A stretch of 51,207 bases of DNA from Candidatus Magasanikbacteria bacterium RIFOXYB2_FULL_38_10 (GTDB lineage Bacteria; Patescibacteriota; Patescibacteriia; Magasanikbacterales; UBA10003): contig MFQT01000009.1 in NCBI GenBank assembly GCA_001783145.1, positions 1 through 51,207 on the forward strand, written 5' to 3'. Positions 1-51,207 of the stretch are shown one piece after another. Positions within the stretch are counted from its first letter, which is position 1; the number at the start of each line of letters is the position of its first letter. A model generated the notes under the pieces. The model was not told where the DNA came from. It saw only the letters and a list, made by a program, of their open reading frames with translations, and did no database searches. The position numbers and the translations under genes were made by a program.

Positions 1-437
1 GCTTGTTTTTCTTCCGTTTCCAACAAAAAATCCAACCTTCGTCGCAAATCCCTAACCTTGCTCCTAACCTCGGCTATATCTTCCGTGGCTTTAATAATCG
101 TCGCTTCCGCTTGTTTTATCTTGATCTCTTGAACAAAAGCATCTCCGCGGCGAGATCGTATTTCCTGACGATGTATCTCATTAACGCTAATTAGCCTTTT
201 TGCTTCTCTTATCTGGTCTGTAAGCTGTTCAATCCTCTCTTCAAAAACAGCCTTCTGTGTTTCCAAAACCGTCTTTTTTCTTTCTTGTTCGTCCTTTTTT
301 TCTTCTGCTTGTCGCTGTGTCTTTTCAGCGTCACGGGCTTCCCAATCTATCAACACGCCTTTAAAATCGGCAGTCCTCCTAGAACCATCTGGTTTATATA
401 AATTAGGGTCTAAAGGTCTTTTCACTTCTCTTATCAT
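1..437 (-). CDS. Charged coiled-coil protein; N-terminus present, 3' end runs off the left edge
   Basis: Absent from the ORF track because no stop lies in the window. My translation from the ATG at 437-435 gives MIREVKRPLDPNLYKPDGSRR...AEEKKDEQERKK...RRRLDFLLETEEKQ, open to position 3. It starts 6 nt after the NIF3 stop, so it looks operonic. Confidence 0.55.
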   Translation of the reverse strand, partial: MIREVKRPLDPNLYKPDGSRRTADFKGVLIDWEARDAEKTQRQAEEKKDEQERKKTVLETQKAVFEERIEQLTDQIREAKRLISVNEIHRQEIRSRRGDAFVQEIKIKQAEATIIKATEDIAEVRSKVRDLRRRLDFLLETEEKQ

Positions 438-442
438 ATATT

Positions 443-1405
443 TTATTTTTTAACCCTGCTCACTCTAATTAAACCGGAGCAAGGTAAAATTTTAATTCCC
501 TTCTTTTCCAGCTCATCCAAAAACAAATTCATCCCTAAAGAATCCGAGGCCATATGTCCGGCAAAAATCAGATTTAAAAAAGATCCTCTAGCCTCATTAA
601 AGCCCTTGTCATTCATGTGCATACTAATAACAGTACTAATACCCGCCTTAGAAACTTCTTGATAAATTTTTTCCGAAGGGTTGGTGCCGCCGGTCATTTC
701 TATCATAAATTTGCCCAAACGATTCTCCGGACGGCCGGAAGTGATTTTAGGTCCCGCGCCTTGATGTTTGGCAATTTGATACTCGGGAATTTCCATTAAA
801 GCCTTTAAGGTTTCTCCCACTGTTTCCGGTGCTTTCTTTTTAAGAAAATCTTTAATAAATTTTTGCACCAAATTATCCGTCAAAGTGTGCGTATTCATCA
901 AATTAACTTTTAAAAGTTTGGCGGCATCAATGGCCTGATAATGATTGATAGGATGCACTCCGCGGCTAACTTCTATCATTCGATCATGAATTAAATTTTC
1001 CGCCACATGCACGGGGACACCCACCTCTACAAAACTATCAACCAATAAATCCATCACTTCAGAAAGCTCGGCATAAGATTTACCAATAGGATGATGGCCC
1101 AAGATTAAATCTATCTTTTCTCCACGTTCTTGTAAATTGGCGGCCAACAATACTTCCCCCACATCAATATCAATACCGGCCAAAACAGAACGCACTTCTA
1201 ACTTAGGCGAGTCCGCCAAATGAATAGAAGAATCGGCATAAGGATCTTGCAATTTTGTCTCGTCAAAATATTTTTTTTCTTCAGCCGATAAACTCTCATA
1301 GTATTTTTTTATCTTGGCCAAATATTTTTTGACCCCTTTTTCTCCGCGCAGATCTGTTTTTAAACCCAATTGCAGAGCCAGATTATAAATTTGTTGAATT
1401 GTCAT
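443..1405 (-). CDS. NIF3 (DUF34/YbgI) family dinuclear-metal-centre protein
   Basis: 320 aa. The ILGHHP metal-binding motif, the C-terminal AGHMASD block and the overall length fit the NIF3 family. Confidence 0.85.
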   Translation of the reverse strand: MTIQQIYNLALQLGLKTDLRGEKGVKKYLAKIKKYYESLSAEEKKYFDETKLQDPYADSSIHLADSPKLEVRSVLAGIDIDVGEVLLAANLQERGEKIDLILGHHPIGKSYAELSEVMDLLVDSFVEVGVPVHVAENLIHDRMIEVSRGVHPINHYQAIDAAKLLKVNLMNTHTLTDNLVQKFIKDFLKKKAPETVGETLKALMEIPEYQIAKHQGAGPKITSGRPENRLGKFMIEMTGGTNPSEKIYQEVSKAGISTVISMHMNDKGFNEARGSFLNLIFAGHMASDSLGMNLFLDELEKKGIKILPCSGLIRVSRVKK

Positions 1406-1502
1406 AAAAAAGATTAAATTTTACTTTTCTTTATCTTAGCAAAAAAATAGAGAAAAATCAAGAGCATGTTCACAATATTTTTTAGCCAAATTTAGCTAAA
1501 AA

Positions 1503-1540
1503 ATAAAAAAGAGACCCATCTTTAGTTAGAGGGGTCCCTT
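1503..1540 (-). terminator. Intrinsic terminator after the 1561-2373 gene
   Basis: Minus strand reads GGGACCCCTC-taactaaa-GATGGGTCTC followed by TTTTTTATTTTTT. Confidence 0.5.
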
Positions 1541-1560
1541 TAAAAAACCTAAATTTTATC

Positions 1561-2373
1561 TTATCGTACTACCCATTTTGACCTTTGTTCTGTCTCATTT
1601 AAAAAACGATCCTTTTTAGCCGCTACTTTATCTCCAGCCTTAGCTACCTTAGAAATCAAAGCCTCCTGCATTTCTCTGTAAGCCTGATAACGCTTATATT
1701 CTTCAGTCTTTTCCATTTTTCTTTTCTTAAAACCAAACAAATCCCAACCTTTAACTTTTCCCTCGGGTGTTAAATCCATTTTTTTCTCCAAATCATCTAC
1801 GGTTTTGGCAATTTTTGTCCTTAAAAGACCTAAATCTTTTTTAACAAAAATTTCTCCAAAAGAATTGTCTCCAGCCAGAGTATCTTTATATTGTTGATCA
1901 ATAATAATGCTATCCATTGTTTTATCAAACAAATCTTCTGTTTTCTTTTTACGATCCGCTTCTTTATATTTTAAAGCTTGAGCCGCTAGTTCTTTTTCTG
2001 ATTGTTCCCTAAGCTGCTGGGATTCTGCACCTGTTCCTTCTGCTAAAACGCTCGCCCTTTCTTTTATCGCTCTCAAAGTTTTGGCTTCATAAGTTTCTCC
2101 TTTTGGAGTAACCAAAACATCTTCTTCCGCGTTTGAGGGTTCTATTTTTGGAGTCTCAATTTTTGCCATTCTTTTTTTACCAGCCTCTCCGGTTCTAGCC
2201 GCTCTTAATTCTTCAAAACGCACTCTAGCTTCTGAGGCAGTTTTGGTTCTTTTGACAAGAGGCACGACCTCCCCTGCTTTTTTAACACCTTTTTTTGATT
2301 TTTCCCCTGTAAAATTTACTTCCTCGGGAAGCAAACCCATTTCGCTTGAAGAAACTCTTAAGGTTTCGGCCAT
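1561..2373 (-). CDS. Hypothetical Lys/Glu-rich protein
   Basis: 270-aa ORF with a highly charged, helical-looking composition. I recognise no family motif. Confidence 0.55.
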   Translation of the reverse strand: MAETLRVSSSEMGLLPEEVNFTGEKSKKGVKKAGEVVPLVKRTKTASEARVRFEELRAARTGEAGKKRMAKIETPKIEPSNAEEDVLVTPKGETYEAKTLRAIKERASVLAEGTGAESQQLREQSEKELAAQALKYKEADRKKKTEDLFDKTMDSIIIDQQYKDTLAGDNSFGEIFVKKDLGLLRTKIAKTVDDLEKKMDLTPEGKVKGWDLFGFKKRKMEKTEEYKRYQAYREMQEALISKVAKAGDKVAAKKDRFLNETEQRSKWVVR

Positions 2374-2453
2374 ATATTTATATAAAAAAATTAATACTAA
2401 AAACTTGATGAATTTATTATAACATATCTAAAAAAATAAAAAAACATCTTAAA

Positions 2454-5354
2454 TTAACTAAAATTTACTTTAATTTCCTTGCCTTCCACTTCGCCTTGAA
2501 AACCTTTTTCACCAACCTTGCCTAAAATTATTTCTTTGGCTAAAACCTGAGCAGACAAAATATCTACACTATCTTTAATAACTTTTTGCAATTCCCCGTC
2601 AGCTGTTTCTACTGTCATTACCACCTGGTCTTTAATTGTTAATCCTGCATTTTTACGCAACTGATTAAGAGCGCGCACAATTTCGCGAATCATTCCTTCG
2701 GCTTTTAGTTGTTCATCTATTTTTATATTAAGGGCTATTGACAAGGTACCTTCAATCTTAATTAACCAATTTTCACCCTGCAAATCACTAAAATCTTTAA
2801 CTACCCTAACTTCTTTAATATTTAATTCTTCGGAGATAATTTTAATCAATTCTTCATTTAATTGAAAATTGGCAATACACATAGCACTTAAAGGTTGGCG
2901 CACCTTGAGTGTCTTTTCTGCTCGCGCGGACAAACCTAATTCCACTATCTTTCTAGCTAATTCCATTTCTTTTAAAATCTCCCAATTGATTTTTTCTTCT
3001 TGTGCCAATGGCCAATCATCCAAATGCACAGATTCTTCTTTTCCATCTAAACGGGCATAAAATCTTTCACTGACAAAAGGCATGAAAGGCGCTAGCAATT
3101 TAACCAAATTTTCCAAAACAAAACGCAAAGTGGCAGCACAGTTTTCTTTGTCTTCTCCCTCGCCTTTTAATCTTTCGCGACTGCGACGCACATACCAAGT
3201 GGAAAGCTCGTTGATAAAATCAATCAGCCGGCGTGAGGCTTCAAAAACATGATAACAATCTAAATCTCTATTCATGTCTTTTATCAAAACAAAAAATTTG
3301 GCTATAATCCATTTATCCAAAAGATGGGGCGACCCGACATATTTTTGGGCAGTGTCCTTTTTATACATCTCATAAAAATTCATAACATTACCCAAAAGCA
3401 TTATCACTTTGCGTAAAATTTCTTCCACTTCTTTTTCATCAAAATTTTTAGGTTCGCCGGGTTGATTCAAAGAAAATAAATACATGCGCAAAGCATCCAC
3501 GCCAAACTTATCGGCAATCATCCACGGATCCACCACATTACCCTTAGACTTGCTCATTTTTTTACCTTCCTTGTCGCGAATATGTCCCAGACAAATCACA
3601 TTTTTATATGGCGCGCCCTGACCAAGCAAAGTGGAAACGGCGAGTAGTGTATAAAACCAGCCGCGGGTTTGATCAATGGCCTCGGAAATAAAATCAGCAG
3701 GAAACTGCTCTCCTTTATCAATCAAATTTTTATTCTCAAAAGGATAATGATACTGGGCGAAAGGCATGGCACCGGAATCATACCAGCAATCAAAAACATC
3801 GGAAATTCTTTTCATTTCTCCACCGCAAGAACAAACAAATTTTAAATTATCAATAAAAGGGCGATGCAAATCAACCTCCCCATCTTTATTTTTAGGCAAA
3901 GCACCGGCCCTTTTTTGCAATTCCTCTAAACTGCCGATAATTTCCTTTTGGTCGCATTTCTCACAAATCCAAATTGGCAAAGGAGTACCCCAATAACGCT
4001 GACGAGAAATGGCCCAGTCTCTAATATTGCTTAACCATTCGCCAAAGCGGCCTTCTTTAATATAGTCCGGCACCCAATTAATTTTTTCATTATTTTTGAG
4101 TAAATCCTTTTGCACGGCAGAAATTTTAATAAACCAAGAATCTTTAGCATAATACAAAAGCGGGCTGTCACAACGCCAGCAAAAAGGATAATCATGGGCG
4201 TATTTTTCTTCAGCTAAAAATAAGCCGCGAGATTTCAAATCTTCTATTATCCCCTTTTCCACTTCCGGATTTTTTACAAATTGACCAGCCCAATTTTTAA
4301 CCATTGGTAAAAAATGACCATTCTCGTCTACTGTATGCACAAAAGGCAAATTATATTTTTCTCCAAAATTAAAATCGTCTTCGCCATACATTACCGCTGT
4401 GTGCACTATGCCAGTACCATCAACAGTGGAAACAAAATCACCAGTACCCACAAACCAAGCTTTTTTACCTTGCGGATCTAAAACTCCGGGAAAAAGGGGT
4501 TCGTATTCCAAACCTTCTAAATCTTGACCCTTAAATTCTTCAACAATTTCCGTGGAAGCATCCAAAACCTGTTCTACTAAAGTTTTGGCCAAGATGTAAA
4601 ATTCATCATTGTGCTTTACTTTGACATAAACTATTTCCGACCCAACCGCCAAACCCACGTTGCCCGGCAAAGTCCAGGGGGTGGTGGTCCAAGAAAGAAT
4701 AAAAGTTTTATCCTGTTCTTTAACTTTAAATTTTACATAAACCGAGGTGTCTTCCACATTTTTATAACCTTGCGCCACTTCGTGAGAAGAAAGAGCCGTG
4801 CCACAACGAGGACATTGCGGAACAACTTTGTAGCCCTTGTACACCAAACCGCGCTTGTCTATTTCTTTAAAAATCCACCATAAACTTTCTATATAATCAT
4901 TGCGATAAGTGACATAAGGATGTTCCAAATCCAGCCAAAAGCCAATACGCCGGGTTAATTTTTCCCACTCGTCTTGATATTTCCAAACGCTTTCTTGGCA
5001 TTTTTGATTAAATTCCTCCACGCCATATTTTTCTATCTCCGGTTTGCCGGAAATGCCCAATTCCTTTTCTACTTGCAATTCCACAGGCAGACCGTGCGTA
5101 TCCCAGCCGGCTTTACGTTCCACGTGGTAGCCTTGCATAGTGCGAAAACGCAAAATAATATCTTTAAAAGACCTGGCCAAAATATGATGAATACCCGGAC
5201 GGCCGTTAGCCGTTGGAGGTCCTTCAAAAAAAACAAAATTGCCCTTAGGAGATTTTTTCTCTAGAGTTTTTTGAAAGATATTTTTCTCCGCCCACATTCT
5301 TAAAACTTCCTCTTCATTTTGAGCAAAAAGGGATTTTTTATTTTGAGATTGCAT
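2454..5354 (-). CDS. ileS: Isoleucyl-tRNA synthetase (type 2-like architecture)
   Basis: 966 aa. Class I HIGH-type motif PTANGRPGIHH, KMSKS motif (KKMSKSKGN), and the WTTTPWTLP and CWRC blocks typical of IleRS. Confidence 0.97.
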   Translation of the reverse strand: MQSQNKKSLFAQNEEEVLRMWAEKNIFQKTLEKKSPKGNFVFFEGPPTANGRPGIHHILARSFKDIILRFRTMQGYHVERKAGWDTHGLPVELQVEKELGISGKPEIEKYGVEEFNQKCQESVWKYQDEWEKLTRRIGFWLDLEHPYVTYRNDYIESLWWIFKEIDKRGLVYKGYKVVPQCPRCGTALSSHEVAQGYKNVEDTSVYVKFKVKEQDKTFILSWTTTPWTLPGNVGLAVGSEIVYVKVKHNDEFYILAKTLVEQVLDASTEIVEEFKGQDLEGLEYEPLFPGVLDPQGKKAWFVGTGDFVSTVDGTGIVHTAVMYGEDDFNFGEKYNLPFVHTVDENGHFLPMVKNWAGQFVKNPEVEKGIIEDLKSRGLFLAEEKYAHDYPFCWRCDSPLLYYAKDSWFIKISAVQKDLLKNNEKINWVPDYIKEGRFGEWLSNIRDWAISRQRYWGTPLPIWICEKCDQKEIIGSLEELQKRAGALPKNKDGEVDLHRPFIDNLKFVCSCGGEMKRISDVFDCWYDSGAMPFAQYHYPFENKNLIDKGEQFPADFISEAIDQTRGWFYTLLAVSTLLGQGAPYKNVICLGHIRDKEGKKMSKSKGNVVDPWMIADKFGVDALRMYLFSLNQPGEPKNFDEKEVEEILRKVIMLLGNVMNFYEMYKKDTAQKYVGSPHLLDKWIIAKFFVLIKDMNRDLDCYHVFEASRRLIDFINELSTWYVRRSRERLKGEGEDKENCAATLRFVLENLVKLLAPFMPFVSERFYARLDGKEESVHLDDWPLAQEEKINWEILKEMELARKIVELGLSARAEKTLKVRQPLSAMCIANFQLNEELIKIISEELNIKEVRVVKDFSDLQGENWLIKIEGTLSIALNIKIDEQLKAEGMIREIVRALNQLRKNAGLTIKDQVVMTVETADGELQKVIKDSVDILSAQVLAKEIILGKVGEKGFQGEVEGKEIKVNFS

Positions 5355-5374
5355 AAAAACAAATTTTTAATAAT

Positions 5375-5550
5375 TAAAAAACACGCTTTTAGCGTGCCAA
5401 GAGTCTAGCTCCGCCAACCAGCGGATGGCGCTAGACGGTACCATCTTGAACTTTAACTTAATTACGGCTGTAATGGGCCTGCCCAGAAGGTTCTACTTGC
5501 CTTTTGAGGCGTTCTTCCTTCAGCTCCCCGCTGATTAGCGGATCAAAGCG
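5375..5550 (-). promoter_or_regulatory. T-box leader RNA upstream of ileS
   Basis: Minus strand contains AGATGGTACCGTC (5446-5434), close to the T-box consensus GGGUGGUACCGCG. A UGGUACC bulge (5443-5437) is flanked by helices CAAGA/TCTTG (5448-5444 with 5402-5398) and GTCTAGC/GCTAGAC (5436-5430 with 5409-5403). A candidate specifier AUU followed by A lies at 5474-5471. The hairpin CACGCT-aaa-AGCGTG plus T6 (5396-5376) precedes the ATG. Confidence 0.75.
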
Positions 5551-5582
5551 TTAAATATAGTTTAACAAAAGCCCTAAAAAAG

Positions 5583-6836
5583 TCAATTCGCCGCCGGAAC
5601 TTCCTCGGCTATTTTATCCATTTCCCGTCTTAATTGTTTACCCCGACGTTGTAATTTTTTCAAATTGCTAAAATCGTTAATTTTCTTAAAAAGATCATAA
5701 GGAAAACTGGAACGAGTAAGAGCCTCATCCTTACTATTTTTAACAAAATCAAATAAAGACTTCAAATCCTCCAATTCTTTGGTATTATTACCTTCTTCCA
5801 TTTCTGCTAAAATTATCTTTCCCATATCTCCTTGCAATAAATCCAAAGCATTAATGGCCTGCCATGCATCAATAATATATTTTTCCTTTTCTTCATTACT
5901 GGCCTGAATAGACAATGGGGCTTTGTCCAAAATTTTTAATTTGGGAAGACAACTCCTCAATTCTCCAAGGGCCGGAAAATATTCTGACAATTTTTGCAAT
6001 TTTTTATCAATAGTTTTGGCGATTCTTAACTTAACTATTTCGTCTTCCATCCTACTTATAAAATCGAGAAAAGTAGAAGCTCCAAAACCCATAGTCGCTC
6101 CCTTCCTTTCCGCCATTTCTTTTGCTTCTTCTGTCACTTTATCAGTCAGTTCAGCTAATTTGTCATCTAAATTTTTTTGATCAATCCGTTTAGTTAATAA
6201 CTCTCCCTTATCATCCATAACACCAGTAGCGCCGGGTTTATCCATCCAAGGCATTGCGTGCCATGGCACATCCTCAATCTCGTCGGTCGTAAAAATTGAT
6301 GATTGATTAACCGTTATACCAAAAAAGGTATTTTCAAAAAGTTTTTTTGCAATTAACAACGACGTGCCGGTACTCATCACTTCATCCACCAACAAAATAT
6401 TTTTCTTATCAAATTGATGGCCGAAAATATTTTGTAAACCCTCAACGTTAGAGGAAAAAACTTCCGGAGCCCATGCTTGGGGATTACCAACATTACGAGT
6501 ATATTCTCTGGCTTCGTAAACAGGATTATCTCTGCCAATGTTGACAAAATTTATCTGCGGCATTTTTTCTTCAGGGCAGATTCTTTCCCACATTTTTCTA
6601 AAAAGCCAGGAAATTGGTCGCGCGCTTTTATCCAAAAACACCAAGGCGTCATAATGTTCTTCACGAGCGGTATTCACCAAACCCCAGACTCGATTTTTAA
6701 GTCTCTCCCGCAAGTCGGAAGAGGTTATAATCTCAAACTTAAATTCGCCATCCTTCTTTTCTTTAGATGTTTTGGCCTCTTTTTGAGGTTTTAGCCCCAA
6801 CTCTTCTCTAAAATATTGTAAGTTCTCAGCGCGCAT
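5583..6836 (-). CDS. Phosphoribosyltransferase-domain protein with a long helical C-terminal extension
   Basis: 417 aa. The PRPP-binding-loop-like motif ILLVDEVMSTGTS marks a type I PRTase fold. The roughly 200-aa charged C-terminal region is unassigned. Confidence 0.65.
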   Translation of the reverse strand: MRAENLQYFREELGLKPQKEAKTSKEKKDGEFKFEIITSSDLRERLKNRVWGLVNTAREEHYDALVFLDKSARPISWLFRKMWERICPEEKMPQINFVNIGRDNPVYEAREYTRNVGNPQAWAPEVFSSNVEGLQNIFGHQFDKKNILLVDEVMSTGTSLLIAKKLFENTFFGITVNQSSIFTTDEIEDVPWHAMPWMDKPGATGVMDDKGELLTKRIDQKNLDDKLAELTDKVTEEAKEMAERKGATMGFGASTFLDFISRMEDEIVKLRIAKTIDKKLQKLSEYFPALGELRSCLPKLKILDKAPLSIQASNEEKEKYIIDAWQAINALDLLQGDMGKIILAEMEEGNNTKELEDLKSLFDFVKNSKDEALTRSSFPYDLFKKINDFSNLKKLQRRGKQLRREMDKIAEEVPAAN

Positions 6837-6885
6837 AGTTTTTATATGCTAATTATAACCTACCAAGTATGATTTATCAATAAAA

Positions 6886-6918
6886 TATAAAAAACCGCCA
6901 TTCAAAATGAATAGCGGG
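6886..6918 (-). terminator. Intrinsic terminator after the GC-rich gene
   Basis: Minus strand reads CCGCTATTCAttttGAATGGCGG followed by TTTTTTATATTTT. Confidence 0.6.
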
Positions 6919-6936
6919 TTGGATTTAAAAGAACGA

Positions 6937-7623
6937 TCAATTGAGGAGAATAGAAAGACCGCCCCCCAGGCCGCGCTTGTTTAGGCGGTCGTTGACGGCA
7001 TCGACCACGCCGTCCACCACTTTATCAAAGACCCGAGGGATCAACTTCTGTACGAACTTCTTGATATTCTTTGGGCGCGGTGGTTCCAGCCCTTCCCGCA
7101 AAAAAATCTGCGTGATGGCCAGCGCCTCTACGATGGTGGCGTGCTGCGTCTGTTCATCCAACCTAGACCACTGGGCCGCGCGGATTTCGAGCCTAGCCAT
7201 CCGCTCCTTGAGTTGCTTGCCCAGCATCTTGGCCGTACGGTCCACGTACCTGTAACCAACAACCTCGTCGTTGTACAGTCTGCGTGTATCTTCTTCCCGA
7301 CAGATGACTTGCGGCAGGATCGGGCTACTTACGTTGGCCACGTCGTAAATACCAATGAAGTCGTGTGTAGTGCCGATGCGAATACAATTGTCGCTAAGGG
7401 CACTGACATCAGCGCTCATGTTAATGAAGTGAAAAAACACCACGCCGTCCTTCTTCGCCTCGATGGTGAAAGTACAACCCGAGGCCCCGCAGGACGGAGT
7501 AGAGGTAAACTCAAAGTTGCCCGACGTCCATGTTTCCGGCCGGTCTTCCGCCGTGAGCGGATCGGGCTGAGCCAAGGCCACGTTCCCCATCAGACACAAG
7601 GACAAAATGATCCAGAAAGGCAT
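6937..7623 (-). CDS. Secreted hypothetical protein encoded by a compositionally foreign (GC-rich) gene
   Basis: 228 aa with an N-terminal signal-peptide-like segment (MPFWIILSLCLMGNVALAQP). A strong SD (GGAGGGAATTATG) precedes the start and a terminator follows the stop. Hand count: 42/60 G+C at 6961-7020, against 14/60 at 6841-6900. Confidence 0.7.
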   Translation of the reverse strand: MPFWIILSLCLMGNVALAQPDPLTAEDRPETWTSGNFEFTSTPSCGASGCTFTIEAKKDGVVFFHFINMSADVSALSDNCIRIGTTHDFIGIYDVANVSSPILPQVICREEDTRRLYNDEVVGYRYVDRTAKMLGKQLKERMARLEIRAAQWSRLDEQTQHATIVEALAITQIFLREGLEPPRPKNIKKFVQKLIPRVFDKVVDGVVDAVNDRLNKRGLGGGLSILLN

Positions 7624-7673
7624 AATTCCCTCCAGGGAAATGATTGCCCACAGCTTAGCAAAAAATTACCTTT

Positions 7674-7702
7674 TTGTCAAGCCCTCTCCAAATTGCTATA
7701 AT
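7674..7702 (+). promoter_or_regulatory. Sigma70-type promoter of the rpiB-ldh operon
   Basis: TTGTCA, 17-nt spacer, TATAAT. It lies 45 nt upstream of the rpiB ATG. Confidence 0.6.
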
Positions 7703-7746
7703 AATCAGAGATAAGACTGATAAAAATCAACATTAATAAACTTAAT

Positions 7747-8202
7747 ATGGAAAACACCGATAAATCAATTTTTATTGCCACCGATCACGCCGGTTTTAAT
7801 CTTAAAGAAGAGATTAAAAATAAACTTAAGGAACTTGGCTACCTTCTAGAAGATTTAACACCCAATCAGCCGGAACCCGCCGACGACTACCCACTGGTTG
7901 CTCAAAAATTGGTTAGTGAAATTTTAAAAAATAACGGTCGGGGAATTTTACTCTGCGGCTCGGGCAATGGTATTTGCATGGCCGCCAACAAAATAAAAGG
8001 CATACGCGCTGCCTTAGGCTATAACACCCAGGCGGCCAAATGGGCCCGCACCGATGAGGACGCCAATGTCTTATGCTTGGCCGGAGCGGTTTTGAGTCCC
8101 GAATATGCCACCACCATTACCAAATTTTTTTTAGATACACCTTTTTCTAATGAGGAAAGGTATAAAAGAAGGATTGAGGAATTAACTAAATTAGATAAAT
8201 AA
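7747..8202 (+). CDS. rpiB: Ribose-5-phosphate isomerase B (RpiB/LacAB family)
   Basis: 151 aa. IATDHAGF and LLCGSGNGICMAANK motifs. Confidence 0.9.
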   Translation: MENTDKSIFIATDHAGFNLKEEIKNKLKELGYLLEDLTPNQPEPADDYPLVAQKLVSEILKNNGRGILLCGSGNGICMAANKIKGIRAALGYNTQAAKWARTDEDANVLCLAGAVLSPEYATTITKFFLDTPFSNEERYKRRIEELTKLDK

Positions 8203-8205
8203 TCT

Positions 8206-8838
8206 ATGCAAATTATTCCCGCTATTCTCGCCACTAATCCGGAAATTTTTCAACAACAACTGCAACAAGTGGAAAATTTAACCGATTTAGTCCACATTGA
8301 CGTTTGCGACGGATTTTTTGTGCCGGAAAAAACCGTAGATCCGGATTCGCTCCGCTCTATTCAAACTCCGGTACAGTTTGAATTACATCTGATGGTACAA
8401 AATCCAGCCCAAGAAATAGAAAGATGGTATAATTTCCCCAACATTCAAAGGGTTATTTTTCATCTGGAAGCCGCCAAAATACCTGTAGCTTCCATAGAAC
8501 ACATAGAAGCCTATGGTTATAAAGCCGGGGTGGCCGTTAATCCCGAGACGACTTTGGAACAAATTGGTGCCACTGGCTATGAAGCGGATTTAATGATGTT
8601 TTTAGCAGTTCATCCAGGCAAGCAAGGCCAGGCCTTTTTACCGGAAGTTTTAGAAAAAATAAAGCTTTTTAAAGAAAAACATCCCAATACACCAGTGGGA
8701 ATTGACGGCGGCATTCACATTCCAGAATTAGAAACCATTAAAAATCTTAATCTGGATTATGTGGTAATGGGCAGTGAAATTTTTAACAATCCCGAACCCG
8801 CTAAACATTTTAAAGAGTTACAGGAATTAATTAAATAA
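8206..8838 (+). CDS. rpe: Ribulose-phosphate 3-epimerase family protein
   Basis: 210 aa. HIDVCDGFFVP resembles the Rpe motif H-x-D-x-M-DG-x-FVP. The length fits a TIM barrel, and the gene is adjacent to rpiB. Confidence 0.78.
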   Translation: MQIIPAILATNPEIFQQQLQQVENLTDLVHIDVCDGFFVPEKTVDPDSLRSIQTPVQFELHLMVQNPAQEIERWYNFPNIQRVIFHLEAAKIPVASIEHIEAYGYKAGVAVNPETTLEQIGATGYEADLMMFLAVHPGKQGQAFLPEVLEKIKLFKEKHPNTPVGIDGGIHIPELETIKNLNLDYVVMGSEIFNNPEPAKHFKELQELIK

Positions 8839-8882
8839 ATTTGTCTGCCCCGCCTAAAAGGCTCGGGGACTAATATAATACT

Positions 8883-9800
8883 ATGCTTGATCTAGCTATT
8901 TTAGGAGGATCCATTGCCGGCATCACCGCCGCCATTTACGGAAAAAGAAGAAATCTTATTTTAAAAGTTATTGCTCCGGAAGTGGGTGGGGAATTAGCCA
9001 CCACCACAGATATAGAAAATTGGCCGGGAGAAAATAAAATTAGCGGTTTTGATTTTAGCAATAAATTATACGAACAACTAAAATATAATAAAGTTGAATT
9101 TGATTTGGGTTCTGCCGTCACCAAAATAGAAAAAATTAAAGATGGTTTTTCTTTAACACTAAAAAACTTGGCCGGAGAAGAAAAAAAAGAAGAAACCCGC
9201 GCTATTTTGATAGCCACAGGCGCCAAACCCCGGCATCTAAACATAGATGGTGAAAAAGATTTCTTCCATAAAGGTGTCACCTACTGTGCCACTTGCGATG
9301 CGCCTCTTTTTAAAAATAAAATTACAGCTGTAATTGGCGGGGGCAACAGCGCTCTAACTTCTGCTTTGATGCTCTCGGAAATTGCCAGTGTTGTTTATCT
9401 TTTAAATGTTCATCCGGAATTTCGTGGCGAAACCATCTTGATTGATAAAGTAAAAAATAATCCCAACATAAAAATTCTTACGGAAATAAAAATGCAAAAA
9501 ATTACCGGTGAAAAAATGGTGCAAGCCCTAGAATACGCGGACAAAACCGGTATCACTCAAACTTTGCCAGTGCAAGGAATTTTTGTAAATATTGGCATGC
9601 AGGCCAATGCGGATTTTATAGATTTGGTGGAAAAAAATAAATACGGAGAAATTATAACGGATCGCACCGGCCGCACCAACGTCCAGGGAATTTTTGCCGC
9701 CGGAGATGTCACCGACGTCCCTTACAAACAAATTGTTATTGCCGCTGGTATGGGTTGTTCTGCCACCCTTGCAGCCATTGATTATTTAAACCAAAAATAA
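8883..9800 (+). CDS. trxB: Thioredoxin-disulfide reductase
   Basis: 305 aa. Redox CxxC in CATCDAPLF, an FAD-binding GGSIAGITAA motif, an NADPH-binding GGGNSAL motif, and a C-terminal GDV motif. Confidence 0.9.
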   Translation: MLDLAILGGSIAGITAAIYGKRRNLILKVIAPEVGGELATTTDIENWPGENKISGFDFSNKLYEQLKYNKVEFDLGSAVTKIEKIKDGFSLTLKNLAGEEKKEETRAILIATGAKPRHLNIDGEKDFFHKGVTYCATCDAPLFKNKITAVIGGGNSALTSALMLSEIASVVYLLNVHPEFRGETILIDKVKNNPNIKILTEIKMQKITGEKMVQALEYADKTGITQTLPVQGIFVNIGMQANADFIDLVEKNKYGEIITDRTGRTNVQGIFAAGDVTDVPYKQIVIAAGMGCSATLAAIDYLNQK

Positions 9801-9801
9801 T

Positions 9802-10767
9802 ATGCATGACATAATTTCTATTGGGGATTGCACCCTGGATAATTTATTGCAGATTCATGACGCGGAGGTAAATTGCTCTTTGCATTCCGACCGTTGCATG
9901 ATTTGTGTTAATTTTGCAGATAAAATTCCCATTGACAAACTGCACCGCAAAGTAGCCGGCAATGCGGCCAATAATGCCGTCGGATCCTCACGCTTAGGTC
10001 TAAAAACTGCTTTTTATACAATTTTAGGAAACGATGGCACGGGAGAATTTATTTGGGAACGTTTAGAAAAAGAAAAGGTGGAAATGGAATATGCCATTTT
10101 GGACAAACGCAAAGAAACTAACTCTTCTTTTGTAATTAATTATAAGGGAGAAAGGACGATTTTTGTTTATCATGCACCTCGCATTTATTCTTTGCCCAAA
10201 CTTAAACCGACAGAATGGATCTATTACACCTCACTTGGCCCCAATCATCAAAAACTCAATCAACAAATTGTTAATTTTGTTAAAAAAAATAAAACCAAAC
10301 TAGGATACAATCCGGGGACATTTCAGTTGCGCGGCGGATTCAAACAAATGGAAGAAATTTTAAAAATTACACAAGTAATTTTTATCAACAAAGAAGAAGC
10401 GGCCACTATTGTAGGAGCCCAGCATGATATTAGACATTATCTTTTAGCTGTCCATAAAACCGGACCTAAAATTGTAGTGATTACCGATGGCACAAATGGA
10501 TCTTTCTGCTTTGACGGGGAAAAATTTTGGCAAATGGACATTTTAAATACCCCTGTTATAGAACGCACCGGCGCCGGCGATTCCTATGCCACGGCTTTTA
10601 TTGCGGCTTTGCATTATAAAAAATCTATTGCTGAAGCTATGTGTTGGGGTACCTGCAATTCATCTTCCGTCATTATGAAATACGGACCGCAAGACGGTCT
10701 TTTGACCAAAGTGCAAATGATTGCTTTTCATAAAAAATATAAACACATCTGTCCGGTTAATTTTTAA
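9802..10767 (+). CDS. PfkB-family carbohydrate/sugar-phosphate kinase
   Basis: 321 aa. Ribokinase-superfamily signature TGAGDSYATAF near the C-terminus. The substrate cannot be called from sequence alone. Confidence 0.8.
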   Translation: MHDIISIGDCTLDNLLQIHDAEVNCSLHSDRCMICVNFADKIPIDKLHRKVAGNAANNAVGSSRLGLKTAFYTILGNDGTGEFIWERLEKEKVEMEYAILDKRKETNSSFVINYKGERTIFVYHAPRIYSLPKLKPTEWIYYTSLGPNHQKLNQQIVNFVKKNKTKLGYNPGTFQLRGGFKQMEEILKITQVIFINKEEAATIVGAQHDIRHYLLAVHKTGPKIVVITDGTNGSFCFDGEKFWQMDILNTPVIERTGAGDSYATAFIAALHYKKSIAEAMCWGTCNSSSVIMKYGPQDGLLTKVQMIAFHKKYKHICPVNF

Positions 10768-10772
10768 ATCTT

Positions 10773-11696
10773 ATGCTTGTTAATCTCAACAAAGTTTTAA
10801 TTCCTGCCAGAAAAAATGGTTATGCCTTACCGGCTTTTAATTTTAATAATTTGGAATTTTTACAAGCCTTAACAGAAGCGGCGGGGGAAACCAAATCCCC
10901 CATCATTCTGCAAACCAGCGAAGGAGCAATTGATTATATGGGGCTAGAATATATTGAGGCTATGGTTGATGCCGCGGCCAAAAAAACCAAAATACCCTTA
11001 GTGTTACATTTAGATCATGGCAAAGATTTAAAATTGATTAAAAAAATTATCACCTCCGGCTTTTACACTTCTGTAATGTTTGATGGTTCAGCTTTGTCTT
11101 ATGAAGAAAATATTGCCCAAACCAAACAAGTGGTGAAATGGGCACACGCCAAAAAAATGAGCGTGGAAGCAGAGCTGGGTATTCTGAAAGGAATAGAAGA
11201 TAAGGTTTCAGCCGCGGCTAATATTTTTACCAATCCCTTACAGGCCGCAGATTTTGTTAAAAAAACCGGCTGTGACGCTTTGGCTGTAGCCATTGGCACT
11301 TCACATGGAGCCTATAAATTTAGTGGAACGGGCAAATTGGATTTAGCCAGACTTAAAGAAATTGCCAAACTTGTAAAAATTCCCTTAGTCTTGCATGGTG
11401 CCAGCGGCGTGCCCCAAAAGTTATTAAACTTAATTAAATTTAAATGTGACAAAATCGGCGACTGCGAAAGACTGGGCGGCGCCAAAGGAGTGCCGGATGC
11501 GGAAATTTTGGGTGCCATTAAATTGGGCGTGGCCAAAATCAACATTGATACTGATTTACGCGTAGCTTTTACCGCCGGTGTGCGCAATACCCTACTGCAG
11601 GATTTAAAAGTTTTTGATCCGCGAAAATATTTGGGAGCAGGCAAAGAAAAAGTAAAAAAAACAGCTTTAGACAAAATTAAACTTTTTAAATCTTAA
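10773..11696 (+). CDS. fba: Class II fructose-1,6-bisphosphate aldolase
   Basis: 307 aa. LHLDHG, GTSHGAYKF and LVLHGASGVP motifs. Confidence 0.92.
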   Translation: MLVNLNKVLIPARKNGYALPAFNFNNLEFLQALTEAAGETKSPIILQTSEGAIDYMGLEYIEAMVDAAAKKTKIPLVLHLDHGKDLKLIKKIITSGFYTSVMFDGSALSYEENIAQTKQVVKWAHAKKMSVEAELGILKGIEDKVSAAANIFTNPLQAADFVKKTGCDALAVAIGTSHGAYKFSGTGKLDLARLKEIAKLVKIPLVLHGASGVPQKLLNLIKFKCDKIGDCERLGGAKGVPDAEILGAIKLGVAKINIDTDLRVAFTAGVRNTLLQDLKVFDPRKYLGAGKEKVKKTALDKIKLFKS

Positions 11697-11700
11697 ATTT

Positions 11701-12684
11701 ATGCCCGCTAAAAAAATGCTTGAGAAAAAAAATGAAAAAGAAATCCCGGCGCCACTAATAGAAACTACCCGGGTAGTGATAGTGGGCGCCGGTTTTGTTG
11801 GCTCCACGGCTGCCTATACCTTGATGATACAAGGCATAGCTTCAGAAATTGTTCTAGTTGATGTTAACAAAGACAAATGCCTTGGTGAGGCCATGGACTT
11901 GGGGCATGGTCTTTCTTTTGTTAAACAATCCCGGATTTGGGCCGGTGATTATTCCGATTGTAAAGATGCCGATGTAGTGGTTATTACAGCGGGACTGGGA
12001 CAAAAAGTTGGACAAACCAGATTAGACTTGGCCGCTATCAATGCCAAAATTATTGGTGGAATCATAGAACAAGTACGCCATTATACAGACAAGGCCGTAA
12101 TTTTAATGGTAACAAATCCACTAGATGTGATGACCTATGTAGCTTTAAAAAAATCCGGCCTACCTAATTATCAAGTCTTTGGCACCGGTACCACTTTAGA
12201 TTCTTCCCGCTTTCGTTATTTATTGGCCCAAGAATTTGGTGTAGCGCCAGATTCCATGGCCGCCTATTTAATTGGCGAACATGGCGATTCCGAGGTTCCA
12301 ATAATTTCCCACGCTAATTTAATGGGTGAAAATATTACCAGTTTTAAAGAATACGATCCCCAATTAGTAGAGGATTCTTACAACCACACCAAAAATGCCG
12401 CTTATGAGATTATTTGTAAAAAAGGCGCCACTTATTATGCAATTGCCTTAGCTATCTCTAGAATTGTCCGCGCTATTTTGTATGATGAAAATCATGTCTT
12501 CCCCTTGTCCTCTCTTTTAACAGGGCAATATGGATTAAAAGATATTTGTTTATCCCTGCCTTCTGTAGTGGGAAGAACCGGCATCAAAAGAGTGCTGGAA
12601 GTAAAATTAAATGATGAAGAATTGCAAAAACTGCGTCAATCTGCCAAAGTCATTAGCGAAACGATCAAGAGTATAAAAATTTAG
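11701..12684 (+). CDS. ldh: L-lactate dehydrogenase
   Basis: 327 aa. NAD-binding VIVGAGFVGS, VITAG, GEHGDSEVP, and a catalytic-loop-like GQTRLDL. Confidence 0.9.
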   Translation: MPAKKMLEKKNEKEIPAPLIETTRVVIVGAGFVGSTAAYTLMIQGIASEIVLVDVNKDKCLGEAMDLGHGLSFVKQSRIWAGDYSDCKDADVVVITAGLGQKVGQTRLDLAAINAKIIGGIIEQVRHYTDKAVILMVTNPLDVMTYVALKKSGLPNYQVFGTGTTLDSSRFRYLLAQEFGVAPDSMAAYLIGEHGDSEVPIISHANLMGENITSFKEYDPQLVEDSYNHTKNAAYEIICKKGATYYAIALAISRIVRAILYDENHVFPLSSLLTGQYGLKDICLSLPSVVGRTGIKRVLEVKLNDEELQKLRQSAKVISETIKSIKI

Positions 12685-12696
12685 AAACTACAAAAA

Positions 12697-12726
12697 TAAA
12701 ATCCGCTATAACAGCGGATTTTATTT
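12697..12726. terminator. Bidirectional intrinsic terminator between convergent ldh and trpS
   Basis: AAAA-ATCCGCT-ataac-AGCGGAT-TTTT. Confidence 0.7.
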
Positions 12727-13694
12727 TAATTCTTCACTCCAATTTTCTCTCTAACTCTTTTCATCATTGCTTGAGCTTCATTTCTTGCTTTGCCAGCGCC
12801 TTGCACCAAAATTTCTTTAACCATTTTTTCATTAGCATCTAAAGCTAATTTTTTTTCTCTAAGCGGTTGCAGGAAATTATTTATCCTCTCTCCTAACAAT
12901 TCTTTAGATTCTTTATAAGAAATTTGACCTTCTTTATAAGCCCTTTCTAACTCTTTTAATTCATCTGGAGTGGCAAATAATTTATGTAAAGAAAAAATAT
13001 TATCCGTTTTAGTATCCTTGGGCTCACTAGCACCTTTGCTATCTGTTTTGATAGTCATTACTTTTTTCAAGACATCTTTTTCACTATCAAATAATCCAAT
13101 AGTATTTTTATAACTCTTACTCATTTTTCTGCCATCTAATCCTGGCACTGTGGCCGATCCTTCCAAAATTCTTTCTTGAGGTACTTTAAAAATTTCTCCA
13201 AAAACCTTATTAAATTTTTTAGCCATATCCTGTGCCACCTCTAAATGCTGTTTCTGATCTGCTCCTACTGGCACCACATCGGAATTGTACATCAAAATAT
13301 CCGCCGCCATTAGTACCGGATAATCAAACAAACCCATATTGACCGGCAATTTTTTAGCCATTGCATCTTTATAGGCATGAGCACGTTGCAATTCCGCAAT
13401 CGGCGTTAAACAATTAAAAATCCAAGCAAGCTCCGTTACTTCTGGCACATCGGATTGTTTAAATAAAGTCACTTTATCCGGATTTAACCCAATCGCCAGA
13501 TAGGCTTTGGCAATTTCTAAAATATTTTTGGATAACTCTTTCGCATTCTGCAATTGATTCAAAGCATGATAATCAGCAATGAAGATAAAACTGTCAAATT
13601 CATTCTGCAAATCCAAAAACTGACGCATGGCGCCAAAATAATTGCCAAGATGAATGTCTCCCGTCGGTTTAATGCCTGATAATAATCTTTGCAT
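12726..13694 (-). CDS. trpS: Tryptophanyl-tRNA synthetase
   Basis: 322 aa. SGIKPTGDIHLGNY (HIGH-type) and KMSKS motifs; the size is typical of TrpRS. Confidence 0.95.
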   Translation of the reverse strand: MQRLLSGIKPTGDIHLGNYFGAMRQFLDLQNEFDSFIFIADYHALNQLQNAKELSKNILEIAKAYLAIGLNPDKVTLFKQSDVPEVTELAWIFNCLTPIAELQRAHAYKDAMAKKLPVNMGLFDYPVLMAADILMYNSDVVPVGADQKQHLEVAQDMAKKFNKVFGEIFKVPQERILEGSATVPGLDGRKMSKSYKNTIGLFDSEKDVLKKVMTIKTDSKGASEPKDTKTDNIFSLHKLFATPDELKELERAYKEGQISYKESKELLGERINNFLQPLREKKLALDANEKMVKEILVQGAGKARNEAQAMMKRVREKIGVKN

Positions 13695-13706
13695 AAAATT
13701 TTGAAT

Positions 13707-13778
13707 GAGCGGGTAGCGGGAATCGAACCCGCATCTTCAGCTTGGAAAGCTGTAATAATAGCCATTATACTATACCCG
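13707..13778 (-). tRNA. tRNA-Gly(UCC)
   Basis: Hand-folded 72-nt cloverleaf: acceptor GCGGGTA/TACCCGC, anticodon loop UUUCCAA, T arm GCGGG-TTCGATT-CCCGC, discriminator U. CCA is not encoded. Confidence 0.9.
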
Positions 13779-13926
13779 CGAAGTGAGCAGAAAGCAGACA
13801 AACTTGTTTGTCTATTTTCTGCGAACGAGCGGATATACGGAGTATACCCGCGAAATGAGGAATAAGGCGGCCAAGCAAGCTTGGATATCTTTTCCGAACG
13901 AGTGGGTATACGAAAATATACCCGCG
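13771..13926 (-). repeat. Tandem 72/74-nt repeats that reuse the tRNA-Gly 5' end (acceptor-stem mimic plus a variable hairpin)
   Basis: ATACCCGCGA occurs at 13771, 13843 and 13917. Both units share the ends ATACCCGCGAA-TGAG and CGAACGAG-GG-TATACG. Their centres differ in sequence but each is a hairpin. Confidence 0.7.
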
Positions 13927-13952
13927 ACGCCTAACATTATAACAAACTCTTT

Positions 13953-16475
13953 TTAAAAAGCAAGGCACAGTTTCCTTTTGACCATTCGTAAAATACGTAA
14001 AGAAAAAGCCACGGCCATAGAAACACTAACAATTAAACCCAGTTCAAACCAAGATAATTCCACCAAATGAAAAATTTTTCTCAAAATTGGCACTTCCACA
14101 ATCAAGAATACCAAGGCAAAAGTTAATAAAACAATCCCTAACAACAATTTATTGGTTTTAACCTGATGTGGCTCGCGGCTAAAAATTATTAAAAATATTT
14201 GCGATAAAACCAAAGAAGTAAAAGCGGCGGTTCGGCCCAACTCCATGTCCCCCATTACTAGAGCAAAATAGTAATAAAATCCAAAAGAAACAGCCAAAAT
14301 GGAAATCCCTTGAATAAAAACTATGGCCCACAAGTGGGGATTAATAAGCGGCTCTTGGGAGGATCTTGGCGGCTGATGCATTAAATTGCGGCGCGGCGAT
14401 TCTCTTTCAAACCCCAAAACCGCGGCGGGATCGCAAATCAATTCTAAAAAAATAATATGAATGGGTAAAAAAACCAAAGATTGGCCCAGCATCAAAGGTA
14501 AAAAAGCCAAACCCACAATAGGCAGATGAAAAGAAAATAAAAAAACAAAAGCCTGGCGCAAATTATCATAAACACGCCGCCCTTCTTTAATTGCATTAAC
14601 AATTGTCGCAAAATTATCATCCATTAAAACAATACCGGAAGCCGCCCGCGCCACTTCTGTGCCTTTTAACCCCATGGCAATACCAATATTAGCTTGACGC
14701 AAAGCCGGAGCATCGTTAACCCCATCACCGGTCATCGCCACTATCTCACCTTGTTTTTGTAAAGCTTCTACAATCAGATATTTTTGTTCAGGATGAACCC
14801 GAGTAAAAATGTCGTGGCGTTTTACCGCTTCCCGAAGGGCAAATGGCGACATTTTTTCTAAATCTTCTCCGTTGATAATTTCTTCACTGTGCTTTAAGCC
14901 AATTGATTCGGCAATATTATGAGCGGTTAATTTATTATCACCGGTTATCATAATAATGCGAATGCCGGCTTTTTGGCAGATATCTACGGCCTCTTTAACA
15001 CCTTCACGCGGCGGATCGCTCATTCCCAAAAGACCAATAAAATCTAAGTCTTTAATAATTATTTTCTCTTGCTCGGAGCAAGATCTTTTAGCAATAGCTA
15101 CCACGCGACAACCGGCCGCGGCCATTTCTAAATAGGCTTTTTCAATTTTTTGTTTTTCTGTTTCAGATAATTTACTGTAAGCAATAACAGATTCCGGCGC
15201 TCCGGCAGTATATTGATAGCACTCTTCATCCGGTTCCTGCCACATATGATGAACCATTTTAGTTTTAGATTCAAAAGAACTGTCTTGTAATAATTTTCTT
15301 TCTCTAAAAAAAGAATGGGTATCAATGCCGATTTTTTTGGCAAAATTTTGCACCTCTACTTCTATGGGGTCAATGGCCACTTGTTCCAATGCCAAAAGAG
15401 AGGGCACAATAATCTCTTTTAAATTCAACGGATGCAGATGGCCTTTCTTTGTTTCAACTAATTCTCCGTCGTAATAAATAAAATCTAAAGCCATGGTACC
15501 TTGAGTTAGAGTACCGGTTTTATCAGTGCAAATCACAGTAGCCGAACCCAAGGTCTCCACCATGGCCATTTCCCTAATTAAGGCTTTTTGACGCGTCATG
15601 CGCCATACGCCCATAATCAAAAATACGCTAAAAACAATGGGAAATTCTTCCGGAATTAAAGACATGGCAATTGTTAAGCCGCCTAAAACACCACTAGTCC
15701 AGCCCTGTTTTAAAGCCAAAATTAAGCCGATCAGTAAAGCGGAAAAAGCCGCAAAAATCGCCACCACTCGCACCAAACGATAAATTTTCATCTGCAAAGG
15801 AGTTTTTTGACTGATAATTTTCTCCATCAAACTGCCGATTTTGCCATAAGCGGTATTGACCCCTGTGGCTAAAGTTAAAAAATAAGCCTCACCTTGTACC
15901 ACCAAAGTCCCCTGCCATAATTTATTTTCATCTTTTACCTGTTTTAAACCATCGGACAAAACCGATTTAACAACCGAAATTGATTCTCCTGTCAGAATGG
16001 ATTCATCAAGGGAAACTCCGGGAGAACTTAAAATAATGCCATCAGCCGGCACACGATCACCTGCCGTTAAATAAACTAAATCGCCCGGCACGATATATTT
16101 AATTTCCATCTTTTTTAAAAATCCGTCTCTATAAACTTCCGCGTATTGCACCATCATTTTATCAAGCGCCCCAATGGCCTCATCAGTTTTCTGCTCTTGA
16201 AAAAATTCCATCAAACCAATAGGAATGACAGTCAAAAGCAAAATAGACGTTTCCAGTTTATCGCCTAAGAAAAAATAAACCGCGGCTGTTGCCAAAAGCA
16301 AAAGCATCATGGGTTCACCCATAATTTTTACCAATCTGTTTATCCAATTTTTTTTCTTAACTGCCGGTCGGGAATTTAAACCATATTCAATTAAAAAACC
16401 CTCTGCTTCTTTAGAAGTCAGACCTTTAAAGGTATTGCGCTCGGCTATTATTTTTTCTAAATTTAAATTGTCCAT
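13953..16475 (-). CDS. Cation-transporting P-type ATPase (P2/Ca2+-type by motifs)
   Basis: 840 aa. DKTGTLT phosphorylation site, TGDN, GDGVNDAPAL, and the IPEEFP ion-site helix. The ion specificity is inferred only. Confidence 0.85.
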   Translation of the reverse strand: MDNLNLEKIIAERNTFKGLTSKEAEGFLIEYGLNSRPAVKKKNWINRLVKIMGEPMMLLLLATAAVYFFLGDKLETSILLLTVIPIGLMEFFQEQKTDEAIGALDKMMVQYAEVYRDGFLKKMEIKYIVPGDLVYLTAGDRVPADGIILSSPGVSLDESILTGESISVVKSVLSDGLKQVKDENKLWQGTLVVQGEAYFLTLATGVNTAYGKIGSLMEKIISQKTPLQMKIYRLVRVVAIFAAFSALLIGLILALKQGWTSGVLGGLTIAMSLIPEEFPIVFSVFLIMGVWRMTRQKALIREMAMVETLGSATVICTDKTGTLTQGTMALDFIYYDGELVETKKGHLHPLNLKEIIVPSLLALEQVAIDPIEVEVQNFAKKIGIDTHSFFRERKLLQDSSFESKTKMVHHMWQEPDEECYQYTAGAPESVIAYSKLSETEKQKIEKAYLEMAAAGCRVVAIAKRSCSEQEKIIIKDLDFIGLLGMSDPPREGVKEAVDICQKAGIRIIMITGDNKLTAHNIAESIGLKHSEEIINGEDLEKMSPFALREAVKRHDIFTRVHPEQKYLIVEALQKQGEIVAMTGDGVNDAPALRQANIGIAMGLKGTEVARAASGIVLMDDNFATIVNAIKEGRRVYDNLRQAFVFLFSFHLPIVGLAFLPLMLGQSLVFLPIHIIFLELICDPAAVLGFERESPRRNLMHQPPRSSQEPLINPHLWAIVFIQGISILAVSFGFYYYFALVMGDMELGRTAAFTSLVLSQIFLIIFSREPHQVKTNKLLLGIVLLTFALVFLIVEVPILRKIFHLVELSWFELGLIVSVSMAVAFSLRILRMVKRKLCLAF

Positions 16476-16478
16476 AAA

Positions 16479-17024
16479 TTAACTTTTAACAAAACATTCC
16501 CGGCAAACAGGTTTGTAATTATAAGTGCCATCATCCGGCACAACAGGAGGCAGGCCTGCCACCACCGGATCTTCATTTTTAAAAATTTGCGTGTAGACCC
16601 CGTTATAATGCAAACATTTTTCACAGACCGAACGTTTGTATATGATTTCCTTGGGCCCAAGTTCAATCAAACGGGAGACAGTATCAAATAATTTTCCTTT
16701 ATAATCCATATCTAATCCGGAAACAATGACCTGAACTTGTTTTTTTAAAAGAATTTCCACGGCTTCAATATCTTCCGGCAAAAACATGTGCACTTCATCA
16801 ATTCCCACTATTTCCAAATCATGATCCAAAATTTCTTTTAAATTTTTTATTTTCTGCCCAAAAAGCACCGCTCCGGCCCGAGATTCCACCTCGTTATCGC
16901 GCACGTTTCTAACGGGCTGAAATAAAGCAAACTTGACTGGCATAAATTTTAAAGGAGAAATGCGACTAATCAACTCCAAAGTTTTACCGCTTTTCATTGG
17001 CCCTAAAATTAAAGTTAAATTCAT
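16479..17024 (-). CDS. tdk: Thymidine kinase
   Basis: P-loop GPMKSGKT and C-terminal zinc cysteines (CEKC...CREC). The ORF extends to 17084, but the MNLTLILGPMKSGKT start at 17024 gives the usual Tdk N-terminus. Confidence 0.88.
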   Translation of the reverse strand: MNLTLILGPMKSGKTLELISRISPLKFMPVKFALFQPVRNVRDNEVESRAGAVLFGQKIKNLKEILDHDLEIVGIDEVHMFLPEDIEAVEILLKKQVQVIVSGLDMDYKGKLFDTVSRLIELGPKEIIYKRSVCEKCLHYNGVYTQIFKNEDPVVAGLPPVVPDDGTYNYKPVCRECFVKS

Positions 17025-17084
17025 ATGGTTAGCATGGGAGTAATATGAGTAAATTGTACCTAAAATGTTCCCCTTTAGCAACAT

Positions 17085-17116
17085 TTTAAAACCGCCCCAA
17101 CCAATGTTGGAGCGGC
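17085..17116 (-). terminator. Intrinsic terminator after the receiver gene
   Basis: Minus strand reads CCGCTCCAAC-att-GGTTGGGGCGG (10 bp, one G.U) followed by TTTTAAAAT. Confidence 0.6.
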
Positions 17117-17120
17117 CTCT

Positions 17121-17510
17121 TTATTTTTTAAAATGTTCTTTAATTTCTCCTATAATTTTTTCCAAAGAACTATCCGATTTAGTAAAATATTTAATCACTC
17201 CCAAATCCAAATATTGTTTTTTCTTTTCTGGATCTTCACTGTTGGAAACCACAAAAATGGGAATATTTTTAAATTTTTCTTCTTGTTTTAACTTTTGAGT
17301 CAATTTTATCCCGTCGTCGCCTAACAAATAATGATCCAACCAAATCAAGTCAACAATTCCAACATCTTTTAAATATTGCAGGGCTTGATCGGCAATTCTT
17401 GATTTTACCACTTTAAAACCGGATTGTTCCAAGGAAATACTAACAGCCTCAAGCAAAGGCTTTTCGTCTTCAATAACTAAAATTGTCAGTTTATTTATTT
17501 GATTTTCCAT
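17121..17510 (-). CDS. Stand-alone response-regulator receiver domain (CheY-like)
   Basis: 129 aa. LVIEDEKPL acidic pocket, DLIWLDHYL phospho-acceptor Asp region, and a conserved Lys region. There is no output domain and no kinase in the window. Confidence 0.85.
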   Translation of the reverse strand: MENQINKLTILVIEDEKPLLEAVSISLEQSGFKVVKSRIADQALQYLKDVGIVDLIWLDHYLLGDDGIKLTQKLKQEEKFKNIPIFVVSNSEDPEKKKQYLDLGVIKYFTKSDSSLEKIIGEIKEHFKK

Positions 17511-17511
17511 A

Positions 17512-18555
17512 TTATTTAATTGAATATTTTTGAATTAAGGAATCTAATTTATTAAAAATCTGCCTATTGTCGCTTCTTTTATATTTTAGCAGATTTCTGT
17601 CATAAAAAGGAAGATCAAACAAAAATGATTCTATTCCTTCTCTGGTGATTTCTTTTAAAAATTTTCCATAACCGAGTTTTTCCAAATAATAAGCATTCAA
17701 AATTTGTTCAAACTGATGCTTAACCGGAATAGCCAAATAGGGTTTGCCCAAATACAGAGCTTCGGAAATAAGCGAAAGTCCGGCCGTGGCAATTACCGCT
17801 TGGCAATGAGTTAAGTCTTCCAAAAATTCTTTTTGGCTTGGTTTTTTAAAAGTTATGTTTTTTATTTTTTTATTGCTGGAAATGCCATAGACTACAAATT
17901 GCTTGCCAATTTTTTCCAGAACATCAACTAAATCGGAAAAATTGGAATTAACATAAATCAAAACAAAATTGCCTTGGCTGGGCCTGGCCTCCAACACCTC
18001 TTGTCTTAAAATTGGCGGAAACAAATAAGTTCTGGCGTGAGTAATCGGCGTATTAAAAAAAGATGTAACTAAATAAGCTTTAGTTCTATAAACCATCAAA
18101 CGCGAGACGGTTTTGGCTAAAACAGCCTCTTCCAAATACTCACGCGGATAAGAAAATCTTGTATTAGTCAGCTGGTGTTGATTATCAACGGAGATAAGGG
18201 AAATATTTTTTAAATGAGCTATTAAAGCCGTCAAAGGTTCAAAATCAGAAATAATTATTTGAGGCGCAAATTCTTCTATCAAATTTTTAATTTTCTGAAA
18301 ACTTCTTTGCAAGCCCGGCAGTTTAAGTAAATTGGCAAACAAAGTCTCCACATAATGCAACTGATTGTGTTTATAAGTCATTCTTAAACCGGAAATTTTT
18401 AAGACATCAAAATAAGGAGAAAGATTTTCATAACCCTTATCATGAGAAACAACCTTTACCTGATGGCCTTGGCCGAGAAGATGTTCTATCAAAATTTTAG
18501 AACGCGAAGCGTGACCTGACCCTTCACCGGCTACGCCATAAATTATTTTAGCCAT
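17512..18555 (-). CDS. Glycosyltransferase (GT-B fold, MGT/MJ1255-like family)
   Basis: 347 aa. The N-terminal GEGSGHASRS loop and C-terminal nucleotide-sugar-binding half resemble this family. The family call is from memory. Confidence 0.7.
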   Translation of the reverse strand: MAKIIYGVAGEGSGHASRSKILIEHLLGQGHQVKVVSHDKGYENLSPYFDVLKISGLRMTYKHNQLHYVETLFANLLKLPGLQRSFQKIKNLIEEFAPQIIISDFEPLTALIAHLKNISLISVDNQHQLTNTRFSYPREYLEEAVLAKTVSRLMVYRTKAYLVTSFFNTPITHARTYLFPPILRQEVLEARPSQGNFVLIYVNSNFSDLVDVLEKIGKQFVVYGISSNKKIKNITFKKPSQKEFLEDLTHCQAVIATAGLSLISEALYLGKPYLAIPVKHQFEQILNAYYLEKLGYGKFLKEITREGIESFLFDLPFYDRNLLKYKRSDNRQIFNKLDSLIQKYSIK

Positions 18556-18556
18556 A

Positions 18557-21013
18557 TCAATTATCTAACTGTTTATGCCTCAAAGATTTATTAAAAAACA
18601 AGCATTTTAAAAATTCTGTCAAAATTAAATAAGCTATTACTATAATTACAATAGAAATTAAAGCAAAAAGAGGCAAGGGGGTAAAAGAAAAATAAGAGCC
18701 AAGGGGAAGATACGGCAAAGCCCAAGCTATTATCACTATCAGCAAAGTATTAAAAAATAAAAGAAAGCTGGGCCTACTCCGGAGAAAAGGAATTTTTTGG
18801 GTGCGGATAACATAAATGACAAAAACTTGCGTGGCCAAAGATTCTATAAACCATCCGGTTTGAAACTGTTTTTCTCCAAAATGAAAAAACCAAAATAAAA
18901 CTCCAAAAGTGATAAAATCAAACAAAGAGCTGATTGGTCCAAAAATTAACATATACTTTCTAATAAAAGGCAAATTCCAACGCAAAGGTTTTTTAACAGC
19001 CTCTTCGTCCACCGTGTCGGTAGCCAAAGACAGCTGGGACATATCATACAAAAAATTATTTAAAAGAATTTGTGCCGGCAACATGGGCAAAAAAGGCAGA
19101 AGAAAGGAAACAAAAGTCATAGAAAACATATTGCCAAAGTTGGAGCTTAGGCCCATCATGATGTATTTTAAGGTATTTTGAAAAGTCTTACGGCCTTCAA
19201 TAATACCATCTTTCAAGACGTCCAAACTTTTCTTAAGTAAGATAATATCGGCCGTTTCCTTGGCCACGTCCACGGCGTTATTAACAGAAATACCCACATC
19301 GGCCGCTTTTAAAGCCGGAGCGTCATTAATGCCATCGCCCAAATAACCCACAGTGACATTATTTTTTTTTAATAATAAAATTATTTTTTCTTTTTGGATT
19401 GGATTCACTCTGGCAAAAATAGTAGTTCTCCCAACCACGGGCAACAATTCTTCTTCAGTCATTTTTTCCATCTGTTCGCCGGTTAGAGTTCCTTTTATTA
19501 CTAAATTAATGTCGCGACAAATTTTTTGAGTTAAAATAGCACTATCCCCGGTTAAAATTTTTATTTCTACTCCCAATTTTTCCAAAGAACCAATGGCTTC
19601 TTTAACCGTTTCTTTAGGGGGGTCAAGAAAAGCTGCAAAACCAACAAAAATTAAATCGTCCTCCACGTCTTTTTCATAAACATCATTAAAATCTGTTATC
19701 TCTTTTATGGCTACGGCTAAAACCCTAAAACCATCAGCACTCAATTTTTGATATGTTTCTTGGCCCTTTTCAATCAAATTGATAGTGGAAAGATTGGGTT
19801 TTTCCCAAACCCCTTGACAAAGTTCCCACATATTTTCCGGAGCTCCCTTACTAATAAGCCAACGGCGACCGTCTTTTTCCACTACCACGGAATTACGACG
19901 ACGCATAAAATCAAAAGGTATTTCATCAATTTTTTTAAAATCGTCAATATCTAATTTTTTGTATTCTTTTATAGCCTTATCCAAAGGATTAATTACTCCG
20001 GTATGAAACATACTGGATAAATAGGCATACAAAAAAACATCATCTTTTTCCTCACCTAAAATATCAATATTTTTGATTAAAGTAATTTTATCTTTAGTTA
20101 AAGTGCCGGTTTTATCAGTACACAAAACATTCATGCCGCCAAAATTCTCTATGGCCAAAAGATTTTTAACTATTACGTCTTTTTTAGCCATTTTTAAGGA
20201 ACCGTGACTTAAGGCCACTGAAACAATCATTGGTAAAAGTTCCGGAGTTAACCCAATTGCAATAGCTAAAGCAAAGAGAAAAGAATCAAAAAAACCACGA
20301 CCCAAAAAATAATTGGCGGTAAAAACAATAAAAACCAAAACAAAAGTGATTCTTAAAATAAAATAACTAAAACGACGCAGGCCTTTGGCAAATTCAGTTT
20401 CTAAAGAGCCTGCTTCTAGTCTTTCGGCAATTTCTCCGTACTTGGTGAAACGGCCGGTTTTTTCCACTTCCATAATCGCCCGACCGGCAATCACACTGGT
20501 TCCCATTAAAATCATACTTTCTTCCCCCTTTTCTGATTTTTTTTCAACTGGAAAAGATTCGCCCGTCAAAGCAGCTTGATTAACAAAAAAATCCTTAGCC
20601 TCTAAAAGACGGCCATCCCCGGGAATAATGTCCCCGGCTGTAAGCTCTATAATATCTCCCGGGACGATTTTTTTTAAAACTACTTCTTTTTTTTGCCCAT
20701 CGCGCCAAACAGTGGCCGTAGTGACCACGCGATTGATCAATTTATCTACGGCTTTTTCCGATTTAAAAGTGTTGAAAAAATCTAAAACCGCCGAAACAAA
20801 AACCATTACCAAAATAATAATTGCATTAACGCTCTCACCCAAAAAAAAGGAAACCAAAGAAACAAAAATTAAAAGGATTAAAAGCGGACTGTTAAATTTT
20901 TTAAGAAACAAAAGAAAAAAATTAATTTTTTTCTTTTGTTTCACAATATTTTCTCCGAACTTTTTGAGCCGAAAGGATGCTTCAATGCCGCTTAAGCCTA
21001 AAATATTTTCCAT
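18557..21013 (-). CDS. mgtA: Mg2+-importing P-type ATPase (MgtA-like, P3B)
   Basis: 818 aa. [31 protein letters not shown], and LNNFLYDMSQLSLATDTVDEE, which matches the MgtA-type LLYD-SQ...D-VD block. Confidence 0.8.
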   Translation of the reverse strand: MENILGLSGIEASFRLKKFGENIVKQKKKINFFLLFLKKFNSPLLILLIFVSLVSFFLGESVNAIIILVMVFVSAVLDFFNTFKSEKAVDKLINRVVTTATVWRDGQKKEVVLKKIVPGDIIELTAGDIIPGDGRLLEAKDFFVNQAALTGESFPVEKKSEKGEESMILMGTSVIAGRAIMEVEKTGRFTKYGEIAERLEAGSLETEFAKGLRRFSYFILRITFVLVFIVFTANYFLGRGFFDSFLFALAIAIGLTPELLPMIVSVALSHGSLKMAKKDVIVKNLLAIENFGGMNVLCTDKTGTLTKDKITLIKNIDILGEEKDDVFLYAYLSSMFHTGVINPLDKAIKEYKKLDIDDFKKIDEIPFDFMRRRNSVVVEKDGRRWLISKGAPENMWELCQGVWEKPNLSTINLIEKGQETYQKLSADGFRVLAVAIKEITDFNDVYEKDVEDDLIFVGFAAFLDPPKETVKEAIGSLEKLGVEIKILTGDSAILTQKICRDINLVIKGTLTGEQMEKMTEEELLPVVGRTTIFARVNPIQKEKIILLLKKNNVTVGYLGDGINDAPALKAADVGISVNNAVDVAKETADIILLKKSLDVLKDGIIEGRKTFQNTLKYIMMGLSSNFGNMFSMTFVSFLLPFLPMLPAQILLNNFLYDMSQLSLATDTVDEEAVKKPLRWNLPFIRKYMLIFGPISSLFDFITFGVLFWFFHFGEKQFQTGWFIESLATQVFVIYVIRTQKIPFLRSRPSFLLFFNTLLIVIIAWALPYLPLGSYFSFTPLPLFALISIVIIVIAYLILTEFLKCLFFNKSLRHKQLDN

Positions 21014-21016
21014 ATT

Positions 21017-21043
21017 AAAATAGAAGCCTAATGCTTCTATTTT
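21017..21043. terminator. Hairpin/terminator between rsmE and mgtA
   Basis: AAAATAGAAGC-ctaat-GCTTCTATTTT. On the minus strand it ends 4 nt before the mgtA ATG. Confidence 0.5.
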
Positions 21044-21067
21044 AGCACTTTCTCCTTAAATTGGAAA

Positions 21068-21769
21068 TCAATTGGCCGCTAAGTAAGTAGCAATAATTGC
21101 AGCGGTTTCTGCCCGTAAAACAGCTGGCCCCAGATTAACTTCTTTAAAATAGTAATCACTGGACAGCTTCCTTTCATTATCTGTCCAGCCGCCCTCTGGT
21201 CCAATAAAAATATTAACTAAACGACCCTGTACCTTAGGAAAAGCATCCGTATCTTTTGTGATATCAAAAAATAAATTAATATCTTCTTTTTTAAGTCCAT
21301 CCAAAACCTGCTTAAAAGACAAAGGTTTGGTAATTTCTGGCAAGATATTTCTACCTGACTGCTCAGTTGCTTCTTTAATTATTTTTTTTAATCGTTCTAA
21401 ATTAAGATTTAATTTTATGGTTCTTTCCGTAATTAGAGGAATAATTTTTGTCACCCCTACTTCGGCGGCTTTTTGAACAACCAATTCAAAATTTTCCTTT
21501 TTTAAAACCGCGCAAAAAAGAGTTACCTGATTTTTAGCCCTTACATTGTTAGCCGTCTTTTTTATTTCTTTTAAAACTATCTCCTCTCGATTCAACTCTT
21601 TTATTTTACCTTGATATTCAAAACCATCACCGTTAAATAAAACAATAGACTCGCCGGATTGCAACTTTAAAACATCTTCAATTTGATGAATTATTTCTTT
21701 ATCTCCTAAAACTACTTGTTCTTCCTTTAAATTTTGTTCCATGAAAAAACGATGTATTTTCATAAGCAA
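21068..21769 (-). CDS. rsmE: 16S rRNA (uracil1498-N3)-methyltransferase RsmE family
   Basis: 233 aa. IGPEGGW motif and a SPOUT-type C-terminus. Confidence 0.85.
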   Translation of the reverse strand: MLMKIHRFFMEQNLKEEQVVLGDKEIIHQIEDVLKLQSGESIVLFNGDGFEYQGKIKELNREEIVLKEIKKTANNVRAKNQVTLFCAVLKKENFELVVQKAAEVGVTKIIPLITERTIKLNLNLERLKKIIKEATEQSGRNILPEITKPLSFKQVLDGLKKEDINLFFDITKDTDAFPKVQGRLVNIFIGPEGGWTDNERKLSSDYYFKEVNLGPAVLRAETAAIIATYLAAN

Positions 21770-21777
21770 TCAATTTA

Positions 21778-23964
21778 TTAAAATTTAATTCTTTTTAAAA
21801 GCAAAGAATTTAAAACTACGGAAACGCTGCTTAAAGCCATAGCTAATCCGGCAAATTCGGCCCTTAACAGACCCAGAGCGGCAATAGGAATACCAACGCT
21901 GTTGTAAAACAACGCCCAAAACATATTTTGTTTGATTTTTCTCATTGTAGCTTTGCTTAATTTAATAGCTTTAACAACATCGCGCAGGTCATTTTTAACC
22001 AAAACAATTCCGCCTGCTTCAATGGCAATATCCGTACCCGACCCCATAACGATTCCCAGATTAGAAGCGGCCAAGGCCGGAGCATCATTGATGCCATCTC
22101 CCACCATGGCTACTTTTTGACCGCTCTGTTGCAATTTAATCACCTCTTTGGCTTTATCTTCCGGCAAAACTTCGGCCAAGACTTCATCAATTCCCAATTG
22201 CCTGGCAATGGATTCGGCGGTTCTTTTGTTATCGCCGGTAATCATGATAGTTCTAATTTTCATCTGCTGTAATTTATTGATAGCTTCTTTAGAGGTCTCC
22301 TTTAAAGTATCGGCCACGGCAATCAATCCCAGCAATTTGGAATCTGCCGTAAGATGCATTACCGTCTTCCCTTCATTTTCTAAATTGGCAATAATACCAA
22401 TTTCTTTTTCACCAATAACAGATCCGTTATTTTCTGATAATTTTTTATTGCCCAGAAAATAGCTGACTCCTCCTATATCACCCTTGACGCCGTGTCCGGG
22501 TACGGCCTGAAAATTATTAACGGATAAAAATTCCGCTTTTTCTGTTTTAGCCTTTTTTACCACGGCTTCGGCCAAAGGATGTTCGGATAACTTCTCTAAA
22601 GAAGCGGCGATCTGTAATAAACGGTCTTCTTCCCACCCTTCACCAACAATCAAATTGGTGACCTCAGGCTGTCCTTTGGTTAAAGTGCCTGTTTTATCAA
22701 AAACAATTACTTTAATTTTATTGGCAACTTCCAACGCTTCACCGCCTTTAATCAAAATCCCATTTTCCGCTCCCTTACCGGTACCCACCATAATTGAGGT
22801 GGGTGTAGCCAATCCCAAAGCACAGGGACAGGCAATTACTAAAACGGCGGTAAAGGACATCAAAGCTATTAAAAAAGGAGAGTTTGCTAAAAAAAACCAA
22901 CTCACAAATGTAATCAAAGCCAGGGCCACCACTGCCGGCACAAAGTAACCGGAAACCAAATCGGCAAATTTCTGTATTGGCGCTTTGGAACTTTGCGCCT
23001 CTTCCACCACCTTAATAATTTGGGCCAAAACCGTATCCTTACCGATTTTAGTGGCTCTGAATTTAAAACTCCCGGTTTTATTAATAGTCGCCCCGATTAC
23101 AAAGTCCTCGGCCTTTTTTTCCAACGGCAAGCTTTCTCCGGAAATCATAGATTCATCAACGCTGGAATAACCCTCTAAAATCTGTCCGTCAACCGGAATT
23201 TTTTCCCCCGGTCTAACAATAATGATGTCGCCAACCACCACCTCTTTAAGAGGTATGTCTTTTTCCGCACCATCACGAATTACGCGGGCGGTTTTAGCTT
23301 GAAGCCCCAAAAGTTTTTTTATAGCTTCGCTGGCTTTGCCTTTAACTCTCGCCTCCAACCATTTGCCCAAAACCACAAAAGTGATAAGCAGGGCCGAGGT
23401 TTCGTAAAAAATTTCCCCTTCTATAAAATAGGTGGCGGCGATACTGTAAAAATAAGCGGCGCTGGTGCCAACGGCAATTAAAGTGTCCATATTGGCACTG
23501 CCATTTTTAAATGCGTAATAAGTTCCACGATAAAAACGCCAGCCAATGAAAAACTGCACCACTCCAGCCAAAATGGATTGCACCACCTTGCTATTAAACG
23601 ACTTATCAACCAAAATCATGCTCAAAATCACCACCGGCAAAGTTAAAACCAAACTTAATAAAAATAAATTTCTTTCTTTTTTAATTTCTTTTTCTCTCCT
23701 TTTATAATTTTCATCAGCCTCGTCATCACTGCCAAGAAAAGCCTTGTAGCCGATTTTCCCAACGGCGGACACAACTTCTTCATCTAAACTTCTATCGCCG
23801 TCAAATTCCACCGTAGCTTTCTGGGTGGCAAAATTAACCGTAGCTTTTTTTATACCGGCCACATTTTTTAAATTATTCTCTATGAGAAGAGCGCACGAAG
23901 CGCAATGCATGCCTTCTATATTATAAGTTTGTTTGGCCGCGGAAACGGAATTTTTTTTAGACAT
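21778..23964 (-). CDS. copA: Copper-translocating P1B-type ATPase
   Basis: 728 aa. N-terminal HMA domain GMHCASC, CPC motif ([11 protein letters not shown]), DKTGTLT, and [10 protein letters not shown]. Confidence 0.93.
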
Positions 23965-23966
23965 AT

Positions 23967-24335
23967 TTATTCAATTATTAGTTTTCCTTGATACATGGAC
24001 ATATCACAAGTGAAAGTAAAAACGCCTTTTTTATCCACTGATAATTCTACCGTTACAATTTCGCCTTCAGGCAGTTCTTTTCTAATGTGCCAATCGGGAA
24101 AATTAACAAACCTGGAACAATCCGCAGATTCTTCTCGTTTAAAATTTATCCATATTTTTTTACCAAGTTTGGCTCTAAGAACATCCGGCGAATAGACTCC
24201 TTTAACTAAAATATTAAAAATTTGAGCACCATCCTCCTTAAATGGCTCTGTACCTTTTTTTCTTTTAGTTTTCCAAACCCATAAACAAAAGGCGGCAATA
24301 ATCAGTAAGATTAAAATTAAACCGGTTATTTTCAT
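23967..24335 (-). CDS. Membrane-anchored cupredoxin-like domain protein
   Basis: 122 aa. One N-terminal TM helix, then a small beta-rich domain ending [15 protein letters not shown]. It sits 2 nt upstream of copA. Confidence 0.5.
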
Positions 24336-24364
24336 ATTTTTAATTAAATTAAAATTTGATTAAA

Positions 24365-25726
24365 TTAGCTATCCACCACATCAATTATGCCGTTAATCAT
24401 GCCCATCCAACAACTAAATTTGTAGCGCCCAACCCTTAAAGGGGTGAACTTTTTAATTGCTGTTTTGCCGGGCTTTAAATCAATTTGTCCGGAAAAAAGT
24501 CCTCTGGCAATGACGGCGTTGGTGCAACCGCTGGTTCCGGTGTCTTTAATTTCCCATCTTACCGGCACACCTACTTTAATTTTAAAATAGTCCGGCTGAT
24601 AACCCGAAGCAGAAGCTTCCATTTTAATCACCTGCTCACCCTCAATCAAAGTCGTTGGCCTGGCTTTAGTTGGAGAACCGCTATTAAACCAATCAGAAAT
24701 ACTGGGCCAGCCCAAAACATTAAACTGGGCATTGATGTTGAAAAGGGCAAAAAACAAAACCAAAAGGCCGGCAGTCTTTAAAAATTTTGCGGCCGTATGC
24801 GGACGCGAAACAAACTTGACGCTAGATAACCCAATAAGAAATAACATCGGAGCCGTGCCTAAAGCAAAAAACAACATGATTAAACCGCCTTGCCAAAAGG
24901 ATCCGGACAACAAAGCTACTCCCTGGGAAGTGACGGTAAAACCACAAGGCAAAAAGAAAGTCCCGGCGCCTAAAAGAAAAGGCATTTTTTTGCCGCTAAA
25001 ATTATTTTCATCAGAAACTTGGCGGGTGATAAAACGAGGCATTCTTATTTGAAATTTTTGAAAATAACTTAAACCCATCATTTGCAATCCCAAAAGGACC
25101 ATCAGAATGGAAACAGACAAAACTAATATGCCGGTAAAGCTTGGGGAAACTTGTAATTTACCGCCAATGGCGCCCAAAACCATTCCTCCTAAACCATAGG
25201 AAAAAAGACGGCCCGCATTAAACATAAAGTGCGGGTGCATTTTTTGCCATAATCCGGAATTGGAAGCATAGGCGTTAGCCCAATGTTTAGACATGGATAA
25301 AACAAGGCCCCCCACCAAAGCGGCACAAGTAGATAGACCAGCTAAAATTCCAAAAATAAAAAAACCCGCCAAATTAGAAGACGAATTAACATTAACAAGA
25401 GAACTGAAACCTAAACGATTAAGATAAAGAAAGGCCAAAATAATGATTATGACTAGCAAAAAATTTTTACCCCAACCGCCGGAATTTTCTTTTTTAAAAC
25501 CCAAATCAGAAAATTGATAACCATCAACCTTAAAAAATGCGTTTAATTTGTCTATTGTCGGCCGACCCGACGTGTAAGTAATTTTAACTTCCCCTTTGCC
25601 AACCGAAGCGTCAACCGAGGTGACACCGGGAATTTCAATAATTTTTTTTTCTAATAAAATTTCACAGGAAGCGCAATGCATACCCTTGACTTTATAAATA
25701 AATTCAAATTTCTTAGTTGAACTCAT
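24365..25726 (-). CDS. Fusion protein: HMA domain, polytopic TauE/SafE- or DsbD_2-like membrane domain, and C-terminal cupredoxin-like domain
   Basis: 453 aa. GMHCASC at the N-terminus, about 6-8 hydrophobic helices, and a C-terminal YKFSCWMGMINGII block. Confidence 0.65.
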   Translation of the reverse strand: MSSTKKFEFIYKVKGMHCASCEILLEKKIIEIPGVTSVDASVGKGEVKITYTSGRPTIDKLNAFFKVDGYQFSDLGFKKENSGGWGKNFLLVIIIILAFLYLNRLGFSSLVNVNSSSNLAGFFIFGILAGLSTCAALVGGLVLSMSKHWANAYASNSGLWQKMHPHFMFNAGRLFSYGLGGMVLGAIGGKLQVSPSFTGILVLSVSILMVLLGLQMMGLSYFQKFQIRMPRFITRQVSDENNFSGKKMPFLLGAGTFFLPCGFTVTSQGVALLSGSFWQGGLIMLFFALGTAPMLFLIGLSSVKFVSRPHTAAKFLKTAGLLVLFFALFNINAQFNVLGWPSISDWFNSGSPTKARPTTLIEGEQVIKMEASASGYQPDYFKIKVGVPVRWEIKDTGTSGCTNAVIARGLFSGQIDLKPGKTAIKKFTPLRVGRYKFSCWMGMINGIIDVVDS

Positions 25727-25729
25727 ATT

Positions 25730-26002
25730 TTACTTATTAAATAATTTGGTGACAGTTAAAATTTCTTCTATCATTTCCTGTTTACGTTTATTATTGTCGG
25801 AAGAGACAGCCGAAGTAAAACAAGAAGCCAAATGGTTCTCCATTAGCATCTGATGCGCTGATTTTAAAAGACCAATCACCGCCAAGTTCTGTTGCATAAT
25901 ATTGATGCAATATTCGCCGTCTTCTGTCATTTGAACAATTTTGGCTAATAAGCTGTTGGCCTTTTTAAAACTAATCAAAGCCTTTTCTTTGTAATTTTGC
26001 AT
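25730..26002 (-). CDS. csoR: CsoR/RcnR-family metal-sensing repressor (Cu-type C-H-C ligand set)
   Basis: 90 aa. Cys in YCINIMQQ plus H-x3-C in NHLASC. It is the first gene of the copper operon. Confidence 0.8.
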   Translation of the reverse strand: MQNYKEKALISFKKANSLLAKIVQMTEDGEYCINIMQQNLAVIGLLKSAHQMLMENHLASCFTSAVSSDNNKRKQEMIEEILTVTKLFNK

Positions 26003-26031
26003 AAATTTTCTTAATTTAAATTATTTATTAA

Positions 26032-26052
26032 TATACCCCCACCCCAGGTATA
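26032..26052. promoter_or_regulatory. Candidate CsoR operator
   Basis: TATACC-CCCACCCCA-GGTATA: AT-rich inverted arms around a C/G tract, as in known CsoR operators. It lies immediately downstream of the csoR -10 element. Confidence 0.5.
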
Positions 26053-26057
26053 GGTAT

Positions 26058-26086
26058 AGTATATCCCCTATTTTTCCACATGTCAA
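26058..26086 (-). promoter_or_regulatory. Sigma70-type promoter of the csoR-copA operon
   Basis: Minus strand reads TTGACA-TGTGGAAAAATAGGGGA(17)-TATACT. Confidence 0.6.
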
Positions 26087-26128
26087 ATACCCAACTTGTT
26101 GCCTCCTTTATAGCATCCCCTACAAAGA

Positions 26129-26157
26129 TTGAAAAAAAAACTTTTATCCTATACAAT
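26129..26157 (+). promoter_or_regulatory. Sigma70-type promoter of znuABC
   Basis: TTGAAA, 17-nt spacer, TACAAT. It lies 16 nt upstream of the ATG at 26173. Confidence 0.5.
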
Positions 26158-26172
26158 ATAGCCAACAAGCTT

Positions 26173-27117
26173 ATGAAAAAAATTCTTTTTGGGGCTTTAA
26201 TTTTGGCGCTCATCTTGGCCCTCTTTTACAGCCTAAACAAAATTGAACGGCTCCGGCCTCAAACGGGTAAAATCAAAATCATCACCACCCTTTTTCCTTT
26301 ATACGATTTTGCCAAAAACATTGGCCAAGACAAAACTGAAGTTACTTTGCTTTTGCCACCCGGAGTAGAGCCTCATTCTTTTGAACCAACCCCCAGTGAT
26401 ATTGCCAACATAAACACAGCGGATATTTTTGTTTTTACCGGCAAATTTATGGAACCTTGGGTAGCGGAAATAATCAAAGGATCCACTAACAAAAATTTAT
26501 TAGTGGTAGATGATAGCAACGGAGTTCGGTTGATTGATGCGGTTTTCCACGATTCTGATGAGCCGGCAGGAGCTTCCGATCCCCATATTTGGCTTGATTT
26601 TGATAACGATAGGATAATGGCTAAAAATATTCTAGAGGCTTTGCAGACAAAAGATCCCTCTAATGAAACTTTTTATCAAAATAATTTTGCCTCTTTTTCT
26701 TCTCAATTAAATAATTTAGATGAAAAATACCAAAGCTACTTAAGCACCTGTCAAAATAAGACTTTAGTTTATGGCGGACACTATGCCCTAGGCTACTTGG
26801 CCAAACGCTACGGACTTAATTATTTGGCCGCCCAGGGCCTGGCCCCTGATGCCGAACCTACCGCTCAAGATTTGATAAAATTAATTGAACAGATCAAAAA
26901 AAATAAAATTAAATACATTTTTTACGAAGAGCTTACCAGCCCCAAAATTTCTGAAACCCTAGCCCAGGAGACCCGCACTAAAATGCTCCTGTTAAATGCG
27001 GGTCACAATCTTTCTAAAAATGATTTTTTAAAAGGAGAAACTTTTTTATCTTTAATGGAAAAAAATTTAAAAAATTTAAAGACTGGATTGGATTGTTCGG
27101 AAATTGACCCCCATTAA
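26173..27117 (+). CDS. znuA: Zn/Mn ABC transporter substrate-binding protein (ZnuA/TroA family)
   Basis: Signal/lipoprotein-like start MKKILFGALILALILALF, plus EPHSFEP and DPHIWLD motifs. The ORF-track start at 26080 lies upstream of the predicted promoter, so I use 26173. Confidence 0.85.
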   Translation: MKKILFGALILALILALFYSLNKIERLRPQTGKIKIITTLFPLYDFAKNIGQDKTEVTLLLPPGVEPHSFEPTPSDIANINTADIFVFTGKFMEPWVAEIIKGSTNKNLLVVDDSNGVRLIDAVFHDSDEPAGASDPHIWLDFDNDRIMAKNILEALQTKDPSNETFYQNNFASFSSQLNNLDEKYQSYLSTCQNKTLVYGGHYALGYLAKRYGLNYLAAQGLAPDAEPTAQDLIKLIEQIKKNKIKYIFYEELTSPKISETLAQETRTKMLLLNAGHNLSKNDFLKGETFLSLMEKNLKNLKTGLDCSEIDPH

Positions 27118-27138
27118 AATTATCAAAATTTTAAATTT

Positions 27139-27909
27139 ATGTCTGTTATCTTAAAAGCTAATAAAATTTGTGTCAATTACGGCAAAACCCCAGCTTTACA
27201 CAATGTAAGTTTTGAAATTAACCAAGGTGATTATATTGGTCTCGCCGGACCCAACGGAGCAGGAAAAACAACACTGATTAAAGCTGTTTTAGGGTTAATT
27301 CCTTTAGCCAATGGGGAGATGAAAATTTTTGATCAGCCACAAAAAAAATTCTCTGCTTGGCAAAAAATCGGCTATCTGCCACAAAAATCGGCCATTATCA
27401 GCACTCTTTTTCCAGCCACAGTTGAAGAAATTTTAATGCTGGGAATTCTGCCATCCAAAAAATGGCCCAAAGTAATTGGCAAAAAAGAACATGAACGCGT
27501 TGATGAAATTTTAGAACAATTTAAAATTTCTGATTTGAGAAAAAAAATGATCAGTGAACTTTCCGGGGGACAGCAGCAAAAAATTCTCTTGGCACGAGCT
27601 TTGATTTCTAAACCGCAACTACTAATTTTGGACGAGCCCTCCACCGCCTTAGATCCGGAATCGCGAGAATCTTTTTTCCAAATAATAAGCGGACTTAATC
27701 AAAATAATAAAATCGCCATAATCCTAATTACCCATGATACCGGTTATATTGGTCAATACGCTCAAAAATTATTATATTTAGATAAAAAATTGGTTTACTT
27801 CGGCAAATTTTCCGAATTCTGCACATCAACTGATATGGGATCATACTTTGGACATGAACAACATATTATCTGCCATCAACATCTGCACGAGCACAAACAT
27901 CAAAACTAA
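27139..27909 (+). CDS. znuC: Zn/Mn ABC transporter ATP-binding protein
   Basis: Walker A GPNGAGKTT, signature LSGGQQQ, Walker B LLILDEP, and a His-rich tail HQHLHEHKHQ. Confidence 0.9.
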   Translation: MSVILKANKICVNYGKTPALHNVSFEINQGDYIGLAGPNGAGKTTLIKAVLGLIPLANGEMKIFDQPQKKFSAWQKIGYLPQKSAIISTLFPATVEEILMLGILPSKKWPKVIGKKEHERVDEILEQFKISDLRKKMISELSGGQQQKILLARALISKPQLLILDEPSTALDPESRESFFQIISGLNQNNKIAIILITHDTGYIGQYAQKLLYLDKKLVYFGKFSEFCTSTDMGSYFGHEQHIICHQHLHEHKHQN

Positions 27910-27910
27910 T

Positions 27911-28714
27911 ATGGAATTTATTAATTTTTTACAATATTCTTTTATACAAAGGGCTTTCTTAGCCGGATCTTTTGTGGCAATTATTTGCGCGGCTTTAGGA
28001 ATATTCTTAGTTTTACGCAAAATGTCCTTAATCGGTGACGGTTTATCACATGTAAGTTTTGGCGCCATTGCTTTGGGCATTTTTTTAGGAATCTATCCTT
28101 TCCATATCGCCGTTCCCTTAGTAATATTAAGCTCTTATATTATTTTAAAAATCACGGAAAAAGCTAAAATTTACGGCGATGCGGCTATTGGCATTGTCTC
28201 GGCCGTAGGCATTGCCGGCGGAGTTTTATTAGCCAGTCTTTCTAACGGTTTTAACGTGGATCTTTTCAGCTACCTCTTTGGCAATATTTTATCCATTGCC
28301 CTGAGCGAAGTAATCCTCTCCGTTATTTTATCGGCCATTGTTTTAATCATTATTTATTTATATTATTGGGATTTATTTTCCGCTACTTTTGATGAAGAGT
28401 ATGCCAAAACTACCGGCATAAAAACAGAATACATCAACATTATTATTTCCGCCCTCACGGCCGTGACTGTGGTTTTAGCAGTTAAAATGGTGGGAGTAAT
28501 GTTGGTTTCCGCACTTTTAATTTTGCCGGCTGTCACTTCCCTACAAATTGCCAAAGGATTTAAAATTGCTATTGTCCTAGCTTGCTGTACGGCTTTAATT
28601 TCCGTAGTCTTGGGAATTACAATTTCTTTTTTCTTAAACTGGCCCAGTGGCGCCACGATTGTACTTCTTAACGCCCTTTTCTTTATACTGGCCTTAATCT
28701 ACAAAAAACTTTAA
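27911..28714 (+). CDS. znuB: Zn/Mn ABC transporter permease
   Basis: Polytopic ABC-3 type permease. The ATG at 27911 follows the znuC stop by 1 nt. The ORF-track start at 27848 is a TTG inside znuC. Confidence 0.88.
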   Translation: MEFINFLQYSFIQRAFLAGSFVAIICAALGIFLVLRKMSLIGDGLSHVSFGAIALGIFLGIYPFHIAVPLVILSSYIILKITEKAKIYGDAAIGIVSAVGIAGGVLLASLSNGFNVDLFSYLFGNILSIALSEVILSVILSAIVLIIIYLYYWDLFSATFDEEYAKTTGIKTEYINIIISALTAVTVVLAVKMVGVMLVSALLILPAVTSLQIAKGFKIAIVLACCTALISVVLGITISFFLNWPSGATIVLLNALFFILALIYKKL

Positions 28715-28737
28715 AAGACCCCATGCGGGGTCTTTTA
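28714..28737 (+). terminator. Intrinsic terminator after znuB
   Basis: GACCCC-atgc-GGGGTC followed by TTTT. Confidence 0.7.
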
Positions 28738-28759
28738 TGAATTTGAAAAAAGTTTAAGT

Positions 28760-28836
28760 TGGTCGGGCTGGCGAGACTCGAACTCGCGACCTTCTGCTCC
28801 CAAAGCAGACGCTCTAGCCAACTGAGCCACAGCCCG
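28760..28836 (-). tRNA. tRNA-Pro(UGG), CCA encoded
   Basis: CGGGCTG/CAGCCCG acceptor, anticodon arm TCTGC-TTTGGGA-GCAGA, T arm GCGAG-TTCGAGT-CTCGC, and ACCA 3' end. Confidence 0.92.
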
Positions 28837-29491
28837 AACTTAAAATAAGCCCTTTAATCCACCCTCTTATTTTATTCACTAATATTACATCATTTATCTT
28901 AATTCGTAAAGTCCCATAAGGCAGACGGCGTTTTGTATTTTTTTTAATTACATTTTTTTGAATAGTAGTTTTTAAAAAAAATTTTCGCGGCATCTTTAGC
29001 TTATTTGCCCAAAAATTAATGGATTTTTCTACCTGATCCTTCTGATGTACTTGTAAATGCAACCTAATTTTTTCCTTAGGGACGAAACAACAAACCCTAA
29101 AAAATCTTAGCATTATAACATTCATGTCTGAATCAGAATTAGTAAAAACAACATTCCAATTACCTCTTTTATAACCTTCTGCCCAATATAAAGATACTCC
29201 AATCAAAAATAAATCATCTTTACTTATTTTAGAAATTTCCTTTTGTGCCTGTTTTTCTATTTCCAACCATTTTTCTCTAGCAATAATTGAACGTTTTTTA
29301 TTATATTTAGTGATATTAATTGCTGCATTAAAATTTGCAGCTTTTACATTTTTTTCTGTAATTTTTTTAAATCGTTGATCTTTTTTGAACCAATAACTTA
29401 AAGTGCCCTTAGGAACAAGGAGTTTACGGGAAATCACATTATAAGATAATCCTTTTATTCTCAATCTTTTAGCTTCTTGTTTAATATCCAT
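28814..29491 (-). CDS. Free-standing HTH plus LAGLIDADG-like putative homing endonuclease
   Basis: 225 aa. N-terminal HTH-like IKGLSYNVISRKLLVPKGTLSYWFKK; a single LAGLIDADG-like motif LFLIGVSLYWAEGYK followed by VVFTNSDSDMNVIMLRFF. Very AT-rich. The last 23 nt overlap tRNA-Pro. Confidence 0.5.
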   Translation of the reverse strand: MDIKQEAKRLRIKGLSYNVISRKLLVPKGTLSYWFKKDQRFKKITEKNVKAANFNAAINITKYNKKRSIIAREKWLEIEKQAQKEISKISKDDLFLIGVSLYWAEGYKRGNWNVVFTNSDSDMNVIMLRFFRVCCFVPKEKIRLHLQVHQKDQVEKSINFWANKLKMPRKFFLKTTIQKNVIKKNTKRRLPYGTLRIKINDVILVNKIRGWIKGLILSSGCGSVG

Positions 29492-29498
29492 AAAATTT

Positions 29499-29543
29499 AA
29501 AACCCATGATAATTACCACACATGGTATTATATCATGGGTTTT
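29499..29543 (-). terminator. Long hairpin between the tRNA-Phe 3' end and the endonuclease-like ORF
   Basis: Perfect 13-nt inverted arms AAAACCCATGATA / TATCATGGGTTTT. On the minus strand a T-rich tract follows, and the ORF's ATG lies 8 nt after the hairpin. Confidence 0.45.
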
Positions 29544-29556
29544 ATACTTTATCAAA

Positions 29557-29853
29557 TGCCGAGGGAGAGAATCGGACTCTCGACGCAAGGATTTTCCTTG
29601 TTTTTTTCTTGAATTACTTCAAGGATCGGACTATATCATCACCCCAAAGGGTGTCGGGCGCTTTTTGGAAGATTATTGTTGGGACTCACTTCCTAGTCTC
29701 TACACCTTCCAAGATATTTTAACCCATCTTGGCTTGGCTCGGGATTACCCTCTTACTGGAGGGTTTCCCCGAATTCACCCGATTTTTAATCCCATATTAC
29801 TATAGGATGGACCGAAAATTCAGTCCTTCGCTCTACCACTGAGCTACCTCGGC
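29557..29853 (-). tRNA. tRNA-Phe(GAA) interrupted by a group I intron (exons 29853-29822 and 29596-29557)
   Basis: The joined exons give a 72-nt cloverleaf: GCCGAGG/CCTCGGC acceptor, D arm GCTC-AGTGGTA-GAGC, anticodon arm AAGGA-CTGAAAA-TCCTT, T arm GAGAG-TCCGATT-CTCTC, and A73. CCA is not encoded. Confidence 0.88.
29597..29821 (-). ncRNA. Group I intron (IC3-like), 225 nt, with no internal ORF
   Basis: P1 pairs exon GGACU with intron GGUCC (U.G at the splice site). P10 pairs intron AUUUUC with the 3' exon GAAAAU. The terminal nucleotide is G. R element GUAGAGACUAG and S element GAUAUAGUCC are present. There are GUAA-capped hairpins and a CCGAGCCAAGC...GAAGGUGUAGAGACUAG core. Confidence 0.88.
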
Positions 29854-29863
29854 AAAAAGGTAT

Positions 29864-29939
29864 TGGTGGACCGTAGCGGATTCGAACCGCTGACCTCCAC
29901 ATTGCAAATGTGGCGCTCTACCAACTAAGCTAACGGCCC
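29864..29939 (-). tRNA. tRNA-Cys(GCA), CCA encoded
   Basis: GGGCCGT/ACGGTCC acceptor (one G.U), anticodon arm CCACA-TTTGCAA-TGTGG, and T arm CAGCGG-TTCGAAT-CCGCTA region. Confidence 0.9.
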
Positions 29940-29976
29940 TTGCGCTACGGTTTAATTTACAATTTAACTAGTCCTA

Positions 29977-30005
29977 ATAATACTACAATTTAACTTAATT
30001 GTCAA
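29977..30005 (-). promoter_or_regulatory. Sigma70-type promoter of the tRNA Cys-Phe-(ORF)-Pro cluster
   Basis: Minus strand reads TTGACA, 17-nt spacer, TATTAT, about 40 nt upstream of tRNA-Cys. Confidence 0.55.
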
Positions 30006-30030
30006 ACCTGCTGTTTTTAGCTGTTTAGCT

Positions 30031-30723
30031 TTACTTTAACTCCCTTACAATGCACACAGGTGTTTGTTCATTAGTCTGGCCCAGGGGGTTATCTTTAAAA
30101 ATGGCTTTAGTCCAAGCATCTTTAATCTCCCGGTTAGACTTGCCCAAAACATTCACCCCCAAGTCATTAGCATCAATAATAATTACTTCGTGTCCTAATT
30201 TTTCTTTTAAAAATTGAGCCACTTTATGGGGCTTGGCCGGACCAAGTTTGGCGTACTTGTTATACGGCGGCAAGGTGTAAGAGCAGGGTCCATCAATTGC
30301 CGCCACCTCCCGTCCAGCCACCAAATAAAACACGCCGCGAATTCCTAAAGGCTTGGTAAAAGCGGCCAGTAAGGCGGCAAATAAAATTCTAAAGTAACCC
30401 ACTTCGCGCACAGCCAATTCCATTGTCCACGGGCTACCCAAACCGATTCCGTAGGGAGATTTATAAACAAACCTGACTAAAAATTTAGCCATCCAAGATG
30501 GTTTAATCTCGCTGATGGGATAGGCGCGACCCTGACTAATGGCCACAATTTTTTCACTGATAAAAATAAAATCACCTGACTCTAAATATTGCCCGGTCCC
30601 GTTTTTAATTATCACTACCAAATCGTCCCCTTTTTTAATCACCGGAGTTTTAATCGGAAAGCGATCATATTTTTTTCCCTCAACTTCAATAGATAAATTT
30701 TTTCCAGGATTAGGAATGAGCAT
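30031..30723 (-). CDS. CofE-like (F420-0:gamma-glutamyl ligase family) protein
   Basis: 230 aa. The ISEKIVAISQGR, IIIDANDLG and LGQTNEQTP blocks resemble the PF01996 family. The call is from memory. Confidence 0.65.
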   Translation of the reverse strand: MLIPNPGKNLSIEVEGKKYDRFPIKTPVIKKGDDLVVIIKNGTGQYLESGDFIFISEKIVAISQGRAYPISEIKPSWMAKFLVRFVYKSPYGIGLGSPWTMELAVREVGYFRILFAALLAAFTKPLGIRGVFYLVAGREVAAIDGPCSYTLPPYNKYAKLGPAKPHKVAQFLKEKLGHEVIIIDANDLGVNVLGKSNREIKDAWTKAIFKDNPLGQTNEQTPVCIVRELK

Positions 30724-32026
30724 ATTGGGAAGAAAATTTAAAATTTAAAGCCATCAGACCCATTAATATCCAAAAGAAAATTGCCAAATCATTTTTAAAG
30801 TAGGGCACATCTACCAAGCCTTGAATTAAAATTATACTCATGGAAGCAAGCAATGTTTCCACTAACCACAGATCATCGCCTTGGCGGACTTTTAAAAGCC
30901 TCCAACCGGCTCGGCCAAACAACAATACCAGCCACAAAAAAGCAATAAGGCCCGGTAAACCTACTTCAGACCAAAAATTTAAAAAGATGTCATGCGGATA
31001 CAAATAAATTTCGGCCCAATTTAAAATGTGATAGGGTGCCACGGCGCTCTGATAAGCGGCGAGTCCCGCGCCCAAAATAGGACGACTGCGTAGCATTTCC
31101 ACTGTTTCACCCCACATGTTCACCCGCAAATTTCCGGAAACACCCTGCAAAAAAAACTCTTCCTGCAAAGAATTTTTTAAAGGCGTTAAAAACGCCAAAC
31201 AGCCGGCAATAATCACAATAATCAAAGTTATCTTTCTGGTGCGACGAAAAACCAAACCAAAAATTAATAATGTCCCCGCCACGGCCGTTAACCCACCCAT
31301 AGAACGGGCAAAAATAATATCCAGAAAAAATAAAAAAAAGATTAAAGAATAAAATAGATCCTGCCAAAACAAACCCTTAGTCTTACGCCAAGTATGCTCA
31401 AAAAGATAAACTACAAAGGGTAGCAGTGGCGCAAAAAATAAAGACACAGCGTTGGGATAACCCCAAAAACTGGTGACGCGGCGCGTAGCCCAGTTCTGCC
31501 AGAAAGGATTGGGAATAAGCCAGCCGGTAAATTCTTGGGCCAAAGCTAAAAGAGTGGCGGGAATGGCGCCCAGCACCAGCGCCCAAATTATTTTAAGCAT
31601 TTCCTCGCGGGTTTTAACAGTGGAAATAAAAACGGAAAAAAATAAAATTGGTTCTAAAAAATAAGCCCGCCAAATTCCTAAAGCCGCCAAATGATTAGGA
31701 GAGGTATAAACAGCTAAAATTGACGCAGCCAAAAATAAAATAATGGCCCAAAACCAACGGTTAAATGGATAAGATAAGGCCTGACGTTTTAAAAAATTCT
31801 TGGTGACACCCCCCCATTGTGCGCCATGCTTAATTACCCAGGCAACAAAAGTTAATAAGACCATTCCTTCTAAAACCGTAGTGGGCAAACCAAAAATTGT
31901 ATAACGGATTAAATAAGATGGCAAAAAGGCGGAAATCAAAATAAGCCCCCAAAGCAAATTTTTGTTTAAAAGAAAAACAAACAAGAGAAAAAAGATAATA
32001 AGAACAAAGATAAAAAAAAGAGACAT
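30710..32026 (-). CDS. O-antigen ligase/polymerase-like (Wzy_C) polytopic membrane protein
   Basis: 438 aa with more than 10 hydrophobic helices and a large loop with Arg/His residues before the C-terminal helices. It is adjacent to a flippase. Confidence 0.65.
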   Translation of the reverse strand: MSLFFIFVLIIFFLLFVFLLNKNLLWGLILISAFLPSYLIRYTIFGLPTTVLEGMVLLTFVAWVIKHGAQWGGVTKNFLKRQALSYPFNRWFWAIILFLAASILAVYTSPNHLAALGIWRAYFLEPILFFSVFISTVKTREEMLKIIWALVLGAIPATLLALAQEFTGWLIPNPFWQNWATRRVTSFWGYPNAVSLFFAPLLPFVVYLFEHTWRKTKGLFWQDLFYSLIFFLFFLDIIFARSMGGLTAVAGTLLIFGLVFRRTRKITLIIVIIAGCLAFLTPLKNSLQEEFFLQGVSGNLRVNMWGETVEMLRSRPILGAGLAAYQSAVAPYHILNWAEIYLYPHDIFLNFWSEVGLPGLIAFLWLVLLFGRAGWRLLKVRQGDDLWLVETLLASMSIILIQGLVDVPYFKNDLAIFFWILMGLMALNFKFSSQYAHS

Positions 32027-32056
32027 ACAGATTCATTTAATTATATTTATAGTATA

Positions 32057-33472
32057 TCAATCTTGTTTAAATAAAGCCAAAAACATCTTTTTGGTAATCC
32101 CCCGTAATAAATACAAAACTGCAAAATAAGTTATAATCGCGGCCGATAAAATAAAAATAAAATTATAAGATTGCAAAAAGATAACAGCCACCGCCATTAT
32201 TAAAGAAGCTGCCAAACTTTTAAAACTAATTTTTAAACCCGGCCAAATACCAGTGGTTTTTATCACCACAATATAAGTAACTAACATAATAAAAGCTTCA
32301 GAAAAAACCGTCACCCAAGCCGCCCCGTAAGCGCCAAATTGCGGAATAAAAATAAAATAACCGGCCAAAGATAAAACAGCATCCAACAAATACCATTTAA
32401 TCATTTGTTTTTGCTTGTTCAAAGATAAAATGGCGTGAGCGCTGATTACGCCAAAAAAAATGCAAAACATGGCCACTAAAAGAATTTGCAAATAATTTCC
32501 CGAGGCGGAAAAATTCTGTCCGGCCACAAAAGACATAATGCGAGAAGATAAAATAACACCGCCAATAAGCAAAGGCCAGGCCGCAAGGGACATCAAATCA
32601 AAAGCACGGCGGAAATATTTGGAATATTCTTCTTTATTTTGCAAAATCCAAGAAGAGGTTAAAAGCGGCAACATAATCCCCATAAAAATAGTGGGGATGG
32701 AAGTCAAAACATCAATTACGCGGTAAGCCGCGCCATATAAACCAACCTCTGTTTGCGGCCTAATTACCGACAAAATTAAAGTATCGGCTTTTAAATATAA
32801 TAAATTAAAAGCAATGGAAATGGCTATGGGCCAGCTGCGCGTTAAAGCTTCTTTATAAATCTCTTTATCAAAAGAAAATTTTATCTTAACAAATTTAGTT
32901 ACGCCACTCCACAACAAAATAAGCTGAGCCAAATTAGCCACCACGCTCACCGCTAAAATTAGCAAGATATTTAACTTCAAAATTGCGCAGAGGATGTAAC
33001 CAGCCAAAATTAAACCCCGACCTAAAACATCTCCCCAGGCTACGCGCTCCATTTGGGTATGTTTTTGATAAAAACCCACAAAAATATTCTGCAAAGTGAT
33101 AGCAAACAAAGAAGCGGCGTAAACCCAAACTCCCCATTTGATAATTAAAGGATAAGGAAAAAACCAAACTAAAATTAAGGCACTACCAAAAAAAACAGTT
33201 GAGATAAACAAACGCAAAGAAAAAAGATTGGAGGTTATTTTAGTCTCGTCGGCCCCAGGTTGGGCAAGCATTTGAGCGGTAATTAAAGTAAGGCCAAAAT
33301 CCGCCAAGATACCAAAAAATTGTAAAAAGACGGTAATGGTGGTGTACCAACCAAACTGTTCCTGGCCCAAATAACGGGTAATTACTCCCAAAGCCACCAC
33401 CCCAAAAAGAGTGGAAAAAGCTCGGCCTGTAAGTTGAATTAGAGTATGCCTGACAGCTTTGGTTAAAGACAT
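32057..33472 (-). CDS. Polysaccharide/oligosaccharide flippase (Wzx/MOP superfamily)
   Basis: 471 aa with about 12-14 TM helices and an N-terminus typical of the MOP flippase family. Confidence 0.72.
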   Translation of the reverse strand: MSLTKAVRHTLIQLTGRAFSTLFGVVALGVITRYLGQEQFGWYTTITVFLQFFGILADFGLTLITAQMLAQPGADETKITSNLFSLRLFISTVFFGSALILVWFFPYPLIIKWGVWVYAASLFAITLQNIFVGFYQKHTQMERVAWGDVLGRGLILAGYILCAILKLNILLILAVSVVANLAQLILLWSGVTKFVKIKFSFDKEIYKEALTRSWPIAISIAFNLLYLKADTLILSVIRPQTEVGLYGAAYRVIDVLTSIPTIFMGIMLPLLTSSWILQNKEEYSKYFRRAFDLMSLAAWPLLIGGVILSSRIMSFVAGQNFSASGNYLQILLVAMFCIFFGVISAHAILSLNKQKQMIKWYLLDAVLSLAGYFIFIPQFGAYGAAWVTVFSEAFIMLVTYIVVIKTTGIWPGLKISFKSLAASLIMAVAVIFLQSYNFIFILSAAIITYFAVLYLLRGITKKMFLALFKQD

Positions 33473-33486
33473 AGTGAATTGATTTT

Positions 33487-33515
33487 AGTATATAGTATTT
33501 AGGAAAAGAAGACAA
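33487..33515 (-). promoter_or_regulatory. Sigma70-type promoter of the flippase operon
   Basis: Minus strand reads TTGTCT, 17-nt spacer, TATACT, with the -10 lying 14 nt upstream of the ATG. Confidence 0.5.
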
Positions 33516-33552
33516 AAAAAGCCCTCCAAAAGCTTGCAAGGCTTTGGAGGGC
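33514..33552 (-). terminator. Orphan terminator-like hairpin just upstream of the flippase promoter
   Basis: Minus strand reads GCCCTCCAAAGCC-ttgcaa-GCTTTTGGAGGGC followed by TTTTTTT. Confidence 0.5.
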
Positions 33553-33626
33553 AATGCCATAATTTAGCCAAAAAATAAACTATCCACATTGCCCCAAGAC
33601 AACATTATTGGTATGATACTTTTATT

Positions 33627-35495
33627 ATGAAAACCCGCAGTATTAAAAAACACCTAAAACTGGCTTTAATACTATTTTTTGCCGCTTTTTTGTTTAACGG
33701 TTTATCCATCTCCCCTGTTTTAGCCAAGACTACCATTCCAGATTGGGCAGCGGAACAATATTCTAAAATTTCAGAAATAAACTTAGCGCCAGGAGAAGTT
33801 AAACAAATCAAAATCGGTTTTTATAACCGCGGAACTTACAACTGGCGCAACACAGGTAAAAATTACGTCTCCATTTATACTTACAGCCCCAAATATCATG
33901 CCAGTAAATTAGCCGCCGCTTCATGGCTCTCTTACAGCCATCCAACCAAATTAAAAGATTCTTTGGCCGGGCCAAATAGCAAGGGTTATTTTGAACTGGA
34001 AATCAAGGCGCCACAAAAAGCTGGTACCTACAAAGAAACCTTTGCCCTGGCGGCGGAAAACAAAGCCTGGGTTAAAGGTGGACAATTTGAACTGGTGGTA
34101 AATGTGGGCAAAACAAGTTCCGCCATAAATGATGCAAGCGACAAGGCCACCGGTGATATAGAAGCCGAAACTGCCGATAATGCTTTTTTAAATCCTCCCA
34201 AAATTGAATTTAACAAAAAAGATCTGGAAGCCATGAAGCTAAGCAAAATGGAACCAGTCTCTTTAAATTACGGCGAAGAAAAAACCACCGCCTTATTATT
34301 TATCAATAAAGGCAAACAAAATTGGGACAAAAGAACCTTAATTTTGAACAACGTTTCTTTGGCAGGAGTTAGCACCGGCAATTCTTTTGCTTCCACTGCT
34401 TGGCTGAACAACAATACCATCTCTGAATTTTCTACTACCCCAATTAAAAATGGGCAAACGGAAATTTATCAAATCCCCTTAAGAGCGCCCGAACGGTCTG
34501 GAATTTTTACTTTGCATTTTTCTTTACTCATCAATGGACAAAAAATTGAGGGGGGCAATTTTGACTTACCCGTGACGGTAATCAATCAAAATCCACTGGA
34601 AAATGTAGCCGATGATTCATCTAACATAATTATTGATGACACCCGAGTTAGAATTGGTTTATTTACCACCGAGGAGCCTTTAGAATTTGTTTCTCCTTTT
34701 GATTATACTATTAAAGACACGGACGGATTAGAATTGGGACGCATCATACCTGGAAATAAAGTTCTGCTTTCTTACGATGAAGACAGCAAAAAATATTTTG
34801 CCGTTTTGGGTGAACAAAAAATAATTTCGGACAGACCGCTGCGGTTGGCTCCGCTGGATTTGAACGCTTACTTTACCATCAGCAACCACGAACTACTGGC
34901 TCGTTGGGGCAACAATATTAATTACAACGAATTTCGCGATACCTTAGAATTAAGATTGGCGGAAACCGGATATGTTTGGGTGATTAATGAACTAGGCATG
35001 GAAAATTATTTAAAAGGCATGGCGGAAGAAAGCGATTCTTCACCAACAGAATTCTTAAAGGCCATGGCAGTGGCAGAAAGAAGCTATGCCTATTATCAAC
35101 TTAAAAACCCCGGCCGTCATTTGCTGGGCCATTTTGATTTAGACGCGGATAATGATCAGGTTTATAGAGGATATGTAAGAGAAAAAATTTCACCCAACAT
35201 GGTTATAGCGATAGAAGAAACTCGTGGCTTTGTAGCCACTTATAATAACGAACCGGCCGATACGCCTTATTTTGCCCGCTCCAACGGCAAAACTAAAAGC
35301 GCCAAAGCGGTGTGGGGCGCGGAAAAACCCTGGTTGGTAGCAGTTACCACCCCTTATGATAAAGGCAAAACCCAATGGGGACACGGGGTAGGTATGTCTG
35401 CTCGCGACGGGTTATACCGTGCCAAGGATGGGTCCAATTGGGATGATATTTTAAAATACTACTACACCGGTATAGATTTGCAGAAAATGTATTAA
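33627..35495 (+). CDS. Secreted SpoIID/LytB-domain protein with two N-terminal Ig-like/NBR1-like repeats
   Basis: 622 aa with a signal peptide. The C-terminal SpoIID blocks are AVAERSYAYYQ, QVYRGY and PYFARSNGKT. Confidence 0.85.
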   Translation: MKTRSIKKHLKLALILFFAAFLFNGLSISPVLAKTTIPDWAAEQYSKISEINLAPGEVKQIKIGFYNRGTYNWRNTGKNYVSIYTYSPKYHASKLAAASWLSYSHPTKLKDSLAGPNSKGYFELEIKAPQKAGTYKETFALAAENKAWVKGGQFELVVNVGKTSSAINDASDKATGDIEAETADNAFLNPPKIEFNKKDLEAMKLSKMEPVSLNYGEEKTTALLFINKGKQNWDKRTLILNNVSLAGVSTGNSFASTAWLNNNTISEFSTTPIKNGQTEIYQIPLRAPERSGIFTLHFSLLINGQKIEGGNFDLPVTVINQNPLENVADDSSNIIIDDTRVRIGLFTTEEPLEFVSPFDYTIKDTDGLELGRIIPGNKVLLSYDEDSKKYFAVLGEQKIISDRPLRLAPLDLNAYFTISNHELLARWGNNINYNEFRDTLELRLAETGYVWVINELGMENYLKGMAEESDSSPTEFLKAMAVAERSYAYYQLKNPGRHLLGHFDLDADNDQVYRGYVREKISPNMVIAIEETRGFVATYNNEPADTPYFARSNGKTKSAKAVWGAEKPWLVAVTTPYDKGKTQWGHGVGMSARDGLYRAKDGSNWDDILKYYYTGIDLQKMY

Positions 35496-35496
35496 A

Positions 35497-35526
35497 CAAA
35501 AAATCCCTTTAAAGGGATTTTTTGTT
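35497..35526. terminator. Bidirectional terminator
   Basis: AAAAATCCCTTTAAAGGGATTTTT. Confidence 0.7.
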
Positions 35527-35531
35527 TCTCT

Positions 35532-36086
35532 TTACTGTTCCTTCATCATATCGGCATTGTGAAATTTTCTGTCTTCATCAGCTAACCTAATAATCGCCTC
35601 CCTAATTTTGTGAGGTTCGGGAATGTTATAAAAGACAAAACGCTCTTGCTCGCCGGCAGTTTGAATATAAACATTGCCAAAATCAAACATAGTGGCAAAA
35701 ATTCCGTGGGCCTCCGAGGTGACATCTTGTACTCTAAACAAATCTAACTCGGCCACCACTCTGGCAAACAAACCTTTTTGTCTAATATCTACAATTCGGT
35801 CATTGGTAATAATCCACATATCCAAAAAATAATTAACAAAAGCAGTGTAAAAAAACAGCCAAACAGATAAAGTATAAATAAAAGCCACCAGATATAAAAT
35901 GGCTAAAGTAAAATTCTTTAAAAACAATTCGGGAAATAAATTTTTTAACAAATAATAAATGCCCAACTCTACTGCTAAAAGTAAAAACAAAAATAAAACA
36001 TAGGGGATAAGGGTGATAATGTCGCGGCGCAATAAATGCATTATTTTCTCGTAATTTTTTTGTTTAATGACTTGGCTGTATAACAT
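35532..36086 (-). CDS. Membrane protein with a bacterial PH (bPH_2/YdbS-like) domain
   Basis: Two TM helices, then DMWIITNDRIVDIRQKGLF...NVYIQTAG. I prefer the MLYSQ start at 36086, which removes the 53-nt overlap of the ORF-track start (36143) with the upstream gene. Confidence 0.62.
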   Translation of the reverse strand: MLYSQVIKQKNYEKIMHLLRRDIITLIPYVLFLFLLLAVELGIYYLLKNLFPELFLKNFTLAILYLVAFIYTLSVWLFFYTAFVNYFLDMWIITNDRIVDIRQKGLFARVVAELDLFRVQDVTSEAHGIFATMFDFGNVYIQTAGEQERFVFYNIPEPHKIREAIIRLADEDRKFHNADMMKEQ

Positions 36087-36090
36087 ATGT

Positions 36091-36345
36091 TTAGTAAGTA
36101 GGGGCATTAAAAGTAATACCGTTGAAAATAGTAACAGTCTCATTCCAATTTAAAGGAGCTAAAAATGTCCAACCCCAAAAACAAATATAAGCCACACCGG
36201 CTAAAAAAATAAAAGTCATTACAAAGCTGGTAAAATGCATTTCGGCAAAACTGGCCAGATGATATAAGTCCATTAAAACAAAAATCGCATAAATTGCGCC
36301 AAAAACAGCTAAGGGAAATAAGAGATAATAAAGAGGGAAAGCCAT
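36091..36345 (-). CDS. Small 2-3 TM membrane protein
   Basis: 84 aa, hydrophobic. It sits 5 nt downstream of ruvB and 4 nt upstream of the PH-domain gene. Confidence 0.5.
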   Translation of the reverse strand: MAFPLYYLLFPLAVFGAIYAIFVLMDLYHLASFAEMHFTSFVMTFIFLAGVAYICFWGWTFLAPLNWNETVTIFNGITFNAPTY

Positions 36346-36350
36346 ATAAA

Positions 36351-37361
36351 TTAAATTAAATTTTGTTGAGTGGGTGCTTGAAGACCCAAATGTTTATAGG
36401 CAAGACCGGTCACAATGCGGCCGCGTGGCGTGCGATTAATAAGTCCGCGTTGCAATAAAAACGGTTCATAAATTTCTTCTATTGTTTCTATCTCTTCGGC
36501 TGTAGCCGCGGCCAAGGTATTTAATCCCACTGGCCCACCATCAAATTTGTTAATCATCACTTCCAAAATAAGCCGGTCAATTTGGTCTAGTCCTGCCTCA
36601 TCAATTTCTAACATTTTTAAAGCCTCTCTGGCCAAATCTTCTGTAATAACCCCATCGCCTTTTACTTGAGCAAAATCACGCACACGTTTTAATAAACGAT
36701 TGGCAATTCTGGGAGTGCGACGTGCCGAAGAAGCAATCATTTCTGCGGATTTTTTTTCTAAAGCAATGTCTAAAATTTTGGAACTACGATTTACAATTTG
36801 TTCAATCTCTGGTTCTTCATAATAGTTTAAATGATAAATAGCACCAAAGCGATCCCGCAAAGGGCCAGAGAGCAAACTCATTTTGGTAGTGGCGCCAATT
36901 AAGGTGAACCTATTCAAATCCACTCTTAAAGTCCTGGCGCCCGGGCCCTTGCCAATAATAATATCCAAAGCATAATCTTCCAAAGCCGGATACAAAACCT
37001 CTTCAATGGTTTTATTCATGCGATGAATTTCATCAACAAATAAAATATCACCGGTCTCTAGTGAAGTTAAAATGGCAGCCAAATCACCTACTCTCTCCAA
37101 AGCCGGACCAGAAGTCACTTTAATGTTAGCGCCCATTTCTTTGGCAATGATGTGCGCCAGAGTGGTTTTGCCTAATCCCGGATTGCCATACAACAAAACA
37201 TGTTCAATGGTTTCACCTCGTCCTTTGGCTGCATCAATAAAAATTTGCAAATTACCTTTGATTCTTTCTTGGCCTACAAATTCACCCAAACTTTGTGGGC
37301 GCAAAGTGGTGTCTAATTTAATTTCATCTTCTTTAACTTGAGGGGAAACAACGCGTTCCAT
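36351..37361 (-). CDS. ruvB: Holliday junction branch-migration helicase RuvB
   Basis: 336 aa. Walker [12 protein letters not shown], Walker B LFVDEIH, and [10 protein letters not shown]. Confidence 0.96.
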
Positions 37362-37446
37362 AATGCTAAATTATAGCAGTTTAAGGATATTTTGGCAATC
37401 AAAAAAATTTGACCGTTTTTTTAAGAGGTGTCTTTATAAGACAGGA

Positions 37447-37866
37447 TCATTTTAGGTCTGTTATATAGGTCTTAACAAACTTTTCTATCGCTTTTACAGT
37501 TTCATCTTTTAATTTAGGATTGCTTTCCGCCACCCATTTTGCAAAATTATACAATTCTTGATTATCCACTTTAAGCCATTTTTTCCTTTTATATAAAAAT
37601 ACGAATAGAGTCGTCATGGCAATTCTTTTATTGCCATTTTGAAAAGGATGATTCTTTATCATCAGATAAAATAATATGGAAGACTGCTCTACCGTTCCGT
37701 GATATAAATTTTTGCCTTGAAATGAATAAAATGGTCCGGCCAGACAACTCTCTAAAATATTTGGAAATCTGGTTCCAAAATCAGGTATCGGTTCATTCCA
37801 AGCCATCATCTCTTTTGCTAAATTGAGTGCCAAAAATTCAACCTCTTTTAAGGTTATTTTTTTCAT
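37447..37866 (-). CDS. doc: Doc-family (Fic-fold) toxin
   Basis: 139 aa. HPFQNGNKR matches the Doc variant of the Fic motif, H-x-F-x-(D/N)-(A/G)-N-K-R. Confidence 0.85.
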   Translation of the reverse strand: MKKITLKEVEFLALNLAKEMMAWNEPIPDFGTRFPNILESCLAGPFYSFQGKNLYHGTVEQSSILFYLMIKNHPFQNGNKRIAMTTLFVFLYKRKKWLKVDNQELYNFAKWVAESNPKLKDETVKAIEKFVKTYITDLK

Positions 37867-37867
37867 A

Positions 37868-38131
37868 TTATTCTTTCCCCAATAACTTTAATGTTTCCCC
37901 GTATTCGGCGACTGTTTTCTTAACAGCTTTTTCAATTTCTTCTTTATCTTTTCGCGTTAGATTATTACCTAAAATTTCCGGCAAATCCTGTTGATTTATT
38001 ACAAAATTTCGACCGATTTTTTCAGCTTTGATCATTCCTTTTTTAACGCGGTTAAAAATCGTGATTCTACTGACGCCCAATATTTTGGCTAATTCTATTG
38101 TAGATAGGTATTTTTTGTTGTTGTTAATCAT
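37868..38131 (-). CDS. HTH (excisionase/MerR-like) antitoxin partner of Doc
   Basis: 87 aa. LSTIELAKILGVSRITIFNRVKKG forms the HTH. Its stop lies 1 nt before the doc start. Confidence 0.7.
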   Translation of the reverse strand: MINNNKKYLSTIELAKILGVSRITIFNRVKKGMIKAEKIGRNFVINQQDLPEILGNNLTRKDKEEIEKAVKKTVAEYGETLKLLGKE

Positions 38132-38136
38132 ATGTT

Positions 38137-38162
38137 AGTATCTTAACATATGTTAAGATACT
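38137..38162. promoter_or_regulatory. Perfect 26-bp palindrome; candidate toxin-antitoxin operator
   Basis: AGTATCTTAACAT|ATGTTAAGATACT lies 6 nt upstream of the antitoxin ATG. Confidence 0.6.
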
Positions 38163-38229
38163 GGTCAAATATTAAACCCGAAATTTTATCCGCTTACTTT
38201 AAACAAATTTTTATGCTAAACTTAACTAC

Positions 38230-39039
38230 ATGAAACCAAATAAACCTAAAATTGGCCTGGCCCTGGGTAGCGGCGGATCCAGAGGTCTTGCTCATATTGG
38301 CGTAATAGAGGTGTTAGAAAAAAACGGCATTACCATTGATTATATCGCCGGATCCAGTGCTGGAGCAGTGATTGGCGGAATTTACTCCGCCACCAAAGAC
38401 ATAAAAGTTGCCAGAGAACTGATATCCTCCAACACTTGGAGAAAAATTTTTGATTTTCTAACTGATTTTGCCGGCTTTAATGGTGGAATTATCAATGGCA
38501 AAAAAATGGCTGACTTTTTAAGAAAAAATTTAGCAGCTAAAGATTTTAAAAATTTGTTAATTCCCTTTTGCGCAGTGGCTACGGACATAGAAACAGGAGA
38601 GACAGAAATTATTAATACAGGCGATTTTGTTTCCGCCCTGCAAGCCAGTTTTTCCATTCCTGTATTATTTAAACCCTTGCGTCGTGAGGGAAAATTATTA
38701 GTTGATGGCGGTTTAAGCCAGCCCGTCCCAGTGCAAGTGGTTAAAAAAATGGGTGCAGATATTGTTATTGGGGTTAATTTGGATCATTATCTGCATCAAC
38801 CCAAAAAATATAAAACGGTACATATCCCTTCTTTGATAGGACCACTCTTAGATATTGCCCGTTTTCATTTGGCGGAGAAAGATTCTAATTTGGCAGATAT
38901 AATAGTAACGCCACACATTCACGACAATACTTTACTAGGAATAGAACACTTCTTAGACGGTAAAGATTTTATGGAAGAAGGACAAAAGGCGATGCAAAAA
39001 AAGATGAAAGAATTAAAACAGTTCATCACGCAATTTTAA
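38230..39039 (+). CDS. Patatin-like phospholipase
   Basis: 269 aa. GSGGSRG oxyanion motif, GSSAG nucleophile elbow, and DGG catalytic Asp. Confidence 0.88.
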   Translation: MKPNKPKIGLALGSGGSRGLAHIGVIEVLEKNGITIDYIAGSSAGAVIGGIYSATKDIKVARELISSNTWRKIFDFLTDFAGFNGGIINGKKMADFLRKNLAAKDFKNLLIPFCAVATDIETGETEIINTGDFVSALQASFSIPVLFKPLRREGKLLVDGGLSQPVPVQVVKKMGADIVIGVNLDHYLHQPKKYKTVHIPSLIGPLLDIARFHLAEKDSNLADIIVTPHIHDNTLLGIEHFLDGKDFMEEGQKAMQKKMKELKQFITQF

Positions 39040-39066
39040 AAGCAGCTAAAAAGCTGCTTTTTTTTA
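39038..39066. terminator. Bidirectional terminator between patatin and tRNA-Leu
   Basis: AAAGCAGC-taaaa-GCTGCTTT followed by TTTTT. Confidence 0.65.
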
Positions 39067-39071
39067 AATCT

Positions 39072-39156
39072 TGGTGCCGCTGGCCGGACTCGAACCGGCA
39101 TGCCTTGAGGGCGCTACATTTTAAGTGTAGTGTGTATACCATTTCACCACAGCGGC
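39072..39156 (-). tRNA. tRNA-Leu(UAA), CCA encoded, long variable arm, no intron
   Basis: GCCGCTG/CAGCGGC acceptor, anticodon arm CTACA-CTTAAAA-TGTAG, and T arm CCGG-TTCGAGT-CCGG. Confidence 0.92.
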
Positions 39157-39213
39157 AAGTAGCTATATTAAACCAAAAAACTTTCCAATCGTCAACTCTT
39201 TTAAACACCCTGT

Positions 39214-40944
39214 TTAAAGCCTTTTATCTCTAGCCCATTTTAACAATTTTTCCAATGGCCACGTGTTGATTACATCTTCCTTTTTAACCCAAGCACGCCT
39301 GGCTGTACCAATTCCGAGCTCTAAAAATTGAAAGTGACTGGGATGATGGGCATCTGTATCAATGGCGATTTTTACTCCCCTAGCCACGGCTTGCCTAATA
39401 TAGATATCTTTTAAATCCATCCTATCGGGAAAACAGTCTAGCTCCAAAGCCACATTATTGGCCTTGGCGGCCTTAATTATTCTTTCCATATCCAGTTCAT
39501 AAGGTTCGCGGCGATTGATTAGCCTACCAGTAGGGTGAAACAAAATATTTAGCAAAGGATGTTCAAACGCCCTAATAATTCTTTTAGTCATTTCTTCTTT
39601 TTTCATCTTAAAAGAGGAATGTACAGCCGCGCTGACAATTTCCAACTTAGCTAAAGTAATATCATCAATATCTAAAGTCCCATCTTTGTTAATGTTTACT
39701 TCCGCGCTTTTGATAATTTTAAAATTTTTATTTTGTGCATTTAACTTATCAATTTCTTTACACTGCTCGGCCAAACTCTTTTCATTTAAACCATTAGCCA
39801 TTGCCAAACTTTTGGTGTGGTCGGTAATGGCAATATATTCTAAACCATATTTTTGCGCCGCCCGGGCCATTTCTTTTATAGAGACAGTGCCGTCAGTCCA
39901 ATTAGTGGTAGTTTGCAAATCACCTTTTAAGGATCCAAAAGGAATAATTTTGGGAAGTTTCCGCTTCTGCGCCGCTTCAATTTCTCCACTATCCCTGCGC
40001 AATTCAGGAGCCGGACAATCCATTTCTAACTTTTCATAAATTTCTTCTTCTGTTTTGCAGGCGATATTTTTTGTACCCTTAAACAAACCATACTCATTCA
40101 ATTTGTATCCTTTTTTTATAGCGATCACTCGCAACTTAACATTATGATTTTTATCTCCGGTAAAATATTGCAAGGCGGCGCCAAAAGACTCGGGTGCAAC
40201 CACGCGCAAATCCGCGTCCAACCCAATTTTAAGGCGCACTAAAGTTTTGGTTAAGCCCTTAGCATAAACGCTTTGCACCTCTGGCAAATTGGCAAAAACC
40301 TCCATTACTTTTTTAGGATGGGTGGAAGTAGCGAGCAAATCTATATCCCCCACAGTTTCTTGGAAGCGTCTAACTGACCCTGCAACCACCACTTTTTTTA
40401 CTCCACTAACTGCGCTAAGTTTACTTTCAATTTCTCTAACCAAAGGTAAAATATGCCCCAAAGGTACGCGTCCGGTGGATTTTTTTAAAAATTCAATTCC
40501 TTTTTTAATATTTTCCTCACTTTTTTGACCAAATCTTTCTAAGTCTGCCACCTTTCCCTGCTGCACTGCTTTTTCTAGATCTATCAAATTCTTCACCCCT
40601 AATTTTTCATAAAGTTCCTTAACTTTTTTTGGCCCCAAACCTTCCACCGAAGACAATTCTTCAATATCTACAGGAAAACTTTTACGTAACTTTTCGTATT
40701 CGGTGATTTTTTTGGTTTTAATGTATTCTTCAATATGATCGGCCAGACCTTTGCCAACCGCCGGAATTTCTAGTAAAGCCTTAACACCGCCAATGTTATA
40801 CAAAGCCAAAACGTCTTGGTTTAAATTTTCTAAACTTTCAGCGGCTCGTTCGTGAGCGCGGGGTTTAAAAGCCACGCCTTGAACTTCTAGAATAAAAGCG
40901 ATGTGGCGAAAAATTTTTGCGATTTCTTGATTTGTATTATTCAT
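39214..40944 (-). CDS. polX: Family X DNA polymerase with a C-terminal PHP domain (PolX)
   Basis: 576 aa. HhH motifs, GSVRRFQETVGDIDLL catalytic aspartates, and PHP His-rich blocks (ITDHT, HPTGR, DTDAHH). Confidence 0.9.
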   Translation of the reverse strand: MNNTNQEIAKIFRHIAFILEVQGVAFKPRAHERAAESLENLNQDVLALYNIGGVKALLEIPAVGKGLADHIEEYIKTKKITEYEKLRKSFPVDIEELSSVEGLGPKKVKELYEKLGVKNLIDLEKAVQQGKVADLERFGQKSEENIKKGIEFLKKSTGRVPLGHILPLVREIESKLSAVSGVKKVVVAGSVRRFQETVGDIDLLATSTHPKKVMEVFANLPEVQSVYAKGLTKTLVRLKIGLDADLRVVAPESFGAALQYFTGDKNHNVKLRVIAIKKGYKLNEYGLFKGTKNIACKTEEEIYEKLEMDCPAPELRRDSGEIEAAQKRKLPKIIPFGSLKGDLQTTTNWTDGTVSIKEMARAAQKYGLEYIAITDHTKSLAMANGLNEKSLAEQCKEIDKLNAQNKNFKIIKSAEVNINKDGTLDIDDITLAKLEIVSAAVHSSFKMKKEEMTKRIIRAFEHPLLNILFHPTGRLINRREPYELDMERIIKAAKANNVALELDCFPDRMDLKDIYIRQAVARGVKIAIDTDAHHPSHFQFLELGIGTARRAWVKKEDVINTWPLEKLLKWARDKRL

Positions 40945-41428
40945 ATTTTACCCAGCTACTTCCCGCAATAGCAATCGCCAAAGCATCGGCCGCATCATCT
41001 GGTTTAGGAATTTCTTTTAAATTAAGCAAGGTTTTGACCATTTTTTGAATCTGTCCTTTTTCCGCCCTACCAAAACCAGTGACAGACTGTTTCACCTGCA
41101 AGGGAGTTAGTTCTACTACCGGCAGGCAACACTCCTCAGCCACCAAAATAATAGCACCGCGCGCCTGAGCTACGTTGATGGCGGTTTTTAAATTCTTAAA
41201 AAAGAATAATTCTTCCAAAATTAAACTGTCCGGCTGATGTTTTTTTATTATTTCACGCAAAACGCAAGAAATTTCTAAAATACGTTCTCCTATACTTTTG
41301 GTTTTAGAAGTTTCCGTAGAACCGTAATCGATCATTTTAATTTTAGAACCAATTGATTCTATCACTCCGTAACCCATCCTGTGGAATCCCGGATCAATAC
41401 CTAAAATCTTTTTAACTTTACCAGCCAT
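40937..41428 (-). CDS. ruvC: Holliday junction resolvase RuvC
   Basis: 163 aa. ILGIDPG, a catalytic acidic set, and a C-terminal DAADALAIA block. It overlaps polX by 8 nt. Confidence 0.92.
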   Translation of the reverse strand: MAGKVKKILGIDPGFHRMGYGVIESIGSKIKMIDYGSTETSKTKSIGERILEISCVLREIIKKHQPDSLILEELFFFKNLKTAINVAQARGAIILVAEECCLPVVELTPLQVKQSVTGFGRAEKGQIQKMVKTLLNLKEIPKPDDAADALAIAIAGSSWVKYE

Positions 41429-41501
41429 ATTTACTTTTATATTTAAGCAACAAGTAAGTAAATTACACCAAAATTATACCATAATTTTTAAATCAAAAAA
41501 A

Positions 41502-41519
41502 ACCGCTCCCTTAGGAACG
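41502..41519 (-). terminator. Terminator after yebC, followed by an extended -10 promoter for ruvC
   Basis: Minus strand reads CGTTCC-taa-GGGAGCG followed by T8. TGGTATAAT lies at 41481-41473. Confidence 0.5.
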
Positions 41520-41527
41520 ATTTTTCT

Positions 41528-42229
41528 TTAAGCTTCACTGGTGTAGTAATTTTGAACATCATCTGCCTCATCTAAATCTTCATATAATTTTTCCAATTTA
41601 CCATGAACTGTTTCATCAACTTCCACAGGCTCTTTAGCCACCCACTCCAAACCTTGATATTCCGGTTTTAAACCCATTTTTTCCAAACCTTCTAATAAAT
41701 TCTGAAAATTAGGCACTTGAGTATAAATGGTTAAGCCACCATCTTCTTCTTTAATATCCTCAGCTCCCAAATCAATCAATTGTAATTCCAAATTATCATT
41801 TTTAGAAACATTCAAACGTACCACTCCAAACCTGGTAAACTGCCACCCCACAGTCCCGCTTTGGCCTAAAACTCCACCATGATCATCTAAAAGTTTACGC
41901 AAATCATTAAAAGTGCGATTTTTATTATTAGTCACCGCCTCAATCATAATGCCAACTTTTCCCGGACCCAAAGCTTCATATAAAGCCTCTTCCAAAGCCT
42001 CACCCTCGCCAGAAGCCCTGGCCAAAGCGCGATCAATCGTATCTTTGGGCACTCCGGCGGCTTTGGCAGAGTCCAAGGCCATACGCAACTTAAAATTCTT
42101 AGCCGGATCTACGCCTTCGCGAGCCGCTACCGCAATACCCCTAATAAACTTGGTAAAAGTAGCGCTTTTTTTAACATCAGCAGAAAATTTTTGATTTTTG
42201 ATTTTTGACCATTTGGAATGTTTGGACAT
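41528..42229 (-). CDS. yebC: YebC/PmpR-family transcriptional regulator
   Basis: 233 aa. HSKWSKIK N-terminus and family-typical length. Confidence 0.9.
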   Translation of the reverse strand: MSKHSKWSKIKNQKFSADVKKSATFTKFIRGIAVAAREGVDPAKNFKLRMALDSAKAAGVPKDTIDRALARASGEGEALEEALYEALGPGKVGIMIEAVTNNKNRTFNDLRKLLDDHGGVLGQSGTVGWQFTRFGVVRLNVSKNDNLELQLIDLGAEDIKEEDGGLTIYTQVPNFQNLLEGLEKMGLKPEYQGLEWVAKEPVEVDETVHGKLEKLYEDLDEADDVQNYYTSEA

Positions 42230-42240
42230 ATTTTTTCTTT

Positions 42241-42270
42241 AAAAACCCCTCCACATAAGGAGGGGTTTTT
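42241..42270. terminator. Terminator after rpoC
   Basis: AAAAACCCCTCC-acataa-GGAGGGGTTTTT. Confidence 0.7.
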
Positions 42271-42273
42271 ATT

Positions 42274-45200
42274 TTACTTTTTTCTAAACCCGGTACCGGC
42301 TGGAATCTGGCGACCAATAATAACATTTTCTTTTAAGCCTTCCAATCTATCCACCTTACCGGTGATAGCCGCATTGATTAATACGCGAGCCGTTTCTTGA
42401 AAAGAGGCAGAGGAGAGGAACGAATCGGTAGACAAGGAAACTTTGGTAATGCCCAAAAGTAATTCATCTCCCTCGGCCATCTTGCCGTTGGTTTTTTTAA
42501 CACGAGTATTTTCGTCCAAAAAGGAAGCGCGTTCCACAATTTCGCCCGGCAATAATTCTGTATCTCCAGATTGAGTAATATAGACTCTAGAAAATAACTG
42601 TTTGATGATTACCTCAATATGTTTATCATTCAACTTCTGACCCTGGGAAGAATAAATATCCTGAATTTCATCTTTAATATACTTTTGTACAGCTTCTTTG
42701 CCGCGCAACTGATAAAGTAAACTCAAGTCTAAATGCCCATCAGTCAACTGATCGCCCACTCCAACCAAGTCGCCGGTTTTTACCCACAAAACATAACCGC
42801 TGGGAATAATGTATTCATTTTCACCTTCCACTTCGCCTATAATTTTAACTTTCTTACCTTCCACCACGGCATTACCGGGCCGAACGGCTTTTATTTCTGT
42901 GCCATCCTTTTTAGTAATCAGCAAAGCATTTCCTTTAACCGCGGCGCCATTTTCCACTGCCACCGTATCTCCTTTGCCAACATCATAAACAGATTCGCCA
43001 ACATCGGCAAATTTAATTTTAATAACTTTTTGACCAAAGCGACCTTCAAAAATCTTTTCCCCGTCAGGCCCTTCTATAATTCTTTTTTCCACCGAAGCAA
43101 TTTCCACGCGGCCGGCCACATCGGCAATAAAGGCTTTTTTCTTAGGCGGACGAATTTCAAATAATTCTTCCACGCGAGGCAAACCTTGAGTAATATCTTC
43201 ATCGGAAGCCACGCCACCGGTATGAAAGGTGCGGAGTGTCAGCTGTGTACCAGGTTCACCGATAGATTGGGCGGCAATGATACCTACAGCGGTGCCAAAT
43301 TCTGCCGGCTGGCTCTTGCCTAAATCATAGCCATAACATTTTTGACAAACGCCCTTGGCTAAGCGGCAATGCAAAACGCTTCTAACTTTTATATCATCCA
43401 CTTTGGCTTTATCAATTTCTCTAGCCTGCTTTTCATTAACATATTCATCCTTTTTGACAATGGCTTTTTTGGTTTGAGGATTAATCACATCATGCAAAAC
43501 TACGCGGCCAAAAGCGCGGTTGCCGATTTTTTCACCAATTTCTTCGCTATCTTTAATTGTTAACATCACGCCTTCATCCGATCCGCAATCTTCAGCATGA
43601 ATAATAATATCTTGAGCCACATCCACCAAGCGGCGAGTCAAATAACCGGCATTGGCGGTTCTAAGAGCCATATCAGTCAAACCTTTTCTGGCACCGTGAG
43701 TGGAAATGAAATATTCAATAACATCAAAACCTTCCTTAAAGCTTCCCTTCACCGGCAATTCTATAATTTTACCGGCCGGGTTGGTCACCAAGCCTTTCAT
43801 ACCAATGACCTGGGTAAGCTGTCCCCAAGAACCGCGGGCACCGGATTCAATAATGGAAGAAACGGAGGAGTAAGGATCCAAAGCAGTGCGGCTGATTTTT
43901 ACCACCTCATCTTTAGTTTTTGTCCAAACTTCAATAATTTTAACATGTCTTTCCTGATCGGTCAGTAAACCTTCCGCGTACTGTCCTTCAATTTCCGCCA
44001 CTTGTCTATCACCCTCATCAATAATGGCTTTTTTGGCAGTCAGTTTAGGAAAGTCATGCATATTCAAAGAATAACCGGATTTGGTAATGTATTTGTAACC
44101 TAAAGTTTTTATTTGATCCAACATTAAAGCGGTTTTTTCAAAACCAAACATTTCCAGAGCGGTCTTTACAATTTCACCTAATTTTTTTACCGGCACAATT
44201 TCATTGTAATAAGGCATACCATCGGGCAAAACCTGATTAAATAAAATTCTACCCATGGTGGTCTCAATTAAAGATTTGGTATCTTTGGGAAATTTGCTTA
44301 AATCATCAAAGCGCACTAAAATCTTTTGCTGTAATTTAATCTGGCGCAATTTATAGGCCATTTCCGCTTCTCTAATGTTGGTAAAAGATTTTAATTTATC
44401 GGCGGTAAGCCTATCATCAAGTGAAGTAAGATAAAACACACCCCAGGCAATATCCTGTTTAGGAGTGACAATGGGGGAACCTGTGGCTGGTTTTAATAAA
44501 TTTTTAGTGGAAAGCATAATCTCCTTAGCCTCGTATCTAGCTTGTTCGGTTAAGGGAACATGCACAGCCATCTGGTCTCCATCAAAATCCGCATTGAAGG
44601 CGGTACAAACCAAAGGATGCAAACGAATAGCCTTGCCTTCCATTAAAATTGGCCTAAAGGCCTGAATACCCAGGCGATGCAAGGTTGGAGCGCGATTCAA
44701 CAAGACAAAGGTATCTTTAGTGACTTCTTCCAAAATATCCCAAACCTCGTCATGATCGGCTTCCATAAATCTGGAGGCGGAGCGCACATTATGCGCCAAA
44801 CCTCTTTCAATAATTTTGCTCATGACAAAAGGTTTGAACAATTCCAAAGCCATGCGTTTAGGCAAACCACATTGATCCATATTTAATTCCGGACCTACCA
44901 CAATAACCGAACGGCCGGAATAATCGGTTCTTTTACCGAGCAAATTTTGTCTAAAGCGGCCTTGTTTGCCTTTTAGAATATCTGCCAAAGATTTTAATTG
45001 GCGTCTCTGGCCGGTAGAAGCGGCCACTGTCTTACTTTGCCTCGCGCTATTGTCAATTAAAGCATCCACGGCTTCCTGCAACATTCTTTTTTCATTGCGG
45101 CAAATAATTTCCGGGGCGTTTAATTCAATCAATCTTTTTAAACGATTATTACGATTCAAAACTCGGCGATACAAATCATTCAAATCAGAAGTGGCAAAAC

Positions 45201-46140
45201 GACCGCCATCCAAAGCCACCATAGGACGTAAATCCGGTGGAATAACCGGCACAGTGGTCATAATCATCCATTCCGGCCTGATTTTATTACGGAGCATGCT
45301 CTTAAAAAGCTTCAAACGCTTAACTAATCTTTCTTGTCTTGCCGGTGGAGCCTCTTTAATTTCCGCAGATAATTCTTCAATGGTTTTTTCCAAATTAATT
45401 GTGGCCAGCAAATCCCTTACCGCTTCACCGCCAATACCGGCTTCAAAAATATGACCGTAACGCAAAGACAGTTCCTGATATTCAATTTCTGATAAAACAT
45501 TTAACGGCTCTATTTTTTTAATTTCCGCTTGAGCAGACAAATAATCGGCTTCTAAAGCGGCTAATTTCCTTTCTTTTTCCTGCAACATTTTTTCTTCTTG
45601 CGCCTTGGTGCCGGCCGTATTTTTAATTTTAGCTTGAAATTCATTTTCTATCTGTTTGCGTTTGTTTTTATATTCTTCTTTCAATTTCAAATCGGTTTCT
45701 TGTTTTAAATTTTCATCAACAGAAGTAATGATAAAATCCACAAAATAGATAACGCGTTCCAATTTTTGAAGTGAAACATCTAAAACCAATCCTAATTTGG
45801 AAGGAGTGGAGCGCAAAAACCAAATATGAGAAGTGGGAGAAACTAACACAATATGTCCCATTCTTTCACGACGCACTGAAGAGTGCGTCACCTCTACGCC
45901 GCATTTGTCGCAAATAATTCCTTTATAGCGAATCTTTTTATATTTGCCACAATAGCACTCCCAATCTTTGGTAGGGCCAAAAATTTCTTCGGCAAACAAG
46001 CCGCCCTTTTCCGGATTTTGCGTACGGTAGTTAATGGTTTCCGGCTTGGTGACCTCCCCATAAGACCATTCTTTAATAGTCTCGGGTGAAGCCAGTTTTA
46101 AACGGATGGCATCAAATTCTAGTAAGGTATCTTTAAACAT
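42274..46140 (-). CDS. rpoC: DNA-directed RNA polymerase beta' subunit
   Basis: 1288 aa. Zn-finger CYCGKYK...CDKCGVEV, catalytic NADFDGD, and bridge-helix/trigger-loop blocks. Confidence 0.98.
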   Translation of the reverse strand: MFKDTLLEFDAIRLKLASPETIKEWSYGEVTKPETINYRTQNPEKGGLFAEEIFGPTKDWECYCGKYKKIRYKGIICDKCGVEVTHSSVRRERMGHIVLVSPTSHIWFLRSTPSKLGLVLDVSLQKLERVIYFVDFIITSVDENLKQETDLKLKEEYKNKRKQIENEFQAKIKNTAGTKAQEEKMLQEKERKLAALEADYLSAQAEIKKIEPLNVLSEIEYQELSLRYGHIFEAGIGGEAVRDLLATINLEKTIEELSAEIKEAPPARQERLVKRLKLFKSMLRNKIRPEWMIMTTVPVIPPDLRPMVALDGGRFATSDLNDLYRRVLNRNNRLKRLIELNAPEIICRNEKRMLQEAVDALIDNSARQSKTVAASTGQRRQLKSLADILKGKQGRFRQNLLGKRTDYSGRSVIVVGPELNMDQCGLPKRMALELFKPFVMSKIIERGLAHNVRSASRFMEADHDEVWDILEEVTKDTFVLLNRAPTLHRLGIQAFRPILMEGKAIRLHPLVCTAFNADFDGDQMAVHVPLTEQARYEAKEIMLSTKNLLKPATGSPIVTPKQDIAWGVFYLTSLDDRLTADKLKSFTNIREAEMAYKLRQIKLQQKILVRFDDLSKFPKDTKSLIETTMGRILFNQVLPDGMPYYNEIVPVKKLGEIVKTALEMFGFEKTALMLDQIKTLGYKYITKSGYSLNMHDFPKLTAKKAIIDEGDRQVAEIEGQYAEGLLTDQERHVKIIEVWTKTKDEVVKISRTALDPYSSVSSIIESGARGSWGQLTQVIGMKGLVTNPAGKIIELPVKGSFKEGFDVIEYFISTHGARKGLTDMALRTANAGYLTRRLVDVAQDIIIHAEDCGSDEGVMLTIKDSEEIGEKIGNRAFGRVVLHDVINPQTKKAIVKKDEYVNEKQAREIDKAKVDDIKVRSVLHCRLAKGVCQKCYGYDLGKSQPAEFGTAVGIIAAQSIGEPGTQLTLRTFHTGGVASDEDITQGLPRVEELFEIRPPKKKAFIADVAGRVEIASVEKRIIEGPDGEKIFEGRFGQKVIKIKFADVGESVYDVGKGDTVAVENGAAVKGNALLITKKDGTEIKAVRPGNAVVEGKKVKIIGEVEGENEYIIPSGYVLWVKTGDLVGVGDQLTDGHLDLSLLYQLRGKEAVQKYIKDEIQDIYSSQGQKLNDKHIEVIIKQLFSRVYITQSGDTELLPGEIVERASFLDENTRVKKTNGKMAEGDELLLGITKVSLSTDSFLSSASFQETARVLINAAITGKVDRLEGLKENVIIGRQIPAGTGFRKK

Positions 46141-46166
46141 ATTTTTAGATATAGATTTTTATATTT

Positions 46167-49100
46167 TTAGTTTTTTTCTTCTTGTTTCAGAATTTCTTCC
46201 TCCGCACCTTCTTTAACTACATCATATTCAACTTCTTTCTTACCTTCTCTCTTTTTCAACAATTCCACATCTAAACCTAAGCCTTTTAATTCTCTTACTA
46301 GAACATTAAAGGATTCGGGAATAGCCAAGCGAGTGATCGGCTCTCCCTTAATAATAGATTCGTAAGCCTTGGCGCGTCCGGCTACGTCATCGGATTTAAT
46401 GGTCAAAATTTCTTGCAAAGTGGCGGCGGCGCCATAGCCTTCCAAAGCCCACACCTCCATTTCACCAAATCTCTGGCCGCCAAATTGCGCCTTACCGCCA
46501 AGAGGCTGTTGAGTAATTAAAGAATAAGGACCAATGGAGCGTTGATGAATTTTGTCTTCCACCATGTGATTAAGCTTTAACATATAAATATAACCAATGG
46601 TGCTTTGATGATCAAAGGACTCGCCGGTGCGACCGTCATAAAGCTGAGCCTGACCATCGGGATCATAACCGGCTCGTTTTAATTCCTCAGTAATTTTTTC
46701 TTCGGAAATACCGGCTAAAACCGGTGAAGCCACCTTGTATCTGAATTTATTGGCGGCGGAACCTAAAACAGTTTCCATAATCTGTCCCAAATTCATACGG
46801 GAAATAATGCCGAGAGGGCTCAAAATAATGTCCACGGGAGTACCATCGGCTAAAAAAGGCATATCGGCCACTGGCACGATTTTGGAAACAATACCTTTAT
46901 TGCCATGACGGCCCGCCATTTTGTCGCCCACTTGAATTTTTCTCATGTCCGCAATAGAAACTTGAACGGATTTAATAACTCCCGGCGGTAATTTATCGCC
47001 GTTTTCCGCAGAGAAAATTTTAACGTCTACTACTGTGCCGTGTTCGCCGTGCTCCAAATATAAAGAGGAGTCGCGTACATCACGAGCTTTTTCGCCAAAA
47101 ATGGCGCGTAATAATTTTTCTTCAGCGGAAAGTTCGGTTTCACCCTTAGGAGTAATTTTACCAACCAAAATATCACCGGATTTTACTTTGGCGCCAATGC
47201 GAATAATACCTTCGGAATCCAAATTTTTTAATTTTTCCTCACTGACATTGGGAATATCCGAGGTAACCAATTCCGGCCCCAGTTTGGTTTCACGCACATC
47301 CGTAGTGTAATTTTCAATATGAATGGAAGTGAAACGATCTTTTTGTACCAATCTTTCGGAAATAATAATAGCATCTTCAAAATTGTAGCCGTCCCAAATC
47401 ATAAAGGCTACCAAAATATTTTGCCCCAAGGCCAACTCACCATCTTGAGAAATAGCCGGACCATCGGTTAAAATATCACCGGCTTTAACACGCTGTCCGC
47501 GAGTGACTACGGGATGTTGATTAAAGCAAGTAGAGGCATTAGAACGAACAAATTTATTTAATTGGAAAGTACGCAATCCCCCGCCATCTTCTAAAATCTG
47601 AACTTTACCGCCATCCACTTCAGCAATCACGCCATCATTTTCAGCGATAAAAATATGGCCGGAATCCATAGCGGCGCGTTTTTCCATACCTGTACCAACC
47701 AACGGTGCTTCGGGAGCAATACAAGGCACGGCCTGACGCTGCATATTAGTACCCATAAGGGCGCGAACAGAATCATCGTGCTCCAAAAAGGGAATGCAAG
47801 AAGTGGCCACAGAAACAATTTGGTTAGGAGCCACATCTACATAATCTATAGTGGTAACATCTTCAAAACTAGGTTCGCCGTGCTTTCTAACTTCGGCTTT
47901 ATCATGTATAAAATAACCTTCTTTATCGCGTAAAGTGTTAGCGGAAGTGGTAGTGCCTTTTTCTTCCATAAAAGCATTAAGCCAAACAATTTCTTTAGTG
48001 ACGCGTGGTTTTACTTTAACAATTTCTAAATCCAACTTGGCCAAGTCTTTGGCCAAGTCTTTGGTAATTTTTTCATCTTTTTTGCCTACCAGTTTACCTT
48101 TGGCATCTAAAACATCTTCCTGTAATTTCTCGCCTTCAGTTAATTTAGAATCGTTTTTAACTTCCCTTAAAACCTTACGGAATGGGGTCTCCATAAAACC
48201 AAACTGATTAACTTTGGCGTAAGAGGCTAAGTGAGTGACCAGACCAATGTTAGGGCCTTCCGGAGTGGCGATAGGACAAATTCTGCCGTAGTGGGTGGTA
48301 TGCACGTCGCGCACATCAAAACCGGCGCGGTCCCTAGACAAACCGCCAGGACCCATGGCCGACAACCTTCTTTTATGTTCCAATTCGGCAAGTGGATTGG
48401 TTTGATCCATAAACTGAGAAAGTTGGGAGGACATAAAAAACTCGCGGGTGACACCCATTACCGGACGCGCGTTGATCAGTTTATTGGGAGTCAAAGCCCC
48501 CACATCCATAGTACTCATTCTATCTTTGACGATTCTCTCCATTCTGGCCAAACCAACTCTTAAGCGATTTTGTACCAGTTCGCCCACGGCCCTAACGCGA
48601 CGGTTACCCAAATGGTCAATATCATCCGCTTCTTCCTGTGTAATATTTAAATGAATGATTTCTTTAATGATGGTAGCTAAATCTTCTTTGGTTAAAGTGC
48701 GGAACCTTCTGTCGTGAACATCAATTTCTTCTTTAACGGCAAAACGTTGATTAAATTTATAGCGGCCGACAGCGGAAAAATCATAACGATCAAAATTAAA
48801 AAACATGGCGTGAATAAGAGAACGCGCGTTATCAGCGGTAGCCAAATCGCCCGGACGGATCCTTTGATAAATGCCAATAAGACCGGAGTCTTCATCTTTA
48901 GAAGTGTCTTTGGCCAAGGTGTTTTCTATGAATCTAACTTGCGGGTGAGTATCTACATCTTTAAATAATTTTCTAATTTCTTCATCACTGCCAAAACCAA
49001 AAGCGCGGAGCAACATAGTAATAGGGGCTTTGCGCTTTCTATCCACTTTACACCAAATTACATTGTTGGAATCGGTTTCAATTTCCACCCAAGCGCCGCG

Positions 49101-49586
49101 GTTGGGAATAATTTTGGCACCGTAATAACGATGGCCGCGAAAAATTTCTGAAGTAAAAAAAACACCGGCAGAACGGATAAGCTGGGAAACCACCGCGCGT
49201 TCAATACCGTTAATAATAAAGGTGCCGGTTTTGGTCATGACGGGAAAATCACCCATAAAAACTTCCTGCTCTTTGCTTTCACCTGTCCTTTTGTTAGTTA
49301 AGCGCGCCTTAACACGCAAGGCCGCTTCATAAGTAATGTTGCGGTTGCGGCAAATAATTTCATCAAATTTGGGTGCATCCAGATAGTATTCACCAAAATA
49401 TAATTCCAAATCGCGATTGGTAAAATCTTGAATTGGAGAGACCTCGTCAAAAAGTTCCCTCACGCCTGTTTTTAAAAACCAATCATAAGAATCTTTTTGT
49501 ACGGAAATGAGATTGGGCAAATCCATTACTTCTTCTTGTTCTCTTAAATGAATTCTGGGTTTTAAAATATTGGTGGAGGAAGACAT
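46167..49586 (-). CDS. rpoB: DNA-directed RNA polymerase beta subunit
   Basis: Conserved beta blocks GRHGNKG, GGQRFGEMEVWALE and PNLISVQKDSYDWF. I prefer the ATG at 49586. The ORF-track start at 49700 is a TTG and would place 38 atypical residues over a leader hairpin. Confidence 0.96.
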   Translation of the reverse strand: MSSSTNILKPRIHLREQEEVMDLPNLISVQKDSYDWFLKTGVRELFDEVSPIQDFTNRDLELYFGEYYLDAPKFDEIICRNRNITYEAALRVKARLTNKRTGESKEQEVFMGDFPVMTKTGTFIINGIERAVVSQLIRSAGVFFTSEIFRGHRYYGAKIIPNRGAWVEIETDSNNVIWCKVDRKRKAPITMLLRAFGFGSDEEIRKLFKDVDTHPQVRFIENTLAKDTSKDEDSGLIGIYQRIRPGDLATADNARSLIHAMFFNFDRYDFSAVGRYKFNQRFAVKEEIDVHDRRFRTLTKEDLATIIKEIIHLNITQEEADDIDHLGNRRVRAVGELVQNRLRVGLARMERIVKDRMSTMDVGALTPNKLINARPVMGVTREFFMSSQLSQFMDQTNPLAELEHKRRLSAMGPGGLSRDRAGFDVRDVHTTHYGRICPIATPEGPNIGLVTHLASYAKVNQFGFMETPFRKVLREVKNDSKLTEGEKLQEDVLDAKGKLVGKKDEKITKDLAKDLAKLDLEIVKVKPRVTKEIVWLNAFMEEKGTTTSANTLRDKEGYFIHDKAEVRKHGEPSFEDVTTIDYVDVAPNQIVSVATSCIPFLEHDDSVRALMGTNMQRQAVPCIAPEAPLVGTGMEKRAAMDSGHIFIAENDGVIAEVDGGKVQILEDGGGLRTFQLNKFVRSNASTCFNQHPVVTRGQRVKAGDILTDGPAISQDGELALGQNILVAFMIWDGYNFEDAIIISERLVQKDRFTSIHIENYTTDVRETKLGPELVTSDIPNVSEEKLKNLDSEGIIRIGAKVKSGDILVGKITPKGETELSAEEKLLRAIFGEKARDVRDSSLYLEHGEHGTVVDVKIFSAENGDKLPPGVIKSVQVSIADMRKIQVGDKMAGRHGNKGIVSKIVPVADMPFLADGTPVDIILSPLGIISRMNLGQIMETVLGSAANKFRYKVASPVLAGISEEKITEELKRAGYDPDGQAQLYDGRTGESFDHQSTIGYIYMLKLNHMVEDKIHQRSIGPYSLITQQPLGGKAQFGGQRFGEMEVWALEGYGAAATLQEILTIKSDDVAGRAKAYESIIKGEPITRLAIPESFNVLVRELKGLGLDVELLKKREGKKEVEYDVVKEGAEEEILKQEEKN

Positions 49587-49701
49587 AATTTTTTTATACT
49601 TAGTTTTTAATTTTTTATAAAATAATTTTGTAATTGGAAAACCCACAGCCTTAAATACTCTTATATCCGGTTTAATTTTATCCTTATATACTACACTCAA
49701 A

Positions 49702-49738
49702 GCAGAAACAAAAACTCTCCAGATTCATTTTTCTGGAG
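49702..49738 (-). terminator. Attenuator-like hairpin in the rpoB leader
   Basis: Minus strand reads CTCCAGA-aaaatgaa-TCTGGAG followed by AGTTTTTGTTT, about 115 nt upstream of the rpoB ATG. Confidence 0.45.
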
Positions 49739-49858
49739 TTGTACAAACCTCTATTGATTGTTTTTTGAGAAAATTGCAAGGGAAATCATGTAAATGTTCC
49801 TTGCGAACAGCCCCTTTCCCCGTTATTCGGGGCTTAGGTCCATTCAAAGATTGAATAG

Positions 49859-49887
49859 AGTGTACAGCAAAAAAAAACTTTTGTCAA
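49859..49887 (-). promoter_or_regulatory. Candidate sigma70-type promoter for rpoBC
   Basis: Minus strand reads TTGACA, 17-nt spacer, TACACT. Confidence 0.45.
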
Positions 49888-49986
49888 ATCTTTTTATTTA
49901 ACTTTGTCAAGATTTATTTTTTAGCTTAAATTAGCCTAAAAAAATAGATTGTTAATAAAAGTGTCCACCAAAAGTGACTAAAGGTC

Positions 49987-50015
49987 TTGACAACTGTGGA
50001 AAAATGTGCTATACT
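49987..50015 (+). promoter_or_regulatory. Near-consensus sigma70 promoter with no ORF downstream
   Basis: TTGACA-ACTGTGGAAAAATGTGC(17)-TATACT. Confidence 0.7.
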
Positions 50016-50082
50016 AATATGTTCTGAAGATGAAGAAGCCAAAACAAGTTCATTAAAACGCTAAAATAAGCCAAAAATCCTT

Positions 50083-50470
50083 AAAATTAAGGAGGGGAAA
50101 GATAACCGATTAAGTAGCCAAGGAGGGCGAGGTAATCGGCGGGATGAAAATAGGGCAATATAGCGAGGTGAATAACTTCGCTTGCCTCTAGGTTCATTCC
50201 TTTTCCAGAACACTCTCTATTTATTTAGAGAAAAAACTGGATCATCTATCCTCTTTAATTTTGAGGGTTTTGCATTATTTTTTGCCAAGTTCTCCAAAAT
50301 TAAGGAGGGGTAGATAAACGACTAAACAAGCCAACAGGCCCAAGATTAGTTGCCGGATTTTTTTTAGGCCAGGGGGGTCAAGACTTCGCTTGAACCTAAA
50401 AAATGTCCATTCCTGGATGACTTCCTGCTTGCAGGAATGCGTACCAGACCTTCTATCCTCCTAAATTTTG
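50083..50470 (+). repeat. Tandem duplication: unit A 50083-50263 and unit B 50296-50470 (213-nt period)
   Basis: Shared elements are 5' AAAATTAAGGAGGGG-AGATAA, AGCCAA, the identical 10-mer ACTTCGCTTG (50175 and 50383), CATTCC, and 3' TCTATCCTC-T-AATTTTG. Confidence 0.75.
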
Positions 50471-50484
50471 CAGATCTTACCTCA

Positions 50485-50526
50485 AAAAGCCGGCCCTTAT
50501 TTTTATATGGGTCGGCTTTTGTTTTC
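50485..50526 (+). terminator. Intrinsic terminator of the tandem-domain RNA
   Basis: GCCGGCCC-ttatttttatat-GGGTCGGC (one G.U) followed by TTTTGTTTTC. Confidence 0.6.
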
Positions 50527-50561
50527 AAAAAAATTTCCCTCTTCGTCACTAGAAATCCATC

Positions 50562-50590
50562 TTGAAAATTTGCTGATTTTACTTTATAAT
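50562..50590 (+). promoter_or_regulatory. Second near-consensus sigma70 promoter with no ORF downstream
   Basis: TTGAAA, 17-nt spacer, TATAAT. Confidence 0.65.
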
Positions 50591-50596
50591 AAACTC

Positions 50597-50822
50597 TAGC
50601 CCTTAATAAATTTGTCTTGGGAATCAAGGGGCTGCGGGCAAGCTTCACAAAAACAAATAGGAGTTAGGTCATTAACTTAACTTCCCGCAATAAGGGGGAA
50701 GCGAAGTTCCACTAAATTTTCAACGAAATTTAGTGAGACCAAAAAACCACTGTTTGAAAAAAGTGGGGGCGCTGTTCGCAGCCTCTTGAATCACAAAAAA
50801 TCCCCTTTAAAGGGGATTTTTA
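50597..50822 (+). ncRNA. Candidate ~230-nt structured RNA of unknown class
   Basis: A closing helix GGGGCTGCG (50628-50636) / CGCAGCCTC (50777-50785) encloses several hairpins, including a perfect 10-bp stem at 50710-50735. It ends at the bidirectional terminator. Confidence 0.45.
50795..50822. terminator. Bidirectional terminator
   Basis: AAAAAATCCCCTTTAAAGGGGATTTTT. Confidence 0.7.
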
Positions 50823-51207
50823 ATTTGTGGCCGTTTCACCGGTATCAGGACTTGGAGCTGACAAAGGCGCAGATTCTGCGGGAGGATCTTTTGCGGTGGG
50901 CGGCGAAGTTTCCGCCACAGGTGTTTGTTCCACAGGTATTGGCGCGGGAGAATTGGAATTTTCATTGGCAACCAAAGGCTCAGTTGGCGGAGAAGTCTCT
51001 TGATTATCAGCAGAATCAGCCGAAGGATTGTTGTCCGCATTCGTAGAATTATTTTCATTGCCCAAAGGAGCGGTATTTTCTCCGTCGATTGTTTCTTCCG
51101 CAGAAGACAAAGGATCATTGCCCACCGGATCCGTTGAAGAATTATTAGCGGCATCTGGTGAATCCTGAGCGGTAGATCCGCTGTTAGTCTGACCGGAGGC
51201 GCTCGTA
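50820..51207 (-). CDS. C-terminal end of a protein with a low-complexity Pro/Ser/Asn/Glu-rich tail; 5' end lies off the window
   Basis: The reading frame is open from the right edge (TSASGQTNSGSTAQDSPDAANNSSTDPVGNDPLSS...) to the TAA at 50822-50820, which abuts a terminator. The ORF-track M at 51125 is a GTG inside this frame. Confidence 0.5.
   Translation of the reverse strand, partial: TSASGQTNSGSTAQDSPDAANNSSTDPVGNDPLSSAEETIDGENTAPLGNENNSTNADNNPSADSADNQETSPPTEPLVANENSNSPAPIPVEQTPVAETSPPTAKDPPAESAPLSAPSPDTGETATN

Follow-up and report, generated by a model that had tools for sequence, protein, structure and literature searches.

External guide sequences (EGS) and minihelix model substrates of RNase P present the cleavage site at the start of an acceptor-stem-like helix, one strand of which is complementary to the target. 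An upstream strand that holds a downstream 5' end or start codon is familiar from the transient pairing of rRNA leaders with the mature 5' end and from the sequestor and anti-sequestor strands of riboswitches. Among DNA repeats, REP/BIME, Correia and IS200/IS605-derived PATE elements are short, hairpin-rich, intergenic and multi-copy, and are sometimes arranged in tandem. Organellar transcripts are subject to tRNA punctuation, in which tRNA-like structures define mRNA ends. The t-elements of plant mitochondria are described as tRNA-like structures near mRNAs that act as processing signals (PMC1920247). Here we compare these systems with a repeated element that precedes a tRNA-Gly gene in a patescibacterial genome.

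The window, that is, the whole 51,207-nt stretch of DNA that was analysed, carries the element on its minus strand between an ATPase gene and tRNA-Gly(UCC). Each of its two units comprises a first hairpin (H1), a single strand (J1), a second hairpin (H2) and a second single strand (J2), laid out as follows.

13953..16475, minus strand: upstream P-type cation ATPase gene (Pfam E1-E2_ATPase 5.6e-39, Cation_ATPase_C 8.3e-34)
13936..13963, minus strand: promoter-like element read by eye, with TTGCTT at 13963-13958, a 16-nt spacer and TGt-TATAAT at 13944-13936
13852..13925, minus strand: unit 1, 74 nt (covariance model R1 91.7 bits, R2 69.6 bits)
13925-13902, 13901-13895, 13894-13859 and 13858-13852, minus strand: H1, J1 (UCGUUCG), H2 and J2 (UCAUUUC) of unit 1
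13780..13851, minus strand: unit 2, 72 nt (R1 86.7 bits, R2 75.0 bits)
13851-13829, 13828-13822, 13821-13787 and 13786-13780, minus strand: H1, J1 (UCGUUCG), H2 and J2 (UCACUUC) of unit 2
13707..13779, minus strand: tRNA-Gly(UCC) (ARAGORN; Rfam tRNA model 64.4 bits)
12726..13694, minus strand: downstream class I Trp/Tyr-type aminoacyl-tRNA synthetase gene (Pfam tRNA-synt_1b 3.4e-66; from the list of open reading frames)

The two units lie head to tail in a spacer that measures 173 nt from the ATPase stop codon (13955-13953) to the tRNA, one fewer than the 174 nt given by an earlier, sequence-only reading of this DNA. On the plus strand, the 11-mer TATACCCGCGA, which spans the unit boundary, was found by repeat search at 13771, 13843 and 13917, three copies of 100% identity at spacings of 72 and 74 nt; thus GCGGGUAUA heads each window unit as well as the tRNA, and the head of both units is a copy of nt 1-9 of tRNA-Gly(UCC). 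The same search returned a 49-nt family 71% alike at a spacing of 73, with tails 83% alike. The units end in CCUCAUUUC and GCUCACUUC, giving a window J2 of (C)CUCAYUUC and bearing out the CUCA(U/C)UUC ending read earlier. Tandem Repeats Finder did not list the window array because the copies are too diverged. J2 of unit 2 directly abuts +1 of the tRNA, in which CCA is not encoded, and the synthetase gene begins 12 nt past the tRNA. The promoter-like box overlaps the stop codon of the ATPase gene; a promoter scan of the minus strand upstream of unit 1 did not flag it, since its -35 hexamer matches only 3 of 6 positions. The tRNA trailer, CAUUC, resembles J1. A 13-nt likeness of unit 1 to the anticodon arm was set aside, being at the level of another, chance repeat family. 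The stretch is present only in groundwater, soil and other DNA metagenomes; no RNA run contained the locus, and two RNA runs matched 0.04-0.06 of the sampled words. Contigs from X7, X8, X10 and X11 break around the repeats, with neither joints nor copy-number variants there.

Folding agrees with the two-hairpin architecture proposed earlier. The folding energy of unit 1 is -19.9 kcal/mol (z -2.87), which 1 of 200 shuffles equalled, and that of unit 2 is -31.4 kcal/mol (z -7.81), which none of 200 reached; folded jointly, the two units give a z of -7.13. Each unit adopts the hairpin mimicking the acceptor stem and then the structurally kept, sequence-variable hairpin that the sequence-only reading had described. 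Its proposal that H1 reproduces the acceptor stem holds for the 5' arm, which equals tRNA nt 1-9, and falls short in unit 1, where pair 2 is a C-A mismatch. The U after H1, which it took for a copy of the discriminator base, belongs to J1, which always begins with this base; before tRNA-Ile and tRNA-Lys, too, H1 is followed by U, though those tRNAs read A before CCA.

Further copies are present in the source assembly (854 kb, 20 contigs). On contig 16, a second two-unit array precedes tRNA-Gly(GCC), which has the same acceptor stem as tRNA-Gly(UCC), and lies behind a promoter-like TTGACC-17-TATATT, assigned by eye. Over 84 nt, one unit of this array shares 93% identity with window unit 1; in this near-twin H1 reads GUGGG../..CCCAC, against the C-A mismatch in window unit 1. 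The other contig 16 unit has an H1 of GCGGAUAUAUG/CAUAUAUCCGC, a perfect 11-bp helix with an A-U pair at position 5. These changes relative to the window indicate that H1 is maintained by compensatory change. A fifth copy lies antisense in the atpE-atpF spacer and has J1 and J2 of the longer Magasanikbacteria type, matching that type perfectly. Among the 46 tRNAs of the genome, only the two Gly genes have their first 7 nt and the complement of these repeated upstream, and tRNA-Gly(CCC) is preceded only by a terminator-like hairpin. A loose pattern for a J2-like leader matched 4 of the 46 tRNAs, namely both Gly loci and two weak matches, which rules out J2 as a general tRNA leader. The genome encodes a type A RNase P RNA (157 bits) at G000:C2:81422-81819 and rnpA at C16:114514-114843. 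The sequence-only reading had no access to the second array, nor to two findings described below, namely the wider family and the complementarity of the 3' arm of H1 to the start of the downstream RNA.

Sequence comparison identifies the window units as members of a conserved family of putative modular leader RNAs in Patescibacteria. The order of a unit is H1, J1 (UCRUUCG, often followed by YUCG), H2 and J2 ((CUCA)CUCAYUUC), joined without a gap to the next unit or to the first base of the mature downstream RNA. Covariance model R1, built from four units (two in the window, two on contig 16), matched 19 of 61 related genomes (E<=0.01). The second covariance model, R2, matched 8 of 151 class-sampled and 5 of 151 phylum-sampled genomes (E<=1e-4; G000 counted in each, two genomes common to both samples), with at least 32 copies in one genome. 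An exact-pattern scan of named GTDB genomes returned at least 120 stretches, against an estimated 4 or so expected by chance. Among the matches listed, the titles were mostly Candidatus Magasanikbacteria, 'Patescibacteria group', Parcubacteria, Portnoybacteria, Uhrbacteria and Berkelbacteria; a few of the listed records are labelled as other phyla.

Comparison of relatives, as the sequence-only reading had envisaged, revealed differences in copy number and unit order. In a genome of the same genus, G001, the tRNA-Gly(UCC) locus keeps the arrangement of the promoter-like box and carries first a partial unit, which lacks H1 and has an H2 like that of window unit 2, and then a full one, whose H2 is like that of window unit 1. 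A further unit of G001 stands before tRNA-Gly(CCC), where the source genome has none; in three genomes from other genera of this family, the Gly tRNAs lack units. Arrays often open with a partial unit or with a flank ending in ..CAUUUC.

Both hairpins covary across the family. In a 58-unit alignment, which was fitted to the model structure and includes one spurious reverse-strand row, 91.0% of H1 and H2 cells were paired, against 67.4% in shuffles and at most 47% in slid registers. Double changes occurred at 22 of the 25 pairs, and the covariation score of 0.549 (0.166 in shuffles) was reached by none of 500 shuffles. H1 varies between 8 and 14 bp in length and its loop between 3 and 6 nt.

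The family appears to be undescribed so far. The covariance models of Rfam 15 matched only tRNA in window positions 13400-14300 (E<=10; match 13708-13779) and in nine related loci (E<=1), and known self-cleaving ribozymes, T-boxes and other Rfam 15 families were unmatched in both sets. In the window, the match confined to 13708-13779 speaks against a tRNA gene or pseudogene (RF00005) within the units, inside which ARAGORN called no tRNA gene either. There were no matches among 50,697 phage records, and literature searches of main texts, supplements aside, returned no description of the element. The Patescibacteriota array cluster of bioRxiv 10.64898/2026.10.21.760802 is a short n-mer array, different from this element. 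As the sequence-only reading had argued, the array is also distinct from CRISPR: instead of near-identical repeats of 23-47 nt with unrelated spacers, conserved and variable parts alternate inside the units, the 'spacers' (H2) are hairpins with the same flanks, and there are 1-3 units per array.

To see what the units precede, we compiled 106 of them, comprising 74 of the 77 listed R1 matches (one reverse-strand overlap and two weak matches were left out), 1 added unit and 31 further R2 matches. The matches come from strand-specific models seeded at the window locus, only listed matches were read, and related genomes are not independent in these counts. Exactly 4 nt ahead of an ATG that opens an ORF of at least 60 aa lie 62 of the 106 units; 14 abut a tRNA +1 (within 3 nt of the ARAGORN start), 12 adjoin another unit, and 18 have another context, some of them, by eye, before short ORFs (e.g. 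L36) or other non-coding sequence. In all 14 tRNA-adjacent units, J2 abuts the tRNA +1. The tRNAs of linked arrays are Gly (UCC, GCC, CCC), Ile, Lys (CUU, UUU), Pro (GGG, CGG), Gln, Glu, Phe and Asp. By eye, the unit opens with a copy of the 5' end of its own tRNA in 16 of 16 such arrays, covering 8 amino-acid identities; at least 8 of the first 9 nt are identical in 13 of the 16, and the copy extends up to 14 nt. The acceptor-stem mimicry first read at tRNA-Gly thus generalises to all eight.

Placement 4 nt before ATG extends to dozens of protein genes in Magasanikbacteria-like genomes. Named by eye from their N-termini, these include SSB, S1, L24, L36, adenylate kinase, MreB and enolase, and further ones, also by eye, are ATP synthase gamma, thymidine kinase, TruB, TrmD, a UvrD-like helicase and membrane proteins. 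The earlier suggestion of small tRNA-mimic RNAs is too narrow, because the mimicry reaches mRNA starts. A variant lacking J1-H2 has H1 directly joined to UCAUUUC|GCAU AUG. In G030, a TTGACT-17-TAAATT box, read by eye, lies 6 nt before the first base of the unit, which therefore probably stands at the 5' end of the primary transcript. J2 precedes 5-6 of 36 long ORFs in eight 8-kb loci, a rate biased because these loci were selected for carrying the motif; even so, it rules out J2 as a general start-codon context. A role of J2 as Shine-Dalgarno partner was likewise discarded, as J2 is similar, not complementary, to the 16S 3' ends, which have the canonical sequence. SD-like words occur in 3 of 20 neighbouring genes without the element (crude longest-ORF calls); since these genes also mostly lack an SD, the argument from SD absence to leaderless translation is weakened.

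The 5' arm of H1 repeats the first 6-14 nt of the downstream RNA, so that the 3' arm complements both this arm and the real 5' end. Indeed, the 3' arm, which ends right before J1, is complementary to about 7 nt directly after J2. In 42 canonical ATG-type units (47 minus 5 with a non-canonical J2), positions +1 to +3 paired with the 3' arm in 111 of 126 cells, against 75.3 +/- 4.1 when loci were shuffled (0 of 10,000 shuffles), and the same 3' arm positions paired with the unit's own 5' arm in only 51 of 126. The downstream start was the better partner in 32 of these loci, equal in 10 and worse in none, and the long-range helix spans the AUG in all 42. This pairing covaries with the downstream start. 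A structure-blind MAFFT alignment of 62 of 75 units gave a 7-bp helix 87.9% paired, against 75.7% in shuffles (0 of 500 reached it) and at most 60% in slid registers, with 18, 28 and 6 double changes at the three variable pairs; it leaves out 10 units with an atypical J1, J2 or boundary, 1 with a misparsed boundary, and G018:C8:5841 and G018:C7:7692, in which the downstream sequence is unpaired with the 3' arm. Over all contexts, 49 of 105 units had at least 7 contiguous pairs from the junction, and in shuffles the number of units with at least 6 averaged 9.3 and peaked at 19. The 3' arms of units before tRNA-Lys(CUU) and tRNA-Asp fit the tRNA better than their own 5' arm; in the window's genus, 2 of 4 tRNA-proximal units have a 3' arm for which the tRNA is a poorer partner than their own 5' arm.

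The junction after J2 is precise in three contexts, namely tRNA +1, the +1 of the next unit and the position 4 nt before ATG, and every copy of it precedes a helix whose first strand is the downstream 5' end or its copy. At tRNAs, the J2|+1 junction is the RNase P site by established biology. Given the precise junctions, the resemblance to a leader/acceptor-stem junction and the RNase P genes of the host, we rank first a reading in which the element is a modular, transcribed 5' leader that places the downstream 5' end in an acceptor-stem-like helix and is cut by RNase P at J2|+1; we consider it plausible, at a little under an even chance. Among the explanations offered by the sequence-only reading, this one corresponds to RNase P-cleavable minihelices. 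That the units are transcribed, that they are cut at their boundaries and that RNase P does the cutting are inferences from sequence. A promoter near the ATPase gene, or read-through from that gene, would yield one precursor of unit 1, unit 2 and tRNA-Gly. Each junction of J2 with a helix that starts at G+1 would mimic the leader/acceptor-stem junction of a pre-tRNA, and RNase P would cut at 13926/13925, 13852/13851 and 13780/13779, freeing the tRNA along with two further RNAs, each about 73 nt long. Before protein genes, the 3' arm could act as a built-in cis guide that pairs with GNWUAUG, so that the same cut would leave an mRNA with a 4-nt leader; the guide would serve downstream RNAs that lack an acceptor stem.

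As in RNase P substrates, a helix lies at the presumed cut and a single-stranded leader precedes it: both H1 and the long-range helix begin right after J2. Several features do not fit. The units have no 3' RCCA (J1 being UCRUUCG), no T-loop and no stack of about 12 bp, and a fixed 12-bp acceptor/T-arm geometry is precluded because H1 ranges from 8 to 14 bp. Position -1 is C, which counts against RNase P, for which the usual -1 base in bacteria is U. The strong sequence conservation of J1 and J2 is left unaccounted for by RNase P. A long H1 is far stronger thermodynamically than the 7-bp long-range helix, which may therefore seldom form. Further points against the RNase P reading are that H1 itself compensates in the window's genus, that a tRNA needs no guide, that J2-like leaders are lacking at the other tRNAs of the genome (4 loose matches in 46, two of them the Gly loci), that the promoter scan flagged nothing on the minus strand, and that the copy in the atpE-atpF spacer is antisense. 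Going further, we speculate that some Patescibacteria may possess natural cis guide RNAs for RNase P, each a portable leader whose 3' arm pairs with at least the first 7 bases of the downstream RNA. Such leaders would mature tRNAs and punctuate transcripts into near-leaderless mRNAs (5'-GNWU-AUG) at dozens of genes per genome, and the freed units of about 73 nt, with a tail like the 16S rRNA 3' end, could be small RNAs; we regard this fuller proposal as possible but rather unlikely.

Other explanations treat the same RNA as uncut, as self-cutting or as functionless. If the unit boundaries stay intact, the element could be a fold switch or a cis folding chaperone in which the 3' arm transiently holds the downstream 5' end or start codon, the 5' arm is the competing anti-sequestor, and J1 and J2 bind a protein or sense a global signal, controlling translation start or tRNA folding. 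The two mutually exclusive pairings, H1 and the long-range helix, are each backed by covariation, the latter covers the AUG in all 42 canonical ATG-type loci, and J1 and J2 look like binding sites in being conserved single strands. The terminal 3 nt of the 3' arm, with their 51 of 126 cells paired in H1 and 111 of 126 with the downstream start, are toehold-like. We nevertheless hold this to be unlikely, if only somewhat more so than the fuller guide proposal: it leaves the exact abutment of J2 and tRNA +1 (14 of 14) and the constant 4-nt distance to ATG unaccounted for, it asks for one signal serving dozens of unrelated genes and eight kinds of tRNA, and tandem copies and partial units bring it nothing obvious. 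The same highly conserved, unpaired J1 and J2 between freely covarying helices form the usual signature of a catalytic or ligand-binding core, and with a junction so precise in three different contexts they might belong to a new small self-cleaving ribozyme, in which the long-range helix and H2 flank a J1/J2 loop that cuts at J2|+1 and tandem copies separate themselves. We think this improbable, given that no Rfam ribozyme matched the window (E<=10) or the nine loci (E<=1), that the long-range helix, of no more than about 7 AU-rich pairs, faces competition from a stronger H1, that the variant reading H1 and then UCAUUUC|GCAU AUG does without J1-H2, and that RNase P already explains the cut at tRNAs.

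Copying at the level of DNA could also produce such arrays, either as a mobile or duplicative repeat (MITE- or PATE-like, or a local tandem duplication) whose RNA is functionless or through events at the tRNA itself. A patchy distribution across families would suit a mobile repeat, as would the differing copy number and unit order of the window and G001, the G001 unit before tRNA-Gly(CCC), the frequent opening of arrays with a partial unit or a left flank of ..CAUUUC, and the antisense copy with perfect Magasanikbacteria-type J1 and J2 between atpE and atpF. Against it, 88 of the 106 units, read from listed matches of a strand-specific model, are sense-oriented at ATG-4, at tRNA +1 or at another unit, no transposase was recognised beside the arrays, and the 50,697 phage records gave no match. 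Moreover, compensatory changes fit the hairpin arms to whichever gene follows, which makes passive copying unlikely; we give a mobile repeat a small probability, above that of the ribozyme. Decayed tandem copies of tRNA-Gly, or the scars of integration or recombination at the tRNA that the sequence-only reading had offered, are very hard to credit. In their favour, the period is near the length of a tRNA, the first 9 nt look like a tRNA, as does the 3' acceptor strand, the tRNA-Gly(UCC) trailer is like J1, and there is the weak 13-nt likeness to the anticodon arm. The units are, however, not scored by the tRNA model or ARAGORN, the pairing of H1 and H2 is kept by compensatory changes, and the identical J1/H2/J2 module stands before protein genes and seven other tRNA types. 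Integration duplicates the 3' ends of tRNAs, not their 5' ends; here the repeated part is tRNA nt 1-9, which does not fit an att scar, and the flanking genes encode an ATPase and an aminoacyl-tRNA synthetase.

Mechanism aside, two covarying hairpins, a covarying long-range helix and two conserved single strands make up a well-supported new structured RNA family. Its hosts are ultra-small groundwater bacteria of the Patescibacteria. The design of the element is unusual, since the opening bases of the following gene recur in it both as a copy and as a complement. REP/BIME, Correia and PATE repeats, in contrast, have element-specific ends, are untuned to the neighbouring gene, and vary in orientation and in distance to the start codon. 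With rRNA leaders and riboswitch platforms the element shares alternative pairings; it differs from them in having no aptamer-sized domain, in serving tRNAs as well as mRNAs and in occurring in tandem copies. Its likeness to EGS and minihelix substrates lies in a helix at the site, a single-stranded leader 5' of it and a single-stranded tail 3' of the guide. Here the guide is natural, in cis and upstream of its target, joined to the leader via the conserved J1-H2-J2; it lacks RCCA and is hidden by the H1 5' arm, which copies the target, and cleavage is a prediction. If the RNase P leader reading is true, the element would be the first case in bacteria of a natural, cis-encoded guide or minihelix system that sends RNase P to mRNAs on a genomic scale. 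The t-elements are tRNA-like folds unrelated to the sequence of their mRNA, whereas this element offers only an acceptor-like helix, built from the first bases of the downstream RNA, in a free-living-type bacterium with a ribonucleoprotein RNase P. On that reading, it would be a bacterial counterpart to organellar tRNA punctuation in the poorly understood, uncultured Patescibacteria.

A second two-unit array was found in the same genome as the window, and a further single copy brings the units of that genome to a fifth:

C16:62354-62502, minus strand (L002/L008): second two-unit array.
C17:57062-57131, minus strand (L246:763-832): fifth unit copy.

The C16 array directly adjoins tRNA-Gly(GCC), with a TTGACC-17-TATATT box upstream and tRNA-Met about 140 nt beyond the tRNA-Gly. 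CCA is encoded in tRNA-Gly(GCC) and is absent from the tRNA-Gly(UCC) gene of the window. The C17 copy lies in antisense orientation within the 132-nt atpE-atpF spacer. Its J1 (UCAUUCGCUCG) and J2 (UCUCACUCAUUUC), the segments that follow hairpins H1 and H2, are both of the long Magasanikbacteria type, and the bases after J2 could pair with its own 3' arm. This copy may be a recent acquisition, or it may belong to an antisense transcript.

Upstream of an S1-like gene, the unit occurs at orthologous loci in two related genomes:

L031 (G055:C11): unit before the S1-like gene, with a feature about 100 nt upstream.
L035 (G051:C3): the same arrangement.

A TTGACA-17-TATAAT box is common to both loci. 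Between it and the unit runs a conserved sequence of about 90 nt that includes a hairpin and a U-run and may represent a small RNA or leader in its own right.

In the related genome G018, two units end in ..CAUUUA:

C8:5841-5902: unit of the L056/L074 pair of loci.
C7:7692-7771: unit of the same pair.

Both are followed by a common sequence, CGAGCAAAGCGAGCGAA..., which contains the complement of the UUCGCUCG of J1. This downstream element is repeated.

Eight 8-kb loci of a Magasanikbacteria genome (L121, L122, L132, L157, L165, L173, L174 and L190), chosen for holding the motif, were sampled. One holds a short variant, in which J1-H2 is absent and H1 leads at once into UCAUUUC|GCAU AUG. Within the unit, J1 (UCAUUCG) nearly repeats the end of J2 plus +1 (UCAUUUCG), as if the unit were built of two 'hairpin + tail' modules. 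Only 9 of the 36 long ORFs at these loci have a Shine-Dalgarno-like word, despite a canonical 16S anti-SD, and in some genes TATAAT stands 6-8 nt upstream of the ATG, which suggests leaderless mRNAs.

Among the matches listed in a pattern scan, several MAGs titled 'uncultured Gammaproteobacteria' or 'Candidatus Udaeobacter' carry many motif copies of Patescibacteria type; these are probably mislabelled bins.

J2 reads UCACUCAUUUC in the units and CCUCCUUUC in the same-genus genome G001. In all units it appears to resemble the 3' end of 16S rRNA (GAUCACCUCCUUUCU; ends read in L087-L091), and H2 plus J2 seems loosely reminiscent of helix 45 with its tail. Cleavage at J2|+1, if it occurs, would leave unit RNAs with a 16S rRNA-like 3' end.

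Follow-up and report, generated by a model that had tools for sequence, protein, structure and literature searches.

CPR bacteria represent much of bacterial diversity, and have tiny genomes with few recognisable regulators. In the 51,207-nucleotide stretch of Magasanikbacteria DNA analysed here (the window), 1.23 kb without a credible ORF lie between the rpoB start codon and the point, at 50820, where the neighbouring gene has its stop codon, which raises the question of what this region of a compact genome encodes. An earlier note on this DNA had proposed that a promoter-to-terminator unit next to rpoB specifies an ORF-less RNA made of two paralogous structured domains. We report here that orthologous copies of this RNA exist in relatives, that each copy folded is predicted to adopt the same fold, that the helices covary and that no Rfam family matches, results which together support the core of that proposal. 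Judging from the sequences, the locus is very probably a genuine structured non-coding RNA gene of a new family.

An ORF-less transcription unit next to rpoB

The rpoB gene of the window (46167–49586, minus strand) has an identical copy on NCBI contig LBYK01000002.1 (GCA_000996105.1) and further ones on several metagenome contigs from groundwater, and the closest GTDB species representatives are ~70% identical over the rpoB N-terminus. In the sequence collection rpoB is called as 1177 aa with a TTG start; the window has an ATG at 49586. The gene beyond the RNA is read from the minus strand and encodes a large LVIVD-repeat protein. From 17.5 to 42 kb, twenty ORFs proved to be ordinary genes, some of them serving metal transport, the synthesis of polysaccharides or the repair of DNA, and with rpoC and rpoB they fill most of the window as far as 49.6 kb.

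The near-consensus promoter and the intrinsic terminator which the earlier note had placed around about 505 nt without a credible ORF were both recovered (Table 1). The arms of the terminator hairpin pair 50485–50500 with 50505–50520, and this hairpin, absent from the output of a simple terminator scan, was found by both the inverted-repeat scan and the fold. Within the transcript the longest ORFs measure 43 aa (plus strand) and 50 aa (minus strand), and a 94-aa minus-strand ORF (50364–50648) overlaps unit B and extends beyond the terminator. None of the window's ORFs in or overlapping the RNA gene had a Pfam match at E ≤ 1. A search for a conserved ORF among the homologues described below found none, as the longest ORF of each homologue ranges from 20 to 68 aa (20 aa in L094, 25 aa in L092) and varies in frame and strand. 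A coding gene, whether small or degraded, the latter having been raised in the earlier note as an opposing explanation, was rejected on these grounds. The RNA gene is presumably transcribed, and we expect high expression and an abundant RNA from a near-consensus promoter with an extended −10 element.

Table 1 Features of the rpoB-linked RNA locus (window coordinates unless a lineage is named; L numbers denote relatives from the rpoB search).
Feature	Position	Strand	Details
rpoB 5' leader	49587 to ~49855	−	~270 nt; separate conserved element with attenuator-like terminator
Inter-promoter region	49880–49943		between divergent rpoB and RNA promoters; two TTTGTCAA repeats and palindrome TAGCTTAAATTAGCCTA
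RNA1 promoter	49987–50015	+	TTGACA-17-TATACT, TG-n extended −10; 11/12 consensus positions
RNA1 5' leader (inferred)	50022–50075	+	~55 nt; start site inferred from −10 box
Unit A	50076–50269	+	P1 50076–50103/50244–50269; P2 50106–50139; P3 50141–50200; P4 50204–50241 (MFE of unit alone)
Unit B	50291–50475	+	P1 50291–50314/50452–50474; P2 50319–50352; P3 50355–50408; P4 50413–50447 (MFE; architecture as unit A)
Conserved AAGGAGGGG, inner P1 5' strand	50089–50097 (unit A), 50302–50310 (unit B)	+	constant in 7/8 sequences
RNA1 intrinsic terminator	50485–50530	+	GC-rich hairpin 50485–50520 (inverted repeat I9, MFE fold), then UUUUGUUUUC
RNA2, ORF-less	50562–50825	+	own promoter, conserved closing stem, bidirectional terminator; just downstream of RNA1
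RNA2 homologues	L092:~4345–4165, L094:~4345–4170, L096:~3535–3355, L115:~228–55	−	conserved

Two homologous units share a four-way junction fold

The two units of the transcript are homologous, as had been proposed (nhmmer E = 1.3e-7 between them), and a three-block pattern fits both units and 0 of 100 shuffles. The repeat scan recovered two direct-repeat blocks at each unit end, the shared 10-mer and the closing-helix inverted repeats. The closing helix (P1) is present as claimed and slightly longer, which extends the units to the limits given in Table 1, and the second helix (50106–12 with 50133–39 in unit A, 50319–25 with 50346–52 in unit B) is there too, with its compensatory changes. Between units A and B alone, 11 predicted pairs are changed on both sides with pairing kept.

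Folding of 509 nt of the plus strand gave −188 kcal/mol (z = −10.8, compared with z = −6.2 for the minus strand). In the predicted structure, P1 (20–25 pairs) closes a four-way junction from which three further elements emerge: P2 (34–36 nt), whose 8-bp stem is followed by a conserved AAxUA/GAGG internal loop and then by a small apical stem; P3 (54–60 nt), which is long and variable; and P4 (33–44 nt), which is shorter than P3. The four-way junction was obtained in all seven of the sequences folded one at a time.

The natural unit is a single domain of ~190 nt, of which the relatives hold one, while the window genome carries two diverged units head to tail within one promoter-to-terminator unit. 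The idea of an RNA made of two paralogous structured domains therefore holds for the window, and the two-domain transcript is particular to this genome. Unit A scored 204 and 210 bits with our covariance models, and unit B 154 bits (model R1) and 95 bits (model R2); E-values from these models, which were built in this analysis, are rough. The closest sequence to unit A is the copy in lineage L089 (nhmmer E = 8e-23, 80 bits), of which it is clearly the orthologue by sequence. Unit B is about equidistant from unit A, L089 and L094 (28–36 bits, nhmmer), and shares with L094 an identical stretch of 24 nt in the P1 5' strand. The tandem may have arisen either by an old duplication followed by differential loss, or with a unit B that is fast-evolving or was acquired from a relative.

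The identical 10-mer ACUUCGCUUG, which the earlier note had singled out, does occur in both units and exactly twice in the window, as the 3' strand of the P3 apical stem. Its counterpart reads ACUUCGCCUG in L089 and begins ACUCAA in L092 and L094, so that in sequence the 10-mer is a lineage-specific element common only to the closest relative and not a feature of the family.

Single-unit orthologues lie at the same place in six other lineages

Relatives were taken as a graded series from an rpoB protein search, and their contigs were examined. Exactly one homologous unit was found at the locus in each of six lineages, whose rpoB identity to the window is 83% (L089), 82% (L092), 80% (L094) and 75% (L108/L109 and L115). 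The L115 copy was found by model R2, built without L115, with 135 bits and 2 of 58 pairs flagged as non-canonical. In all seven lineages, the window included, the RNA gene is divergent from rpoB, so that it and the rpoBC promoter stand back to back. On the far flank, each lineage has a different gene (an LVIVD protein, a DUF234 ATPase, FtsK, a RecA region, CutA1 and others), so that only the linkage to rpoB is conserved. Transcription of this next gene converges on the RNA in the window, L089 and L094, and unrelated genes follow in L092, L108 and L109, in line with the earlier observation that there is no downstream gene for the RNA to control. The small ORFs beside the RNA in L094, L096 and L108 were considered as a conserved partner protein and rejected, being unrelated by eye.

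Every relative with the RNA (L089, L092, L094, L108, L109 and L115) has the promoter block TTGACANCTGTGGAAAA at the equivalent place, and the consensus across carriers is TTGACAaCTGTGGAAAAnnnTGnTATAMT. Each copy ends either in its own terminator, as in L089, L108 and L109, which have hairpin terminators at the equivalent place, or in P1 and a U-run, as in L092, L094 and L115, where the U-run lies directly 3' of P1. Between the divergent promoters, the palindrome (49921–49937, inside an inverted repeat at 49917–49943) and the TTTGTCAA repeats are kept in L089, L092, L094 and L115. The RNA leader, too, has such a GCU..AAU..AGC element, ~40 nt from its start, and contains a small GCU..AGC hairpin element at ~50059–50072; the leaders of the relatives are of similar length and hold an AGCUxAAUxxAGCU-type hairpin that resembles the palindrome TAGCTTAAATTAGCCTA. 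The inter-promoter palindrome and its leader copy look like an operator pair.

The RNA is absent from L096 (rpoB 78%) and from L110 and L111 (74%), and neither nhmmer nor models R1 and R2 found it at 34 further CPR (GTDB) rpoB loci with rpoB N-terminus identities of 71% or less. A search of the viral (IMG/VR) and JGI metagenome collections with the pattern AAGGAGG..CTTCGCTTG..CTATCCTC, which relied on the lineage-specific 10-mer, returned nothing. A looser pattern gave 11 metagenome loci, of which three were genuine, all on previously known contigs, and eight were chance matches; a slightly looser pattern still was empty in the viral collection, and these scans thus added no members. Taken together, the carriers and the absences indicate a family that is real, yet narrow and patchy, and its absence from L096, L110 and the 34 further loci marks it, on this sampling, as dispensable.

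In L096 (4290–4740, minus strand) the RNA promoter is kept (TTGACAAATGTGGATAAGTGTGCTATACT), but what it drives, instead of the RNA, is a GC-rich leader with a true AAGGAGG ribosome-binding site, followed by the GC-rich gene of a membrane protein of 84 aa. The P0010 and P0013 contigs end ~300–400 nt upstream of rpoB and carry no information on the presence of the RNA. The independent contigs of L112, L113 and L114 break at position 1, 300–400 nt upstream of rpoB and near the expected RNA genes, which may reflect an assembly problem in the region.

Covariation supports the fold and leaves parts of it constant

Covariation was assessed in two alignments. In the first (A7; eight sequences from seven metagenomic lineages), which was fitted to the model and is therefore biased towards the model's structure, 88% of cells are paired over 58 pairs and eight sequences. 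Double changes occur in 36 of the 58 pairs, compared with 20.1 ± 2.7 in shuffles, of which 0 of 500 reach the observed value, and with 7–15 for slid partners. The second (A4) is a plain MAFFT alignment restricted to well-aligned helices, in which 91% of cells are paired (31 pairs) and 15 of 31 pairs show double changes (shuffles 7.3 ± 1.8, 0 of 500; slid partners 1–5). Only eight sequences are known, all of them from metagenome assemblies, and the statistical power is accordingly modest. Compensatory changes are seen in every helix (A7), and in the main P2 stem 6 of 7 pairs are altered on both sides with standard pairing never lost. Two of the checks which the earlier note had suggested for its reading, homologues in relatives and covariation among them, came out in its favour. 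The G-U pairs, together with the orientation of promoter and terminator, fix the plus strand as the RNA strand.

Some parts are held constant instead. The inner P1 5' strand reads AAGGAGGG in seven of the eight sequences (AAGGAAGGA in L089), while its 3' partner drifts between C and U (pair counts GC:5 GU:3; GC:7 GU:1; GU:6 AU:1 GC:1), which points to a sequence-specific role of this strand beyond pairing. At the junction, six of the eight sequences keep a UAGA/UCUA step, which is GAGA/UCUC in L108 and L109, and in the P2 internal loop seven of the eight keep the GAGG side.

The Shine-Dalgarno-like strand is probably not a masked ribosome-binding site

An SD-like AAGGAGG sequestered in the closing helix, with no start codon after it, was part of the earlier description. 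The motif does lie in the closing helix and no consistent start codon follows it; a micro-ORF after AAGGAGG was rejected since start codon and frame are inconsistent. Its reading as an SD is doubtful, given that the clade hardly uses such sites. The 51-kb window has six AAGGAGG, of which three fall within the RNA locus and none lies ahead of an ORF; AGGAGG precedes an ORF in one of 13 cases, and of 23 gene starts called in the window and relatives a single one has an SD (calls of L081, L089, L092, L094, L108 and L110). Both rpoB and rpoC lack one, and genes of the clade start after A/U-rich stretches. Because the clade nearly never uses SD sites, the P1 motif would not be a disused masked ribosome-binding site and is presumably kept for another reason, for which protein contact, a tertiary role beside the junction and the 16S anti-SD tail are candidates. 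A second AAGGAGGG is present in the P2 apical loop of unit A and L089, or at the P3 apex of L108 and L109. The 3' strand in L108 and L109 reads CACCUCCU, which is identical to the canonical anti-SD.

The RNA matches no known family

Scanning the whole window with Rfam 15 (4227 covariance models) at gathering thresholds returned only four tRNAs and one group I intron, and the RNA gene had no match, as the earlier note had anticipated in finding no family for it. The intron lies at 29607–29939 (minus strand, 93.7 bits), 36 nt from the tRNA gene at 29867–29939. A permissive Rfam search (E ≤ 10) of 49550–50900, L094:4100–4700 and L108:3000–4000 yielded sub-threshold noise or nothing, the best match over the RNA gene being mir-19 with 26.5 bits against a cut-off of 50. 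Neither 6S (RF00013), Y RNA, SRP, RNase P nor tmRNA was matched even at E ≤ 10, and ARAGORN reported no tRNA-like element in the RNA gene. A likeness of the P2 and junction of L108 to 16S h45 with the 3' tail was rejected because it fails in the other members, in which that strand covaries. Our search of the literature on non-coding RNAs of CPR or Magasanikbacteria gave nothing relevant, and we found almost nothing published.

Among known systems, the raiA motif, OLE, ROOL and HEARO are likewise self-contained genes with their own promoter and terminator that are not cis-regulatory, and orphans of the raiA motif type share with our RNA a size of ~200 nt, a multi-helix junction, well-supported covariation and a function that is not assigned. 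Compared with these, the RNA described here has no sequence or model similarity and a different fold, is confined to one CPR sub-clade, is linked to rpoB and occurs in tandem. The Lacto-rpoB and Rhodo-rpoB motifs, which Rfam has as candidate cis-regulators, are also structured RNAs tied to the region upstream of rpoB, but they are rpoB 5' UTRs on the rpoB strand, whereas this RNA is transcribed away from rpoB and terminated, and neither model matches it.

What the RNA may do

The best explanation overall, and one that we consider somewhat more likely than not, is that a stand-alone gene founds a new family of structured non-coding RNA which acts in trans as a binding platform; the platform mechanism, taken by itself, is tentative. 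We found no partner protein, ligand or target and the neighbours are not conserved, so that the mechanism is drawn from the anatomy of the RNA only. According to this proposal, the RNA would act in trans as a scaffold or decoy platform for a protein or the ribosome. The long P1 would protect the RNA ends or serve as an RNase III-type processing stem, and the working surface would be formed by the parts that do not covary, namely the AAGGAGGG/UAGA strand where inner P1 meets the junction, together with the internal loop of P2, with P3 and P4 as structural spacers. A tandem copy would double the dose or provide a covalently linked two-domain version. We loosely favour a platform for a protein or the ribosome, the clue being that P1 keeps its AAGGAGGG strand in a clade with hardly any SD sites.

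The linkage to the rpoBC promoter, kept in seven lineages while the other flank varies, could itself reflect function, the RNA being a diverged housekeeping or RNA-polymerase-associated RNA, either 6S-like or Ms1-like and sequestering RNA polymerase, or a Y-RNA-like module. Its strong promoter and a long closing helix, typical of stable RNAs, agree with this, and the recurrence of the inter-promoter palindrome in the RNA leader suggests co-regulation; the back-to-back arrangement with rpoBC and this recurrence thus leave room for an RNA-polymerase-related role. However, the searches for 6S, Y RNA, SRP, RNase P and tmRNA and the ARAGORN run were empty, and 6S RNA was rejected since all seven folds show a four-way junction and not a rod with a large central bubble that mimics an open promoter. 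A Y RNA, which in the YrlA type is encoded next to rsr (Ro60/TROVE) and has a tRNA-like module with a T-loop, was likewise rejected, there being no TROVE/Rsr gene among the neighbours or the scanned window genes (beyond the first 17 kb). The absence of the RNA from the L096 and L110 loci would be odd for a housekeeping RNA, although it could sit elsewhere in those genomes, and on balance we regard this explanation as unlikely. The likeness to 6S, Ms1 and Y RNA consists of a long 5'/3' terminal helix, probable high expression, a proposed role in trans and the RNA polymerase gene neighbourhood; the rod with a central bubble, an rsr gene (in the scanned window parts) and a model match are missing here. 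The constant strand could instead be directed at the ribosome, with AAGGAGGG or the SD:anti-SD-like helix binding or mimicking the 16S 3' tail and modulating the 30S subunit in a lineage that has given up initiation from SD sites. That AAGGAGGG stays constant while its partner drifts, that it occurs a second time in an apical loop or apex, that genes of the clade lack SD sites (0/6, 1/13 and 1/23 in the three counts above) and that L108 and L109 carry the CACCUCCU strand all speak for such a role. Nevertheless, the P1 motif is embedded in a very stable helix, inaccessible without unwinding or cleavage, and in an AT-rich genome structure alone would also make one expect the inner helix beside a junction to be G-rich, and we consider this explanation improbable. 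We give as little credence to a variant that joins the two ideas, in which the RNA would be a dedicated regulator of the 30S subunit, or of a protein reading SD:anti-SD helices, co-regulated with RNA polymerase through the shared divergent control region, the tandem form being two-headed.

Two further explanations were considered. The four-way junction, with its conserved nucleotides, looks like an aptamer, glycine riboswitches have tandem homologous domains, and in L092, L094 and L115 P1 and a U-run are followed by RNA2, all of which would suit a tandem riboswitch or leader whose P1, serving as terminator stem in some relatives, controls read-through into downstream sequence. But no downstream feature is conserved, the genes there being convergent or unrelated and never the same; strong separate terminators follow the RNA in the window, L089, L108 and L109; RNA2 has its own promoter; no anti-terminator competing with P1 and the U-run was identified in L092, L094 and L115; and no riboswitch family matches. 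A cis-regulatory leader was rejected for these reasons and is in our view very unlikely. The tandem glycine riboswitch also has two homologous junction-type domains per transcript, but these are three-way junctions, whereas the RNA described here is four-way, lacks a regulated gene, an expression platform and a model match, and has single-domain relatives. That the RNA itself is unimportant, the locus being a repeat element (a MITE bounded by terminal inverted repeats), a degenerate gene, the template of a retron or DGR, or just a strong divergent promoter that aids rpoBC by supercoiling, we consider highly improbable. The P1 halves do form inverted repeats around ~150 nt, the unit is tandemly duplicated, L096 keeps the promoter without the RNA, and a closing helix around internal hairpins, at a similar size, is shared with retron msr-msd RNA. 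Yet covariance models, nhmmer and blastn found only the two tandem units in the 51-kb window and one copy per relative locus, with no further copy in any relative's flanks, and a MITE or dispersed repeat was rejected. A retron or DGR was rejected as well, since the called genes beside the seven loci, and those from 17.5 to 42 kb of the window, include neither a reverse transcriptase nor a transposase, and the window has no VR-like near-identical second repeat. The orthologous position across lineages, the compensatory changes in every helix and the lack of a conserved ORF also count against an unimportant RNA.

As a well-folded RNA gene with a strong promoter, kept beside the RNA polymerase operon in several lineages, it is a concrete candidate, open to testing, for a regulator of the core expression machinery that is specific to its lineage, and the size of its ~190-nt domain and of the natural two-domain form suits direct structure determination. 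Were AAGGAGGG to address the ribosome, it would show what purpose the anti-SD tail serves in bacteria that have ceased to use SD sites. Were the RNA an ordinary lineage-specific sRNA, it would still add a family to Rfam and account for a 1.2-kb 'empty' region in a compact genome.

A second RNA gene and the rpoB leader

RNA2 (Table 1) has a promoter of the form TTGAAA-17-TATAAT (50562–50590), a closing stem, AAAAAGYUGCGRG / CYCGCAGCUUUUU, that pairs 50617–36 with 50777–96, and a bidirectional terminator at 50796–50821. It folds with z = −8.0 and matches no Rfam family. Five lineages have it, among them L096, which is without RNA1, and it was not found in the examined flanks of L089, L108 and L109. 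Pairing between RNA1 and RNA2 through a 16-nt complementarity (50174–50189 with 50693–50708) was rejected, as a 10-nt perfect run appears in 8 of 200 shuffles and the complementarity is not conserved in L092 and L094. Pairing with the rpoB leader, proposed from a 24-nt similarity (49657–49680), was rejected because this is absent from L089, whose leader is much shorter.

The rpoB leader contains a conserved GCAAGG..CCUUGC hairpin, also present in relatives, and a terminator-like hairpin with a U-run (49738–49717), conserved in relatives and far upstream of the start codon. The distance from this terminator-like hairpin to the start codon is ~130 nt in the window and only ~35 nt in L089. The conservation of the leader hairpins in relatives suggests that rpoBC is controlled by attenuation. 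The leader motif CUGUU(C/G)GCA(A/G)GG is closely similar to the 3' strand of the RNA2 closing stem, CUGYYCGCAGC (repeats I7 and I19).
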